From NCBI GenBank assembly GCA_964036045.1, contig OZ038378.1, positions 6,448,001 through 6,512,000 on the forward strand: a DNA stretch of 64,000 nucleotides, in the 5' to 3' direction. Origin of the DNA: Eutreptiella sp. 'Long Island Sound 2002' (taxonomy: Eukaryota > Protista > Euglenida). The position numbers were made by a program, and so were the translations under genes. Positions 1 to 64,000 of this stretch are shown here, piece after piece; position 1 is the stretch's first letter, and each line of letters starts with the position of its first letter. The notes beneath the pieces are model-generated. The model did no database searches and was not told the DNA's origin. It saw only the letters and a program-made list of their open reading frames with translations.

Positions 1-1
1 T

Positions 2-865
2 TTTTATGTGGGAAGGAGACAACGAAAACTTTTGAAACTTGAGCACCCCCAGCCCGCTGGCGAACTGAGTCTCGGTGACAAGCTCCGAGCGCAACTTGTC
101 GTAATCCTTGAACACTTCCTCGACACGGATACGGTTCGTGAGAACTTGCTTTTGCAACTCCACAAGCAAAGATTGGATGCCGTAGTCACTTTTCTGCTCG
201 GTGCGACGTCCTTCCCGTTTGACTTCGACAGGTAGGCGCTTCGCTTCGATTGCATCCTCGACATCCCGAACCCAAGCCAAATAGTCCACGTCCCCGGAGG
301 CAGAATCTTGATATCGCTGCAAAAGAATTCTAGTTGTGTCGGCATCCACTCGAAAAGGGAAGCACCGCAGGAATTGCGAAACGGTCACGCGGCCGTTGCA
401 GTGATTGTCGAAATCTCGAAATGGCTCCTTCAGCATGATGCCTCGTGCCATCGTCTCAGCGACGAAGTGCTCCATTTCTCGGTTGTATTTCGCATACTGC
501 TCCTCAGTTAGGGGGTTCGCAGCACGCTTCCTTGGTGACAGGAAGTTTTGTTGCATGGGGCTCCTCACAGTGGGGCTCTTTTCAAGATTCTTCACCGTGA
601 ACACGTTGTCAACGGCGTCACAGAACTGGACGTAGTTGACCTTGTTGTGCTCGGTGGGACTCTTGTAGTGTAGGAACAACTGTTCGTAATCTGATTGTGT
701 CACCTGGTTGACCACTCCCAACATGTTCAGACATCTTTGAAATTGATATGGCGTGATCAGACCTGATCGGAGCTTGTCAAAGTCCTGGAAGAACTCCGTT
801 ACGCGGACTCGGTTGTTCTTACAGTGAGTTCGAATCTTCTGGAGTATCTCCTGAATGTCCGCCAT
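2..865 (-). CDS. EF-hand repeat protein, N-terminal 288 aa, truncated by window edge, intronless in the visible part
   Basis: Manual minus-strand translation from ATG at 865 is open to the edge (absent from the ORF track because no stop lies in the window): MADIQEILQKIRTHCKNNRVRVTEFFQDFDKLRSGLITPYQFQRCL...LKEPFRDFDNHCNGRVTVSQFLRCF...IRVEEVFKDYDKLRSELVTETQFASGL. Three F-x-D-F/Y-D-x3-G-x-I/V-T-x2-Q-F EF-hand-like units. Confidence 0.85.
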   Translation of the reverse strand, partial: MADIQEILQKIRTHCKNNRVRVTEFFQDFDKLRSGLITPYQFQRCLNMLGVVNQVTQSDYEQLFLHYKSPTEHNKVNYVQFCDAVDNVFTVKNLEKSPTVRSPMQQNFLSPRKRAANPLTEEQYAKYNREMEHFVAETMARGIMLKEPFRDFDNHCNGRVTVSQFLRCFPFRVDADTTRILLQRYQDSASGDVDYLAWVRDVEDAIEAKRLPVEVKREGRRTEQKSDYGIQSLLVELQKQVLTNRIRVEEVFKDYDKLRSELVTETQFASGLGVLKFQKFSLSPSHIK

Positions 866-1729
866 GACTAACTTCACTGAGTGGTCACCACCCACCACTT
901 GCCAAACGACAAAGGATGGGACACAAGAGTACCCTCAAAGAAAGGCGGTATTGCAATGGGAAGCACCACAGAAGACTATTTTAGGAGGCTCTTCTGTTTT
1001 GGACCTTTTGTGGTGACACCAAGCTTCCCGTTTGGATAGATGTTGTTGGACTTAGTCTGTGGGTCTCCCTGAAACTCATTAACGGGCAAAGTAAGCAAGC
1101 ATCAAAACAAACAGAAGCACCCATATTGCAAAGGAAATGTCTTAGCTCGAGGAAGGTCTGCGGAGCCTTTGGACAGAAGCCCGACGCGTGCAGCAAGTCA
1201 GAGTCTACTCAAACCCTCCGCCCGTGCATCTTGCAGCATCTGCAAAGACATTGTCAGAGCCTCATGACCGTCGCATGCACTGTGCACCCTCTCCCTGTCG
1301 TCAGCTTGCTGCAGGGTGCTAGCCAGCCTACATACCTACATACCCCATTTTTCACCACATTTCCGGCAAACGCAACAAACAGGGGTGCTCTGACAGTATG
1401 CAAGCAGGGGGGGGGGGGGGCGATGCCGCAATGTACGTCAGTCCGGAAATCAAGCAGTCGTTCACCCTGTGTCGAGCAGACTATCCATCTGTTGTAGTTT
1501 CCTCGGGCCAAAATTTTCGAGGAATTTTCTGAATTTCTGGAACACGCGTAAGACGCTCCTTGAGAGCCGAAGTAGCCGAAGGAGCCAACTCAATCAATTC
1601 AATTCAATTTGACCGTATAAATGTTGATTCGGCTGCAAAATCCACAGTCTCTAAATCCGAATGTTGCAACTGTTCGTTTTTTCGACACGTTTTGCATGAT
1701 AGCTTCTTGGCTCTTTTCAGCAACAGGCG
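866..1729. promoter_or_regulatory. Divergent intergenic region with candidate trans-splice acceptors
   Basis: 864 bp between two head-to-head ATGs. Pyrimidine tract plus AG (cttcttggctcttttcAG, AG at 1719-1720) lies 9 nt before the kinesin ATG; G14 tract at 1407-1420. Regulatory function is inferred from position. Confidence 0.45.
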
Positions 1730-4700
1730 ATGTCGAAGGTGGAATTCCCCAACCAACCAGTGAACATACAGGTGGTGGTTCGCTGCCGACCACCAACCGT
1801 GAAGGAGAAGTTAACGCAAGTCATGGCGGTGTCCACGAAAGCCAAGCGCGAGGTCAGCGTTAACATGAAGTGTGGCCAAAACACTATGAACAAGGTTTTC
1901 AAGTTCGATGAAGTGTATGACCAAGATGCGAGCCAGGAGCAAGTCTACCGGGGAACCATCAAGCCCATCGTTGGTGAGGTACTCACTGGATACAACTGCA
2001 CGGTTTTCGCGTACGGTCAAACAGGTACTGGCAAAACATATACCATGGAGGGAGCTTTCGACCAGGCAGCCCCCTCAGAGGGAACATCTAAACTTGGAAA
2101 ATTTGCTGGAGTAATCCCCCGTGCCATACAACAGATTTTCAACACCTTGGAGCGAAGTGGCTGCGTTTACACTGTCAAACTGTCTATACTTGAGTTATAC
2201 AACGAAGAGCTTCACGATATGCTATCTCCAGACGAAGACGTGACAAAGGACCTGGGGAAACGAGCCAAATCCAAGCTTCGCCTTTTTGACGACACCACAA
2301 GGAAAGGGATGGGCACGGGTCAGGGTGGAACTGCAATGAGCACTGCTGGTGGGGTTACGATATCGGGGCTCGAGGAAGTCCCTGTTCGGCGGCTTTCTGA
2401 GGTGCTGGAGCTGATGAAGAAAGCCACAGATCGTCGACAAATAGCGGAGACCAAGCTTAATGCCACCTCCAGTCGATCACACATGATCACGACAGTTACC
2501 TTGCACATGAAAGAAACAACAGACACTGGCGAGGACCTGTGGAAGGTGGGCAAGTTGAACCTGGTCGATCTGGCAGGTTCTGAAAACATCATGCGTTCTG
2601 GAGCTCACGGCAAGAACCAAAAGGAAGCAGGCATGATCAACCAGTCACTCCTGACCCTGGGTCGAGTGATCAACGCCCTTGTTGAAGGCCAGCCTCATGT
2701 GCCTTACCGGGAGAGCAAGCTGACCCGTCTGTTGCAGGACTCCCTCGGTGGCAAAACAAAAACTTGCATAATTGCAACAATTGCTCCCACTTCCGCGTGC
2801 ATCGAAGAAACCACTAGCACCTTGGAATATGCACACCGTGCAAAGAGTATCAAAAATCGCCCGGAAGTAAACCAGCGCATGACGAAGAAACACGTGGTAA
2901 AGGAGATCATGGAGACCAACGACGAGTTGCAACGGCTGTTGATGGCCGCCCGAGAAAAAAGCGGAATCTACCTGCCGACTGAAATATACGAGAGACAGGA
3001 GGAAGAGCGCCTGGCCTTGCAAGGACGCGTCGAGGAGCTCGAAGAGAAAGTGGATGATTATCGCAGAAGCAGTCGCCTGAAAGACAAGAAGTTGCAAATG
3101 ATGAACGATGTTCTCGCGCAACTTCAAAAACAAGTCATTGGTCTCGACGAAGGCAATAGTACACACATGAATACTTTTGAGCAAGTTCATCAGAAGTCTT
3201 GCGATAAGCTGCTGGCCACGATCGACGAAATGCGCACCAGGAACGACCAAGTGCTGGAAGAATTGCATAAGGTTTTTGAGAAGATCGGCAGCTGGGTTTG
3301 TGACGTCAACAAGCGGCAGGCCGATGACCTATCCGGAAACAATCACCGCCTCCAGGAGTTGCTTAAAACTGTTGTTGAGCATGCTGAGACTGTGAAACAG
3401 TGGAATCTGAAGGTGGTTGAGGAATGTGTCGCTGCCGGAGAGCAGCTGGGTCTGCACGTTGGCTGTTTGAAACAGGATATTCTGCGAGTGAACAACGAGT
3501 GTGTTGAGGTTGTGACAGCGGCGAAGGAAGATTTCCAGGGGTTTCTGACGCGAATCAACGGGCGACTTAAGGCAGAAGTATTCGACAGTCAGCTAGCTTC
3601 ATTCGCAACATTGGAAGACCATGCTCAAAAACTTGCGGCAGTGCACGCCCGTCGCGTGCCTATGGTCAGCTCTGCAGTCAACCAGGTTTTGCAGAACGAA
3701 TTGCGTGGTGTGGTCAAAGGAGCAGACGAGATGCATCACCGCAACTGGAATATGTTTGATGCTGCTTTCGAGAAGCTCACTGAGGCTATGGGTGCGTTTG
3801 CACTGATGCAAAAGGAAAACCGCTCTGCACGGCAGCAAGATTTGACCCAGTTGGCGACACACGTTGACGAGGCTTCAAGCAGTGTTTCCAGCACGCTGCA
3901 GAAGGAGCTGGATTCCCTGAACACTGATGTCATGGACAAGACTCAGCAACTTTGCACCGACAGCCGATCCGCCAGGATAGAGTTGGACAACACCGTTGAC
4001 TCTATTTCGGGCAGTCTGGTCGACTACACGCGGCACGTTGACCACACTTGCGCGAAAAGTTTGGGCTTCCCGAAGGCTGTGGACTGCATAACCCAGGATT
4101 TTGCGGCTTGCGTGGAAAACCAAGAGGCACAGTTGCAGTCCACAGTTTTGTACAACAACCAAGCAATCGCTGGTACCCTGGAAAGCCTGGTGAAGACCAA
4201 GGAGGGTGAGATTCGAGCTCTCCAACAGCAAAATGTTGTTCTGCAGCAACGAGGAGCTGACTTCTGTGCTCGTCTTCCGTCGCAAATTGAGGGATTGGAG
4301 GCAACGCAACGTGTCAAGGGCCACTGCGAATCGTGTAGAAGTCTGCTGCCTTCTCACAAAACAAATTTGCAGGAAGTTACCAACGAATGCCACAAGAGAG
4401 TCTCCCAACATGCCAATCTGGTGAAGCAGTTCGTCGCCAACCATCAGACTGCCACACAGGAGGCTGCTGAAATTGAGGACGAGGAATGGGACAAGGAGAA
4501 CACCACCCCGTTGTCGTCTCCGGATAGTCGGTCGTGTAAGCCAGCAACGCCCCTGACGGACCCTCAGGGCCGGAAGCACATGAGAACTCCGCTGCAGGAG
4601 CTAGTGAATCGCGAATGCTTTGCAAAGTTGGGGTCGCCCAACAGTGGGAAACTCCCACCAACACCCGGCGGTAGTAAGATGGTCTCTCCAAACAACAAAA

Positions 4701-4798
4701 ACATGGTTTCCCCGACCGCTCAGAAGGCAACAACAACCTCACCCACAAAAACGCTGTCTCCCCAACGCGCACTGTTTTCGGAGGATATGGAGATGTAA
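1730..4798 (+). CDS. KIF11: Kinesin-5 (BimC/Eg5 family) motor, 1022 aa, intronless
   Basis: VVVRCRP; P-loop GYNCTVFAYGQTGTGKTYTMEG; switch I NATSSRSH; switch II LNLVDLAGSEN; EAGMINQSLLTLGRVI; HVPYRESKLTRLLQDSLGG; kinesin-5-type neck KSIKNRPEVNQ; long coiled-coil stalk; S/T-P-rich tail. Confidence 0.95.
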   Translation: MSKVEFPNQPVNIQVVVRCRPPTVKEKLTQVMAVSTKAKREVSVNMKCGQNTMNKVFKFDEVYDQDASQEQVYRGTIKPIVGEVLTGYNCTVFAYGQTGTGKTYTMEGAFDQAAPSEGTSKLGKFAGVIPRAIQQIFNTLERSGCVYTVKLSILELYNEELHDMLSPDEDVTKDLGKRAKSKLRLFDDTTRKGMGTGQGGTAMSTAGGVTISGLEEVPVRRLSEVLELMKKATDRRQIAETKLNATSSRSHMITTVTLHMKETTDTGEDLWKVGKLNLVDLAGSENIMRSGAHGKNQKEAGMINQSLLTLGRVINALVEGQPHVPYRESKLTRLLQDSLGGKTKTCIIATIAPTSACIEETTSTLEYAHRAKSIKNRPEVNQRMTKKHVVKEIMETNDELQRLLMAAREKSGIYLPTEIYERQEEERLALQGRVEELEEKVDDYRRSSRLKDKKLQMMNDVLAQLQKQVIGLDEGNSTHMNTFEQVHQKSCDKLLATIDEMRTRNDQVLEELHKVFEKIGSWVCDVNKRQADDLSGNNHRLQELLKTVVEHAETVKQWNLKVVEECVAAGEQLGLHVGCLKQDILRVNNECVEVVTAAKEDFQGFLTRINGRLKAEVFDSQLASFATLEDHAQKLAAVHARRVPMVSSAVNQVLQNELRGVVKGADEMHHRNWNMFDAAFEKLTEAMGAFALMQKENRSARQQDLTQLATHVDEASSSVSSTLQKELDSLNTDVMDKTQQLCTDSRSARIELDNTVDSISGSLVDYTRHVDHTCAKSLGFPKAVDCITQDFAACVENQEAQLQSTVLYNNQAIAGTLESLVKTKEGEIRALQQQNVVLQQRGADFCARLPSQIEGLEATQRVKGHCESCRSLLPSHKTNLQEVTNECHKRVSQHANLVKQFVANHQTATQEAAEIEDEEWDKENTTPLSSPDSRSCKPATPLTDPQGRKHMRTPLQELVNRECFAKLGSPNSGKLPPTPGGSKMVSPNNKNMVSPTAQKATTTSPTKTLSPQRALFSEDMEM

Positions 4799-6548
4799 CG
4801 AGTATGTATTGATTTTTTTTTTCTGCAGAAATCCGCTCTTGTCCAATATTGTACCATTACCTAGTCACTTTGGAAGTATCTTCATGCCCCATGGGTGTGC
4901 AGCTCTGGCCTGCGAACAAAACTGACTGGCGTGGAGCTGGACAGCACTTGTCGTGAGGAGGTTTTCATGTTGTGAAACCTCGCCCGTTCTTGCAGGTTTG
5001 CTGATGTGCCAGAACCGAATGCTTAATGACCTCCACCAATTTGGTCAGTGCTTGAAGTACAGGGATTGTCGTCCCTCTTGCAGTTGGTGTTTGTAAATAT
5101 GTCAATTTCCTAACCGTAACTTCGGCGATCATGTGTTTTCCATCTCCTAGATGTACATTTTATCCATTTTTCTCACTGCACTCTCTGTATTTTGAAAGTT
5201 CCTGCGTGGCAATGTTGGGATATTTGGTTGGACAGGGAACAAAGTATTCATTCAGTGGGTTGTTGAATTCCAATTTTTTGAGTTGGATTGAGATTACGGG
5301 CCTGAGGTATGATATTGGATGTTTAACCTTGTGAAATCATCATTTTGGGATTGGCCCTGAGTTGGCCCCCATGTAATTTTTGGATGTTTTATCCTCAATG
5401 CGAATTATTTTTTGCTGGCGGTGGGGCTCAAAAAACTTCGCTAACAGAGGTTGTTAACCATGATGTTGACCAGATGAAACCCATGGGGATGGGAAACACC
5501 ACATACCCCCCCCCTCCCCCTACGCCCACTCTTTTTGTGCCCATTCGTGCACCATGGCCCAGCTGAAGGGGGGGGGGGGGGCGACAATTTTTTTCTGGCT
5601 GAAAAAGCGTGGAATTCGGAGAGATTTCCTAAAGCGTGTGGGATGATTTCAACGACGCAGGGCACGAGTCAGGGGACAGCACCTGGCGCTCTCCCCTTTG
5701 CTGTCTTCATCTTCAGGACCCACCGAAACCACCCATGTAGTTTGCTGTGGCCAGGTTGTTGGCATTGGCTCTTAAGTTGGAACATATGGATGACAAGTGT
5801 GGCGCCTTTTGTGTTCTTTATGTTGTCCCATATTTGGTCGGATAGCTCGGCAGTCCGAGTGGAATGCATGAGGATGCTTTGGGACACAGCTGATGGGGCA
5901 GGCGCACGGGTTGGGGCATTGGGAACTTGACCTAGCCCGCTGACTGAGAGTGGCATTTGTTCAAACATGTCCATGTGTGCACATTTCCAATGTCGGACCC
6001 ACACCTAGGGCAATTATGCTTTGCCTGCTGTCTTATCCTGTCTGACTTTTCTTGGGTCAGGGGGGTTATGCACAGCCCAAGTTTACTGACTTTCTGGTTC
6101 TTTTTTTCAAAATCTGATTCCACTGCTGAGTCACTTTTTTGCAGAGTACACCTGAAATTTTGTTGTGTCTGCGACTTCGTTGGCTTTGACAATCCGCACC
6201 TTTATTGTTTTGCCCGAAGAGCACCCCCTCTTTCAGTGATTTCAGCTGGGCACACAAATTTTTGCTGATGCGAAAAGTCTACTTGACACTTTAGTGCACC
6301 TCTATTTGTTGTGATGGAACTCGACTCCAAGGACCTCCTGCCCTCGGGTGGGCAGAAGGGGACTGTAACAAGTGCAACGGAATTGGAACAAATGTAGCCG
6401 AACGGTAATGGGACGTTGGGGCACTACACACACACTGCGCAAACTTTTCGGAGATTGTGACACACCCAAAATCGGCCCTTCTTGAAGGATGTCTTTTTTG
6501 CTTTATTTTTTTATCCGCCCCGACATTAAACAAGATTTGAGGGCCAAT

Positions 6549-6574
6549 CGAAAAAAAATAGACACTCAGGAAGT
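6549..6574 (-). other. Euglenid spliced-leader exon sequence (SL relic), not an SL RNA gene
   Basis: Minus strand reads ACTTCCTGAGTGTCTATTTTTTTTCG; the Euglena gracilis SL as I recall it is ACTTTCTGAGTGTCTATTTTTTTTCG (25/26). Followed by ATTGGC, not the GT donor an SL RNA gene would have. Confidence 0.85.
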
Positions 6575-6865
6575 GATTTGGTCCTGAGGAGCGGGGTAGG
6601 GACGACAACTCATTACCGAACCTCCAAATTATGGCTTAAGTTTGAGGTCCATCTGGACCAACGCATTACAACATAGTGGGGGCAGTACCCCCAACAAATC
6701 TTGATATTTCTTGATCACGTTAGTCAAACGATGGTCAAGGTTAAGGCTCTTAAGTTTTTCGGAAAGGTCCCCTTGAGCATGGAGGTTGCTTCTACCCAAT
6801 TTTTGTTCTTTTATTTGCCCTATAGTCTCCACTGACAGTTCATCATCACCCCTCCGTTGATGACT
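6575..6865 (-). mobile_element. Degenerate Ty3/gypsy pol fragment (protease-RT linker and start of RT), cut off at the SL relic
   Basis: One frame: ...LDHRLTNVIKKYQDLLGVLPPLCCNALVQMDLKLKP*FGGSVMSCRPYPAPQDQI then SL. The pattern L..KY.D.F..LP ... RPY..P is typical of the region just upstream of Ty3 RT; one premature TAA. Confidence 0.6.
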
Positions 6866-8634
6866 TTGTTGGGTATAATTAAGAGACTACACGACAGTAA
6901 ACTCTAGATCAGAGAGGGTGTATTCATCATCGATCATCGATGCTAATCATCGATGGTAGGGACCTCCCTCCGCGTCTCTCCGTTGGGGTGCTGCTTGTTA
7001 AGTGCTCCTGGTATGCTTCTTCGAGGGTCTACTTGTATTGTCACAAACTCTCCAAGTTTTTAATAAAATTAGTAAAACCAAATAGCAAATATAACTGCTA
7101 GTAATCAAAGGCCACCAAAGATGGGTCAAATCAAAGACATCAAAGGTTGTGCATATGAAAAGCCGAAACAAACACTTATGTACAGCTGAAATCAATTGGA
7201 TAAAGATGTTGTTGGAAAGATAGCTAAAAACCAATTGAAAAAGTAAAGAAAACTGCCACAGAGTCTCACCTTCTCACTTCGATGCTTCACTGAGATGTGA
7301 ACTCTGTGACAAGCCGGACATATGCTAATTTGGCATGGTATGTGGCCCATGAGGTCACTGCCATGTCATTGAGGTTCATCTTATCTAGCAAGGCTTTCTG
7401 GGGTTTGAACCCATGACTTTTTAAAAAAAGGTGCCTTAGCCCCTAGGGTGCATACCACTACGATAAGTGGGTACAGTTATGAAAAGATAAATATAAATGT
7501 ATGGGCTCTGAACCAAAGCAAGGCCACCACGACGTAGGATTTCCCATTGGGATCCCAAATTAACTTTATAAAGGTCTGGATTGGAGGGCAAATTGCCTAA
7601 TGAGGGATAGGGGGGCGGCTCCAACGAAGTCATTTGGTTTTTTGGATCATGGTAAAAGTTAGTGAACGGGTTTTCAAGGCAGTCTTGAACGTACGAGCAA
7701 TGTTGTCTATCGTGGCCAGCCAACTGCTAAAACGCAACACAATCGAGAAAACCAAAAAAGTGGCCATTAGCTTAGGGGATGGCAGGACTATACATTGACT
7801 AGGTAGGGTTGATGTGACTGCATGCCTGGGCAATGAAGAGGTGACCCAGCAGTGCAGTGCTTTTTTTTTTTGCGCTCAATGTTCACTTTAAGGTCCGTAC
7901 TGGACCGCAGAAAGGCAGTTCGGGGGAAGAAAATACACAAAGTGCTCTACACATGGCGCTTAGGCCTTATTGAATACGACATGTGCTGCCTGCGCTGCTT
8001 GAGGTGTGTGTGGTGTGAGAGCAGAAGAGGGGGTGTTGTGGTGGGAAGGAGGCTGGTGGTGGTTGCTACAATGGGTAGTGGTTGGTGGGGCTAGCCCCGT
8101 GGTTTTGTGATGCGGGTGGGCCCGTAAGTGGTAGAGATAGGAAGGACGCTTGCATGTGTGGGGGAGGCCTAAGGTGTACCTGGGCATCTGAGGGGCTGTA
8201 CCCTGGGGGGCACATAGTGTGTGTCACTGTTTTGGAAAGAATCCTAGCCCTTTAGAAAGTGGCTATCTCTGCAGTGAACTGTGGGTGTGTTCATTGTTTC
8301 TGGGTAGGGTTGGGACCTGAAAAATGTGAGGACTAAGACTTACTGGGTGTTTCTTAGTGAAAACCCAGAGGTCAAAGTACCCATTAGTACAAATCTGAAG
8401 ATAGATGTTGTATTGAAGGAGTGATTGAGAAACAAGAACGGACAGTGAAAAGTAAGTTTAGTACTGGAGACTTGATAGAGTGAGTTTCTGGGTAAAGATT
8501 ATGACGCATTTCGAAAGCAATCAGGAATATTGAGTGACAATAATCGGTGGCTGACTGCGCCAAAACCGCCAGGTGAAGTTGTTTCCTCTGCAATGTCCCT
8601 AGGCCTTGCACTGTGACTTTAACAGTGGCCTCTT

Positions 8635-8654
8635 CTCTCTCTCTCTCTCTCTCT
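8635..8654. repeat. (CT)n microsatellite
   Basis: About 10 CT units read directly. Confidence 0.9.
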
Positions 8655-8700
8655 TTCTCTGGAGCTGTCAGAGCGAAACGAATCCCGTGTGCGCTACGTG

Positions 8701-9683
8701 AACCGGTCCTATCGAATTAAGAAATATCAGTAGGTGCGGTCAGTCCGCGAAAACGGATTGGCTGCCCTACAAGTAGACCTCAATGACATTTAGGTGGAAT
8801 CGTTTGCGAGCAAGGAGCAGCAGCTGATGCAGCTTGACTGTTCATAGAACCTCAACAATGCCTATTGTTTCTATTGGAGAGTACTAGGGTTGTGCTATGC
8901 TAATCCCCGGTTCTCCCACCTGGCTGAAGTCTTAACTACGTTCGCCCTTGAAGGAGCGAGAGTGGTACTGTGTACCGCCGATTGGGGTATTGCAAAGAAG
9001 CACACCGACTAGAGGCGGCTATTGGCGCGTATGACTGTGCGGAGGACTGAAGTTCCAAACAGCCCTATATTTGTTCGTGAAGACTCTCAGCGGACTATGC
9101 CTGCTCTTCAATGGGGTAGTTTCTTGTCCATCGTTGATGGCTCTTTGAACCCCGTACCCATGAGTGACCTTGACAAAGAAGTACTCAAGGAGTTGATGAC
9201 CGAAAATGGGGCCTTACCCTCCATGACCCCAAAAAGAGATCATCTGAGTACCCTTCGGTCACTACTGCGAGTAACGAGAGCTATAATGAAGTAGAGATTG
9301 CTGCAATCTCTCCTCTTATGATTGACGTTGACGACCACCTACATGAGATTGCCAGTGCCATACCGTCGGTCGACCCGGAGGTATTAACCTTGAAGAACAG
9401 GGCCTTCCTGGCACAGGTGCTCCTGGAAGAGCTGGACCCGGAATCCACCGGTGCTCATTCTTCCGACCATAATGTCCAGTCAATGCAGTTCTCTGACAGC
9501 CCAACAGGTAAGTTTTCTAGCGCTAAACCCCCTCCCAATGACATGCCTATTTCCGAACATGGTGTTCAAGAGCTACAGAAAATGCTGTGGCCGAAAGCTG
9601 AGGGTATCGAGTGCCAAGCCGAGCGCCAAGCTCGCCTCCGGACTATGCAACATACAAATGATCCATCCCGGCTGAGTGCCTAG
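8701..9683 (+). pseudogene. Dead retroelement segment with Dam-like (N6-adenine) methyltransferase domain
   Basis: Frame from 8701: LQVDLNDI*VESFASKEQQLMQLDCS*NLNNAYCFYWRVLGLCYANPRFSHLAEVLTTFALEGARVVLCTADW. Matches D/E-x-FAS ... NAF..W....YANPPF...L.K..E.A..L..P.W of DIRS-type MT domains. Several in-frame TAGs; NPPF eroded to NPRF; continues in frame into ORF 9022-9294 and, after a frameshift, 9318-9683. Confidence 0.7.
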
Positions 9684-10002
9684 GCAAATGAAGACCCACT
9701 GGAGGATGAGGCGATTGAGTGTGGTGTTAAATTATGGATCTTCGTAACATTGCACATACCCTCAACAAAGACATGCAATTTCTATTGGAAAAGCGCCTCA
9801 AAATAATCTAGATTTCCACTGACTCCCAAAACCCTCTTCCTTGCGTCTTTTCCTAAATACTTTCTAATCCAAAACGGTACACAACTCTATCTTTGAAACA
9901 ATAACAGCCGTAGATTGTTTTGTTGCCGGGCAACCAAGCAGGTGGAGATCTTTTGCACAAAATGCTGATTCATTGAAAGGTGGAACGGCTATGTTCGCTA
10001 AG

Positions 10003-10848
10003 GAGAAATCATAACCTCATACCTTTTTGCACTTGAGAAATGTGTCCACTGAACCTAAATCAATCATGGTTTTGTAATTCTTTGCAATGGACGAAACTAT
10101 CCATCAGATTTTAGCGTAGCACAACACGCAATGAAAAGAGGGGGGCCTAACCTCCAATTTGAAGCATATATTTTCTAACTGCGTGTTTTCACATAAAAAA
10201 AACATAATTTGCGAAAGAGAAATCATAACCTCATACCTTTTTGCACTTGAGAAATGTGTCCACTGAACCTAAATCAATCATGGTTTTGTAATTCTTTGCA
10301 ATGGACGAAACTATCCATCAGATTTTAGCGTAGCACAACACGCAATGAAAAGAGGGGGGCCTAACCTCCAATTTGAAGCATATATTTTCTAACTGCGTGT
10401 TTTCACATAAAAAAAACATAATTTGCGAAAGAGAAATCATAACCTCATACCTTTTTGCACTTGAGAAATGTGTCCACTGAACCTAAATCAATCATGGTTT
10501 TGTAATTCTTTGCAATGGACGAAACTATCCATCAGATTTTAGCGTAGCACAACACGCAATGAAAAGAGGGGGGCCTAACCTCCAATTTGAAGCATATATT
10601 TTCTAACTGCGTGTTTTCACATAAAAAAAACATAATTTGCGAAAGAGAAATCATAACCTCATACCTTTTTGCACTTGAGAAATGTGTCCACTGAACCTAA
10701 ATCAATCATGGTTTTGTAATTCTTTGCAATGGACGAAACTATCCATCTCATTTTAGCGTAGCACAACACGCAACGAAAAGAGGGGGACGTAAACTCCAAT
10801 TTGAAGCATCTGCTTTTGAGCTGCGTGTTTTCACATAAAAAAAATAAT
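10003..10848. repeat. 214-bp AT-rich tandem array, about 3.95 copies
   Basis: Unit start gagaaatcataacc at 10003, 10217, 10431, 10645. First three copies look identical; the fourth diverges in its 3' half. Confidence 0.95.
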
Positions 10849-13800
10849 CTGGTGTTACCGGGAACCCTTGCACTGCGCGCATTACTCTTAGACTAGATTC
10901 CCCTATGAAGAACCCACATACCGACCCCTTCCAAACACCCTCAAAATTAGGCCACCCTAGCTACCCAAATGCCTGTAAACTTAGGTCACCCAGACTACCC
11001 TAGCCCAGAGAAATGCAAGCTACCTTCCCTTTATATGAGACATCGTGCAAAATGCAGAAAGCTACGCACATATCCTCTTCTTTGTTCAAGTGAAAGCACA
11101 CTCACTCTACCAGCTAAGCCCAAAAGCGCGTATGTGTCCACCTCATCCTCAACTAGACCGGGGGGGCAAAGTTTCTTGTAGGAGGGAGGCAAAGTTTCTT
11201 GCAGGAGGGAATCCATGTCAACTTCTGTTTTCAACTTGTGGTACAACCACGCTTCCTCATCGGCAAGGATGCGGCCGCGCATAGGGCATTCAACTATGGT
11301 CAGGCAAAAACCAGGCAGTCCGTCACGTCAACTCGAGGGGCCAAGCCAAAGCGTGAGAGTCCATCACCCCAACTCAAGGGCCCACACCAAAGTGTGGGAG
11401 TCCATGGTGAAGATGAGCAAAAAAAACCGTGAAAAGAGCCGGAAATGGGTGAAAGTGGGTGAAAATCCAAAAATGCCGTATCCCCCATGTGGAAGCAGCA
11501 TCCAAACCTATGGTAGGGGCAACAATGATGCCCCTAGTGTCACAAAGTATGGGTCTCCAGTACAGCTAGATGCCCAAATAGTTGCACAGTGCCCGCACTG
11601 CGCGCGCACTGCGCTAAGGGCGCCCCCTTACAAACTAGTTCTGCCCCACAATTGATTCCCACCGCAGAGATGATGCATGAATGAAAAATGAAAACCTGCA
11701 AACTCTTGTACCACTTGCAACCGCACTTGCATTGTTGAAGCAAGCGGGAAACCCAAGCACAAAGCATGCTAAATTATTGCCAAAAGAACCCATGCTGTGC
11801 AAGCACACAGACAGAGAAATTGAATCCATAGAAATAACCCATCAGCACGTGCAATATTGTAAACATTCGGTCAAGTAGAGAAAAGGCTTGAGGGGTAAGA
11901 GCGAACCAAAACATAAAAAATTGTGCAGTCAGCAGCAAAGTCAATTGCCAAAGTGCTGAACATGCGACTCTCAAAATGTGACAAAGCTGATGTACAACCA
12001 ACAAATACCCAAAAATCAGCATAAAACGTCAATATGTGTAATAAGAAATAGTGTCACGGCTCATGCTCTGTTCACATCCTTGGGCCGTGGCTCTCATTCA
12101 AATTCCAGCACACCCCATTACCAGCTCCACCGGGTTGTGGGAGCTTACCCTGTGTGGCGTGTTGTGTGTGTCTTGCGTCATCTGTTGGAACTATTCCCCT
12201 CAAAAAAAATCTGTCACACGAATGCATCATTGAAGCGTCTTGAGATCATCAATTGGGATTCTTGGCTGAAGAGGCTTTGGTTGGACGGGGGGCTTGGCAT
12301 GACACCTGGTTGTGTTGTTGTCTGCAGCTGACGGCGCCTATTGGCCTCTCACCACTTACTGCGGCCCTTCCCTTGAGTCCTTTCCCTCCATAAGTGGTGC
12401 CTCCGGGCCACTCACCACCTTGTGCCTTCCCTCTCCCTGCCTGGCCTATCCTTACCTCCCTACTCCCCCTTCCTTTCCCTTGGTAGGTTGTGCCAACAGA
12501 GCCCCCAGACTGTCCCTGTTTCACTGCTCTGTGTTGGGGTCCACACTTTTTTTTACCTGTGTATCCAATCCCTCCTTACGCCTTCCTCATGCTCCCCTCC
12601 TGCCTCTTCCAAACTGTGGAGGGAAGGGCAGTGGGGAGTTGGAGAGGGGGTGGGAGGGATAATTAAAGCGGTTCAGCAGACCAGCGCCAGATGCAAACAA
12701 CACAGTTTTGGAGATGTAGGGTTAGGTGAATAATCTGACAACCTTTTTCAAAATCTCAGGCAACCTTGTACACATTTCCGGATTTCTGCTCAGAACCAAA
12801 CCATACGGCCATCCTTTGTCCTCATATCGCTGACCAGTATTGCCCAGCCGGAGACAGCAAATCCAAAAAACTGCCAACACACGCAACTTCACCTGAACCT
12901 TCGACGCTCCCAACTCCACCTGACACCAGCAGACAAATTAAGAAGACTTGGCTACAGTGAAACCTCCTAAGGCAGACACCCGTGTGAAGGAAAATCACGC
13001 TGCAAATGTTCTTGCGAGCTCAAAAATTTGAATGTCCTGTCAAATTTGGTGAGACATTCTGCGTCGGTTGGGCTTTGTTCATATTCTGGGGGCAGGAAAC
13101 ACAGCATATTCCTGAACAGCACAAAGCTGTCATCTTCACCACTGAATTCGCAATGGCCCTACTACTGACAAGTATTGGCACAAATGAACATTTGGGAACC
13201 ACCCACCAATACAAATTCCAATGCCCATGATCTGTTCAGAATTCGTTCGTGACCTGGGAAGGGTTGAAACAAAAACCAGGCCCCCCAAAAAATGTGTTGA
13301 AAATGGTGTCAACGAAATGCTGTTGAACTTCCACAACAATAAACCACATGAGTCAAGAAAAACGAAAAGCTTGAGGTGGGGTCATTTGATGCAAACAGCC
13401 CAGATGGCACTTTTGGTTTTCAAAATGACTGTGCCTGAAGAACTATCAAAAGCCCATCGTGCGAAATGTGGACTGTTGCTCGTGCTGGTGGTAAGGGTGA
13501 AGGTGGGGTTGCTTTTTGCGTTTGTGTCTTTGTGAATGGATGTGTCTGTGCAATTTACAACCTCAGAACAGCGATGCTCCATTCTGCTCAAAGTAGGTAT
13601 TCTGCACACCACAGGTACACCTCCCATGTTCAATTTGCTTCGGCAATCGGTTTCGGAATGGCAAAGAAGTAGAAGAAAGGAATGCTGCATTGCTGCATGT
13701 GCGTGCACACACAGGCTTACGGTGCGTGCACACACAGGCGTACGGGAATGCACAGGCATAACCATGGACATCCAGACCTCCCTACAACAATCGCACATCC

Positions 13801-14482
13801 ACTGAAATCCAACGACTACCAAACAACCGAACAATAAAACAGAAATTCTTAAAATTCTATCTGAAGCTGCAGGACATCACCAGCGTTGCGATTGCAGCTG
13901 TGCTCAGACAGAAAAAGTCAAGTGTGAATAGCCACCCTTCTTGCCAGCCCTTGTTGACCAACCTGCTTCAATTGGGATGTCACAGGATTGAAAATAGGTA
14001 AATACACTATCTGTCTGGGCATTCGCCACATGCGATGCCACCCTCGGTCATTCGTCGTCGTCGTCATCATCTCCCATGGGCTTCCGCGTTCTGGAAACCA
14101 GCACACAACAATGATGCCGGATAGCGAAGAAAAGAAAGTATTCGCATGCATGTGCTGCCCCCCCCCCCCCCTTAGGATTGCTGCGCGGTGAGCTGAGGGG
14201 CAAGAGAGCACGTCAGCAAGCGAGCCCCCCCCCCCCCCCCCAGTGGCTGCACCTGCGAAAACTTCTTGTATATTTACATTCCATACGAAAATGAACTGCC
14301 ATGCTGAGCTGCAAATCAGGTTTGCTGGGGCATTGCAGCCTCATCAAAACTGTGCTCACTGACTGACGAAACCCCTGCACCATTGGGCTGGCAGTGCGTG
14401 CTGTCTACGGGAAACACAAATACCATGGCGGATGAAAAATTAATAAAATATTCTGAATGTACAGAAATGAGACCATGCGATA

Positions 14483-15182
14483 CAGGGGGGGGGGGGGGGA
14501 GTTCGCCCGGGGACAATTTCGCAGGGGATAATTTCGCCAGGGGAAATTTTCGCCACCCTTGAAATCCCCAAAGCCCCAAGCAAGCATGTGTCTCGCAAAA
14601 TATCTCTCAATTTTCGAAAAAAAAAATTTGTCTCTCGGTAGGTGTCAGATGTGGTCATTACTCCAGTGGTACGTGCACTTTATTCTGATTGCACAGGCAT
14701 TGGTTCAAATCCCGGTGACGCAATGTTTTTCATCTGTCCAGCACTTGTGAATCTGATGAGATTGGTTTTTCATGCACAAACAAACCCTGCCTGAAGCAGT
14801 CTCCAATGGTCACAAAACAACAACACATGCACTACACAGAGGGTCCAAAACTGCAACAGGCTGGCACAACATGGTCCCAGAATTGTGTTTTCCAAGAGGA
14901 GCCAGGCGCGCCTACGAACACGCCTGAGCCAACCGTTTCTTGCGCAGCTTCATGAAATCTGATGCAGATGATCCAGTAACTGGTGCAGAAGGTGCAGGCT
15001 TCTTTTTCAAGGCATCAACAGGCACAGGCGCGTTCGTAATCGCGCCTGGCCCTGCTCAGGAAACACGATGCCTGCAGCTGTGGTGAGGGATGGAACTGTT
15101 ACGCCAAAATTTCGCCAGGGGAAAATTTCGCCACCTTTCTTAACGGCGAAATTCTCCCCTGGCGAAATTCCCCCCCCCCCTG
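14483..15182. mobile_element. Tc1/mariner-like MITE, ~700 bp, TA target duplication
   Basis: TA|CAG(G)n-AGTTCGCCCGGGGACAATTTCGC at the left end and the reverse complement CAG(G)n-AATTTCGCCAGGGGAGAATTTCGCC|TA at the right end; TA at 14481-14482 and 15183-15184; repeated AATTTCGCC subterminal motifs; no ORF. Confidence 0.7.
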
Positions 15183-15907
15183 TACGGCAATTTTCTTCTC
15201 AGCAGTACTGATTACTCAATGGAAACAGGGCATGGTCCTCCTGCTAAAGAACTACAAGACCCTTTTGAAGAACATGAATCCTAAAAGTGCAGAAAATCAA
15301 CAAAATTGGAAGATCAGTGGGCAGGTGAGTAAGGAAAGGAGGAAACCCAAGGAGGCTGCTTTCAAGACAACGGCACCACCTCTCACACAGGAAAAAGGCG
15401 GGGGACCACATGGGCACAAATTCGAATGCCAACGGATGACACGTTCTCGAGAAATTGCATGGAGCATTATCCTGCAACTGGGGAAGAGGTTTCTTTTTTC
15501 ATAGTTTTTCTTGAAGACGCAAAGATGCCCTGTTTGCCCCCTTTCCCCCAACCCTTGTTGTCACATGACACTTCTTGGTCAACTGTCAGAGAAAATCGCC
15601 ACTGACTGAGATGAACACAAACCAGGGTCCAGCCAGAGAAAATAGAAATGCAGGAAATCATCAAGCCTGGTCAATGTAGAATCTTACAGCAGATTTTCAG
15701 GCTCGCTCAGTGTGGTATGAAGCTAAAGACTCAGGCTCAGATCAGGTGCGCTGTGGGCGGACGGGGCCATGAGGACCAGTGCTTGCACCCGAGGGGGATT
15801 CCGAGGCCCCAGGTTCTCGACAACCCCATGGTGACGTCTCTAATTCACATGGTGAAAATTCTAACCCTCACTGTCTGTCCACAAGTATCATAGCACTGCC
15901 AACATAC

Positions 15908-16102
15908 TTTTTCGCTTCTCTGCCTCTCCGATCAAGTTTCATTTCGACTTTGCTTCTTGGTGGCGGTGCCGGTTTCTTCTTTTTGGGGGGCTCATCTTCA
16001 GCATCACTACCTCTACCTCGACCCTTCCCACTTGGCTTTTGAGCGGGCTCTGGTAGTGGGGGAGGAGCTGTCGGTGGCGGTGGCGGAAATTCCAGTGGAG
16101 GT
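15908..16102 (-). CDS. Internal Pro/Lys-rich coding exon (extra 3' exon of the RRM-LRR gene, or a separate gene)
   Basis: tttttatgcAG|A CCT CCA CTG...GCG AAA AA|GTATGT; 195 nt, phase 2 to 2, compatible with exon 18613-18444. Encodes PPLEFPPPPPTAPPPLPEPAQKPSGKGRGRGSDAEDEPPKKKKP. Confidence 0.6.
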
Positions 16103-18156
16103 CTGCATAAAAATGGCCACAGTGAGGGTTGGCACTCAGAGGCCACGAATCAAAATTCTATTGCCTTCGGCAAGGCGCGTCGAAGAATAGAGGGAGGGAG
16201 TCAGCACCTTCTTGGCACAACAAATAACAATTAGCCCCCATCTTAAGGTGGCAAGTCAAGGACACCTGTCTGCTTCCATCATTGTTGGTGGTCTGAATTT
16301 ACAAAAATTCGATTATAAAGCTGTCAAGGCTGAAAATTGCTGAAGCAGCTTTTGCACCAGTCCCTTGGGACCCCCTCAACTCACAAGCATTGGGAATATC
16401 GTGCAAAACACACAAAGAGCGCCATCTGTCCTTTTGTGGCCATGCATCTATGTACAGGGGCTGGGGAGGGCAAATCGGTCCAAACACCCACTCCTTCACA
16501 GCTGTCCCTGCCCTTTGTGTATGACAATGCAGAGGAATGGGTTCAGGTCAACTGTGTCTCCTCCTCCGCCCACTCTCCCACCCGCCCTGTTTGGAGCCTG
16601 CAAGGGAGGAAAACATCAGTTGCATACAGAGAAACGCATAAATTGTGTGCTTTTCTTTGTTCTGCAAAATCGCGTATGGCAGATTTTGGGCCATCTGGTG
16701 GGGGGGGGGGGGGCTATCGATGAGTTTTTTGCTCAAACTTGGGATTTTGTAAAGCCACAATTGGATGGTCTGCGGCTAGCAATGTGCCTGCTAATCCTTG
16801 TAATTGACAGCATGGATTGGTGGAGTATGCTCACTCACACAAGAGGGGAGGAGGGTGTGGAAACATATGGGAGTGCTTCCTGTGCGCCATAGGTCGCCGC
16901 AGGAGCTTACAGGGTAGGGGTAATTAGCTTCAATGGGCAATGTCCACGAAATATTCAGCGGAACCAAAAACTTCTGTGCAGGTGCATCCAATGGAGTTGC
17001 AGGATACGCTCCGGGTTGTGGCACGTGGCCCAGGTTACAACTGGGCAAACGGATGCTTTCCATGGTCATCATTGTACTTAGTTTGCCATGGTGGGTGATC
17101 CGGGTTCTTTGGCTTTCGATATGGTCTTACACCATGCTTTCTTCCCGGAAAACCCATCAAATAGGATCGCCTCCCCGTTCTTGAGGTCTTTGAGCTGTGG
17201 CCCAGATTCTTTTAAGATCCGAGTGTCGCTTTGCACGCTGCAGGCAAGCCCACAACCCCTGCTGTGTCGGGGGTCCCCAAAGTGGGGGGGGGGGCTCAAA
17301 GGGGATACATGGCCCATTCCATGTTGGGGACGGGCAACAAATGCACCATTTGTCAAGGGAAGAGGCCCGAAAGGGGGGAAATGTAATAAATCAAGGGGGG
17401 GAATGGTGTTTAGGGGTGGATGTTCTGGAAAAAATGCCACTGTGTACACACCACCGTACTCTGCTGTATTTCCTTTGCGCTGGGATTATTACCCAAATTA
17501 CGCGTGGCAGGTGCCGCAGGAAAGCACGTCTATGGTGCTTTTAGGGGGTTTTGAACCATCCACCAACAAGGGTTTTTGGGTGGCAGCCATTCTTGAGAAA
17601 AATTGTTGTAATACCAAAGGGATTTTGGACCCGCCCACCCCTAATTTGCATGTGGAGAATCTATAAAAAGAGGTTTCAGAGCAGATTAAAACATTTGTAG
17701 GTGGGGTGAGGGGTCCATTTTGGACTTTTCTGGGCTCCCGGATGGGGTGGGTTCCGAAGGTACCATGATATGGCCTCCAAAGCCAAACTGGGTAAAAATG
17801 GGTTCCCTTTTAGGGATAACCTTGCAACATTCCAGAGGTGGGCACCTTCGGGTTCTGGCCAGGGTCAACTTACTGGCTGCTCTGGGGTGGGGGAACACTC
17901 TGGACATCCTCTCCAGCATATGGTTTCATTGAGGGCCAATTCCACCCCTTTCAAACTTGGCTCAAACCACGATATGCTGAGTAGTGGCCCTGGCGAGGTT
18001 CGATTCCTACAGATCTGCTGCATAGCAGAGCGAACCCTCATCCCAAAAACACCCAGAAATACTTTTTGCGCTTGCATGACACTTGACTCACCATTCGCCA
18101 GCTATTGGCCACTTTTGTGGCATCTGGTTAAGAGCATTTCTCTGCTGGATGGACTT

Positions 18157-18331
18157 GCCAAAAGCAACAGAATTTCCCCAACTTTCCACAGTTTAACCTG
18201 TTCCTGACTCAATGCGAAAATTTGCAACTGTTTCACCAACATCGCCAAAAGCAACAGAATTTCCCCAACTTTCCACAGTTTAACCTGTTCCTGACTCAAT
18301 GCGAAAATTTGCAACTGTTTCACCAACATCG
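18157..18331. repeat. 87-bp perfect tandem duplication
   Basis: gccaaaagcaacag... starts at 18157 and 18244. Confidence 0.95.
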
Positions 18332-18443
18332 AAAGCAAATCTTACAAAACAACACGATACACAGTAGACATGCTGCCACCATAAAAGAGGAGTCCATACA
18401 TTGTTACATGAGCCATGCCAACCCCAAAGACATGTTTGCACAC

Positions 18444-18613
18444 CTGCCGCTGCTCCCAGAATCTCGACGAGCAGCAGTGCGGTTTGATGATCCTCCAGAA
18501 TGCCCATCCCCGGGGGGGCCATCTGGAGGAGGGGGGCGCCAATCACGACGAGACCCACGCGGGGGCATGTCCTGGCGCGAACGCCGATCATTGCGGTGGT
18601 CGGCAGGTTGGTC
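18444..18613 (-). CDS. Internal Arg/Pro/Gly-rich coding exon (extra 3' exon of the RRM-LRR gene, or a separate gene)
   Basis: gtctcAG|GAC CAA...GGC AG|GTGTGC; 170 nt, phase 0 to 2. Encodes DQPADHRNDRRSRQDMPPRGSRRDWRPPPPDGPPGDG. Confidence 0.55.
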
Positions 18614-19908
18614 CTGAGACATACCACAGATGACGCAGTGATAGCTGGCCACAGAACAGCCCCCCCATCACCCATCTCTTGAAGGGGCGGCTCATAGCCG
18701 TGAAGGGGCTGATGATGGTAAGGCCTCCATGTATGGGCAGGAAAGCATCCCGAGAGAGCAGGGGGTGGCAGATTATAGCTTCCCATTCCTTCTTCCCCAC
18801 CGCATGTGCACAGCCAGCAGGCCACAGGAGAGTCCCGTCCAACAAACTCGGCCAGATGGGTAATCGCAGAAATACTGACTGTCCATAGGGAGTGAAGGCA
18901 GGGCAGGTGGTAACGGAAGCGACACAGGGAGACGCAGTAAGCCCATAACGCAGTCATTCACATTGCTGCTCTGCGGCTCATGGACGACAGGGCACGACGT
19001 GCAGCACGGGATGGAGCACCCTGAACTTTATGGCTCACCCTTTCCCTTCGTCCTGGGGAGCTTCCAGCAGTCAAGACAAGTCATTCACTGCATGCATGAA
19101 TGCATGTGTGTGTGGTTGAAGCCCCCAATATGCACATTCCGAATCCAATCGTTTGCAGCTGCGAGGAGCATGGGTCCATTGAGCAGCCCTCTGGGCTGTG
19201 AGGCCCAAAGGGCTGAACCAGAAATGCCGGACTCTGACACCCTCTCCAAAAATGGATGGCCACTAAAATTCGGGATGTCTCTTTCGCAGCGACGAATTGC
19301 AGCGACAGAACGAGAGAGCGGGCAAGAGCTAGAGAGGGGGGGGGGGGGGGTTGGCACAAGGCCTCGGTATCAGATTGTTTGCCTTTAGCGGCGCCTATTG
19401 GCCTCTCGCCACTGCTCTTTCTGACCCTCTGTGGGCCCGAACGTGGCTGCGGCGGGGGGGGGGGGGGGCGGGGGGCATGGGAGGGTTGGTTGCTGTTCAA
19501 ATCATTCAACGCAAAACGAACATCGTTGTCTTGTGCTTTCTGCCACCCTCATCAATTGCCAGTCAGGGTCAGACCCTGTTCAGTGTCACTTCGAAACCAC
19601 CGAAGCCGACGTGATACACAGAGACTGGCCGATAGTCCCTGATTTATCTAACTTGGCAACGATTGTGTGGCCAGAGGATGGGGCCAGCGCATGGTGCATG
19701 AGCAGGTACCACGATCAACTGAGGCCTTGCAGATCATCACCATTGGACCACTGCTCACACTAAAAATTAATTTTTCTGGCAATGGACAGAGTCCCTGAGT
19801 CTTGAGTTTTGAATACTCTGTTCCTGTTGTCCACGTTGCTCTTCAGAGCTGAAGTGTTGTGCCATTTTTGCGGTTGACGAGCCTGGACACGGCGGAATCT
19901 AGCTGCTG

Positions 19909-22900
19909 TTAGTCTGTATCAGCATTTGGCCTCCGCTTAAGATCGTCGTCCTTAGGGTAATCCTGAGGGCAATCAGCTAAAAAAAAAACAACAGAAGCCA
20001 GAGAAGCAAGCCTTTTGTTGCATGAAAGGGGGTGGGTTTGGCACAAGGCCTCGGTATCTGAGGGGGGGGAGGCAGACCTCGTCACGATGCTTCTGGCGCT
20101 TACCATGTCCGGCCGCCTTGTTGGGACGCTCTGCAGAAGACGAATCACCTCTTTCTGCAGAACCCTCATCCTCGGATGCGTCTCGCTTCCTTTTCGTCTT
20201 TGGAGCAGCACGCTTTGCAGGCCGCTCTGGCGAGTGCTCACTAGAACGTTGTGGAGAGGGCTCCGGGGACCGATCTTCTGACCTCTCTTGAGATGACTCA
20301 CGAGAGCGATTGGACCGATCGTTGGGGGAAGCGTTGCGGGATGAGGCAGGGGACTGATTGCGATGGGCCGGAGAGTAATCAGGAGAATCCTCGGGCTCTG
20401 AGCCATTCACCTGGAAGGCAAGGAGGCAAGTCTACTTGTGGATTAAAAACGGGCACGGGCCATTGTAGCAAGCACCGAAAAACGTTCCAAACACCACGTC
20501 CCCTTGACGACCATATTCTCAGTCATCCACAACAGTAACCACGATGTTGAGGCGCATTGTCCGTTGGTCACCCCATAGGTCTCCACGCACGTGAGGGCTG
20601 GCCTAATATGCGATCTCATACGTATTTGCCGATACAAATTAGATCCGCATCATAATAAACATACTAGATCTAACACATGTATTAGACAGGTAAACGGACC
20701 TATTCCACCCTTCTTGGGGGGGGGGGGGGCTTTAATATTGCCTGTTCGTGTCTGCAACATGTGCACAGTGTCTACAGACTGCACACAGGTAAACGTATTA
20801 GGCCAGCTCTGCCATACGTCGCCAGTTTGCCCTGGATTTTGCGCCGCAGGTAGGTCGTCCGGTGCGTCACACCCTAAACCACCATGTAACTCTCCCCGGG
20901 GGTTGCCCCATACTCGTAGGTTGCCTGGTGATTCGACCCAAACCTCAAACGCGCAATCTACTTCAAACCCAATTAACCCCCATTGATACTTACGTGCTGG
21001 AAATGTGTCCTCCATCAGCACAACCAATTCAACAATCTTTACTAGACTCGGTAGTTACAAATGTCAGATGCCAAGCACAAGCTTATGATGCACCACGCTG
21101 ATCCTGCAAGTTCCAAAAAAAAGAAAAATTCAGTGAAAGACAACCCACAAAGCATAGGCACTGCAATGCTCTATACTAATGTTGGTTGCTGAAGTACTCA
21201 TAAGCAGGGTGCACAATCACAAAACAACCTGGTCCTGGGGATCGGAAACCCCATCCTTGGATACACCTGCAACCCAATCCTTAGGGGACAGCTTGATCCA
21301 CTCAATGACTTGTGCATCCAGAACCTGAGAGCAGGGAAATGTGCAGAGCACCAACGTCTCCATCTTCCTGATGATCCTGAGGCCATCCTTATTGGGAAAC
21401 AACAATCCATCTGAAGGGGCGGCCAGCCTTGGGAAAAAAGCGGATAGATCCCCTTGGCAGGGTCTGCCCACCGTTTCTTTCGTTGGTTTCAATGGGGAAA
21501 AAAAAAAACATTAAATCCCAGAAATTCCTGACACAGCCGGCTAACGTTCCCAACAACATTCCCGAGGAAAAATGGGAAAATAGGGAAAATGGTGAAAAAT
21601 GGGGGGAATGGGGGAAAAGGGGGGAAAATTGGGGGAAGGTATTGGGAAAATGGGGGGGAATGGGAAAACATGTGGAGACTAGGGAAAAATTGGAGAGCCC
21701 GCCAGCCCATACCCAACCCCTCTGTGGGTCGCGGGCAACCTTCAGCGGAATGTAACGCACCCCTTTGCATGGGTGCACATGGTCCATGGGGGAAAAGAGG
21801 CAACACTGTGAAAGGGGCCCCATGGACTGCATGCAAACCCTTCATCTCCCCCCCCCCATGTATCCCCAACTTCTGCCGTATTCTTCTCCACTTTCCCCCA
21901 TTTTTCCTCTGGCCATCACCCAATATCTCTCGGGGACATTCAGAATATGCCAACGCGGAGCAAATTCGTGTATTTTCAGGGTTTTCTCCATTTTTCGTCC
22001 AGAGCACCAAAATTTCATTCCGTAGGGGGGGGTATGTGTGTACTTTTTGAAATCTGTGAGAAAAGGCCATTTCAGAAATGCATGGGTTAGGGGGGGGTAG
22101 CTGACGATATTTTTGAGCATCGAGGCCAAACTTTTCGGTGTTTGCACGATTTTCGACCCCAGGTTGCTGCAAAGTCGGCACGCAAACATGCACTGAATGT
22201 TTCACACTTGCTTATTCCGAATCGTCATTTTCAGGCAGGGCTGGGACCCCATTTGGGCAGACATCACCATGCTTATTGTTAGGAACATATTTTTTCAGCT
22301 TTTGCCAATCCTGCAACCTGCGGCTCTTTACCGGTACCCACCCTGAATTCAGAGGCATTGCCCAGAGACCATCTGTTGTGAGGTCAACATTCCGTTGCTT
22401 GGTCAGGGGGGTGGCAACGGCCGCGGCTGCTTTGGCTTTGGCCACAGACTCCACAACGATGCGACTGATTTTGAAATAGTGGAGGAACTGGGACTTACAA
22501 ATTTGTCGCCGCGACCCACGGTACGGTACAAAATACGTTGTCTGGTGCCCCCTCTTCCTGGTGTACTTCTGGCGACCTGCATGTTTCACATTTTGCTCCA
22601 AATTGACGTCGATGCAGGTAGCCAGAAATTCTTGTTGCGAAGCCTTGGTGGGGTGAATCTTTTTATCCCAAAACTGGGCTGCAAAAGCCGCGGCCTCAGT
22701 AGTGGATAAAATGTCGTGCTCTGTGTGGGCGCATGCAGGCTGCTGTGACCCACCTGTACGAGGCTTTTTGGCGCGCGAGTCAGGCCGCCGCGTCACCTGC
22801 ACCCAATTTTCACCCCCAGATCGCGCTCTTTTTCGCACCAAAGGTTGCAGTGGCGCATCAGGGGAAGCAACAGCACGTTGTGTGAATTTGTATGACGACA

Positions 22901-25900
22901 TGGTGGCTGCCTGTTAACAAAAATAGGCAGCGGGCAACACAGGCACTGTCCAAAGCGGACAAAAATCTCAAACATGTCGTTAGCACAGCATGCAAACCTG
23001 GGGTGTTCCGAATAGCCCATTTCAAGGGCTTTCCGAATATGACCCACATACCCCCCCCAACCGGACACTCAGCGGGCACAAATGAGACCACAAAGGCACC
23101 AACCCCTGAAAACGCTCCGTGTTGGCATGAAACCGCACGTCCCCGAGAGATATACCCACACCCCTGTGTCTCATCAGCACTGAAAACCACCATCTTCCAC
23201 CTTTTCGGGGGTGGTTTATCACCATTATCCCTCTCAGTTTTCCCAAAACGACACATCTTCACCCATTCCCCCCCATTTTCCCATATTTTCTCTGTTTCGG
23301 AATAGCGTTCCGGCAAGGTTCTGGTAGTGGGAATTTCTGGGCCTTGAAACATTGCTGTCCACCCTCAATTGTGTTCACACACATCCCAACTCACAATAAG
23401 TCAAAAGTAAGTACAGGGGAAATGGGGGGGGGGTGTCTCCCAAGCAAGCAAAGCGAGCAAGTTAGCTTTTTTGAGAGGGTTGTTGCGGGGGGTGGGGGGC
23501 AGGGAGGCATGTCTTTGACGCAAGCGCAGTAAGCAAGGAAAGGGGGAGGGGATATTGGGGGCTATTGGCAACAAATGCCTCGTTCCGGCAGACCCGCGCT
23601 CCTTGTGGGGGGGTGGGGTTCAGTGCGCATGAGGCACAAAAGGGGGGGAGGGGGGGTTGCGCGAGCACACAAGGCGCACAGGGAGGTGGTGTGCACATGG
23701 TGCACAAATTCCGGTTTGGTGCAAGGGGTTTGGCACACACAAGGTGCGTGTGGGGGGGGGGGGGAGCACACGTGGGGGGTGTTTGTCGCAAAGGAGGGGG
23801 GGTGGGGGTGGTCAGCTGAGTAACAGGAATTGAAAGTTAGGCAGCACCACCAGTAGTTGAGTATGGTCCACCAAAAAGTAGGACACACTTGTGAACATTT
23901 CAAGATTAGGGTCACTAGGATGGTGTTAACCATCGAGGTTTTACAACCCTCTTTAGTGACGAGGGTGGAGCTACCAGGTTTGGTAAGCAAGCAAGCAACA
24001 GCGGTGGCAGCAAGCACACATGAAATAGGCAAAAATAACACTTCTGTCGTGGTGCTTTGGATTCAGCCGAACTTTTGGTGGATGATACATATGGTTGTGA
24101 AATACGGTCCCAAAAATTTGAGCAAGAAACTCAACGGTGGCGGCCGGGCACTGGCATTGCAAGTGGCGGGCTTAGCTTTCAAAATCTGTCAAAAATGGGC
24201 AAAAAATACAATTTTTTGGCCAGTTTGGGGGTCCATAGAGGGGGCCATTTGAATTGGAACCAACCTAGATGGTGAGCAAACACAATCATGTCTGGTGGGT
24301 TTTGCACCCAAATAGTTGGCTCAACAACCTCTTGGGGCCCAAATTAATGCACAATTAGCCTTCAAAAGCATCAACAACCCTTCCTAGTAATTAACAGCAG
24401 TTAGCCAAATCTCTCCAAGAATTAGCAGCAGTCACGGTAACATCAATCATGGAAAACACAGAATTATCAGTATTCATCCCGACCCCTCCCGGGTTTAACA
24501 ATCCTCATCCGGAAACCTGTGCAAATCGCCTAACTCTGTGCAAATCACCGAGGTACTTGTATCCGCATACATCGCATGCTGTTGCTAGGGACAGGTGCTG
24601 GTTGCCTGCTGTGGTATTCCTAAGGAAGAGGAACATACATCCTGAACTCCAAACATGCCATACTTTCGCATGACACACAGGATCAGCGATCGGATCCGTA
24701 GCTTAAAATCCCGTGAAAAATACTTGTGGAACTCTGTAAAATGAAAAAATGGGCGGATGCACTGCCAGCAGCTCCCAGAAATGCAACATGACAGGTGGGG
24801 TCTGGGTATGAGAGGGGGAAAGGAGAGTTGGGACTCTGGGGAAGAGAGGGAAGGGCACCAGAGGCAACAGCATCTGGTATCGGGAAAGATGACAGGGGCA
24901 AACAGAAGAGGGCACTGGCAGACCAACAAACGAGCAGACAGACAGGCACTGTGCACCACAACGCAGGGGACTTGCAGTGCAAGCCTGAATGGAAACGTTC
25001 AGCCGTGCCGCCAAGATACAGCCCCTTGCAATCCCTCAGGGTGTTCTCACATATCCAAATCGCATTCTGCAGGCACGTCCGCCACATCTGTGCACTGTGT
25101 GAAATCCAGGATTAAGCAGATACTCAACCAACTGGTGGCCATCAGAGGCAGCATCCTGCCCACATGGGGCCCATCTCAGATAGAAACCACCTGCGGCGCT
25201 ATGGCCCACCCGGGCACAGCTCTACTCCCAGCAGGGTGGCCCTACTGACAGCCCATTGTGCATTGTGGGCCAACCAACGGCGGTCGGAGGCTGACCAACA
25301 GTTAATTGTTGGTGCAAGCATCCCTTCTAAGAAATGCTCTCAACCCCGTGATGAGCGTCCGTGTTCAGTCGTGCGGATGGAGTGATGTGTTGCGTTGCAC
25401 ATCTCCCAGATCCAAGCACCGGTGCGTGGAAAAGCATTCTTTCCGGACGCGATGTCATAGTCCATTTGTAACCCTTGACTCCACACACATACTTGACTGG
25501 GCGGACAGCCCGCTCTGATGTGATGATGATTTTCCATGCAACCGCCGTCGTTGGTGTCCAGGCCCCTTGTAAGAGATCACTACAATCACCTCACGCATCT
25601 CGACCGTTCCCATCTCTTCGAGACCCCCTCCCCGTTTTGAGAGCAGCGGGTTAATGCACCCACTCCCCCTTCCACCAACCACGTAGACCACACCCAGGAC
25701 CGCATTTGAAAGGGAGGAGAACACGCCCTCTGTGAACATGTTTTGCAAGAAATCGCCCCCACCCACCTTGGAGGTGTGTGATTGCCGGGGTGAGGTGGGA
25801 GTTGGGGGGGGGGGGGGGCTTCGGACATACACTCATATGAATCCGTGAATACTGGTGGTTTTGATTCAATAAATTGAAAACTATTCCCAGTCCAACTCGC

Positions 25901-28900
25901 CGTTGCCTCTTATGGGCAAAATCTGAGTGTCATCCGAAAGCTGCACAGCAAGCAGACATGCAACCTGGAGACCACGTGACATTGTTGCACAAGCGCTTTT
26001 GCAATTTGCGGCAAAACTCTTCATCGCTAATGATAGAGTTTTCATTGAATCTCAATACTTGTAGTGTACTGTTGTTGAGTATGGCATCGTCGATTGCAGC
26101 CTGTGACTCGCTTGTGACACTATTGCCTGACAACAACAACGGAAAAGCAAAAAGCCAATTGGCATGCAACTCGTTCTTTGGGGCAAGTGGGGCATGGTGG
26201 GTGACAGTGGAAACAGGAAAGAGTTCTCTTGGCGGAAACATGGATGTGCATCTTTACAGCAAGGATGACAAGAACAGGAATATGATGATGAGATGACACT
26301 GGCGCATTGTGAATTGTGCTGGGCTGGAACAAACCTTGTGCAACTGGCACATCTTGAAACCAATCATCATGAAACACCACTGTATATGGGGCATGCACCA
26401 ACACCCTCATGTGCATTATGCACTACACGCCTGCTGAATGAAAAACTGCTGGTTCATTTTTCAGGAAAATTGTAAGATTGCTGTCGCATGTCACTCCCGT
26501 CGCTGATTGCTGTCTTGTTTGAAATGCCTCTTTCACCCTTAGCAGATATTTGATGCACATTCACTCAGTAAAAAATCCTTTGGTAACAGCCTGTAGCCTA
26601 CACAGCGTCACGATATCTAGTGTTATTCTACTGTTATTCACGCAAATCTCAGTGGAATGCGAGCAGCGGTACGAGTATTCACCATCTCAACGGTTTCTGT
26701 CCATCAACTGCTTCACACAGGGTCTGAGTGGGTTATGCAGATTGTGAGCACTTTGGATTTTGACCTTTGAACTAGGTTGAAGCCTTCAACGCACGTTCCT
26801 TCGTGCGTGCTTTGGCAATTTTTCTCTGCTTTCAGTGCAGGCCCCTGTGTGTTTTTCCTTTTGCTTCTGATGTTTGGGCAGGGTCAGGTGGGGTTACCTT
26901 TGCTACAGGTCAAAAAACCACTCCAACAAATTGACCAACAATTGGGGTCTTTTGGTTAATTTTGCCCTTCCGTAATTTTCACTCTCTGTGTAGCTGGTAT
27001 TGTCGTACTGACCCTTGGAGTGATCCAAAATTGTAAGCATGCAATGATGTGCGACATGCAACAAATCCTATGTGGTTAGGTAGAATTGTTGCTCACAATT
27101 TACTTTATTTCAATTTTGTTTGCAATCTTGGTAAGGTTGGTTGCACTTGTATCGGAGTTGCACAAACGTGCAAACAGGTGGAGTGCCATTGGGTGCCACT
27201 CAAACCCACCTGTGAAGCCCAACAAGACAATGGTGTGTCCCCTTGTTGCAAGAAATGCACCAACGAGGTTAAGAACAAGAACTTTTTGAAACTCCTCCTT
27301 TCACACATGCGTCACACATATTCGGGACTTTGTGAGACCTTTATGATACAAGCAAATTGTCCAGCATGCACCATCATGATTCCCTTTGCAATAACTGCTC
27401 CCTACAAGTACAGGTAAACTTTCGTCAGGGGAGAAATTTGCGTTTCGCCATTAAAAAAAAATGTGGCAAAAATTTCCCCCAGCAAAATGACGTGGGTGAA
27501 AGGGTCTGCATGCAATGGTTTCCAGTCGCAGTGGTTGAGAGCATAAAAGGGTGCCGCCTCCAACCTCCTGAATTGCCCGGAAACCGACAATGCAATTTCG
27601 GACAGTCACGCAGGAGTTTCCCAAGGTAGTGGGCTGTCATGAACACTGAGCAACAGGCTCGTGCCGAACCCTGCGATCTTGAGGGTGCAGTCTTTCCAGG
27701 GGGGATTTCACCACTCTGGGAATCATCACAAGCAGGCGCTGCACATTCCAAAACCAAACTTTCGGTTCCCCGAAACCCAGGCGTCCCAGAACTGTCAACA
27801 AAATGCCCCCTCGTCTGCATTGCCGCTTGTAAAATACCTGTGAGGTCCAACTCCTTAAGTGTGTAATTTCCAATGAGCGAATCCATAATGACAGTTGCGC
27901 CAGCATCTCCGATGTTGTTGTAGGATAGATCCAACGAGGTTAAAGTGTCGTTCAGATTCAAGGCGTAGGCCACCATATGAGCAACTGCAGAAAACAGACG
28001 CACTTTTTGCGAAAATCACCTCTCAGAATCAACTGTCTCCGTAAAGGGAACGTTGTGAAACCACATACATTTGAACACAGGCAACAAACAGGGGTCATCC
28101 CAATTGTACTGTATCCGAGGCAACATGACTAGCATTTTCCCACCATTTTGTACATTCTATGTTGTGCGTCTCAGCGTCATGTGACCGGCATCAGTAGCAG
28201 TGTGGAGGGTCTGGGGGCTGGAACCCATGTTAGAACACTATTACACGTCTCATTCCAAGGAGCTACTGTCGGCAGAGTCGCAGCCATCGTACATGTGAGT
28301 TCAGCGACCGCTTGATCCAGCTGTGGGTGAGCCCCTAGTGGAGAGAGCATTGTTCTGTAAAGAGGATGTATACAGTACAGATGTTAGTGATAGGGCGCCT
28401 AGGAAGCAGCAAAAGAGTAGGAAAGTGAGCGCCATGAATCGGGGGCAAGGAAAAACAGACGCATTCATGGAGGGGGATAGCTGTATTGGTTGATTGAAAC
28501 AAGTTAGGGGACACAGTTGGCCAAGTGAGTGCCAGCATTGCACACCGTCCCCAGATCTGTATCATAGTCTGCACAGTGAATGAATGCACCTTTAAATTAT
28601 TTTGGCGTCGATTCCAGCTGAGGGGGCCTGAGATAGTATGCACGAAGTCGCCCCCCCCTACCTCCCCCCCCTACCTACCCCNNNNNNNNNNNNNNNNNNN
28701 NNNNNNNNNNNNNNNNNNNNNNNNNNNNNNNNNNNNNNNNNNNNNNNNNNNNNNNNNNNNNNNNNNNNNNNNNNNNNNNNNNNNNNNNNNNNNNNNNNNN
28801 NNNNNNNNNNNNNNNNNNNNNNNNNNNNNNNNNNNNNNNNNNNNNNNNNNNNNNNNNNNNNNNNNNNNNNNNNNNNNNNNNCCCCCCCCAACCTCGTCTC

Positions 28901-31900
28901 CCCCCCCCCCTACCTCCCCCCCCCTACGTTGCTACTGCTACCTGCCCCCCCCCCCCCCCCCCCCACCAACCCCCCATCCCCCCCGCCCTTCCCGAGCAAC
29001 CCCCGCCCCCCACCCCACCCGGACCCTTGCGTTGGTAGACCGCCTTTTGGCTGCACAGCCTTGTGTGTGCACCGCCTTGCCTGTGGCCCCTTAAATAACA
29101 AGACTCCTGCGGTGGCCACAGACCGCCTTTTGTGTGTTCCGCCTTGTGTGTGCACCGCCTTGTGTGTGCACCGCCTTGCCTGTGGCCCCTTAAATAACAA
29201 GACTCCTGCGGTGGCCACAGGCCGCCTTTTGTGTGTTCCGCCTTGTGTGTGCACCGCCTTGCCTGTGGCCCCTTACATAACAAGACTCCTGCGGTGGCCA
29301 CAGGCCGCCTTTTGTGTGTTCCGCCTTGTGTGTGCACCGCCTTGCCTGTGGCCCCTCAACTAACATGACTCCTGCGGTGGCCACAGGCCGCCTTTTGTGT
29401 GTTCCGCGTTGTGTGTGCACCGCCTTGTGTGTGCACCGCCTTGCCTGTGGCCCCTTACATAACAAGACTCCTGCGGTGGCCACAGACCGCCTTTTGTGTG
29501 TTCCGCCTTGTGTGTGCACCGCCTTGCCTGTGGCCCCTTAAATAACAAGACTCCTGCGGTGGCCACAGACCGCCTTTTGTGTGTTCCGCCTTGTGTGTGC
29601 ACCGCCTTGTGTGTGCACCGCCTTGCCTGTGGCCCCTTAAATAACAAGACTCCTGCGGTGGCTACAGACCGCCTTTTGTGTGTTCCGCCTTGTGTGTGCA
29701 CCGCCTTGCTTGAGGCCCCTTAACTAACATGACTCCTGCGGTGGCCACAGACCGCCTTTTGTGTTTACCGCATTGTGTGTGCAACGCCTTGCCTGTGGTC
29801 CCTTAAATAACAAGACTCCTGCGGTGGCCACAGACCGCCTTTTGTGTGTTCCGCCTTGTGTTCGCCCCGCCTTCTGTGCGTACCGCCTTGCCTGTGGCCC
29901 TTCATAGGGCTTCACTCCTACGCACCACCTAACCGTTCTTTGCTACGGCTCCCTTCTCGCCCAAACACCTCCACCCCATCTGCAAAGAGGAGACCAATGC
30001 AAGCACAACAGCCACGAAATCAAAACACGAACTGCGACCCATGGTGAGTGATTGCTACCACTCGAGTCCGATGTGTTGCTGCACCGTATGCAGCACCAAA
30101 GTCAACACGTGACTATGAACAGAAGAACGAGTATGGACGCAGGGTGCCAAGCATGGCGGCACACCAAAGAATGCAGAAGACAAGCGACAAGCCACCGCAG
30201 TAGGAACACAATACCACGGCATAGCGGCCCACGCAAAAGGTGCCATATATGATGGACTCAAACAACGGAGGACACAGGTGAAAACTTAAATACAGTGTGT
30301 AACCAATGGGCACCATGTGCCAATGGCACCATGGGAGCGATGAATGCAAGTAGACGGTGATGTAGATAGCACGTACTTACACCGCTCACCGACTACTCCG
30401 GAACACCAACCTTCGGCTGCTGCTTCTCCACGGTCTTGTTCGGCAGCAAGAAACTTTTTGGCGGCACCAGCTGCACGCGCTTATTCCAGTCGACTTGCTC
30501 CACACCATACTGCTGCATAATGGGGGTTGGGCCACGCACAGGCAACAACACGATCCACAGCGAAGGCAGCGGTGCCATGGGGGACTTCTTCGTCAGCAGC
30601 AGCAACATCCCCTCATACTGAAAGCGCAGCAGCACGGCCTTACCTGTTGCAAGGACAAACGGACGAAAGTAAAGAAGAGATGTATTGCGACCAACAAAAG
30701 GCCCGTTCGCAACGCATGTGTAGTTGTACACACCCACTGTACTTGGGCACTTCACTTGCCCCTTGCCGAAGATGCCCTTCATCACCGGGCGGACCGCGAT
30801 GGGTTCGTTGCCACGCAAGCGCAACAAGAAGAAGGTCACAATTTTGTCGTAGTTCGCCACAGACAAACCGGAGGGTGGCTCCCGCAACTTTTGGAAGTCC
30901 TGCGCCTCTTTGTCCGCATCCCACTCCTTGAAACCCCCAACTTCAATACTAAGGGTCCTCAGCTGATTCCTGACGCCCTCCGACATTACCACTTCATGGT
31001 GCCTCAACTTGTCGGGGACTAGAAAGACGAAACATACCCATGTGACGAAAGAAAACGTGATATGCGTAAAGTGTCAGCGAACCTACGGAGCAGGAACACG
31101 ACGAAGCAGGAACCTTCGCTATCCTTCTTCTGTGCCACGGCCTTAGGGGCACGGCCCGGAGGAAGGGGTGCAGGAGCTGCTGCCTCATCTGGCATCGCGT
31201 CATCACCGTGCAATTCACCTTCGTCAACAGTGGCCTCTTTTTCCGCGGCTGGATCACCTACAATGATAAGAGTAACATGATGGCAACATGGAACGGAGTA
31301 GTGCTTCCAAGGCGTTAGGTTACCGCCACACACCTGCAGCACCAACAGGAGCACCACAGGAAGACGTAGATTCGGCACTGGATGGGGACAAAGGATCGTC
31401 CTTCCCCTTCAAATCGGTGGCAAACAGCTGCTTCGCGATACCGTCCACGTCGGGCTAATCAAGGGCCACTCGCTTTAGGGCCGGTGAGGATGTTGCTGAC
31501 GCTGGACTTGGGGGCTGCGCGCGCTTGGACCCAATGCGCCGCGAGACGGAGCCCATGGCCACGTAACCAGACGAACCCGATGCCGTTGACGTAACCGGGC
31601 GTGCCAAGTGTGCGACGGGGTTGTTAGCCGGGAGCATGTTGGGGGAAGGCGACGCATACGTCATTGCCCGATGCAAGGCCGCCGATTGCCGCAGAAGGAA
31701 GTTCGACAAGCTAACGGCAACTGTCGGCTCAACGATCAAAATAATCCAAGTAAGGGGATCCTCCAGCCGCTCCTCACGTGCCATAGTTGGTGCAGAAGGC
31801 TTCAAGATGCCAGCCGGGTCGCCCCCTGCCCCCAGGTAGCGATTGTGGGCCTCACAAACGTTCCAAAGCAGGAAGAAGAACCGGACATCATTCATGGTAG

Positions 31901-34900
31901 GTGCAATGTACTTGAAGCGCGACAACCATACGAAGAGCTGCTCGCACGCCTCACTGTTGACGCCTTCCAAGGCAGGGATGTCGTCTGCATTGTACTTCGT
32001 ACACTTGTGGTTCACCTCGTGGAACCTATGAGCAACAGAAGCAGAAGCTTCATCCATGCTTTGCATGTATCCTTGTTATGGCAAGGTATGAGGATTGCAA
32101 GTATACCTGTCCACAAACCAAGTCACGTCCTCCAAAGTCGAAACCTTGTGCTTGCGAACGGATTGGTCGCAGTGACAACCGTTGTCATACCCAGCGTAAT
32201 GAATGACGACACCATCCTCCCGCAGAGCGTGGACACAGTTGAGGACATCGTGCGTAGACTCCGGCTGTATCAATTCCGACAACTCAATAATGCAGTTGCA
32301 AGGCCGAGCAGTTGCTAGCAGACCCGACGTCTTGCCCGGGTGCACAACGAAGGTCTTCGTGCAACCCTCGTCGCTCACTGTGCTTGTAGTCTTGGGCTTG
32401 GTCGGCTGTTGTTGTTGCTTGGCCCGCGTACGGAGGGCAATCACCTCATCTTCTTCATCATCGCTCTCATCCAAAAGTTTGGGAACGACCGGTTGATCCA
32501 CAGGTTTATGCTCACGGCAGTAGGCAGAACCAGTAGTCTTGTCAGGCCATTGGGAGCATTGCAAAGGGATGTTCAAGCCTGTTGTTGGATGTAGTCCCCG
32601 CTCACCACGTTGATGTTGACACACACGGCGGCAAACCTTCTCGTGCCCGTCCGGAATCACCACCTCCTCAAACCTCTGGAGAGCTGCAGTAAGGTATGCC
32701 ACTTTGTCGTCCCCAGCCTTCTTGAAACTCATGTGCCTCACATGCTGGGGCCCCGCTGTTGTGCACCTACACATGACGCAAACAAGAGATGGTAGTTGTC
32801 CACTCACCAAACCGAAGGGTAACACCACTGTAGTAAACACACACCTATGGTGCCGCGAAGGCATTCCATTGTTACGGATGCGGGTGTTCAACATCTCAAA
32901 GAGTGAGTCATCCCGGAGATCCGTATCGGGCATGACGTCTTGCACAATCTGCTCTCGGTGATAGCGCATGGCCCAACGCAAGAACAAACCCTTCTTCAAA
33001 ATCTTTGGTGGTATCCCCAACACAAGACCTTGTGTGTGGAAGCTAGCATGTTGCAGCGTCAACCTCACTTCCGTGTCATCGATTTCGCGCTTGCGCAAGA
33101 CGGACCTAAATATTGCACAGATGTTGTGCACTGTAGGCACACATCTTGGAAATGGACGCAAAAACGGACGTTGCACACACCTATTCGTGACCATCATGTA
33201 TGGCCGTTCCTCGGTGAGTCGATAGGATTTACCACCAACGGTGAAACCATCGTAGGTATAGTGTATGTCGCACGAAGTACAGGTGCCCTTCACAAGTTGA
33301 ATATCCTTCGGCCTCCCCTAAGGAAGAACGGGAACGCAATATGGTACTTACAACATTGGCAGAGCGGATTACATCGTACGCGGAATGAGCACCTCAGCAT
33401 TCCCCAATACTTCCAGAGTGGTAACATGGGCTGCTTCCAGATTCCCACCGCACGCGTGGCAGGCATCACAGAACGGCAACAAATACATCGGCGGCTGGTA
33501 TGTCAACTCCAAAACGCCACATTGAGGCAAGCGATTGAGGGCGCGGAACACATGCATCGAAGTTGCCTTGATTCCCACGGTCTGCAAGTCTACCAACAGT
33601 GCGTTGATGGGCCTTGTGGGCCAGAGATGCGACCAAAATTGCCTAAAGTGCTCTGCATAGCGAGCAACATATGTTGCAACCACGTCCTCGGCTGAATCGT
33701 AATTCATGGTGATGCACAATATCCTGTAGAATGGGTGATGGAAAAGCCGTGGTCACAAATGCACAGGCTGCATGATGCCCTTGCCTTGTAACTTGCACTT
33801 GTAACCCTGTAAACCAGTCTCACTTGTAACCCCGCGGAAAACGCGGAAAATCGCGACGCAACAGACGCAACAATCAGAATTGGCCCACTTGTGGGCAAGG
33901 TGGCTACGTCACCCCTGCCTACGCCTACGCCTATGAGAAAGGAAAGGAAGAAAGAAAGCCCCTGAATGCCTCCTTCTCGAGCCGGGGAAAAGCTCGAGGC
34001 AGGGATCTTCAAGCCCCTGATTGCCTCCTCCTCGAGCCGGGGTATGAAAGCTCGAGGCAGGGATCTTCAAGTGCCGGTCTCGGCGAATTGGCTACATCTC
34101 ACCATGATGGTTGGGGCCCAAAAGAGGGCGGAAATGCTACATCACCCCTGCATTCTCGGGGGTCCCCAACAAAGGGAACAAAATCAGAAGTCAAAACCTA
34201 CGCCGGGGGTCACCCTGATGCACCACGCAACAAAGCGTGGATTCAAATATTGTCCCGGTTTCCTCAATAGCACCGGACGGTTGGGGCCCAAAAGAGGGCG
34301 GAAATGCTACATCACCCCTGCATTCTCGGGGGTCCCCGACAAAGGGAACAAAATCAGAAGTCAAAACCTACGCCGGGGGTAACCCTGATGCACCACGCAA
34401 CAAAGCGTGGATTCAAAGATTGTCCCGGTTTCCTCAATAGCACCGGACGGTCGGGGCCCAAAAGAGGGCGGAAATGCTACATCACCCCTGCATTCTCGGG
34501 GGTCCCCAACAAAGGGAACAAAATCAGAAGTCAAAACCTACGCCGGGGGTCACCATGACGCCCCTAGGGGCCCCTAGTATACCAAAGTATGGGTCTCTAG
34601 TACGGCCAGACGCCCAAATAGCCACCGCTATAGAGCGGGGAGGCAGAATCAGAATTGGCCCACTTGTGGGCAAGGATGGGGCAAGGTGGCTATATAACCC
34701 CTGCCGCCTAGGGGATCCCCACCGCCTCAGAGCGGGGGGCAGAATCAGAAAAGAGCCCACAAGTGGGCAAGGTGGCTACATAACCCCATTGGGCGCCTTC
34801 GGCGCCCGTTGGCTCCTTGGGCCCATACCTTTGACAACTAACTGTCGGCCGGAGGCCCCTGGGGGGGGGGGGGGTAGTTGGCGTCCTAGGACCCGCGGAG

Positions 34901-35365
34901 TCGCCCCCCCCTACCCCCCCCCCTACCTTCCCCCCCCTTACCTTCCCCCCCCTACCTCCCCCCCCTACCCCCCCCCTACCTCCAAGGTAGGGGGGGGCGA
35001 CTTCGTGCGATATATGCGAAAAGCCGCTATCATGGCGCTTTGGGCGGAACCATGGACACCGCTTGGCCGTGTGATTTGCCAGGCTTTCATTGCCCGTGGC
35101 CATGAAACTTCAGCACCCGCGTAGACCTGTCCCATCCATAACAGGCAGCCGTGCCTAGGCCCTCACTGATGACAGACCAGCACTCTTGCAGATGGCATGA
35201 AAAAGACAGCTGCCCAAAGTACCACCAGCAGAGCACTGCACACATGACAGTACAGTGTGCACAACGCAACGTTCATCCATTTCCATTGGTCCCGTGCACG
35301 TGTGGAGGTGCATTGCCGGGTGACAGGAGGGCGATGGCAACAGAATGCGGCACAAATACACTCAT

Positions 35366-35414
<49 letters not shown>

Positions 35415-38400
35415 TATGAATGTTGCTGTGCGTGAGGTGAGCTGAGGGCAGTCAGCGACCAGGGGCTGGTGTGCCCCCGACTGCGACTGCGGCTGGGGTG
35501 TCCTCACTCACTCTCAAGCACTCACTCACTCACTCAGCCCCCCCCCCCCCCCCGCCCGCACCCAGCGGGGACCAGAGACCTAATTAAAGTGAGCTAAGCG
35601 AAGGTGGGGATGGAACCTTAGTAGACTAACCTTGTTTAACACAGCCACCTACCAAGAGCTACTGGATTGCGACCCCAGCCGTGAAAGGGGGGGGGGGGCG
35701 AATATGGTTGTATTGTCACAGTATCGCTCCTCCAGATTCCTGAGACGCCAAGAAACCACCTGAATGTTCTGAGGTCATTCCATCCCCTTTGTAGGCTCAG
35801 TACCCAGATGGCAATGCAGTGCACCGCACATCATCGTAGGACAAACCAACCAGACAGCTGGGGTGTGCAAATCTAGGGGACACAATAATGATTCAACAGT
35901 ACATTGTGGCACTTGCAGCAGGAGACTGTTGAGGGTGCGGGCATCTGTGACTGGCGGGGCCAAGGGCAGATACATGAAGCACGAGCACGGCGGAATGGAT
36001 CACTCATGACGTGACTGGAAAAATGCTTCTTCGGCCCCTGGGCGAAGCCAGCACCCTTGGCATCGGGTGACACCAGCCGGAACAAGCACGCTGCTCCAAT
36101 CATACGTCTAGCTGAAACACGAACAAACCTGCAAGGCAGGCACCTGCAGCAAGCAGCAAGCAGCAAGCAGCAAGCAGCAAGACGGGGGACACAGAGCTCC
36201 AGCAAAAATGTGGGCGCAATATTTTCCATGAGAGATCCCGACCATGCCATCACAGAAGGTCATACTGTTGTTGTCCATTGCACAATGGCTCAAATTGAGG
36301 TGTCGGAGAGTGAAATTGCGAGATGCTGCAACCAACCACAGGAAACTGAGCTCCACAGGATGCTTGAAAAGCCCTACGAAGACACAAACAGGCAAGGTCA
36401 TGGCAAAATATGGAAATCAGATTCATAATTATTAACTTCTCTTTCGTCTATGCCACAGACCACTGTGCAAATAAGCCCAAACCGGCTCTTACCGGGGCTA
36501 GTGGCACCACTATTGTCACAAATTGACGATAGTAGCGCTGGACTTAATGTTACATGCATGGCATGACTGCGGATCTTTATGCATTGGATCCACCGACAGA
36601 GCACATCGCACCACTGAAAAGGCATGCACACCAGCAAGATCCAGCTTTTTTAACACCTCTGAGTCCTTCAGGAAAATGCTCAAGCGCTGGGCAGAGGTGA
36701 CTCCCAGTTCCATTGCATTCCCTGATGTATTAGCTAAATTCAGACTGGTCAAAGACTGATTTCTGTGCAGTGCTTTCACAATCTCGTTGATACCGTCAGC
36801 ATCAATCTGAAAACAAACAGCAGGTGTGAACCAGCATGGCAAACATAGAAACGTAGCATGTACCGTATGGAAACGATGCACCAACATTCGAGACGAAAAA
36901 AGTGCCTGTCAGATGCTTTGGGGCGATGCCATCTACTGCTTACAAGCCCAGAAATCAACTGCTTTTATGCTTTTGCATTCCCGAAACCCATGTCATATGT
37001 GCAAACCTGATTGTCGTGGAGATCTAAGCTGGTCAACGAATAGCTGTCTTCGAGCAGCTTGGCAACTTGTTCAAACCCTTCCTGCCCAAAGCCATTGTTG
37101 GAAAATTCCAAAGACTCCAAAGACGTCAAATTTTGGGCATACGACAACAAAATATCAACTCCTGAGTCTTGCAAATGAGCCTTGGATATTGATAAATGCC
37201 GCAGACGCTCCAGCTTCCCAATGGACTCCGACAATTGCGTCAATTCTGCAACGTTGAGACAAAAACCGCCCAAAGAGCGAAACAGGAGAGCGAACGCCGG
37301 GCTACTGTTGCTCTGTTAATCAATAATCTTATTTGATCATCTGTTTTGCGCCTTGGTTGCAGATTTTCACCGCCGAGAACGAAGAAGAAGAAAATATGCG
37401 TCGAGAAGACTCTTATCCCTTACCCTCCTTTACATCGTGATGGCTCCAGCAAACTACTTTACTCTCTCTCTCTCCCTTAAAATGGTCGCTGCTCCGTAGC
37501 ATGCATGAACCAAAACAGAGCACAGAGGATGCCTGCTTTGGTGCAACGCCAAATTCGCTACCGTTCGCGGTCGATTATTTCTGCTTGCTGCTCAGTCGTA
37601 CTTTTGGTCGCAAGCACCGCCACAAGTGGGTGTGCAGACGACCGGCACCGTGGCAAAATATATGGTCGGGTGTTCAATTTCCAAAGCCGATGGTTAGCAG
37701 CACGCCTTTTGGAGAATACCACCAAAAATGATAAAAAAAAGACCTGCAAAGCTTGTTTCACCTCCCTTCCCCTTTGCATGGTGCTCACCCATTTTGCCTG
37801 CCGGGTGTTCACCGGAACGGAGGCAGCCGGGGGGGGGGGGGGGTGAGACCTAGATTATGTGAGAGATATTGAACTAAAAAGAGAGAGAATCAGAAACAGT
37901 GCAGCAAAAGCAGAATAAGGTAATGCGCTCCTCAGCATGGCATAAATGCATCTTCATTCTCTATGCCATACCTGGTTAAACCTCAGTAAAACAGGCAGTA
38001 CAGACATCAGACCAGGCGTCCCTGGTCGTCACAACAGCTGACCTGTACATTCAGTGCAGTAGTGCAAATCTTAAAAGATGGCAGAAGACAGAGAAATACA
38101 GAGGGGCTCTGAAAACATCAGATGGGATCGTTCAAATCTTCGGTAACAACAAAGCAATCGTCATTGGGAGCCATCAAAATTGGCCGGGGGGGGGGGGGGG
38201 GCTGGGCTGCGTTGGGATTTGAACCCGGTACCTCCTTTCCTAAATTATGGGGTGGTCAAACATCGAAACTTCCGAAATGGGAAAGGGGGGGCGGGGCTAT
38301 TCGAGGTGCATTGCCAAAGGCAATGGAATTTACAGAGGGCAACATAATGACTCTTCCCAAATTCACGTGCTATATCATCTCTCTCCAGTCGCGATCAATT

Positions 38401-41400
38401 TTTTTTAACGCAATTATTTGACGATCATGCAAATTTGTCAAATCTATCATGCAAACGACACTTGCCAGAAATGTGCAATGGCAAGCTGCTGTATTCCAAT
38501 TTGGCTGAGTGCACGTAAGCAAAGGTCAATAAAAATTCAATTTTGAAAGGTGCAATTTTGACCAGCCAGGGGTGAACGGAGGCCTCCCGTTCAAACCCCC
38601 ATGCCCACAGCCACAATGCAGGAACACAATGCAAACAGGATGCAGAACAAGCTTTGCAATTGATTTTTCATCATTCTTGCAAGACATTTAAAAAAAATCC
38701 ATTCAAGAAGTTTCGCTGTTGTACACCTCAAGGCTGAAATCAAACCCCAGTGTCGCTCCACGCCCCCCCTTGCCAAACAGGCTTTACAACTACAACTAAC
38801 TGTTCAATGACCATGAGTGGTCACCACACCAAGATGGCCCTTGGAAGGTTCGACGTTTTTACCCTTGGTGCTAAGACTGCCCTGGTTTCGTACAATCTTC
38901 AATCCCCACCCCTCTCAGGGGGCACCACAGAATAACCCACTTGGCACTACTGGCCAAATACGAAGAGTTTTAAAGTGCGAATTTTTGGGTAATTGAAAAG
39001 CAATTAATAATTAGCAAAAATTTGCAAATGCCGAATTTGCGTAAATGGAGGCCCCAGAAAATGTTTCCATTTTTGCGATTTATTTTGACACAACTGTCAT
39101 TTTGCGTGGATCACTGTTTGCACAATGGGTATGTTGCATTTAGTCCTTGGAGGCACTGGATATAGAAAACATGATTGGCTGTTGGCCTGTCACCCCCCCC
39201 CCCCCCCTTCTGCAACATGTGGTACCTGGTTTTGGGGGCGGGGTTGGTCGCGCCAAAATTGAAAAAATTCTTTGGATAATTATGTTCTAAAAATCAGTGA
39301 TTTCACAAGAAAAGTTGAAGATTTAGCTTAGATTGAAATTTAGTCCCTTAGGGTAAGCTACACGAATACCACCCGGAACGGGGGTATATGTCGCCCACAC
39401 CTGCACCTGATCCAGCAACTTCTCTTTGAGGTGATAAGGAAAATACTGCAAAATTATTTTCGCAAATCAGTTGCATATTAAATGATGCAACGTTCAAAAT
39501 TGAACAAACGTTGAGCAGGACCATTCTTTGTTCCTGCCGCCTGTTTTTTTTTTGTGCTTTGCTGGGTCAACATGCAAAGAGTAACGAATGGACATTGGCT
39601 GACCATGTGACATCCGCACACCTGGCTCTGTAAACCTGGTGTTGTGAATCCGCAATGATTCCAGTGTAGAACGGGCCAGCGTGACCCTCGCCACCAAATC
39701 GGTGACTTCGTCTTCTTGAATATGCACTTTGTCTTCAATTGTGATTTCAACGTCATATTCTGGCTCCACAGAACCATCAGACACGCTGCCCTGCCGTGAT
39801 GCACTTCGGCTTCTGGATACACTCGGTGATGCGCTGCGAGATGCACTGCGATCTGACCTATCCGACTCTTGAGATCTTGATCTCTTGTCCCCGGATCTGA
39901 CATGCAACGACATGCCACGGGCACGGTTGCCCTGCACAGCAACCCCGGGCACTCCTCTGACAGAGGCAATCACCAATACTTATCTATATGCAGGTCATTG
40001 AGCTCAGCTCAGGCCTGTAAGCTCACTGCCACCACACTCACCCACTCACCACCAGCAACCTGAAAAGCGGGCAACACGGGCAAAACGAATGTTACGAGAA
40101 TGTTACCACGCGGTGGTGAAATAGTACAAACCAATGCTCAATCCCTGCACAGATCCTGTGGGAACTGATGCATATGTCTCAGTTTACGCGTTCTCAGCTC
40201 CACACCCCAGCCTTGCCCCCTTCCTTCACCGTGCTAATTTGTCAGCCGTCCTGCCTGGCCCTTCATGACTTGGGTTCCTGGTTCCGGTACACCACGGAGC
40301 TTCACATTGAGATTGCTTGTGGGTGCCAAGAGATGGTGGAAATCCATTTTTTTTTTGCCATATTGCTTGCGTCAGTCGACTCGCAATGCAAAAATTACGA
40401 AGCACCTGTCCGAGGATCGAGATCGTGATGCCGAAGGTGATCTTGCTTTCTTGCTGGCCTTCTTTTTGTTGCTCTTGGTGCTCTTGCTGGACTTTTTCTA
40501 GAAATGCGCAGTGTGGACGAACAAAAAAGCAATTCATGCAATTTTTTTTTGCTGGGAGAATCCGCACGCCCTACGCGTCCCAGAAGTTTGCCTCAATCAG
40601 GGACGCAACGTAGCTAAACTAAACCTGAGCTAAACTGCATCATGAAGGATTGAAACCCCCGGCGCACCGTCAGTCTCCGGGTCGTCACCTGGTTTCGTTG
40701 GCTTGCATGTTGCACGACGTGAGGAAGAAACAGGAAAACAAAACTGCCACATGTGCACTTTTCCCCCCAACTGACTTCTGTTGGTGCAGGGGCACAGGAT
40801 ATGATGGGCCAGAGCGTAACCGTCGTGACCTGGTGATCGAGTTCGGCCACGTTGCAGTATTGCAGCCGCGAAATTCTTTCATTTGGACGGACGTCGGGTG
40901 GTGCATTAGCGACAGAAAACACTGTTTGTAGCGAGGGTGGCAAACCATTCAGATATCTGGGTGATTTGATTTGTACAAACCACTCCCTGAGGTGTTGCAC
41001 TTTTGTTCTGCTGCCCGGCATCCATCGTCCGACAGTCGTCCGAGAAATACCCCAACCTCTGTCTTCCATCTGTCCGCCACGTCCGACATCATCGTCTGTC
41101 GCCCGGCCAGACCAGGAACAATTTGGTGGGGCTTTGCTATCGTGCTTTACTGGCGCGGGGTACGGTCGTGCGAAACTTTGGTTGTTGGGATTGATAATCA
41201 GGGAGCACACACAGAGCTGCGTACCGGGCTTGGGCTGCGGCTGCGGCTGCGGCTGCGGCTTGGGCTTCGGTCTGCTGCTTGCTTGCTTGATTTGCTTTGC
41301 TTCTTCCGATCCCTGTCTTTGCCCCTCCCTCGACCCCCTTTTCGTCCATCTTCACGAGGAGGTGGGGGCGGAGGAGCACCTCGGTGACCAGGGCGTGGAC

Positions 41401-41993
41401 CAGGAGGGGGTGGCGGACCTGCGGAAGGAAGCGCAGCATCATCACGCACGCCAGAAAACTGATTTGGGCCAAATTTCTGACGGTTGCTGTTGACGTGTGG
41501 TCCCAATGCAAGGCAGTTTGTGGCGGTAGTGCTGTGCCACGCGACAAAAGTATTCACCGCCAGGCTGCCGTACTCCTTCCAGCCACTCAACAGTGTATGC
41601 GCATGGCAGTGCAGCAGGATGGGTGTAGCCGTGCAGTCTCTGCGTGGCAGTGCGACCTTGACTTTCCCCTGACATTATTTTTCCTTTCACGTTTCCGGGA
41701 TTTCACTCGTTTTCCTGAAGGTGGTGCCGAAATGGACGATATTTCTGCATATTTGTGCATTCAAGTTCAAGCAGTTTTTTAGATACCGAAGACCACGTGC
41801 GCAGCCTTGAACGCGCAACAGCTTTCCGCGTAGTGAGAGAAGGCAGTAATAAAATACGTGGTCTCGTGGCACCTGCTCCCCTGGGTTGAGGCGTTGCGCT
41901 GGAAGTTCACAAAGTCTGCTAAAAGTGGAAAGGTGCTGTGGCACTTCACTGCCACTTCTTTGTCACTTGCCTCTAATCCACAAACAACTTGCA

Positions 41994-42033
<40 letters not shown>

Positions 42034-42921
42034 ACACCACGGTGTCCATCAGGGATGGATTTTCGCCACTCCCTGAGCTGGCGCTCATATTGCGCGGCCA
42101 GTCTGGGGTCTCTACGTCGAATATCATCGAGATATGCCATCCACATCCGCTCACTTTCTCGGGGGTCATACATCCGGGGATCCATCATCCGAGGGTCCAT
42201 CATCCTGCGGGGATCCCCTCGGGGATCACCTCTAGGTCCACGAGGACCGGGGTCAGCAAGTGCCACGCGTATGGGACGATTTCCCACACGGACGCCTGAG
42301 AAGGTTTGCACGCACACTTGAGATTCGTACACCGGCCTAGGGCGCACATATGAACGCAAAGGCTCAACTCGTCTGTCTGGACTTTCGTTTTCCTTCCACG
42401 ATGGGCATAAAGCTATGAATCATATTGGTGCAGTTGCGTGTTTATGCCGCGTGATGACTGATGCGACTGCCTCCCCACTGCTCCACTTGAATTTGGTTGG
42501 AGGCAACATAGGACACAAACGCACGCGCCCGAGCATCAGTGGTAACAGGTTTCATGAGGGAACAGATGTCGCTGGGTAGGTGCGAAAGCTGTCCCTTTCT
42601 TTCAACATTCTCTTTCAACACAACGGCACACCATGTGCTTGCCTGATTGCTCTTCTTGCATCTTCGGGATGCCCGTACTCAATGAAGCCGTGCCTGAGAT
42701 AATTTAGCCACGTGCAAGAGAAAGGCTAAGAAAACCCCCAGACCAATTCACATTCAAGCAACCACGGCATACCCTTCCAGCGGGCGAGCGTGACACTCCG
42801 CAATTCTTCCAAACTTCAGAAACATGTCATAGAGTCTCTGCCGCATGCTTCTTTCATCCCTGACCTCACCTCGAGGCAAATCCGTGATAACAATGCGACA
42901 GTCATGACGGTTGAAACTCAT
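19909..42921 (-). CDS. 15-exon gene for a ~838-aa RRM + Pro/RS-rich + RI-type LRR protein
   Basis: Exons: 42921-42773, 42693-42632, 42295-42038, 41418-41225, 40497-40406, 39896-39622, 37245-37007, 36806-36632, 36373-36266, 27984-27838, 26126-25965, 24733-24664, 21427-21229, 20410-20078, 19962-19909. All introns GT-AG, all phases match, total 2517 nt. Start codon and last three exons are less certain than the core. Confidence 0.8.
20078..20410 (-). CDS. Ser/Arg/Glu-rich exon 14 of the RRM-LRR gene
   Basis: ccttgccttccAG|GTG AAT GGC...GAC GAG|GTCTGC; 333 nt, phase 0 to 0. Encodes NGSEPEDSPDYSPAHRNQSPASSRNASPNDRSNRSRESS...KRAAPKTKRKR. Confidence 0.75.
21517..23341. mobile_element. Putative non-autonomous DNA transposon with diverged inverted ends, in intron 12
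   Basis: cccagaaattcc (21517-21528) and its reverse complement ggaatttctggg (23330-23341), each followed inward by GGGAAAATGGGG-type arrays in inverted orientation; encloses ORF 22212-22901. No TSD seen. Confidence 0.45.
22212..22901 (-). CDS. 229-aa transposon-derived ORF (transposase N-terminal-like, no catalytic core)
   Basis: True ATG at 22901. YFVPYRGSRRQICKSQFLHYFKISRIVVESVAK resembles the Y..V/ICK..F...L.IS motif I recall from Sola-type transposase N-termini (not verified). No DDE/D region follows. Confidence 0.4.
   Translation of the reverse strand: MSSYKFTQRAVASPDAPLQPLVRKRARSGGENWVQVTRRPDSRAKKPRTGGSQQPACAHTEHDILSTTEAAAFAAQFWDKKIHPTKASQQEFLATCIDVNLEQNVKHAGRQKYTRKRGHQTTYFVPYRGSRRQICKSQFLHYFKISRIVVESVAKAKAAAAVATPLTKQRNVDLTTDGLWAMPLNSGWVPVKSRRLQDWQKLKKYVPNNKHGDVCPNGVPALPENDDSE
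23915..24375 (+). repeat. Dispersed repeat, copy 1 (~460 bp)
   Basis: Colinear with 49799-50275: shared blocks gatggtgttaaccatc, gtggtgctttggattcagccgaa, gagcaagaaactcaacggtggcg, ggctcaacaacctct, agccttcaaaagca. Confidence 0.85.
24664..27984 (-). CDS. LRR C-terminal exons 10-12 of the RRM-LRR gene (27984-27838, 26126-25965, 24733-24664)
   Basis: TLTSLDLSYNNIGDAGATVIMDSLIGNY / TLKELDLTGNSVTSESQAAIDDAILNNS (28-aa units assembled across introns), then NNVTWSPE|FHKYFSRDFKLRIRSLILCVMRK. Confidence 0.85.
25744..25826. repeat. Decayed miniature copy of the C-rich TIR element
   Basis: gcaagaaatcgcccccacccaccttggagg resembles the reverse complement of 34980-35008 (gcacgaagtcgccccccctaccttggagg); the other end is (G)n-cttcggac. 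Confidence 0.5.
28682..28881. other. Assembly gap (200 N) inside a C-rich (CnTA) tract
   Basis: Run of N characters; true length unknown. Confidence 1.
29040..29905. repeat. Minisatellite of ~10 units, 83 or 99 bp long
   Basis: Anchor ctgtggcccc (two copies variant) at 29081, 29180, 29263, 29346, 29445, 29528, 29627, 29710, 29793, 29892 (spacings 99,83,83,99,83,99,83,83,99). The difference is one 16-bp caccgccttgtgtgtg module. Confidence 0.95.
30393..33707 (-). CDS. Spliced Kyakuja-Dileera-Zisupton (KDZ)-type transposase with CxC5/CxC6-like cysteine clusters; one in-frame TAG after the catalytic core
   Basis: Exons 33707-33411, 33317-33181, 33105-32845, 32766-32107, 32025-31334, 31257-31114, 31018-30393 (last may contain more introns); phases consistent. 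Motifs: FCDACHACGGNL, KGTCTSCDIHYTYDGF, VIPDGHEKVCRRVC...C..P...YCREH, GLLATARPCNCIIELSELIQPES, YAGYDNGCH, WFVDR|FHEVNHKC, GVNSEACEQLFVWLSRF, FFFLLWNVCEAHN. TAG at 31455-31457. Confidence 0.85.
33967..34071. repeat. Two direct ~47-50-bp copies (55-bp spacing), each with a CTCGAGC...GCTCGAG hairpin
   Basis: tgcctcc(t/c)tctcgagccgggg..aaagctcgaggcagggatcttcaag at 33967 and 34022. Confidence 0.85.
34109..34556. repeat. 170-bp tandem array, ~2.6 copies
   Basis: (t)tggggcccaaaagagggcggaaatgctacatcacccctgc at 34111, 34281, 34451. Related ggctac.t.acccc motifs also at ~33900, 34687 and 34775. Confidence 0.95.
35368..35411. repeat. (GT)22 microsatellite
   Basis: Read directly. Confidence 0.95.
36266..39896 (-). 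CDS. RS-to-LRR exons 6-9 of the RRM-LRR gene (39896-39622, 37245-37007, 36806-36632, 36373-36266)
   Basis: Spliced product gives exact 28-aa units: TLESLRIHNTRFTEP|ELTQLSESIGKLE, RLRHLSISKAHLQDSGVDILLSYAQNLT, SLESLEFSNNGFGQEGFEQVAKLLEDSY, SLTSLDLHDNQ|IDADGINEIVKALHRNQ, TLRHLNLSHCAMDNN|IAHMVAYALNLND. Confidence 0.9.
40406..41418 (-). CDS. Pro-rich and RS-dipeptide exons 4-5 (41418-41225, 40497-40406)
   Basis: GPPPPPGPRPGHRGAPPPPPPREDGRKGGRGRG...DRSPSRSRSRSRSPSP|KKSSKSTKSNKKKASKKARSPSASRSRSSD; strong pyrimidine acceptors. Confidence 0.85.
41997..42032. repeat. (AG)18 microsatellite just inside intron 3
   Basis: Read directly; reads (CT)n on the gene strand, starting 5 nt after the donor site. 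Confidence 0.95.
42038..42921 (-). CDS. RRM exons 1-3 (42921-42773, 42693-42632, 42295-42038)
   Basis: RNP2-like RIVITDLP; LYDMFLKFGRI; RNP1-like EG|HGFIEY; PEDARRAIRQAHG|VRVGNRPIRVALA; then DPR repeats (GDPRGDPRRMMDPRMMDPRMYDPR). Confidence 0.9.
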
Positions 42922-45185
42922 GACTCCTTCCTCGTCTGGGCTCCTGCTCCGACGAGAATTGGAGGTCTGGAGCGTGCGACTGGACGCAGTTTGGGTAGCC
43001 CTCCTCACATGTGCTAGCGCTCTTTTGCCCTCTTTTTCGGTTTGGGCATAGCAGTCAGTGCTGACAGAAAGTTTCTGATAAATAATCGAGTGGCTCAACG
43101 ATCCATTTTTTACCGATTCTTGGTTGTGGTGAAGTGACGACTTATGCTGTCGTTGGTCGTAAGTTTCCCTTTTCGCCCGCTTGAATTCATCTCTTACAAG
43201 GGCACCTCAACCGTCCCGAAGTTTTCCTGGTGCAACTTTCACGCGGACTCGTTTATGAAAAAGTGTACACACCAATCGGGCACTGCACCCGAAGCACAAA
43301 CGAGCCTTTTCATTTGCATGGGGGGAATCTCTAGGCCAAACGAGGAGTTTAATTCTTCCACATTTCCATGAAGTGGCAAACTTGGCGTTCCGAGGTTTTG
43401 CTTGAGATAATTGCGACTAGACCGATGTGCCGTGCGAAAGACGTTGTATGACGTGATTGCCCTCTCCTTTCTCGTTGTTTGATTCTTGATCATCTTTTCT
43501 CCAAGCTTCTCGGGTTCCTTTTAGTGTCGTCACCGTAAACAATGTAGAGGATGGTAAACAAGAGGCCCGTGGAAGGAGTGGATGTCGACGACGGCAACAT
43601 TCAACCGGATCTCCCATTATGGCAGATCATTTCACAAGGGACCTCACCTAGCACCACTCGCACACCGTTTCAAAGAAAACGAAAGCGTGTTCTTCGAGTT
43701 CCTCACCGCAAGCTTCAAAGGAAGGCCGGGCATGGGAAAAGTTTAGCAGGTTGGTTTGTACTTTGTTGAATGTGGGTGTCGTGCACAAATGCGACTCTGT
43801 GGGTCGCGTCGGACACATGCAAGAGAAATCTCTCGCGAAAAGTTGCGTGGCCATGCGACACCGAACCTAAGAGACGAATGGCCGTGTACAACGGCCACTA
43901 TTTGTAGGAATGTGTCCAAGTTTCTACGTGTGCCTCAACCTTTGAATCATTGATGCAACCCTGCGCACTTCGACTTGGGGGGAGGGAGTTCAAGAGGCAC
44001 CCAACATATTTATTTCGTGCATTGACATGTAGAATGTGCACGGTGAAGCGGAGTCTTGTGGTTGATGTGTGCGCATTTTTGTAAATTCGTGAGCCCCACC
44101 ACCGCACCCGCTACTCAAGATCCGAAGCTCGATAACGCAAGAATTGGGATGGATGTTGATGAAGAAGATACCATTGCAAACCACGACCAGGTGATTGGGT
44201 CCTGAATCACTTTGCCAAACGTTGTCTCTACTCGAGAACTTCCAATCCTCTTGGCAATCGAAACCTCCGGTTTTAGTGTCTTGCACAGTATTTCAAGCAA
44301 AGAAACCTCGTTCGAATTTTTGGCACCAAGATGTGTAAGTTCGATGAGCCACGTCGCACGAAACCAAGAGCACCATGGGTCTGCGTCAAATGACAAGCAT
44401 TTGAACCCATGGCGCTCTATGCACCATCTCGCATGGTGAATTCATTGTTTGTAAAAGGTTGAAGCATCTTCTTGCCCCATGCATGTTGTCAAGCCTTACC
44501 AAATATGCTAGTTAACGACAAAGTTTGTTGTGCACATGTTGGCTTCTTAACGCATACCACTACGACGAAATCCCGTGGCTACCAACACGCAAAATCAACC
44601 ACGGTGAGCTACATGGGACCGGGTTAATGTCGTTCGTCTCCATCCTACGCAATTGCCTACTGCCCCTTCACGGGATGCAAGTCAAGGTAGGTGGGGAACA
44701 GGAAGGTGGTATTTGCCATATTTTTGTCGAGCGTCGTTTGATCACATGTGTTTTCGGACGTGATTGAGTGCGAGCAAGCAACCCGATGAACAACTGGAGA
44801 TCGCAACCCTTCTAGTCGCGGGCCGCGTGAATGGGGAGTTTGCTAAAATTTTGGCGGATGGAATGGGAAATGCCGACGTAGCGTTGATTTTTCACCCTTT
44901 GGTGTTTTTTATCGTTTCGTTTCTTTTGGCAAGAAGTGTCTCTTTCAAGGAATGTGGCGCTAACTCGGATGGCATTTGTGGGTGACCAACCTTGAGCTTT
45001 GTCTAAGGGCGCGAGGTAGAGGGCCATGGTTGGAAGCATGCCTCGATTGTTCGGGCTTGCCGCCCTTGGATTCTCCGGTGGCAATGTAGATTGTCTCTGT
45101 CACCCGGACGAACAACCTCTTTCCCCAATGTATCTTGTGTCTCGTTCTACATGTGCAGCTTGGCAACGGTCACCAAGGGTTCAAG

Positions 45186-48100
45186 ATGGAAGGAGCAAAG
45201 GGAAAGCGCAAGGCCGATGGAGAGGAGGAGAAGGAAGAGGAGGAGGAAGAGGAGGAGGACGAGGACGAGGACGAGGACGAGGAGGAGGAGGATGACGAGG
45301 AGGGACATGATGAGAAGTGGGGGAGCTACAACGTAGGTTCTGTCGATGATGATCACGACGGCGGTGACGACGACGACGACGACGACGACGAAGAGGAAGA
45401 GGATGATTTTGCGGAAGAAGGTGATGATGAGGAGTCCGGTGAAGAACTTGCACCAAAGTCCGTAACTGTCGTAGATTTTTTCGTTGGCGAGCCGGTCCCC
45501 TTGGAAGCTGGCAATCTGCCAACCCATTTTGCCATGGACCTTTCTTCGTTGCCCACCACCGATTGCTATGGCAAGCCTCAACAAGCCGCATTCAAGAAGC
45601 AAAGCATACTTCGCACGTTGAATGCTTTCGTCAATACCAACGGGGGCATGCTACTATTTGGGGTTGACGATGCAGGCATTGCCCGAGGGTTGCAATTGGA
45701 TACCTCATATAAGGTGGACCCATCATGGTTGGTTTGAGGTGGTTAGGGATTTTCAATTAGTAGAGCAGAACTAGCTTGGTCACAAAGTTTCTTGTGCAGG
45801 CAACTTAAAGTGTTGGTTCATTTTTAAGAACATTGGGTTCTAGAAGCTAGGTTGGCAAGTATTCCGGATTCTGCAATAAGCAAAGACAATAGTCGTAAAT
45901 CCAGCCTAGAATATTCTTACACAAATACTCCTAATGCCGCAGCAGCACTGAATGTGAGACTTTCTCCACCTCAACTTGGCCCTACTTCAAAATCACGCCA
46001 TCCATGTGTCTCCCTCACTCCCTTCTCCCTCCCTCCCCGCCACTTTGCATTTCCGTTGTTCATTCAAGAGCACGACAAATGGCCGCTCCAGTGCTTGATA
46101 GGACAAATCATGCGAACAAGGCAACATGATCTGCAATCACAATCTATGAGCATGAACCATATTTCCCTGCCCGGGGACACCCATCTCATTGGCCAATGCA
46201 ATGAGTTCGGAAAAGGCTTGTGATATTTTGTAGGACAGTAGACAACGCTTGGTCGTGCGCCTCAAGAGTATTTCTAGAGGGCTTGGAATTGTTTAAGACA
46301 ATGAAGCCGTGTGATGACAACGCTTGAATTTGATATAGCCTTCTTCCTGATCTGACATCAAAGTTTTACAAGGCAACATTTGCAAAGCGTTGGGTGAGGA
46401 ATGTGGCCCTTATTGTATCATCGCCGGAGGAGATGGACTGGGGAGATGGGTGGATGGGGGAGAAGAGTGACGAGTGGAGATGAGAAACCATGAGATATCA
46501 AAGCCAACCAACCAGGAAAATCAGAGCTGCGTAGTCTTTTCAGATCTGTGCTGAGACATCCAACAGCGCACTTGGTTGAATTCCGAAAAAAGTGAACATT
46601 TTGGTGGGGACTCCTATATGGCGGTTTGAGGAGTTTTTAGTCGTGCCAAGCACACCACAGGTGGTCGGCCAAATTGTAGCCAATACCTGCCACGACGATT
46701 GCCGCAGTCAGCGAAATCGCTGGATGCTGGTTGTGGCAGCTGGTGCAAGCTATTTATCCGCACCGAGAAAATAATGGAATGTTCCCTTCATGTGGTGTTT
46801 GCCTTTCTTTGTGAACCCTTGCCGTGCACCTCTTTGCAGCGAATATTGCGTCGAGATGTTTGCAATATCTTCGCTTCATTTCATCCCCCTGTGGCGCAAG
46901 AAGCATTCGAGGTCCATTTTTGGCCATTGCACGACCGGCAGACGAAGGATGCGACTGGATCGGTGGTGTTTGCGGTGCTCGTAATGCCCACGGGACTGGT
47001 GCACAATTATTTGTGGAGGATTTTCGTGCGCGAAGGTCCGCTCACCTCTGCCGCTCCTCACTGCGCCTGCCTCCCACTTTTCTGCCCTCCTTTGACCACT
47101 GCCGCCTATTGCTTTTCCTCCTAAAATGATGATTCCCGTATGCTGTGCGCCTGTACACGAATAGTTGCCATCAACGTAAACACGTGTAAAAACGAGTGAA
47201 AGATTCAAGACGTGTTACAATGCTTTCTACAACCCCCAAGTGATGGCACTTCAACCCAGACCATTCGGCACAAGGGTTCAACCCCATTTGAGTTGCATTC
47301 GGCACACTGTTGGTTGGAGAGGCACCTCTATACGGGAGGCTAAAAGTGGAAGAGAATTTTTTGCAGTCACATTCAGGCCTCCAATTGTTGCAACGGCTAC
47401 TTCCCCCTGGGGGGTGGTGTACCCAATTTTCATTTGGCACAACGTTTTGCAAGCAACATGACATGGCCAACGCTGGCGAGGATTTGAGATGCGGATGGTG
47501 TTGTCGGGATTCACCAGCAGGTGGCATCCGGTAGGACAATTGGGAGCTTAATCAAGATGTCGGGAAGGGAGTTTGCATTTCTCCCAATTGTTTGCTCTGC
47601 GTGCCACATCATTCTTAGGCACAGAGAACAAAGCCGTCGAGTTGCCAGAGGAGTTGTTGCAGGCCAAGCAGTCATTGCTTGATGCTAAGAAGCCGGCAAA
47701 GAAAATCTCATCACGGGGTTTCAGCAGCTTGAGGCAGATGAAAGCAGTTCTCAGGCGGAAAGGTTCAGCCTCAACGGGGCCTGCCAAGAAGCAAGGCAAG
47801 GGCAAAGGAGGCAAAGGTGGTAAGGGGAAAAAGGAAGCAGACGACGAGAGAGGGAAAAAAGCAGGCTGGAAAGGTGCAAAGCAGGAGCATGAGGGCTGGG
47901 GCGTCAATGATTGGGAAAACGAAAAGTGGCAAGATGCAAATGAAGCAAACGTAGGTTGGAGTGGCAGCGGTGGAAAGGCAGCTTGGAAAGGAAGTGAAGC
48001 ATGGCAGCGAAGCTGGAGTGCAGATGACTGGGACGATGGGGAATGGAAAAGTGGCAAAGGAAGAAGTGAAGACTGGAGTGGAGCTGGTTTGCGAAAGGAA

Positions 48101-48550
48101 GCATCGCAAGGATGGAGTGAAGGCTGGGGCAGGGCTGATGGAGGGAAAGAGGCGTGGCATGGTGGAAAAGAATGGAATCAAGACTGGAATGCGGGGTCCT
48201 GGGATACTGGGGAATGGGGTTTGCGAAAGAAAGCATCACAGGGGTGGAGTGAAGGCTGGGGCAGGGCTGATGGAGGGAAGGAGGCGTGGCATGGTGGAAA
48301 AGAATGGAATCAAGACTGGACTGCGGGGTCCTGGGATACAGGGGAATGGAGAAGTGGCAAAAGAAGAAATGAAGACTGGAGTGCGGATGCAATGGAATCG
48401 GGGAGGTGGAAGAGTGGAGGGCTTGCCGGTAGAGATGGAGATGATTGGGATAAAAAGGCGGCGAAATTGAGCAAGAAACGGAAAGCAGGCAATGAGCAGA
48501 AGCAAGGGGGCAATCTCCTCCTATCCAAATTCCTCAAGCCTGGCCGATGA
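45186..48550 (+). CDS. 3-exon, ~551-aa protein: acidic tract + Schlafen/AlbA_2 domain + Lys/Gly linker + Trp/Gly-rich tail
   Basis: Exons 45186-45713, 46840-47035, 47619-48550; GT-AG, phases 0 and 1 match, 1656 nt. ILRTLNAFVNTNGGMLLFGVDDAGIARG...YK|RILRRDVCNIFASFHPPV...VVFAVLV...IFVREG|TENKAVELPEEL spans the AlbA_2 fold. An acceptor near 45157 allows an upstream exon or trans-splicing. Confidence 0.85.
48086..48349 (+). repeat. 132-bp (44-codon) in-frame tandem duplication in the Trp-rich tail
   Basis: GLRK(E/K)ASQGWSEGWGRADGGKEAWHGGKEWNQDW(N/T)AGSWDTGEW twice; starts at 48086 and 48218. Confidence 0.95.
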
Positions 48551-49798
48551 TTCACAAAGGAAGGAGAAGGCAACACACAAAGACACCTGAACCGAATAGA
48601 GGCCAACCCTCCATGCCGACAGACCACAACTAATCCGTATCTTAAAGTCTTCGCAGCAAGTTGTGATTGGGTATTGGGCGTTCACATTTTTTTTTCATTT
48701 TCAGTTCTTCCACTTCCCTTCTTACCTCGCCTGTGTGCACCTGACCCCCTCTTGGAGCAAAGGATATCTTGACTATGGGAGCATGTCCAGGGCGGTCCTG
48801 AACGAGTCCCTTTTTCCTTTTATTTCTTCGGGACTGCTGTTTTTTTTTCCCCAGCCACCATTGGGGTAAGGTTGAGGGATTTGGATGGAGACCCCTGCTT
48901 ACTCAGCAGGGGTCGGGGGTTGGGGCATGGAGACCCCGTAAAGGGGGAGGACATGGTCCACTTTGTCCCACACAAGTCTGGTTAGTAGCCTGCCTTTTTT
49001 GAATTGTAATGGGAGGAGAGGAGGGGAGGGGAAGGGATAGAGGGCGGGATGGAGGGAGGAGGGGAGGAAGCTGCATTTTGCCCCGTGTTGCTGCACGCTT
49101 CTTTTGCGCGAACACGCATGGATGGTTTTTGGGGGAAAATCCGAGAGGAAGTCCCTGATCATATCCTTCAAGCCTCGCACTAGATCTTCAGTCTGCAGTT
49201 TTTGCAGCACAACCTTTTGAACTGTGAAGTCATGCCCCTCATGGAGAAGTGCGTTTTTTCACTTGCTGTGCACCTGTTTCAAAGAGCGTTGATTATGTGG
49301 AGATGCTTGCTTTGTAACAGATTGGAGATTTGCAGGCTTTCATGCGATTTCTGCACAGAGCATCCTTCGTCATTCTACTGCTCTCTTCATGGGATAGTGC
49401 CTCATCTGTATTCAGATTGGTTTCTGCTGTTGCCAAATTTGCCATGAAGGGGTTTCAGTTTTTTTACACGATGGACCCTGCTGCATGGGTTTTGGTACCG
49501 AGCCATCCACACAAAGTGTTTCTGAAAGCAAAGTTCCAGTTGCTGGCATAATGCAGTTGCCGGCCCTGCATCTTGCAGTGTAATCATTTAATTTCACGTT
49601 AGTCTGTCAGATGTGCGCTATGATCCAGTGAGAAGAATTGCTGCAGGAGGTGAGGCAATCAAACAATTCCGTTTTCGCAGTGGAGAGAAGCTGCGGCATT
49701 GTATCTACCCTGAGTTGTCCCCATTTTTATGAACCCCATCGGCCACACTACTCCCAGTCAGATATGCCACTAGTGTCAGTATTAGGTTTCGTCCACCG

Positions 49799-50275
49799 AG
49801 ATGGTGTTAACCATCTAGGTTTTGTAAGCCCTCTTTAGTGTCTATGGTGGAGCTACCAGTTTTGGCAAGCAAGCAAGCAGCAAGCAAGCAGCAGCACCAC
49901 CACCAAGCACCAAGCACGCATGAAATGGGCAGAAATGAAATAAAAAAACTCTGTTGTGGTGCTTTGGATTCAGCCGAAATTTTGGTGGATGATACATATG
50001 GGTGTGAAATACAATCACACAAAGTTTGAGCAAGAAACTCAACGGTGGCGTCCGGGAACTGGCGTTGCCAGTGATGGACCTAGGTTTCAAAATCTGACAA
50101 AAATGGCCAAAATATACAGTTTTTGGGCCAGTTTGGGTACCTAGGATGTCCATGGAGGGGGCCATGTGCATTGGAATCAACTAGACTGTCTAGTAGGTTT
50201 TGCACCCAAGTAGTGGGCTCAACAACCTCTTTTTGGGCCCGAAATACCGCAAAATCAGCCTTCAAAAGCACCCCT
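49799..50275 (+). repeat. Dispersed repeat, copy 2
   Basis: Colinear and same orientation as 23915-24375. Confidence 0.85.
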
Positions 50276-53259
50276 TTTTGCAATTTTTTGAGTTCCACCA
50301 TCTTGTGTTTTGTTTGATTGCCATGGATGGCGTTGGGCGCCCTTGTGGTGATAAATTGTGATGAAAGGGATCACCTGGAAGCCATTTCCATGCTGCCAAC
50401 GCCTTTCAATGCCCCATCTGCACCACGTAGTGGTGCAATGTGCACAGTGCACGTCGTAGGATAGGGCTACGTGGGTCACCTGTAGGTGCAAAAGTGGTCA
50501 AAAATGATTTTTGATTTTTTCCAAAGTTGTTCCTTGACCACTTGGGGTGCTCAAACAAGTATCTTTGGGCCATATTAGCCAATGCAAGTTCCCAAAGCCT
50601 TGAAATGGGCATTTTTGGGACTGACATTGCAGTATAGGGGGGGATTGCAGTGGGGGGGTCTGTCTCTCGAGCGATCGAAGCGAGCGAGGAAGGGTTTGGA
50701 GGGGGGGGGGGCATAGCGGAGGTTGTGGGGGAAGTGCCTGGGGGGATGTCTCTTGAGCGTGCGAAGCGAGCTAGGAAGGGTTTTCCAAGGGGGGGGGGGG
50801 TCAGGGGGCAGTGGCCTAAATTCTTCTTGGTGTCCCTCAACATGCATCCATATTCGGCCCCTTTTCCTAGTGTACCTGATGTTTCCCCCCCCACCATGGC
50901 GGTCCCAATATTCAGTTTTGACAGGCTGAATCCTAATCATATGGCAGTTGTATCTGCTATGGTAACTGGAGCTTACTCGTAACCAGCTGGGTCCCGCGTC
51001 CAACTCACCTGGATTCAGCTGTTTCTGATCAAGTCTGACCTTGCGGACGCCAGTGGCAAGTCTGATCCTAACCCTAACCTAGACCTGACCCTCAATCCAG
51101 GAGACAGGCGGAGCTTGCAGTGATCTCTTGCGAATGCCTCTTTGTCCAGATGGTACAATGGCAGCACTTGTTGTTCTTGTGGCTCAAAACCCATCCTTGA
51201 CCTCATTCTGACCAGCCTTGACCACAAAGTTAGCCGGAAACAGGCAGAGGAGGGGGGCCATTCAAAGCCGTACGAAACAGTGACAATGACCCATGCACTG
51301 GCACCAATTGATTCAAGAACATCCTGATCAATTGATTGTTGAGAGTTGACACCTGCTCCCACGTGTATGGCTTCTGACTGCAGGGTCTGATTGGGAAAAA
51401 TGCTCCCCGAGCTGCCCCAAGCAAGGTGTGCCAAAATATGAATTCATCCCCCCAACTTAGTGACTGTTCAGTCACACACGCTCGCGTGCATGAGGGTAGT
51501 GTGCAGAAGGCAGCAGTTGCTAGACAGCCCGTCAAAGCAGCACAAGGTACAGCACAGGAGGGGATGAAGAGGCAGGCTTCAATACAAACTTTGGAGTTGG
51601 ACAGCAAAGAAGGAAGGTGAGCCAGTCAGAGCATCCTGGAGTAGACAGGCGGGCAGAGGCAGAGGGCAAAAAGAAAGCAGCAAGGGCCGCCTGAACTGCC
51701 GGAATGAGAGCCAGATTAGGGGATGGCGGGGCAGCAAACCTGAAGGCGAACCCCGCCAAGAACGATCCTGTATGAGCAAGAACAATGAAGAACTGCCAAA
51801 GGCATCAACTGAGAGGTCCTGTAATCAACCCCCGCGGCAGGGCAATTGGCAAGTGGCACACTCAAGCAAGCATGCATGCATGCAATTGCAGTCTGATTGA
51901 GTGGCGCAGCAACTCTCCCTGTGTGTGTGTGTGTGTTGGTGTGTGTTACAGTGAGTCTTCAATGTCATGAGTTCTGTGACCGCTTGCTGTCACCCATGAA
52001 GAGATGTTGAACGACCCTGTGACCCTTGTCTATTGCAGCAGGACCTCTACGTCCGGGGAAAATGGGTCACGTAGCTTGAGGAGCAGCAGGAGATTTTGCT
52101 GCCGCAATCAAAAGCAACTGTTAGACGCTGAAGTAGATGAATCAAAGAATGGGAAACAGTACTCTGCACGGCAACATCATTGAACAGCAATTGCGCTCGT
52201 GGATCTGGAAGCTGGTGGATCAAGACGGATCTGCTATCATGCACAGCACGAAAGATTCTGGACCGAAATGTTGGGAGCATGCATGACACATGTAATGTGC
52301 AGGCCCCACTGTGAGAATGCCGGGCCACAGTCAACTTGACGCACTTTGGGTCCATATCGGGCAATTTGGACTTACAAAAGGTCCTTGAAGGGTTTTAATG
52401 AGGCCTAGACCCAATGCAAACAGGGAACTACTGTTTAGAGCCATGTAGCAGGGATGGGTATAATTTTCGCGCCCCTCAGGGGGTCGGGGTCCGGGGGGGG
52501 GGGGGGGGCTGGGATGGTAGTGAATCGTGACAGGTCACAATATATACAAAGCACTACAATGGGAAATCTGCATTTGCTAAAATATTGTGACGCCCTAAAG
52601 GCTCCATGGTACTACATGCAGTGTGAATGCGCAACATGGCGATGAGATGCAATGTCAATTGACACTGTTACCTCTGTAGGCACTCAAGACTAAGGACGTT
52701 TGCGGCGGAAGACTGCAAGATTCATGGATGTGTTTGATCCGCATGTTGTGCCCGAATCTGTAGCATACATTGACCACCGAGAAAGCTCTTTTTCCTCTTT
52801 TGGAAGTGTCTCAACTGATGGCTCTAGCTCAAGCGCCATATTAGCGATAGTGACAGCAACAATAGTAGGAGTGAAAGTGACAGCAATGTTGGAGAGGGCA
52901 ACAAAGACAGTGATTAACAAGCAAAGAAAAAAAAAACAGAATCTGTTTTTTGCACTATCCAGTTTGGTTGCCTTTGTTCATGTGCCTCACCGGATGTATT
53001 ACGTGCTTCGTGGCAGCGCGTGGGGCTGAATCTGGGGCTGTTGTTTTCACGATGCATATCATGAGACTTTGTCACAACAGGGTGGTGGTGGGGGGGAGAA
53101 GGAGGACCCACTCACACCAGTCATACCCATCCCTTCCATGTTGTGCAGTGGAAAGGGGTGCAGATAAGAGGACACCCATTGCCACATGTATGTGAAATAT
53201 GTATGTTAGAAAAAACTTGTGAAGTTGTTTCAATGATTCTAGGTGTCACACACTAGGTG

Positions 53260-53260
<1 letters not shown>

Positions 53261-53303
<43 letters not shown>

Positions 53304-53347
53304 CAGACGCAGCACATGTCCTTGCACTATACAAGATTTGATGGCTG
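53261..53347 (+). repeat. (CA)21 plus left copy of the 45-bp target-site duplication
   Basis: acagacgcagcacatgtccttgcactatacaagatttgatggctg at 53303-53347 is identical to 56232-56276; both follow (CA)n. Confidence 0.95.
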
Positions 53348-56231
53348 ACCTCCTGACCTCGGTCTAGAAACGGGTGCTGGATGCACAGCAACAGGGCATC
53401 AAAGTCGCGGTACAGGCCCTCCCCCCCAGCGATCAGCCAGCGCAGGCCCTGCAATTCATACTAACTGCCCTTGGGTATGCGGATGATACTTATGGGTTTG
53501 CAGCCGGAAGCAATACCCTCACCCCCCTGCTAGACTGCACCACTGACTGGCTTGAGGACACGTGTCAAGGGGTGAACGCGAAGAAATCTGTCAGCTTTTC
53601 GTCAGACGCCCGTCACCCAGTGAAGGCAGCACTACAGGGGGTGCCCTTCCCTATCTCTTCTGAGTTTAAGTCCCTGGGCGCGGGGGTCCGCACCACGGAC
53701 GCGACTTGTTCGGGACCGCTCATCAAGAAAAGGATTTCCAGAGCCTGCAGCCTCCTGGATAGGGTGCATGGTGCTCAGGGCAATTTTGAAAGGAGATGCG
53801 ACATCATCTCCACAATGATCACGGCCACTGGCCTGCACGCAGCAGAAATAGTGCCACTTCAGCCCAAAGACCTCCTGCCCTTCGAGACTAAGGTCATGCA
53901 GACCATTTGGGGACGGTCACGGCCCGGCAGGGCCAAGGAAATCTTTTTCACCTTGCTGTGCAAAGGGCACCGGATTGCACCTACCTTGGTACTTAAGTAT
54001 CATCGCATCCTGTGGTTATCCCAGCTGTGTCGCACCAGGGGTGCTGGACAGATCACGGCCCAAGCCATTTGGGAGATGACAACATTTCACAAAGGCTCCG
54101 GCCCATACGGCCGAGCCATGTCCACAGCACAGGAGTGTGGCTGGGTCGCTACGCAGGGATGGTGGGGATGGAAGGTGCCTGGGCGCCAGGAACCCCTCCT
54201 CCTATACGGGGATAAAAACACTATCAAGCACGAGGTACGTGAACAGCTGCGCTCGCAAATGCTGGACAGCCTGGTTCAGAGGCGTCCCCGCCTTTTCGCG
54301 GGGGCTCATTACACCACATGCCGGCGCCTGGTCCAGCCCAGCATAGCGTCATTTGCCACAGAGTTACAGCGCTCTATCCTGCGGGGCATCCTATCAGGAG
54401 CAACCTGGACAGCCCTCCGGGCCTATCAACGTGGCATGAGAGCCACATCCACGTGCCCGTACTGTGGCAATGCTCCGGAAAACGAGGAGCACATTTTCTG
54501 GCAGTGTTCAGCCTGGAGTACGGTGCGGGACACCCACCTGCCGGACATCAAGACGGCGGCAGCACAGATCACAGGCCTTCCCCTCATGGACCAGTGGCCC
54601 CCATGTTTACGACTTTGTGGATTAGCCCCAGAGTTAGACACAGACAGCGTCAAGTCAGGGACAGCGCTCGCATTCATGACAGCTCTGCACAATATGTTAG
54701 TAGCCGTTTTGCAGGCCCGCAAGTTACGAGACACACAATCCCCCATGCTTTTCATGGGGTCGAGCCTCTCACAGCAGCTTCGGCAATACCCGTACCACCA
54801 ACTGGTGGGACCCCTCCCCAGACCGGAAGACAAAGGGTTACTACTTTTGCGTACCCCTAAGAAGGTGGAATGGCAGTGGGAAATGCCCTTTTTGGCGGAC
54901 CTGCTATGCTGGCTGAGGGAACTGCACTGGGCCCCTGAACCAGGCACAGTGACGTTCTTGGAACTCGCACTGGACTTTGAGGAATTTGCGCAACGCACCC
55001 TCCCACACGCTCCACAGGCAAAATTTAAGGGCACCACCCTTTCACTGCAAGAGAGAGGCCGGGTCTTACGACTGGCAATGGCAAATGCGCAGCGCCTGGT
55101 CACCAAAGGCCATTTGCATCCAGCGCGTGTGGTCACACGCTGCAGCTCTTTAGTTCCTTTGGGGGGGCCGGCACTCTGCGGCCTGAACTGCCGCCCGTAT
55201 TTCACCTGCCGCAGTGCCATGAACATGCACGTTCAGCAGTTAGCGGCATACTGTGAGCGCACGTGGGTCACCAAGGTTGGTCTCAACAGAATACACAAAC
55301 TGCGCCCGTACACACATAGGCCACGCAGAACAGCGCAGGAAGTGGAGGAGCATCGACTACAACGTGCACTCCAGGGGAATCTGCAGTTGGGGCTGGCTCC
55401 GTCCTCGGAGCAGACCACTTTTGCCAAAGGGGGGGGGGGGCTGCTCCTCCTTTGCAGCTGATTTCTTCCCTGTGATAGGGGATGGGAAGCTCCCACAGCG
55501 CCCCTACACCGGGACACGCAGGCGCGCAAACACACACAGGGCGCCACCACCGGCGCCGCCGGCTGATCCGTCAAAGTGTGCCCAGCACTCTGCTGACGCA
55601 TGCACGACCTGCAAGAGACTTCGGCGCGCAGCTGAAGCATGCTGTGCGCTGGGACATCACGCTGATAACCACATAGCACGCAGACCGCAACTGCAACTGT
55701 GCCCACTGCATGGCCTGCCACCGTGCCCGAGGTGCACACTCAAGCAAAGGGGAGTGCGCCACTGCTGTCAGCGGGGACACCATAAAGTGTGCACCCCAGT
55801 GCCTGCGCGCCGGAAGCGCCCACTTGCTGCACATGCACAACTGCCCAACAAACGACCACGCCTGCAAGGGCCTGCACGTATCTCTACGGGTCTGCCGAGG
55901 TCCCCACACCAACCCCCCACCCCTCCAGCCCCCAAACGCAGGAGGCCGAAAACACCCCCCCCTCCGTCCCCACCAGCCCCAGTTCCACGGGGGCTGGAGG
56001 AGACCGTGGCCGAGGATGTCGCCCGCCCGCTTTTCGTGACGAGGCACGGGAGAGCAAACACTCTGGATACCTAGCCAGCAAAATACAGAGGTTCTGATTC
56101 CGCAGAAGGGAGGGAAACAACGTCACAAAGAGGCCTCAGCAGACCTGAGCCAAATGAGGCGTCCAGCCCAACGCTGCACAAGGATCCACCTCTAAAAGTA
56201 CAGATCACACACACACACACACACACACACA
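53348..56231 (+). mobile_element. 5'-truncated non-LTR retrotransposon (LINE) ending in (CA)n
   Basis: Bounded by the 45-bp duplication; ORF starts inside the RT domain; (CA)13 at 56206-56231. Confidence 0.92.
53374..56074 (+). CDS. LINE ORF2 C-terminal part: RT (YADD), thumb, CCHC zinc knuckle, and a Cys/His-repeat extension after a frameshift in a G12 tract
   Basis: ALGYADDTYGF; GVNAKKS; EFKSLGAG; STCPYCGNAPENEEHIFWQCSAW. ORF 53374-55461 stops just after G12 (55429-55440); the overlapping frame 55253-56074 continues with two Cys/His repeats and a Pro/Arg tail. Confidence 0.85.
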
Positions 56232-56276
56232 ACAGACGCAGCACATGTCCTTGCACTATACAAGATTTGATGGCTG
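56206..56276 (+). repeat. (CA)13 plus right copy of the 45-bp target-site duplication
   Basis: See left copy; identity ends at ...gatggctg (56276). Confidence 0.95.
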
Positions 56277-56974
56277 GTGGCCACCGAACCCCCGCCAAGG
56301 GGGTCGGCCCTAGCCCTGGGGTCCTAGTGTCTTGTGCTGCCGGAGCCTCAAGGAGACCCGTTGCACGTGGGTCTGGAACAATGCGGGGGTGGGATGGCTC
56401 CATGCAGGTGGTTGCCCTAGGCGGCCCCAATGCCAGGCCAACGGCCCGTCGCTGCCCCAAGAGCCTCCCACCTCCCATATACACGAACGAAGCATGGGAT
56501 TCGATCCCCCACGGGGAGCATGTATCGGCCGCTGCAGCCACGGGTCGATCTTTGGGCTTTGCGGGGAGCAAATCTCACGGTGCTTGTCACCGTTGGTTTA
56601 CCTCTACCTCTTCCCCTTTCAGGCAGTGTGTTTTTACTTTGGTGTTGTTTTTGTCTGTCTGCCAGAATTGCTTTTTGCTTGTTGCCTGTGGTAAACCCTT
56701 GATGAAGGGGGCATTGCAGGCCCGCGTTGCCGGGTAGGGTGTGGCTGGCTATGCGGCGGCGGCGGCGGCGGCGGCACCGTACTGCAATTTAGGACCCAAG
56801 TTGTCGTTGCTTCCAACGGCCTGAAAGGGCAACAATCCATGTGTAGGGCAAAGGTGGTGTTGCTGCTGGCGCCACAGAAGGTTGGGGGGCTAAGGGTCCC
56901 ACTGCAACTTACACCGTAGCACCTACTTCCCTAGCAGTTAGGACCCTGTTCACCCACACCCTGGGCCACAGAGG

Positions 56975-57412
56975 GTTGCAATTACGAACTTGACGTCTAT
57001 CCGCGTCCATGTAGATGAGGCGGCGGCGTGGGTCATGGGTATTGTCTTGGCCCAGGATACCAAGTAGGGGGCGTTGCATTACTCATGCGCGCCAGTCACA
57101 CAACAACAACGACGAAACTGCCCAAGAAGTGGGAAGTGGATCCTGTCACGTGGGACCTGTGGTCCTCGGCCCGGTTCTTGCATGTGCGTGTTGCCGTGGA
57201 CACAGAAGCCACATCCCTACATGCCCTGTGTGTCTATGCGGTGCAGCGAAACCCCGAGTGAACGCGGAGCTCTGGGACGTGGTGCTCCAGTATCCACTGC
57301 GATTGGGAAGCGCACCCTTTTTGATCGCGGGGGGTTTTGATTTTCCTCTAGGGGACCTTTCGGCAGGACCAAGTAGATGCGTATTGGGAGGATTGGGTAG
57401 ATGCCATTCGAG
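56975..57412 (+). pseudogene. Decayed APE-type endonuclease of a LINE
   Basis: Across frameshifts: VAITNLTSIRVHVDEAAAWVMGIVLAQDTK* / GGVALLMR...ARFLHVRVA...LHALCVYA / NAELWDVVLQYPLRLGSAPFLIAGGFDFPL / WVDA. These correspond to the N, QET, GVA, VYA/P and GDFN motifs of APE endonucleases, with catalytic residues eroded. Confidence 0.7.
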
Positions 57413-57780
57413 GTGAATGCCTTTATGCCAGAATGAGGTAGAGGAGAACCAGGTAGACAATGCATGCGTCCATTTGGCCCGGCTTGCGATCTTGTTCTAG
57501 CATGCAGTACCGTGCGCCTTATATCAAAGATGCAAGCACTGTTGTACCCTGTGGTTGAGCAAAAGTTCAATAGGTTTTTGTGCGCGTTCCGCCTACATGC
57601 ATTAGTGTTTGGGAAGATGTGGGTCAAGTTTCATGCGTCTTGGGTCCGGATGCATGCTTGGCACAGGCAAGACATGCACTTTTTATGGGTTGACACACAC
57701 CTTTTGGTAGGCTTGGTCCATCATGCACTTCCACCTTCATAATTCGGGTATTTTTTGGAACGCAGGCCGCATTTGATTTG

Positions 57781-58470
57781 CAAGAGGACCAGGTTGACAT
57801 CTTTCAGCAGTTCTAGGTAGACCTTTTTCAATATGACCAGGGAGACAGGTTTCAGGAGGACCTAGCAGACACCCAAAACATGCCACATGCCCATTTCAGT
57901 TTTTTGCAATAATTTGCCTAGAAGTGGATCCTGTGGATCCTGAGGTGGTGCTGAAGCACAACAACAAAAGACATTGGTCCTCCCAAATGGTGCGTACCTA
58001 GTCCTCTCAAAAGGGCATCCACCTGGTCCTCCCAAGATAATTCTGCTTCGTCCTCCCAGCGCAGTTTGATGAGTTGAAACAAAAGATGCAAGCTGTTGAG
58101 ACTGCCCGGGGAACACGGCAAGTTCATCTTCATATAAGGTGCACCAGCATTTGGCGATGGAAGAAGACTCTTTCAGGGGCCGGGAATCTGTAAGGAAGTG
58201 GCAGAGAAATGAGAAGGGAAAGATTGTTTTGAAGGGTTCAGAGCGTGATGGCTCCATGCGCCACAACTGCGATTCAGAACATGGCCACTGAGTGCCCATA
58301 GGGAACTGGAAGTTAGTTGGACACTGGTTATGTTGACGCCTCTTGGGAGGACCAGGTAGACACCTTTCAGGAGGGCCCAAGTAGTCACCTTTCTGGAGGA
58401 CCCAGGTACTCTTCTTTTGGGAGGGCTAAGTAGGTACATTTTGGAAGAACGAGATAGGCACGTTTTGGAC
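57781..58470. repeat. Degenerate 24-25-bp minisatellite in three blocks of alternating orientation
   Basis: Consensus about ttt(t/c)(g/a)ggaggaccaggtagacacc; forward at 57781-57876, reverse at ~57975-58060, forward at ~58343-58470. Confidence 0.7.
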
Positions 58471-59699
58471 AGCCGTACATCCTGCAGAGTGCATCTGTGT
58501 ATTTGCTGCTGTTGCTCATCCATAAATTATGGTCAATGGTGGGACAGACAGCTCTGGCAGTTGCAGACTTGCAAGTAAAAGTTTTCAATATGGCCATGGT
58601 ATTTGGCCTCGCCCTTGCACTTATCCTTTTTTCAGAATGCACTGGCCTGGTCAGTGTGCCCCCCGTTTTCGGGGATGGATACCACACAGAAGTGCGATTC
58701 GATTGATACACAATGGACACAATGGACACAACGGAGCTGGTCAGTACTTTTTACCACCTCAAACTGAGTCTGATAAGGTTTGTTGTGACAGGATATTTCT
58801 CCCGCCCTGTGTTGACATGGGATTCTGCTGCATTTCCCCCATTGGGCTGTGAGTGAGGTCATTGCATCTGCCCCCCAATTTTGAAAGAATTGCCAATGCG
58901 CTATTTTGTTGTGTTCTTGGTGACTGTGTGATCCCCCTGGCCCCCTTGGGAGCCAATCTCGCAGTTTTGTGCTATGTGTGCATTGCTTATGGCCCCCAGT
59001 AACGTTCCCCAATAGGGAGCGGTTGGTGCCCGACTAAGAATCGCTTCATGACAGCGCCATCCCCTCCTTAATGTTTGATTCCCTCCATGTTTGATTGCAC
59101 CGCTTTGTCACACACGTTTAGGGGAAGTACACTATTGTCTTGGATATGGATGAGACGCTGCTGCACAGTCGTGAGATCCCTCCCTTCACCAAGAATCCAG
59201 AACTCAAAGTCGTCCATCTTAAGTTTGAGGAGTATGTCACAAGGATGCACAGGGGAAGTTCAGCTGGGCCAAGGGTTTTACAAACATTTGGGCACTGAAT
59301 ATGTAGGAGAGCAGGGCAGAGATGAGAGAATGCCAGGCGCACTCCTCTTCACTGCCCCTCCGTCCCACCTCATCCTTTTCCTTTGGTGCCTTTGACAACA
59401 ATTCATGTACCGCTTTTGGCGCACAGCAGTGCCGGCGAAAAACTGCCTGCGCTTCTGGCGTACACAGAATTTGGGAACCAAGCCCAGCCCACCCCCCTCC
59501 CAAAGCAGAAACCCACTGTTGGAGATTACTGGAAGACAACCTGGAATGGGCAAAAGTAGGAGTGGGGAAGAGTGAGTGAAAGATCGGGATGTTTGTTACA
59601 ATTTTGTACGAAATTGACGGGAAACCGACCCTGAAATGGTATGAAAATGCAGTTTCATTGAGTGATGGGGTGCAGGAGTCGGTATGATGGGCTGTGACC

Positions 59700-60270
59700 T
59701 CAGGAAAAATTGGGTAAATGGAACGGTAAATGGAAAATGGGGGGAAATGGGGGGGGAATGCGGGAAAATGGGGAAATGGGTTCTTATTTGGCTGACAGCA
59801 TGGAACATGCAGGTCTCTCTCCATATTGCTGCTTCTTTTGTAGTACCGAGTATGTGCATACGTGAAGTTACCTACACTAGTTAATGTTCTCTGGTGCCCA
59901 AACAGAGATTGGGTATCGACTGGCTCTCTGTCCAAGCAGACGACCCATCTCAACTACAAAAAGAAGCAGCAAGTTGGCATTGAGCTTTTGGTTGCATAGG
60001 GACTCATTTCGCGTGCTGGGGATGATTTACGGCTGGCAGACGCCATCGATTGCATCTCATGGAAAACGCAAGCACAACCTACGCCTCTCCATGCCATGCC
60101 CGGACGCCAGGGGCTTGTTGCAAAACCATTTCCCTCGTCTTTTCTCCCTAGTTTCCCCATTGTCTCCCCATTTCCTCCCATTTCTGGCTACCCCCCCAAT
60201 GTCCCTGCATTTTTCCTCGGGAATGTTGCCTGGAAGCTTATCCCCAGCCGGGCTGGGAAGTCCTGATCCT
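59700..60270. repeat. Inward-facing GGGAAAATGGGG-type arrays related to the ends of the 21.5-23.3 kb element
   Basis: Purine array at ~59705-59780 and pyrimidine array at ~60130-60190; catttttcctcgggaatgttg near 60205 matches the reverse complement of caacattcccgaggaaaaatg near 21553. Confidence 0.6.
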
Positions 60271-61823
60271 TGCTCCAAGAAGGTCTGCATAAAAATCCTT
60301 CAAAAGAGTTTGTGGATGCACATTTGTGATGGCAAGAGCATCTGAGGCTTTTAGTGGAACAAAATATACCCCTCTTTGTGGGGCCCTGCTACAGATATGG
60401 ATATGCACATCGGAACAGGGTAGATAGGGCTATCATTGGGCACACGTCCCGCTAATAGAACGCCTCCGGCTATTGCATTTAAAGGGAGAAATTGAATGCC
60501 TCGATGGTCACACTGTATGTTCTTCAGTCCTTTAGATATGCTGTATTCCATTCTTCGCCCACATGCTGCAAGTCTTATCCAAGCGCTGGCGCCACACAGT
60601 GAGCTCGTGTTGTGGACCGCTGGTCAGCGGGAGTATGCTCGTATGTGATGCCCTCGTTTGCTCCCGTGTGTGTCATGCCATGGGGTGCCTGCTCTGAAAG
60701 GGATTTTGCCCGAGTCTTGCTGATGCCAGGTCGTGATTTTCGAGTGGAATAGATGGGGGGATGTAGCCTCTGCAATGCAAGGCTGCTGTGGCATTCCCGA
60801 TCTCCCCGCTACAACGCACCCTCTTTGAGGTGCCCTAATGCACTATTGTCTTTCTTTAGACTCTGCACTTTGCAGAAGACTTCGCAGAAAACGCTCGCCT
60901 CTTGTGCAGTGTGCCATGCATCGAGAAGCGAGACTGTGCAACCTGCATCCCTTTTCTTTGCCCCTGCAGAGAGACTAGCACTACTGGCAAATGGCATTTC
61001 CTGGAGATGTATTGACCCTGCGAGAGTTTTCATTTCTGAGTAAGGAACGTCTCACAGCAGCAATGACTGAATGGGTGGCTTGCGCGTAAGTGACAGCATG
61101 TGCAACCAGCGGTGGTGGGCGTGTGACTGAGAGTACTGGGGGTGTAATGGACATCGGTTGGCGCATGACCGACACTGGCTGCTGACGATGGTTGTTGGCG
61201 CGTCAGACTGGCTGGCTGGTGGCCTTTGCAACGCATAGTGCAGCAGGCAGCGCACTGGGTTGCGTCTTTTTACACTTCCGCCTTCTTCACAGAGAAGGCC
61301 ATGCGCCACTTGGATCCTCGGAATTGCATAAAGCATTCCATCTACAGAGACCGGCGCTGGTTCACAATGCCCCATTACATTAAGAATTTGAAACGGTATG
61401 TGAAAGGGGCGCCCGTCATGCATACGTGCATGCATGCGTGGCAATGAAGTGCGTACATTTCCCACCGATTTTGGTGTAAAGGGTGGTACAAGTACCAAGG
61501 ACGAATAGTGCGATACAACAGATGACAAGTGTGTAATGGATGTGTTCTGCATCATGGGACATTGGTAGTCCCTCAGACTGAGGGGTCCCATTTTGTGGGG
61601 GCCTCATTTCGTGGTTGTTCATCATGGACCCCAGGGCTAGGGTCATCTCCAGGTAGGACTTCAGAGGGGGTGCTGGTATCAGGCACTCACGCCGGATTCT
61701 CCGAAGACAGATAGTTCTTACATTTCTGTGCCTCTGTTTTGGCGCCATACTTGAAACCGCCTTTGATGCACCACTCATGTTCTCCTGCAGAGGGCTGGGC
61801 GGGGGCATTTCTGCCAGTGTATT

Positions 61824-62075
61824 CTAGGCCTGGGTTAGGAAAAAATATAGCGCCAACATGCGGTCCAGTGTGGCAATGAACTCCTCGCTGGCCTCCAACT
61901 TCGTGGTCAACACCTCCATCTTGTCCCTCACCTGGTCCCTTTGAGTATGTAGGGCGGCATTTCCGAGCCTCAGGTCGTGATACTCCCTCTGGACAACTTC
62001 AACCTGTCCTTGGATGGTGGAAATGAGGTCCATGAGCCCTTGCAATGAATCCGGGGGTGATCCTTCGGGGGGGGC
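61824..62075 (-). pseudogene. Coiled-coil-like degenerate ORF, possibly a retroelement gag relic
   Basis: PPEGSPPDSLQGLMDLISTIQGQVEVVQREYHDLRLGNAALHTQRDQVRDKMEVLTTKLEASEEF; heptad-like pattern only, no diagnostic motif. Confidence 0.25.
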
Positions 62076-64000
62076 ATACCACTTTGACTTGGCCGAGCGC
62101 TTGAATTTGGGAATTCATGGTCCCAAGTCCACATTCACTTGTTTTCATCCTCCTGAAAGTCCAATGGCGCCGGTGGTCTCTTAGACGAAGGCTTCCACAA
62201 ACTGAGCAGTGTGGGACAAGGCCCCATGAGGACCCCAACTTGTTCTATGGCATCGGCTTGATGTGGTACCCATTCTTGTACCACAATCCTTTCTTCAGGG
62301 AGGCCACAATTGTTGACACACCTGATCCTCTCCAAGGTTCTATATCCCCATCCGAGCGGGGCTCCTAGGTGGAGATCCTTGGTGGATGGCCTCCACGAGG
62401 GGGTGGGGGTACAGAGAGGGTGCTGAAGTTGGACTCCCCAGAAGCCCCTGAGATGGGGGATGAGGGGTTTGCCAAGTCGGAGGGGTGTGTCACGCTGACC
62501 ATGTCCAAGTCCACGCCCCCCCCCCCCCTTCGATTTCACATCTTTTGGGCGGGCCATGGCTTGCCCTAGGCAAGGCTGGAGGCTGCAAAACATGTCATTT
62601 TACGACGCCATGCATATGCTGTCACAACATCCCCGGTCCCATCCCCTACCGCAGGGTTGACTCAGGCTTCGACAAAAGCTTTCGGCACTTGTCTCAACAA
62701 ACATGGCCATTTTCAGCGGAAGCGGTGATTTTGCATTTTTCAATTGGGCCATGGACGACTCCTGGAAGAGCTACAGGCTGCAAAACTTGTCCTTTTGCAT
62801 ACCACCATGGCTATACTGTCACAACATGCCCAATGCTGCCCCACCAGAGGTGTACCATCAGTCCCCAAGCCACCAAACACGCTATCATAACAAAAACGGC
62901 TGAATCCTGCAGAAACTGTCCAAGCGCTCCTCCCACACTGCCTAAGCAAGCCCCACTCATTGGGCTCCCACAAGTTTGTTTTGGGCTCAAAATCACAAAT
63001 TTTATTGCCGCTGGCAGCTCCACCTTGTATAGATCTGGTCAATAATTTGAGTTGATGACACAAGTGTAAGTAGACTTTGCACCAAGCCCTCACCTCTGAT
63101 CACCCAATGGCCAAATGGGGTGAACAGGCACAAAGCACAAAAACAGCGTCCGAAACATGCTTCACAACTTTTTTTGTGATCGGTGTGAGTGATCACAATG
63201 TCAGAAAAATCGGTTTTGGAGTTTTCAATTTCGGAGGTCTTGAGGCTTTGAAGCTGAAAACTGCTTCACCAGTTTGTGCACTATCCCCTTATCCCCCGAG
63301 CAAAAAAAGCCGAACGGGGCAAAAAAACAGATGGGGAGAGTGTTAAACATGCATTACATGTGATATTTGAGGCTTATGATTGGTTACAACATCAAAAATA
63401 AAATCAGTTTTGGAAAATTCTATTGGGAAGGTACTCCGTTGCGCTGCGCTTTCGGAATACGTCAGCCTGTAGGATGGATGCCCCAACTTTGCACATTGAG
63501 CGGGCCATCGTCTCTCCTTTGTAGAGAGTAGTGGTGGAAACAGATAAATGTGCCCCCCCCCCCCCCGCCCCCCCCGCCTTCTGACAACTGCATGATCTGC
63601 ATCCGTGCTGATTCCTTTTCGGCCCCAGAGGGGGGTTATTTTTTTCCATTTTTTGACGCCGCACATTTTAGGAAGTGAGTTTTCAGTGGAAGGGCGGGGT
63701 TCGGGGAGTCCCATCCAAAAAGAACTTTGGGGATGCAATAAGGATTTTACAACTTGTTAAACCCATATTCAACTCTTTGAGGTTTAGTACGCAAATTTGC
63801 CCAAAAGGAGTTACCATAGGGTCCCCAAAGCCAGCAAACTGAAAAATGCATAAACTACATAAAGCACCCATCCCACACCACTTAAGCAAGCTCCCCTATT
63901 CGCGGACCCCATAACAGGTTTGTCATACAGCTAACTTGCTACTGGGCGCTGTGCCTGTGCTGTGCAGAAACGCCCCCTAATGCTGCGAGCTTAGTGCACA

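Follow-up and report, generated by a model that had tools for sequence, protein, structure and literature searches.

A euglenid gene joining a Schlafen-type AlbA_2 lobe that lacks the nuclease motif to a tryptophan-rich tail, a possible docking platform for Argonaute

We describe a gene in a 64,000-nucleotide stretch of the genome of Eutreptiella sp. 'Long Island Sound 2002' (the window) that, judged by its sequence and that of its relatives, is a real, spliced, single-copy gene, so far found only in Euglena-type euglenids. Its predicted product combines a single Schlafen-core AlbA_2 lobe, in which the metal-binding nuclease motif appears to be lost, with a long tail of regularly spaced tryptophans. 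As an explanation of the whole, we tentatively propose, with somewhat less than even confidence, that the motif-less lobe is carried by a tail that docks an Argonaute or Piwi protein. Below we present the evidence for the gene, for the identity of the lobe, and for the constraint on the tail, and we weigh other readings of each.

Gene structure and an expressed orthologue

The gene lies on the forward strand and comprises three phase-consistent exons separated by GT-AG introns (Table 1), which taken together give a coding length of 1653 nt, or 551 amino acids. Upstream of the start codon at 45186, a stop is reached in frame without any further ATG. The putative 5′ UTR was placed on the pattern of the orthologue mRNA (L023), in which the ATG lies 25 nt behind the spliced leader (SL); the SL-exon followed by GT is present in 1714 copies in the source genome, which supports its euglenid origin. 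For Pfam, profile, and structure work, the exons were taken separately, or the natural orthologue (P0004/P0012) was used as a stand-in.

Table 1. Features of the gene, in window coordinates
Feature	Position	Strand	Details
Putative 5′ UTR after spliced-leader acceptor	45159..45185	+	AG at 45157-45158 behind a pyrimidine-rich run
Exon 1	45186..45713	+	528 nt, 176 codons, phase 0; ends AAG/GT; basic patch KGKRKA, D/E tract, N-terminal half of AlbA_2
Acidic D/E tract	45216..45446	+	About residues 11-87; partly GAG/GAC microsatellite-like DNA
AlbA_2, first part	45483..45713	+	Schlafen-box-like NAFVN and GGMLLFGVDD; predicted from Pfam and profile against PDB sequences
Intron 1	45714..46839	+	1126 nt, GT...AG; gap-free alignment to P0003 and P0004 over the junction
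Exon 2	46840..47035	+	196 nt; preceded by TTGCAG, ends GAAG/GT; AlbA_2 second half
Intron 2	47036..47618	+	583 nt, GT...AG; split codon G + GC = Gly
Exon 3	47619..48550	+	Preceded by TCTTAG; TGA stop at 48548-48550
Start of exon 3: conserved helix (AVELPEEL...) and Lys/Gly-rich basic linker	47619..47866	+	From alignment with P0004
Trp-rich region	47867..48448	+	194 aa, 28 Trp, 19.6% Gly, four W-x4-W-x9-W modules
Tandem repeat of a 132-bp (44-aa) unit, two copies, in frame	48086..48349	+	Units 48086-48217 and 48218-48349; TRF score 479, 94% matches
Basic C-terminus (KKRK-type patch) and TGA stop	48449..48550	+	From sequence; end of the orthologue likewise basic

The initial annotation of this DNA had proposed a three-exon, phase-consistent ORF, and comparison with other euglenids bears this out, as all three exons align in order, with gap-free junctions, to the ORF of an SL-capped euglenid mRNA. 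The exons are collinear with the single ORF of the orthologue P0004, with no indel at either junction: residues 106-176 of exon 1 match P0004 residues 16-86 (39% identity, E 2e-17), exon 2 matches residues 89-150 (60% identity, E 2e-26), and the split Gly codon together with TE.(K/E)AVELPEEL corresponds, gap-free, to residues 152-163. The orthologue mRNA P0012, from another euglenid, is SL-capped and spliced and carries one continuous ORF of 319 amino acids in all; it is the sole full-length orthologue known. For P0003, labelled Euglena gracilis in EukProt, the best match in the source genome is the window gene, with only 52-60% identity, as would fit either a different euglenid or a P0003 paralogue missing from the assembly. 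BLASTP gave no alignment between exon 2 and the paralogue L003, so support for the exon 1/2 junction comes from P0003 and P0004 and not from paralogues. A word search with P0004 returned only P0004 itself, and a metagenome scan with the patterns RDV[AC]NIFA and [FM]PTGLVHN gave 115 pattern matches with no relative among them.

We consider it highly improbable that the locus is non-functional, whether as a decaying copy or as an ORF open by chance in purine-rich low-complexity DNA. Such a reading would fit with the repeat-like DNA in which the acidic tract and some of the tail are encoded, and with the only database record of the window gene, P0001, being a genomic-DNA ORF that reads 7 codons into intron 1; a word search with the tail ORF (325 aa, admitting proteins of up to 569 aa) gave zero matches, and thus no transcript-derived full-length protein of the source species is on record. 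It is, however, contradicted by the three open, in-phase, GT-AG-bounded exons, by the 60% identity of exon 2 to the orthologue, by the expression of relatives as SL-capped mRNA, and by the synonymous bias of the changes between the two repeat units of the tail described below, which shows selection in frame.

The acidic tract in exon 1, which had also been pointed out in the initial annotation, is evident in the composition of this exon, where 64 of the 176 residues are Asp or Glu. The orthologue P0012 has no such tract and begins with a basic N-terminus. Basic patches are found at both ends of the window protein, which suggests a nuclear location.

A Schlafen-core lobe and the missing nuclease motif

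By its sequence profile, and by the predicted structure of the orthologue, the exon 1/2 region is a Schlafen-core AlbA_2 lobe, as had been claimed from the sequence at first sight. The Pfam family SLFN_AlbA_2 (PF04326) matches exon 1 residues 137-170 over profile positions 16-49 (E 6e-7, 30.5 bits against a cut-off of 25.3), and its match to P0003 (28.2 bits) runs over the exon 1/2 junction. P0004 scores 20.1 bits, under the 25.3 cut-off, exon 2 alone had no Pfam match, and the single AlbA_2 match is the only Pfam family found in any exon of the window gene. When compared with PDB sequences, the family profile matched SLFN5 (E 1.8e-10) and also SLFN14, 12, and 11; NAFVN followed by GGMLLFGVDD in exon 1 aligned to SAFANTEGGYVFFGV of SLFN5, and the exon 2 stretch of the profile aligned with the SLFN5 C-lobe. 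The two-layer alpha+beta fold of the Schlafen C-lobe was assessed on the AlphaFold model of the orthologue P0004, which has a pLDDT of 80-92 over residues 11-135 and a helix at residues 162-187. The top Foldseek matches of this model were the AlbA_2 domain of SAMD9 and SLFN13/11/12/5/14 (7ksp, 5yd0, 7zep, 7lrd, and 9o0d; E 1e-4 to 1e-3, probability 1.00), and the nearest ESM Atlas clusters were all AlbA_2.

What the window protein has in common with the C-lobe of SLFN5/11/12/13/14 and with the tRNase/DNA-binding AlbA_2 effector domain of SAMD9 is this alpha+beta fold, the Schlafen-box-like NAFVN, and GGxLLFGVDD. In contrast to the mammalian Schlafens, it has a single lobe, without the N-lobe, SWADL linker, helicase, or nuclease motif, and unlike SAMD9/SAMD9L, which are built of SAM, AlbA_2, SIR2, P-loop NTPase, TPR, and OB domains, the window exons have no SAM, SIR2, P-loop, or other domain. 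The AlbA_2 family has at least 14 further matches in the source genome. One of these paralogues, L003 (G000 C11:17.845 Mb), is an ORF with 45% identity to the window gene over the Schlafen box and shares its AlbA_2 domain but, unlike the window gene, also has a SAM domain and retains the nuclease motif, as ETQVSEFK.

The Schlafen nuclease motif E(x)4(D/E)xK supplies two of the three metal-binding acids (bioRxiv 10.64898/2026.05.29.728809). We examined the ~50 residues that precede the Schlafen box, in the window protein and in P0004 and P0003 alike, and found the motif in none of three possible registers. According to the initial annotation, the motif had been replaced by EAGNLPTHFA; its absence stands, while the exact register is uncertain, with two others equally possible and none of them containing the motif. 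Pfam matches of the window gene and its relatives begin at profile positions 16-22, and that of L003 at position 1. The Asp of GVDD is kept in the window protein and probably corresponds to the third acidic residue. The lobe still has the Schlafen fold and box together with the Gly/hydrophobic core. As E(x)4(D/E)xK is absent, it most likely binds RNA or DNA without cleaving it, or pairs with an active paralogue and contributes no catalysis of its own.

Composition, spacing, and constraint of the tail

After the lobe, the conserved helix and a basic linker would lead into a disordered tail of ~250 residues. The claim of a ~195-aa tail with 28 Trp, 8 of them in GW/WG context, agrees with our count of 28 in 194 residues; the 7 GW and 4 WG dipeptides account for 8 Trp adjoining Gly, and 15 of the 28 stand in an acidic or Ser context (DW, EW, SW). 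At a Trp frequency of 1.5%, the chance of at least 28 in 194 residues is ~4e-19. Lys and Arg make up 14% of the tail, Asp and Glu 19%, and hydrophobic residues 3%, with Tyr and Phe completely absent; Lys/Gly-rich stretches lie on both sides. The 3% hydrophobic content argues for disorder, and the orthologue's tail has a pLDDT of ~30 and no secondary structure in the model, from which we infer that the window tail is likewise disordered. A reading of the tryptophans as C-mannosylation sites (W-x-x-W) was rejected because no Trp-to-Trp gap equals 3.

All 27 Trp-to-Trp gaps measure between 4 and 13 residues, nine of them being 10 and two 13, and none of 100,000 random placements was as even, also after one copy of the duplicate had been removed. 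The module [SD]W[DE]xx[EGK]W-x9-WS is present in four copies in the window tail and in one copy in P0004. Between the two duplicated units there are 7 differences, 5 synonymous and 2 non-synonymous (pN/pS ~0.10, Fisher p 0.003); this synonymous excess indicates selection in this reading frame, and purifying selection acts on the tail. The 44-aa unit had been described as recently duplicated in frame: the tandem, in-frame duplication is confirmed, and 'recently' applies only in a relative sense, with a pS of ~0.19.

The tail of the single orthologue is short and Pro-rich, with 7 Trp in 53 residues, a density comparable to that of the window tail (13.2% vs 14.4%). One three-Trp W-x4-W-x9-W module aligns between the two, but its flanking Gly is not conserved, and only 1 of the 7 orthologue Trp adjoins Gly, which together with the Pro-rich composition indicates that the GW/WG context is not conserved. 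In the source genome, the Trp tail is single copy, and no other locus encodes a relative. A search of 5.8 billion clusters gave no relative of the tail, the best score in the ESM Atlas was 0.81 and gave no lead, and exon 3 matched no Pfam family at E values up to 1.

These observations bear on an alternative that we regard as a real possibility, at about one-third of our belief: the gene and its degenerate AlbA_2 lobe would be as described, and the tail would be a lineage-specific, fast-evolving disordered sequence unrelated to Argonaute, in which Trp and Lys/Arg serve as stickers for self-association or condensates, or help the AlbA_2 lobe as an auxiliary nucleic-acid surface. The large divergence in sequence and length between the two species, the unconserved GW context, the Lys/Arg and Asp/Glu content with Lys/Gly-rich flanks, and the lack of any relative in the clusters or the ESM Atlas all favor such a tail, as does the known tendency of composition scores to give false positives (PMC2910046). 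On the other hand, the even 5/10 spacing of the tryptophans, the module shared with the orthologue, and the low pN/pS suggest constraint on Trp positions and not on bulk composition, and Tyr and Phe, the more usual stickers, are the residues wholly missing.

Candidate partners and the relation to known systems

We propose instead that the tail is a multivalent Trp-docking platform, the Trp side chains of which would enter hydrophobic pockets of a partner, and that the likeliest partner would be a PIWI domain, in one of the Argonaute/Piwi proteins that this genome encodes. To compare the tail with known platforms, we re-implemented the WG/GW dos score from Table 1 of Karlowski et al. 2010 (PMC2910046), with dec 8.6. 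The published threshold is 6.99 half-bits, TNRC6A-C score 90-107, and a 'strong' class above 150 holds NRPE1, SPT5L, and GTB1; a companion composition filter, ics, is set at no more than 2.14 (PMC2910046). By dos alone, which reads composition only and also flags Gly/Trp-biased glycine-rich proteins and hornerin (PMC2910046), exon 3 residues 48-298 reach 152.2 half-bits, in the class of NRPE1 and SPT5L, against 29.7 for the P0004 tail and 32 for the next best ORF of the window, so that the platform-like composition seen in the initial annotation holds up. An Ago-binding site requires at least two Trp separated by ten or more residues (PMC9262622), a spacing that is found in the tail in its gaps of 10 and 13 and its four modules.

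The tail shares with the GW182/TNRC6 Ago-binding region (ABD), the C-terminal domain of plant NRPE1, plant SPT5L, and Tas3 of fission yeast a repeat-built and, here by inference, disordered region in which Trp, Gly, Ser, Asp, Asn, and Ala predominate and Leu, Ile, Met, Tyr, and Cys are all but missing. As in SPT5L and GTB1, it forms a C-terminal extension of a conserved protein, and as in GW/WG platforms generally, it is multivalent, has Trp pairs ~10 residues apart, and falls in the same dos class. It differs from these platforms in having no sequence homology to them, in that only 8 of its 28 Trp stand beside Gly, and in being richer in Lys and Glu, in which the plant platforms are poorer; the UBA, PAM2, and RRM modules of GW182/TNRC6 were not found in the window gene with Pfam. 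Piwi-domain matches are present at seven or more places in the source genome (contigs C12, C13, C14, C22, C2, and C18). Their exons are split and contain insertions, and reading them singly gave no assignment for the residues of the Trp pockets, which in human AGO2 involve K660/L694 (bioRxiv 10.1101/2025.10.18.683247). Our literature search found no Trp-platform Argonaute partner described in euglenids or their relatives.

The same kind of platform could serve another pocket-bearing partner, such as CNOT9/CAF40 of CCR4-NOT, PAN3, or another reader of Trp in acidic context, and in that case the protein would bring mRNA decay, or some other machinery, to whatever RNA or DNA its AlbA_2 lobe binds. 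The Trp motifs of GW182 bind CNOT9 and PAN3 besides Argonaute, which speaks for such partners, as does the DW, EW, or SW context, not GW, of 15 of the 28 tail Trp. Nothing specific points to them, however, and the terminal basic patches suggest that the protein acts in the nucleus and not in the cytoplasm; we hold this alternative to be quite unlikely.

Docking to Argonaute would have a precedent in prokaryotes, where Schlafen/AlbA_2 domains are fused to Argonautes or encoded beside them (Ryazansky et al. 2018, PMC6299218; Kuzmenko et al. 2026, bioRxiv 10.64898/2026.05.29.728809). If the window tail binds Argonaute, the window protein and SLFN-pAgo would have in common a single-lobe Schlafen/AlbA_2 paired with an Argonaute. 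They differ in that the Schlafen of SLFN-pAgo has tRNase activity and forms one polypeptide with a GHKL ATPase and an Ago core (PAZ/MID/PIWI), whereas the window gene has lost the motif and has no GHKL or Piwi domain; the Piwi loci are on other contigs, and any link would be non-covalent, through the Trp tail. The window protein would thus tether a Schlafen module to Argonaute in trans, as SLFN-pAgo does by fusion. The prokaryotic pairings lend plausibility to the Argonaute idea and lessen the novelty of coupling Schlafen to Argonaute. According to the initial annotation, no described protein is known to join AlbA_2 to a GW tail; our literature search agrees that the architecture is undescribed, but Schlafen-Argonaute fusions were already known in prokaryotes. 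That this gene encodes the first GW-type Argonaute partner of Euglenozoa, with a silent Schlafen module hooked to a nuclear Argonaute/Piwi as the in-trans counterpart of the prokaryotic fusions, is a bolder claim that we consider rather unlikely.

Even without an Argonaute partner, the window gene would be a clean case of a motif-dead Schlafen lobe under selection, and W-x4-W-x9-W provides a short, defined motif with which to look for a reader. Euglenid genomes are transposon-laden and reach 2 Gb, and the candidate bears on how silencing complexes are wired in them. If Argonaute docking is true, this would point to an ancient or repeatedly arisen Schlafen-Argonaute partnership, and the window gene offers a concrete candidate that would link two families of defense and regulation for which physical coupling is so far documented only in bacteria and archaea.

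Gene structure and relatives

The phase-consistent three-exon ORF proposed in the initial annotation was borne out, as the GT-AG-bounded exons (528, 196 and 929 coding nt) stay in a single frame, with a codon divided by intron 2 (G + GC) that encodes Gly. Exons were searched separately, with the natural orthologue P0004 (294 aa, from short metatranscriptome and SRA contigs) standing in for the whole protein. Exon 1 residues 106-176 align with P0004 16-86 (39% identity, E 2e-17), exon 2 residues 3-64 with 89-150 (60% identity, E 2e-26) and exon 3 residues 1-86 with 153-218 (E 3e-4). Since the three exons are collinear with P0004, neither junction has an indel and G152 of P0004 matches the split Gly, and since another relative, P0003, is unbroken over the exon 1/2 junction, comparison with related-species transcripts strongly supports both predicted splice junctions.

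Coordinates of the features discussed (window positions unless a contig is named)
Feature	Location	Strand	Details
Spliced-leader copy	6549-6566	-	18 nt identical to the 3′ portion of the spliced-leader exon
Putative spliced-leader acceptor	45157-58		AG after a pyrimidine run
Exon 1	45186-45713	+	528 coding nt from the first in-frame ATG (45186), 3′ end AAG/GT
Acidic tract	45225-45391		GAG/GAC hexamer-type and ACG triplet repeats (TRF periods 6, 12, 18, 3)
Exon 2	46840-47035	+	196 coding nt, bounded by TTGCAG/ and GAAG/GT
Exon 3	47619-48550	+	929 coding nt, preceded by TCTTAG/, stop TGA 48548-48550
Tail duplication	48086-48349		132-bp unit, in frame
L003	C11:17844591-17847689, ORF 1018-1827	+	SAM domain, then AlbA_2
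L026	C12:44159064-44162588, ORF 1438-2061	-	Piwi-domain exon
L027	C14:1479052-1482357, about 1800-3050		~1.2 kb dinucleotide-like repeat directly beside a Piwi-domain exon

The C-terminal 86 residues of exon 1, searched exhaustively with HMMER against 1.84 billion representatives, have three close relatives there. P0001 consists of exon 1 plus seven read-through codons and, being an ORF called on genomic DNA, is uninformative on splicing. P0003 is a 109-aa fragment (55% identical) labelled in EukProt as Euglena gracilis EG_transcript_60138; the genome holds no near-identical locus for it, its best match being the window gene at 52-60% identity, and either the genome is that of a different euglenid species or the paralogue is absent from the assembly. 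The third is P0004, whose cluster includes P0012, from a contig that opens with AGTGTCTATTTTTTTTCG, the spliced leader, has an ATG and a 319-codon ORF 25 nt further on, and is therefore a mature, 5′-complete euglenid mRNA. With just three relatives in so large a set, the family appears restricted to Euglena-type euglenids. In the 2.28-Gb genome the Euglena-type spliced-leader exon with GT after it is present 1714 times, which marks the organism as a euglenid. A plausible spliced-leader acceptor precedes exon 1. A partial spliced-leader copy also lies elsewhere in the window, where chance would predict none.

A Schlafen-core domain lacking the nuclease motif

As initially proposed, the domain belongs to the AlbA_2/Schlafen-core family. 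Exon 1 exceeds the Pfam SLFN_AlbA_2 cut-off (30.5 vs 25.3 bits, profile positions 16-49), and P0003 carries the match across the exon 1/2 junction to position 78. A profile built from this family together with its paralogues matches SLFN5 (E 1.8e-10) as well as SLFN14, 12, 11 and 13/8, its exon-2-encoded part aligning with the SLFN5 C-lobe. In the AlphaFold2 model of P0004, residues 11-135 form a confident domain (pLDDT 80-92), followed by a helix (162-187) and then an unstructured tail (pLDDT about 30); compared with the PDB by Foldseek, the model best matches the SAMD9 AlbA_2 effector domain and the Schlafen domains of SLFN13, 11, 12, 5 and 14. P0012 falls among AlbA_2 clusters in the ESM Atlas. 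The second-best match of the HMMER search, P0002 (NCBI-sourced, 2337 aa), strings together about 22 AlbA_2 matches in tandem (Pfam E 1e-155).

Three features define active Schlafen nucleases, namely E(x)4(D/E)xK, the Schlafen box (SAFAN) and a core of Gly and hydrophobic residues; three acidic residues hold the metal (bioRxiv 10.64898/2026.05.29.728809). The window protein retains the box (NAFVN) and the core (GGMLLFGVDD), but E(x)4(D/E)xK is missing upstream of the box, which sets it apart from an active Schlafen nuclease. The motif was found in none of the window protein, P0004 and P0003 in three registers, namely the one in which its replacement had first been suspected (THFA), one with Schlafen spacing (LPTT) and one with the short spacing of the bacterial type, which reads (K/R)P...A.K in place of E....E.K. 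The L003 paralogue in the same genome keeps ETQVSEFK, with a Pfam match from position 1, so the loss is specific to the orthologue group of the window gene. Judged from these residues, the domain would bind nucleic acid without cleaving it by the Schlafen mechanism. The arrangement in L003, SAM followed by an AlbA_2 with the canonical motif, is that of the SAMD9 N-terminus. At least 14 further AlbA_2-like matches occur in the genome, several of them near-identical copies on contigs C18, C10 and C1.

The Trp-rich tail as a possible Argonaute hook

Recounting gave exactly the Trp content first reported, 28 in 194 residues, 8 of them adjoining Gly. Gly makes up 19.6% of the tail, Trp 14.4%, and Ala, Glu, Asp and Ser about 9-10% each, while Leu, Ile, Met, Tyr, Cys, Phe, Val and Pro together account for just 6 residues. 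The tail is single-copy in the genome. All Trp-to-Trp gaps are 4-13, mainly 5 and 10, an evenness reached in 0 of 100,000 random placements, whether or not the second duplication copy is counted. The 44-aa unit is indeed duplicated in frame, but not very recently, as pS between the 132-bp copies is about 0.19. Their 7 differences comprise 5 synonymous and 2 non-synonymous changes (pN/pS about 0.10, Fisher p = 0.003), and this synonymous excess indicates that the tail frame is translated and constrained; a non-functional locus is, in our view, very improbable.

The orthologue tail is much shorter and Pro-rich, with equal Trp density (7 in 53 residues). It carries one S-W-D-x-x-x-W module, followed nine residues on by W-S, in alignment with the module found four times in the window tail. 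In this one orthologue, Trp density and a module are conserved, but the GW context is not. It also has no D/E tract, its N-terminus being a basic KRKRR-type patch; the acidic tract of the window gene was probably born of microsatellite expansion within the coding region. Basic patches at both ends of both proteins suggest a nuclear location.

From a published method that pairs a WG/GW composition score with an ics filter, we re-implemented the score (PMC2910046 Table 1, extension threshold 8.6 half-bits). Exon 3 residues 48-298 reach 152 half-bits (significance threshold 6.99) on a measure of composition alone, which also flags Gly/Trp-biased proteins (PMC2910046). The same matrix gives 90-107 for TNRC6A-C, 32 for the runner-up ORF segment in the 64-kb window and 29.7 ('medium') for the orthologue tail; the 'strong' class above 150 comprises NRPE1, SPT5L and GTB1 only (PMC2910046). 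Known Argonaute-binding sites involve two or more Trp with a separation of about ten residues or more (PMC9262622), with Gly beside the Trp 'often, but not always' (bioRxiv 10.1101/2025.10.18.683247), and Piwi-domain matches occur in at least seven places in the genome. Given the score, the spacing requirement, the optional Gly and the Piwi-domain loci, an Argonaute hook is feasible, the composition being on par with proven platforms, and the silencing-adaptor function first put forward is a reasonable, if tentative, hypothesis to which we give less than even odds. Its main rival, a disordered region particular to this lineage and unconnected with Argonaute, is a serious possibility that we rate well short of probable; a word search of 5.8 billion clusters found no relatives of the tail, and the ESM Atlas gave no lead. 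We consider it unlikely that the tail is a Trp platform for some other partner with binding pockets, CCR4-NOT for example.

Among the Piwi-domain loci, the L026 exon, read by eye, contains LRNGVGD and ends in GFYYL. Argonautes usually have RDG, including the catalytic Asp, at this position, and the L026 product may be a slicer-inactive, Piwi-clade protein. At L027, several frames of the repeat lack stops, giving (GR)n, (AP)n and (PL)n; it is probably an intronic microsatellite.

Relation to known Schlafen-Argonaute systems

In agreement with the initial annotation, we found no description in the literature of an AlbA_2 domain joined to a Trp platform. The window protein is not a mammalian-type Schlafen, SAMD9, GW182 or SLFN-pAgo, as each differs from it in architecture. 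Schlafen/AlbA_2 domains are fused to prokaryotic Argonautes or encoded alongside them (PMC6299218), and in one such fusion Argonaute is the sensor and Schlafen the tRNase effector, so the principle of the pairing has precedents. The novelty, if the hypothesis is true, would be a eukaryotic Schlafen-Argonaute pairing, made in trans by a Trp tail and involving a silent Schlafen lobe.
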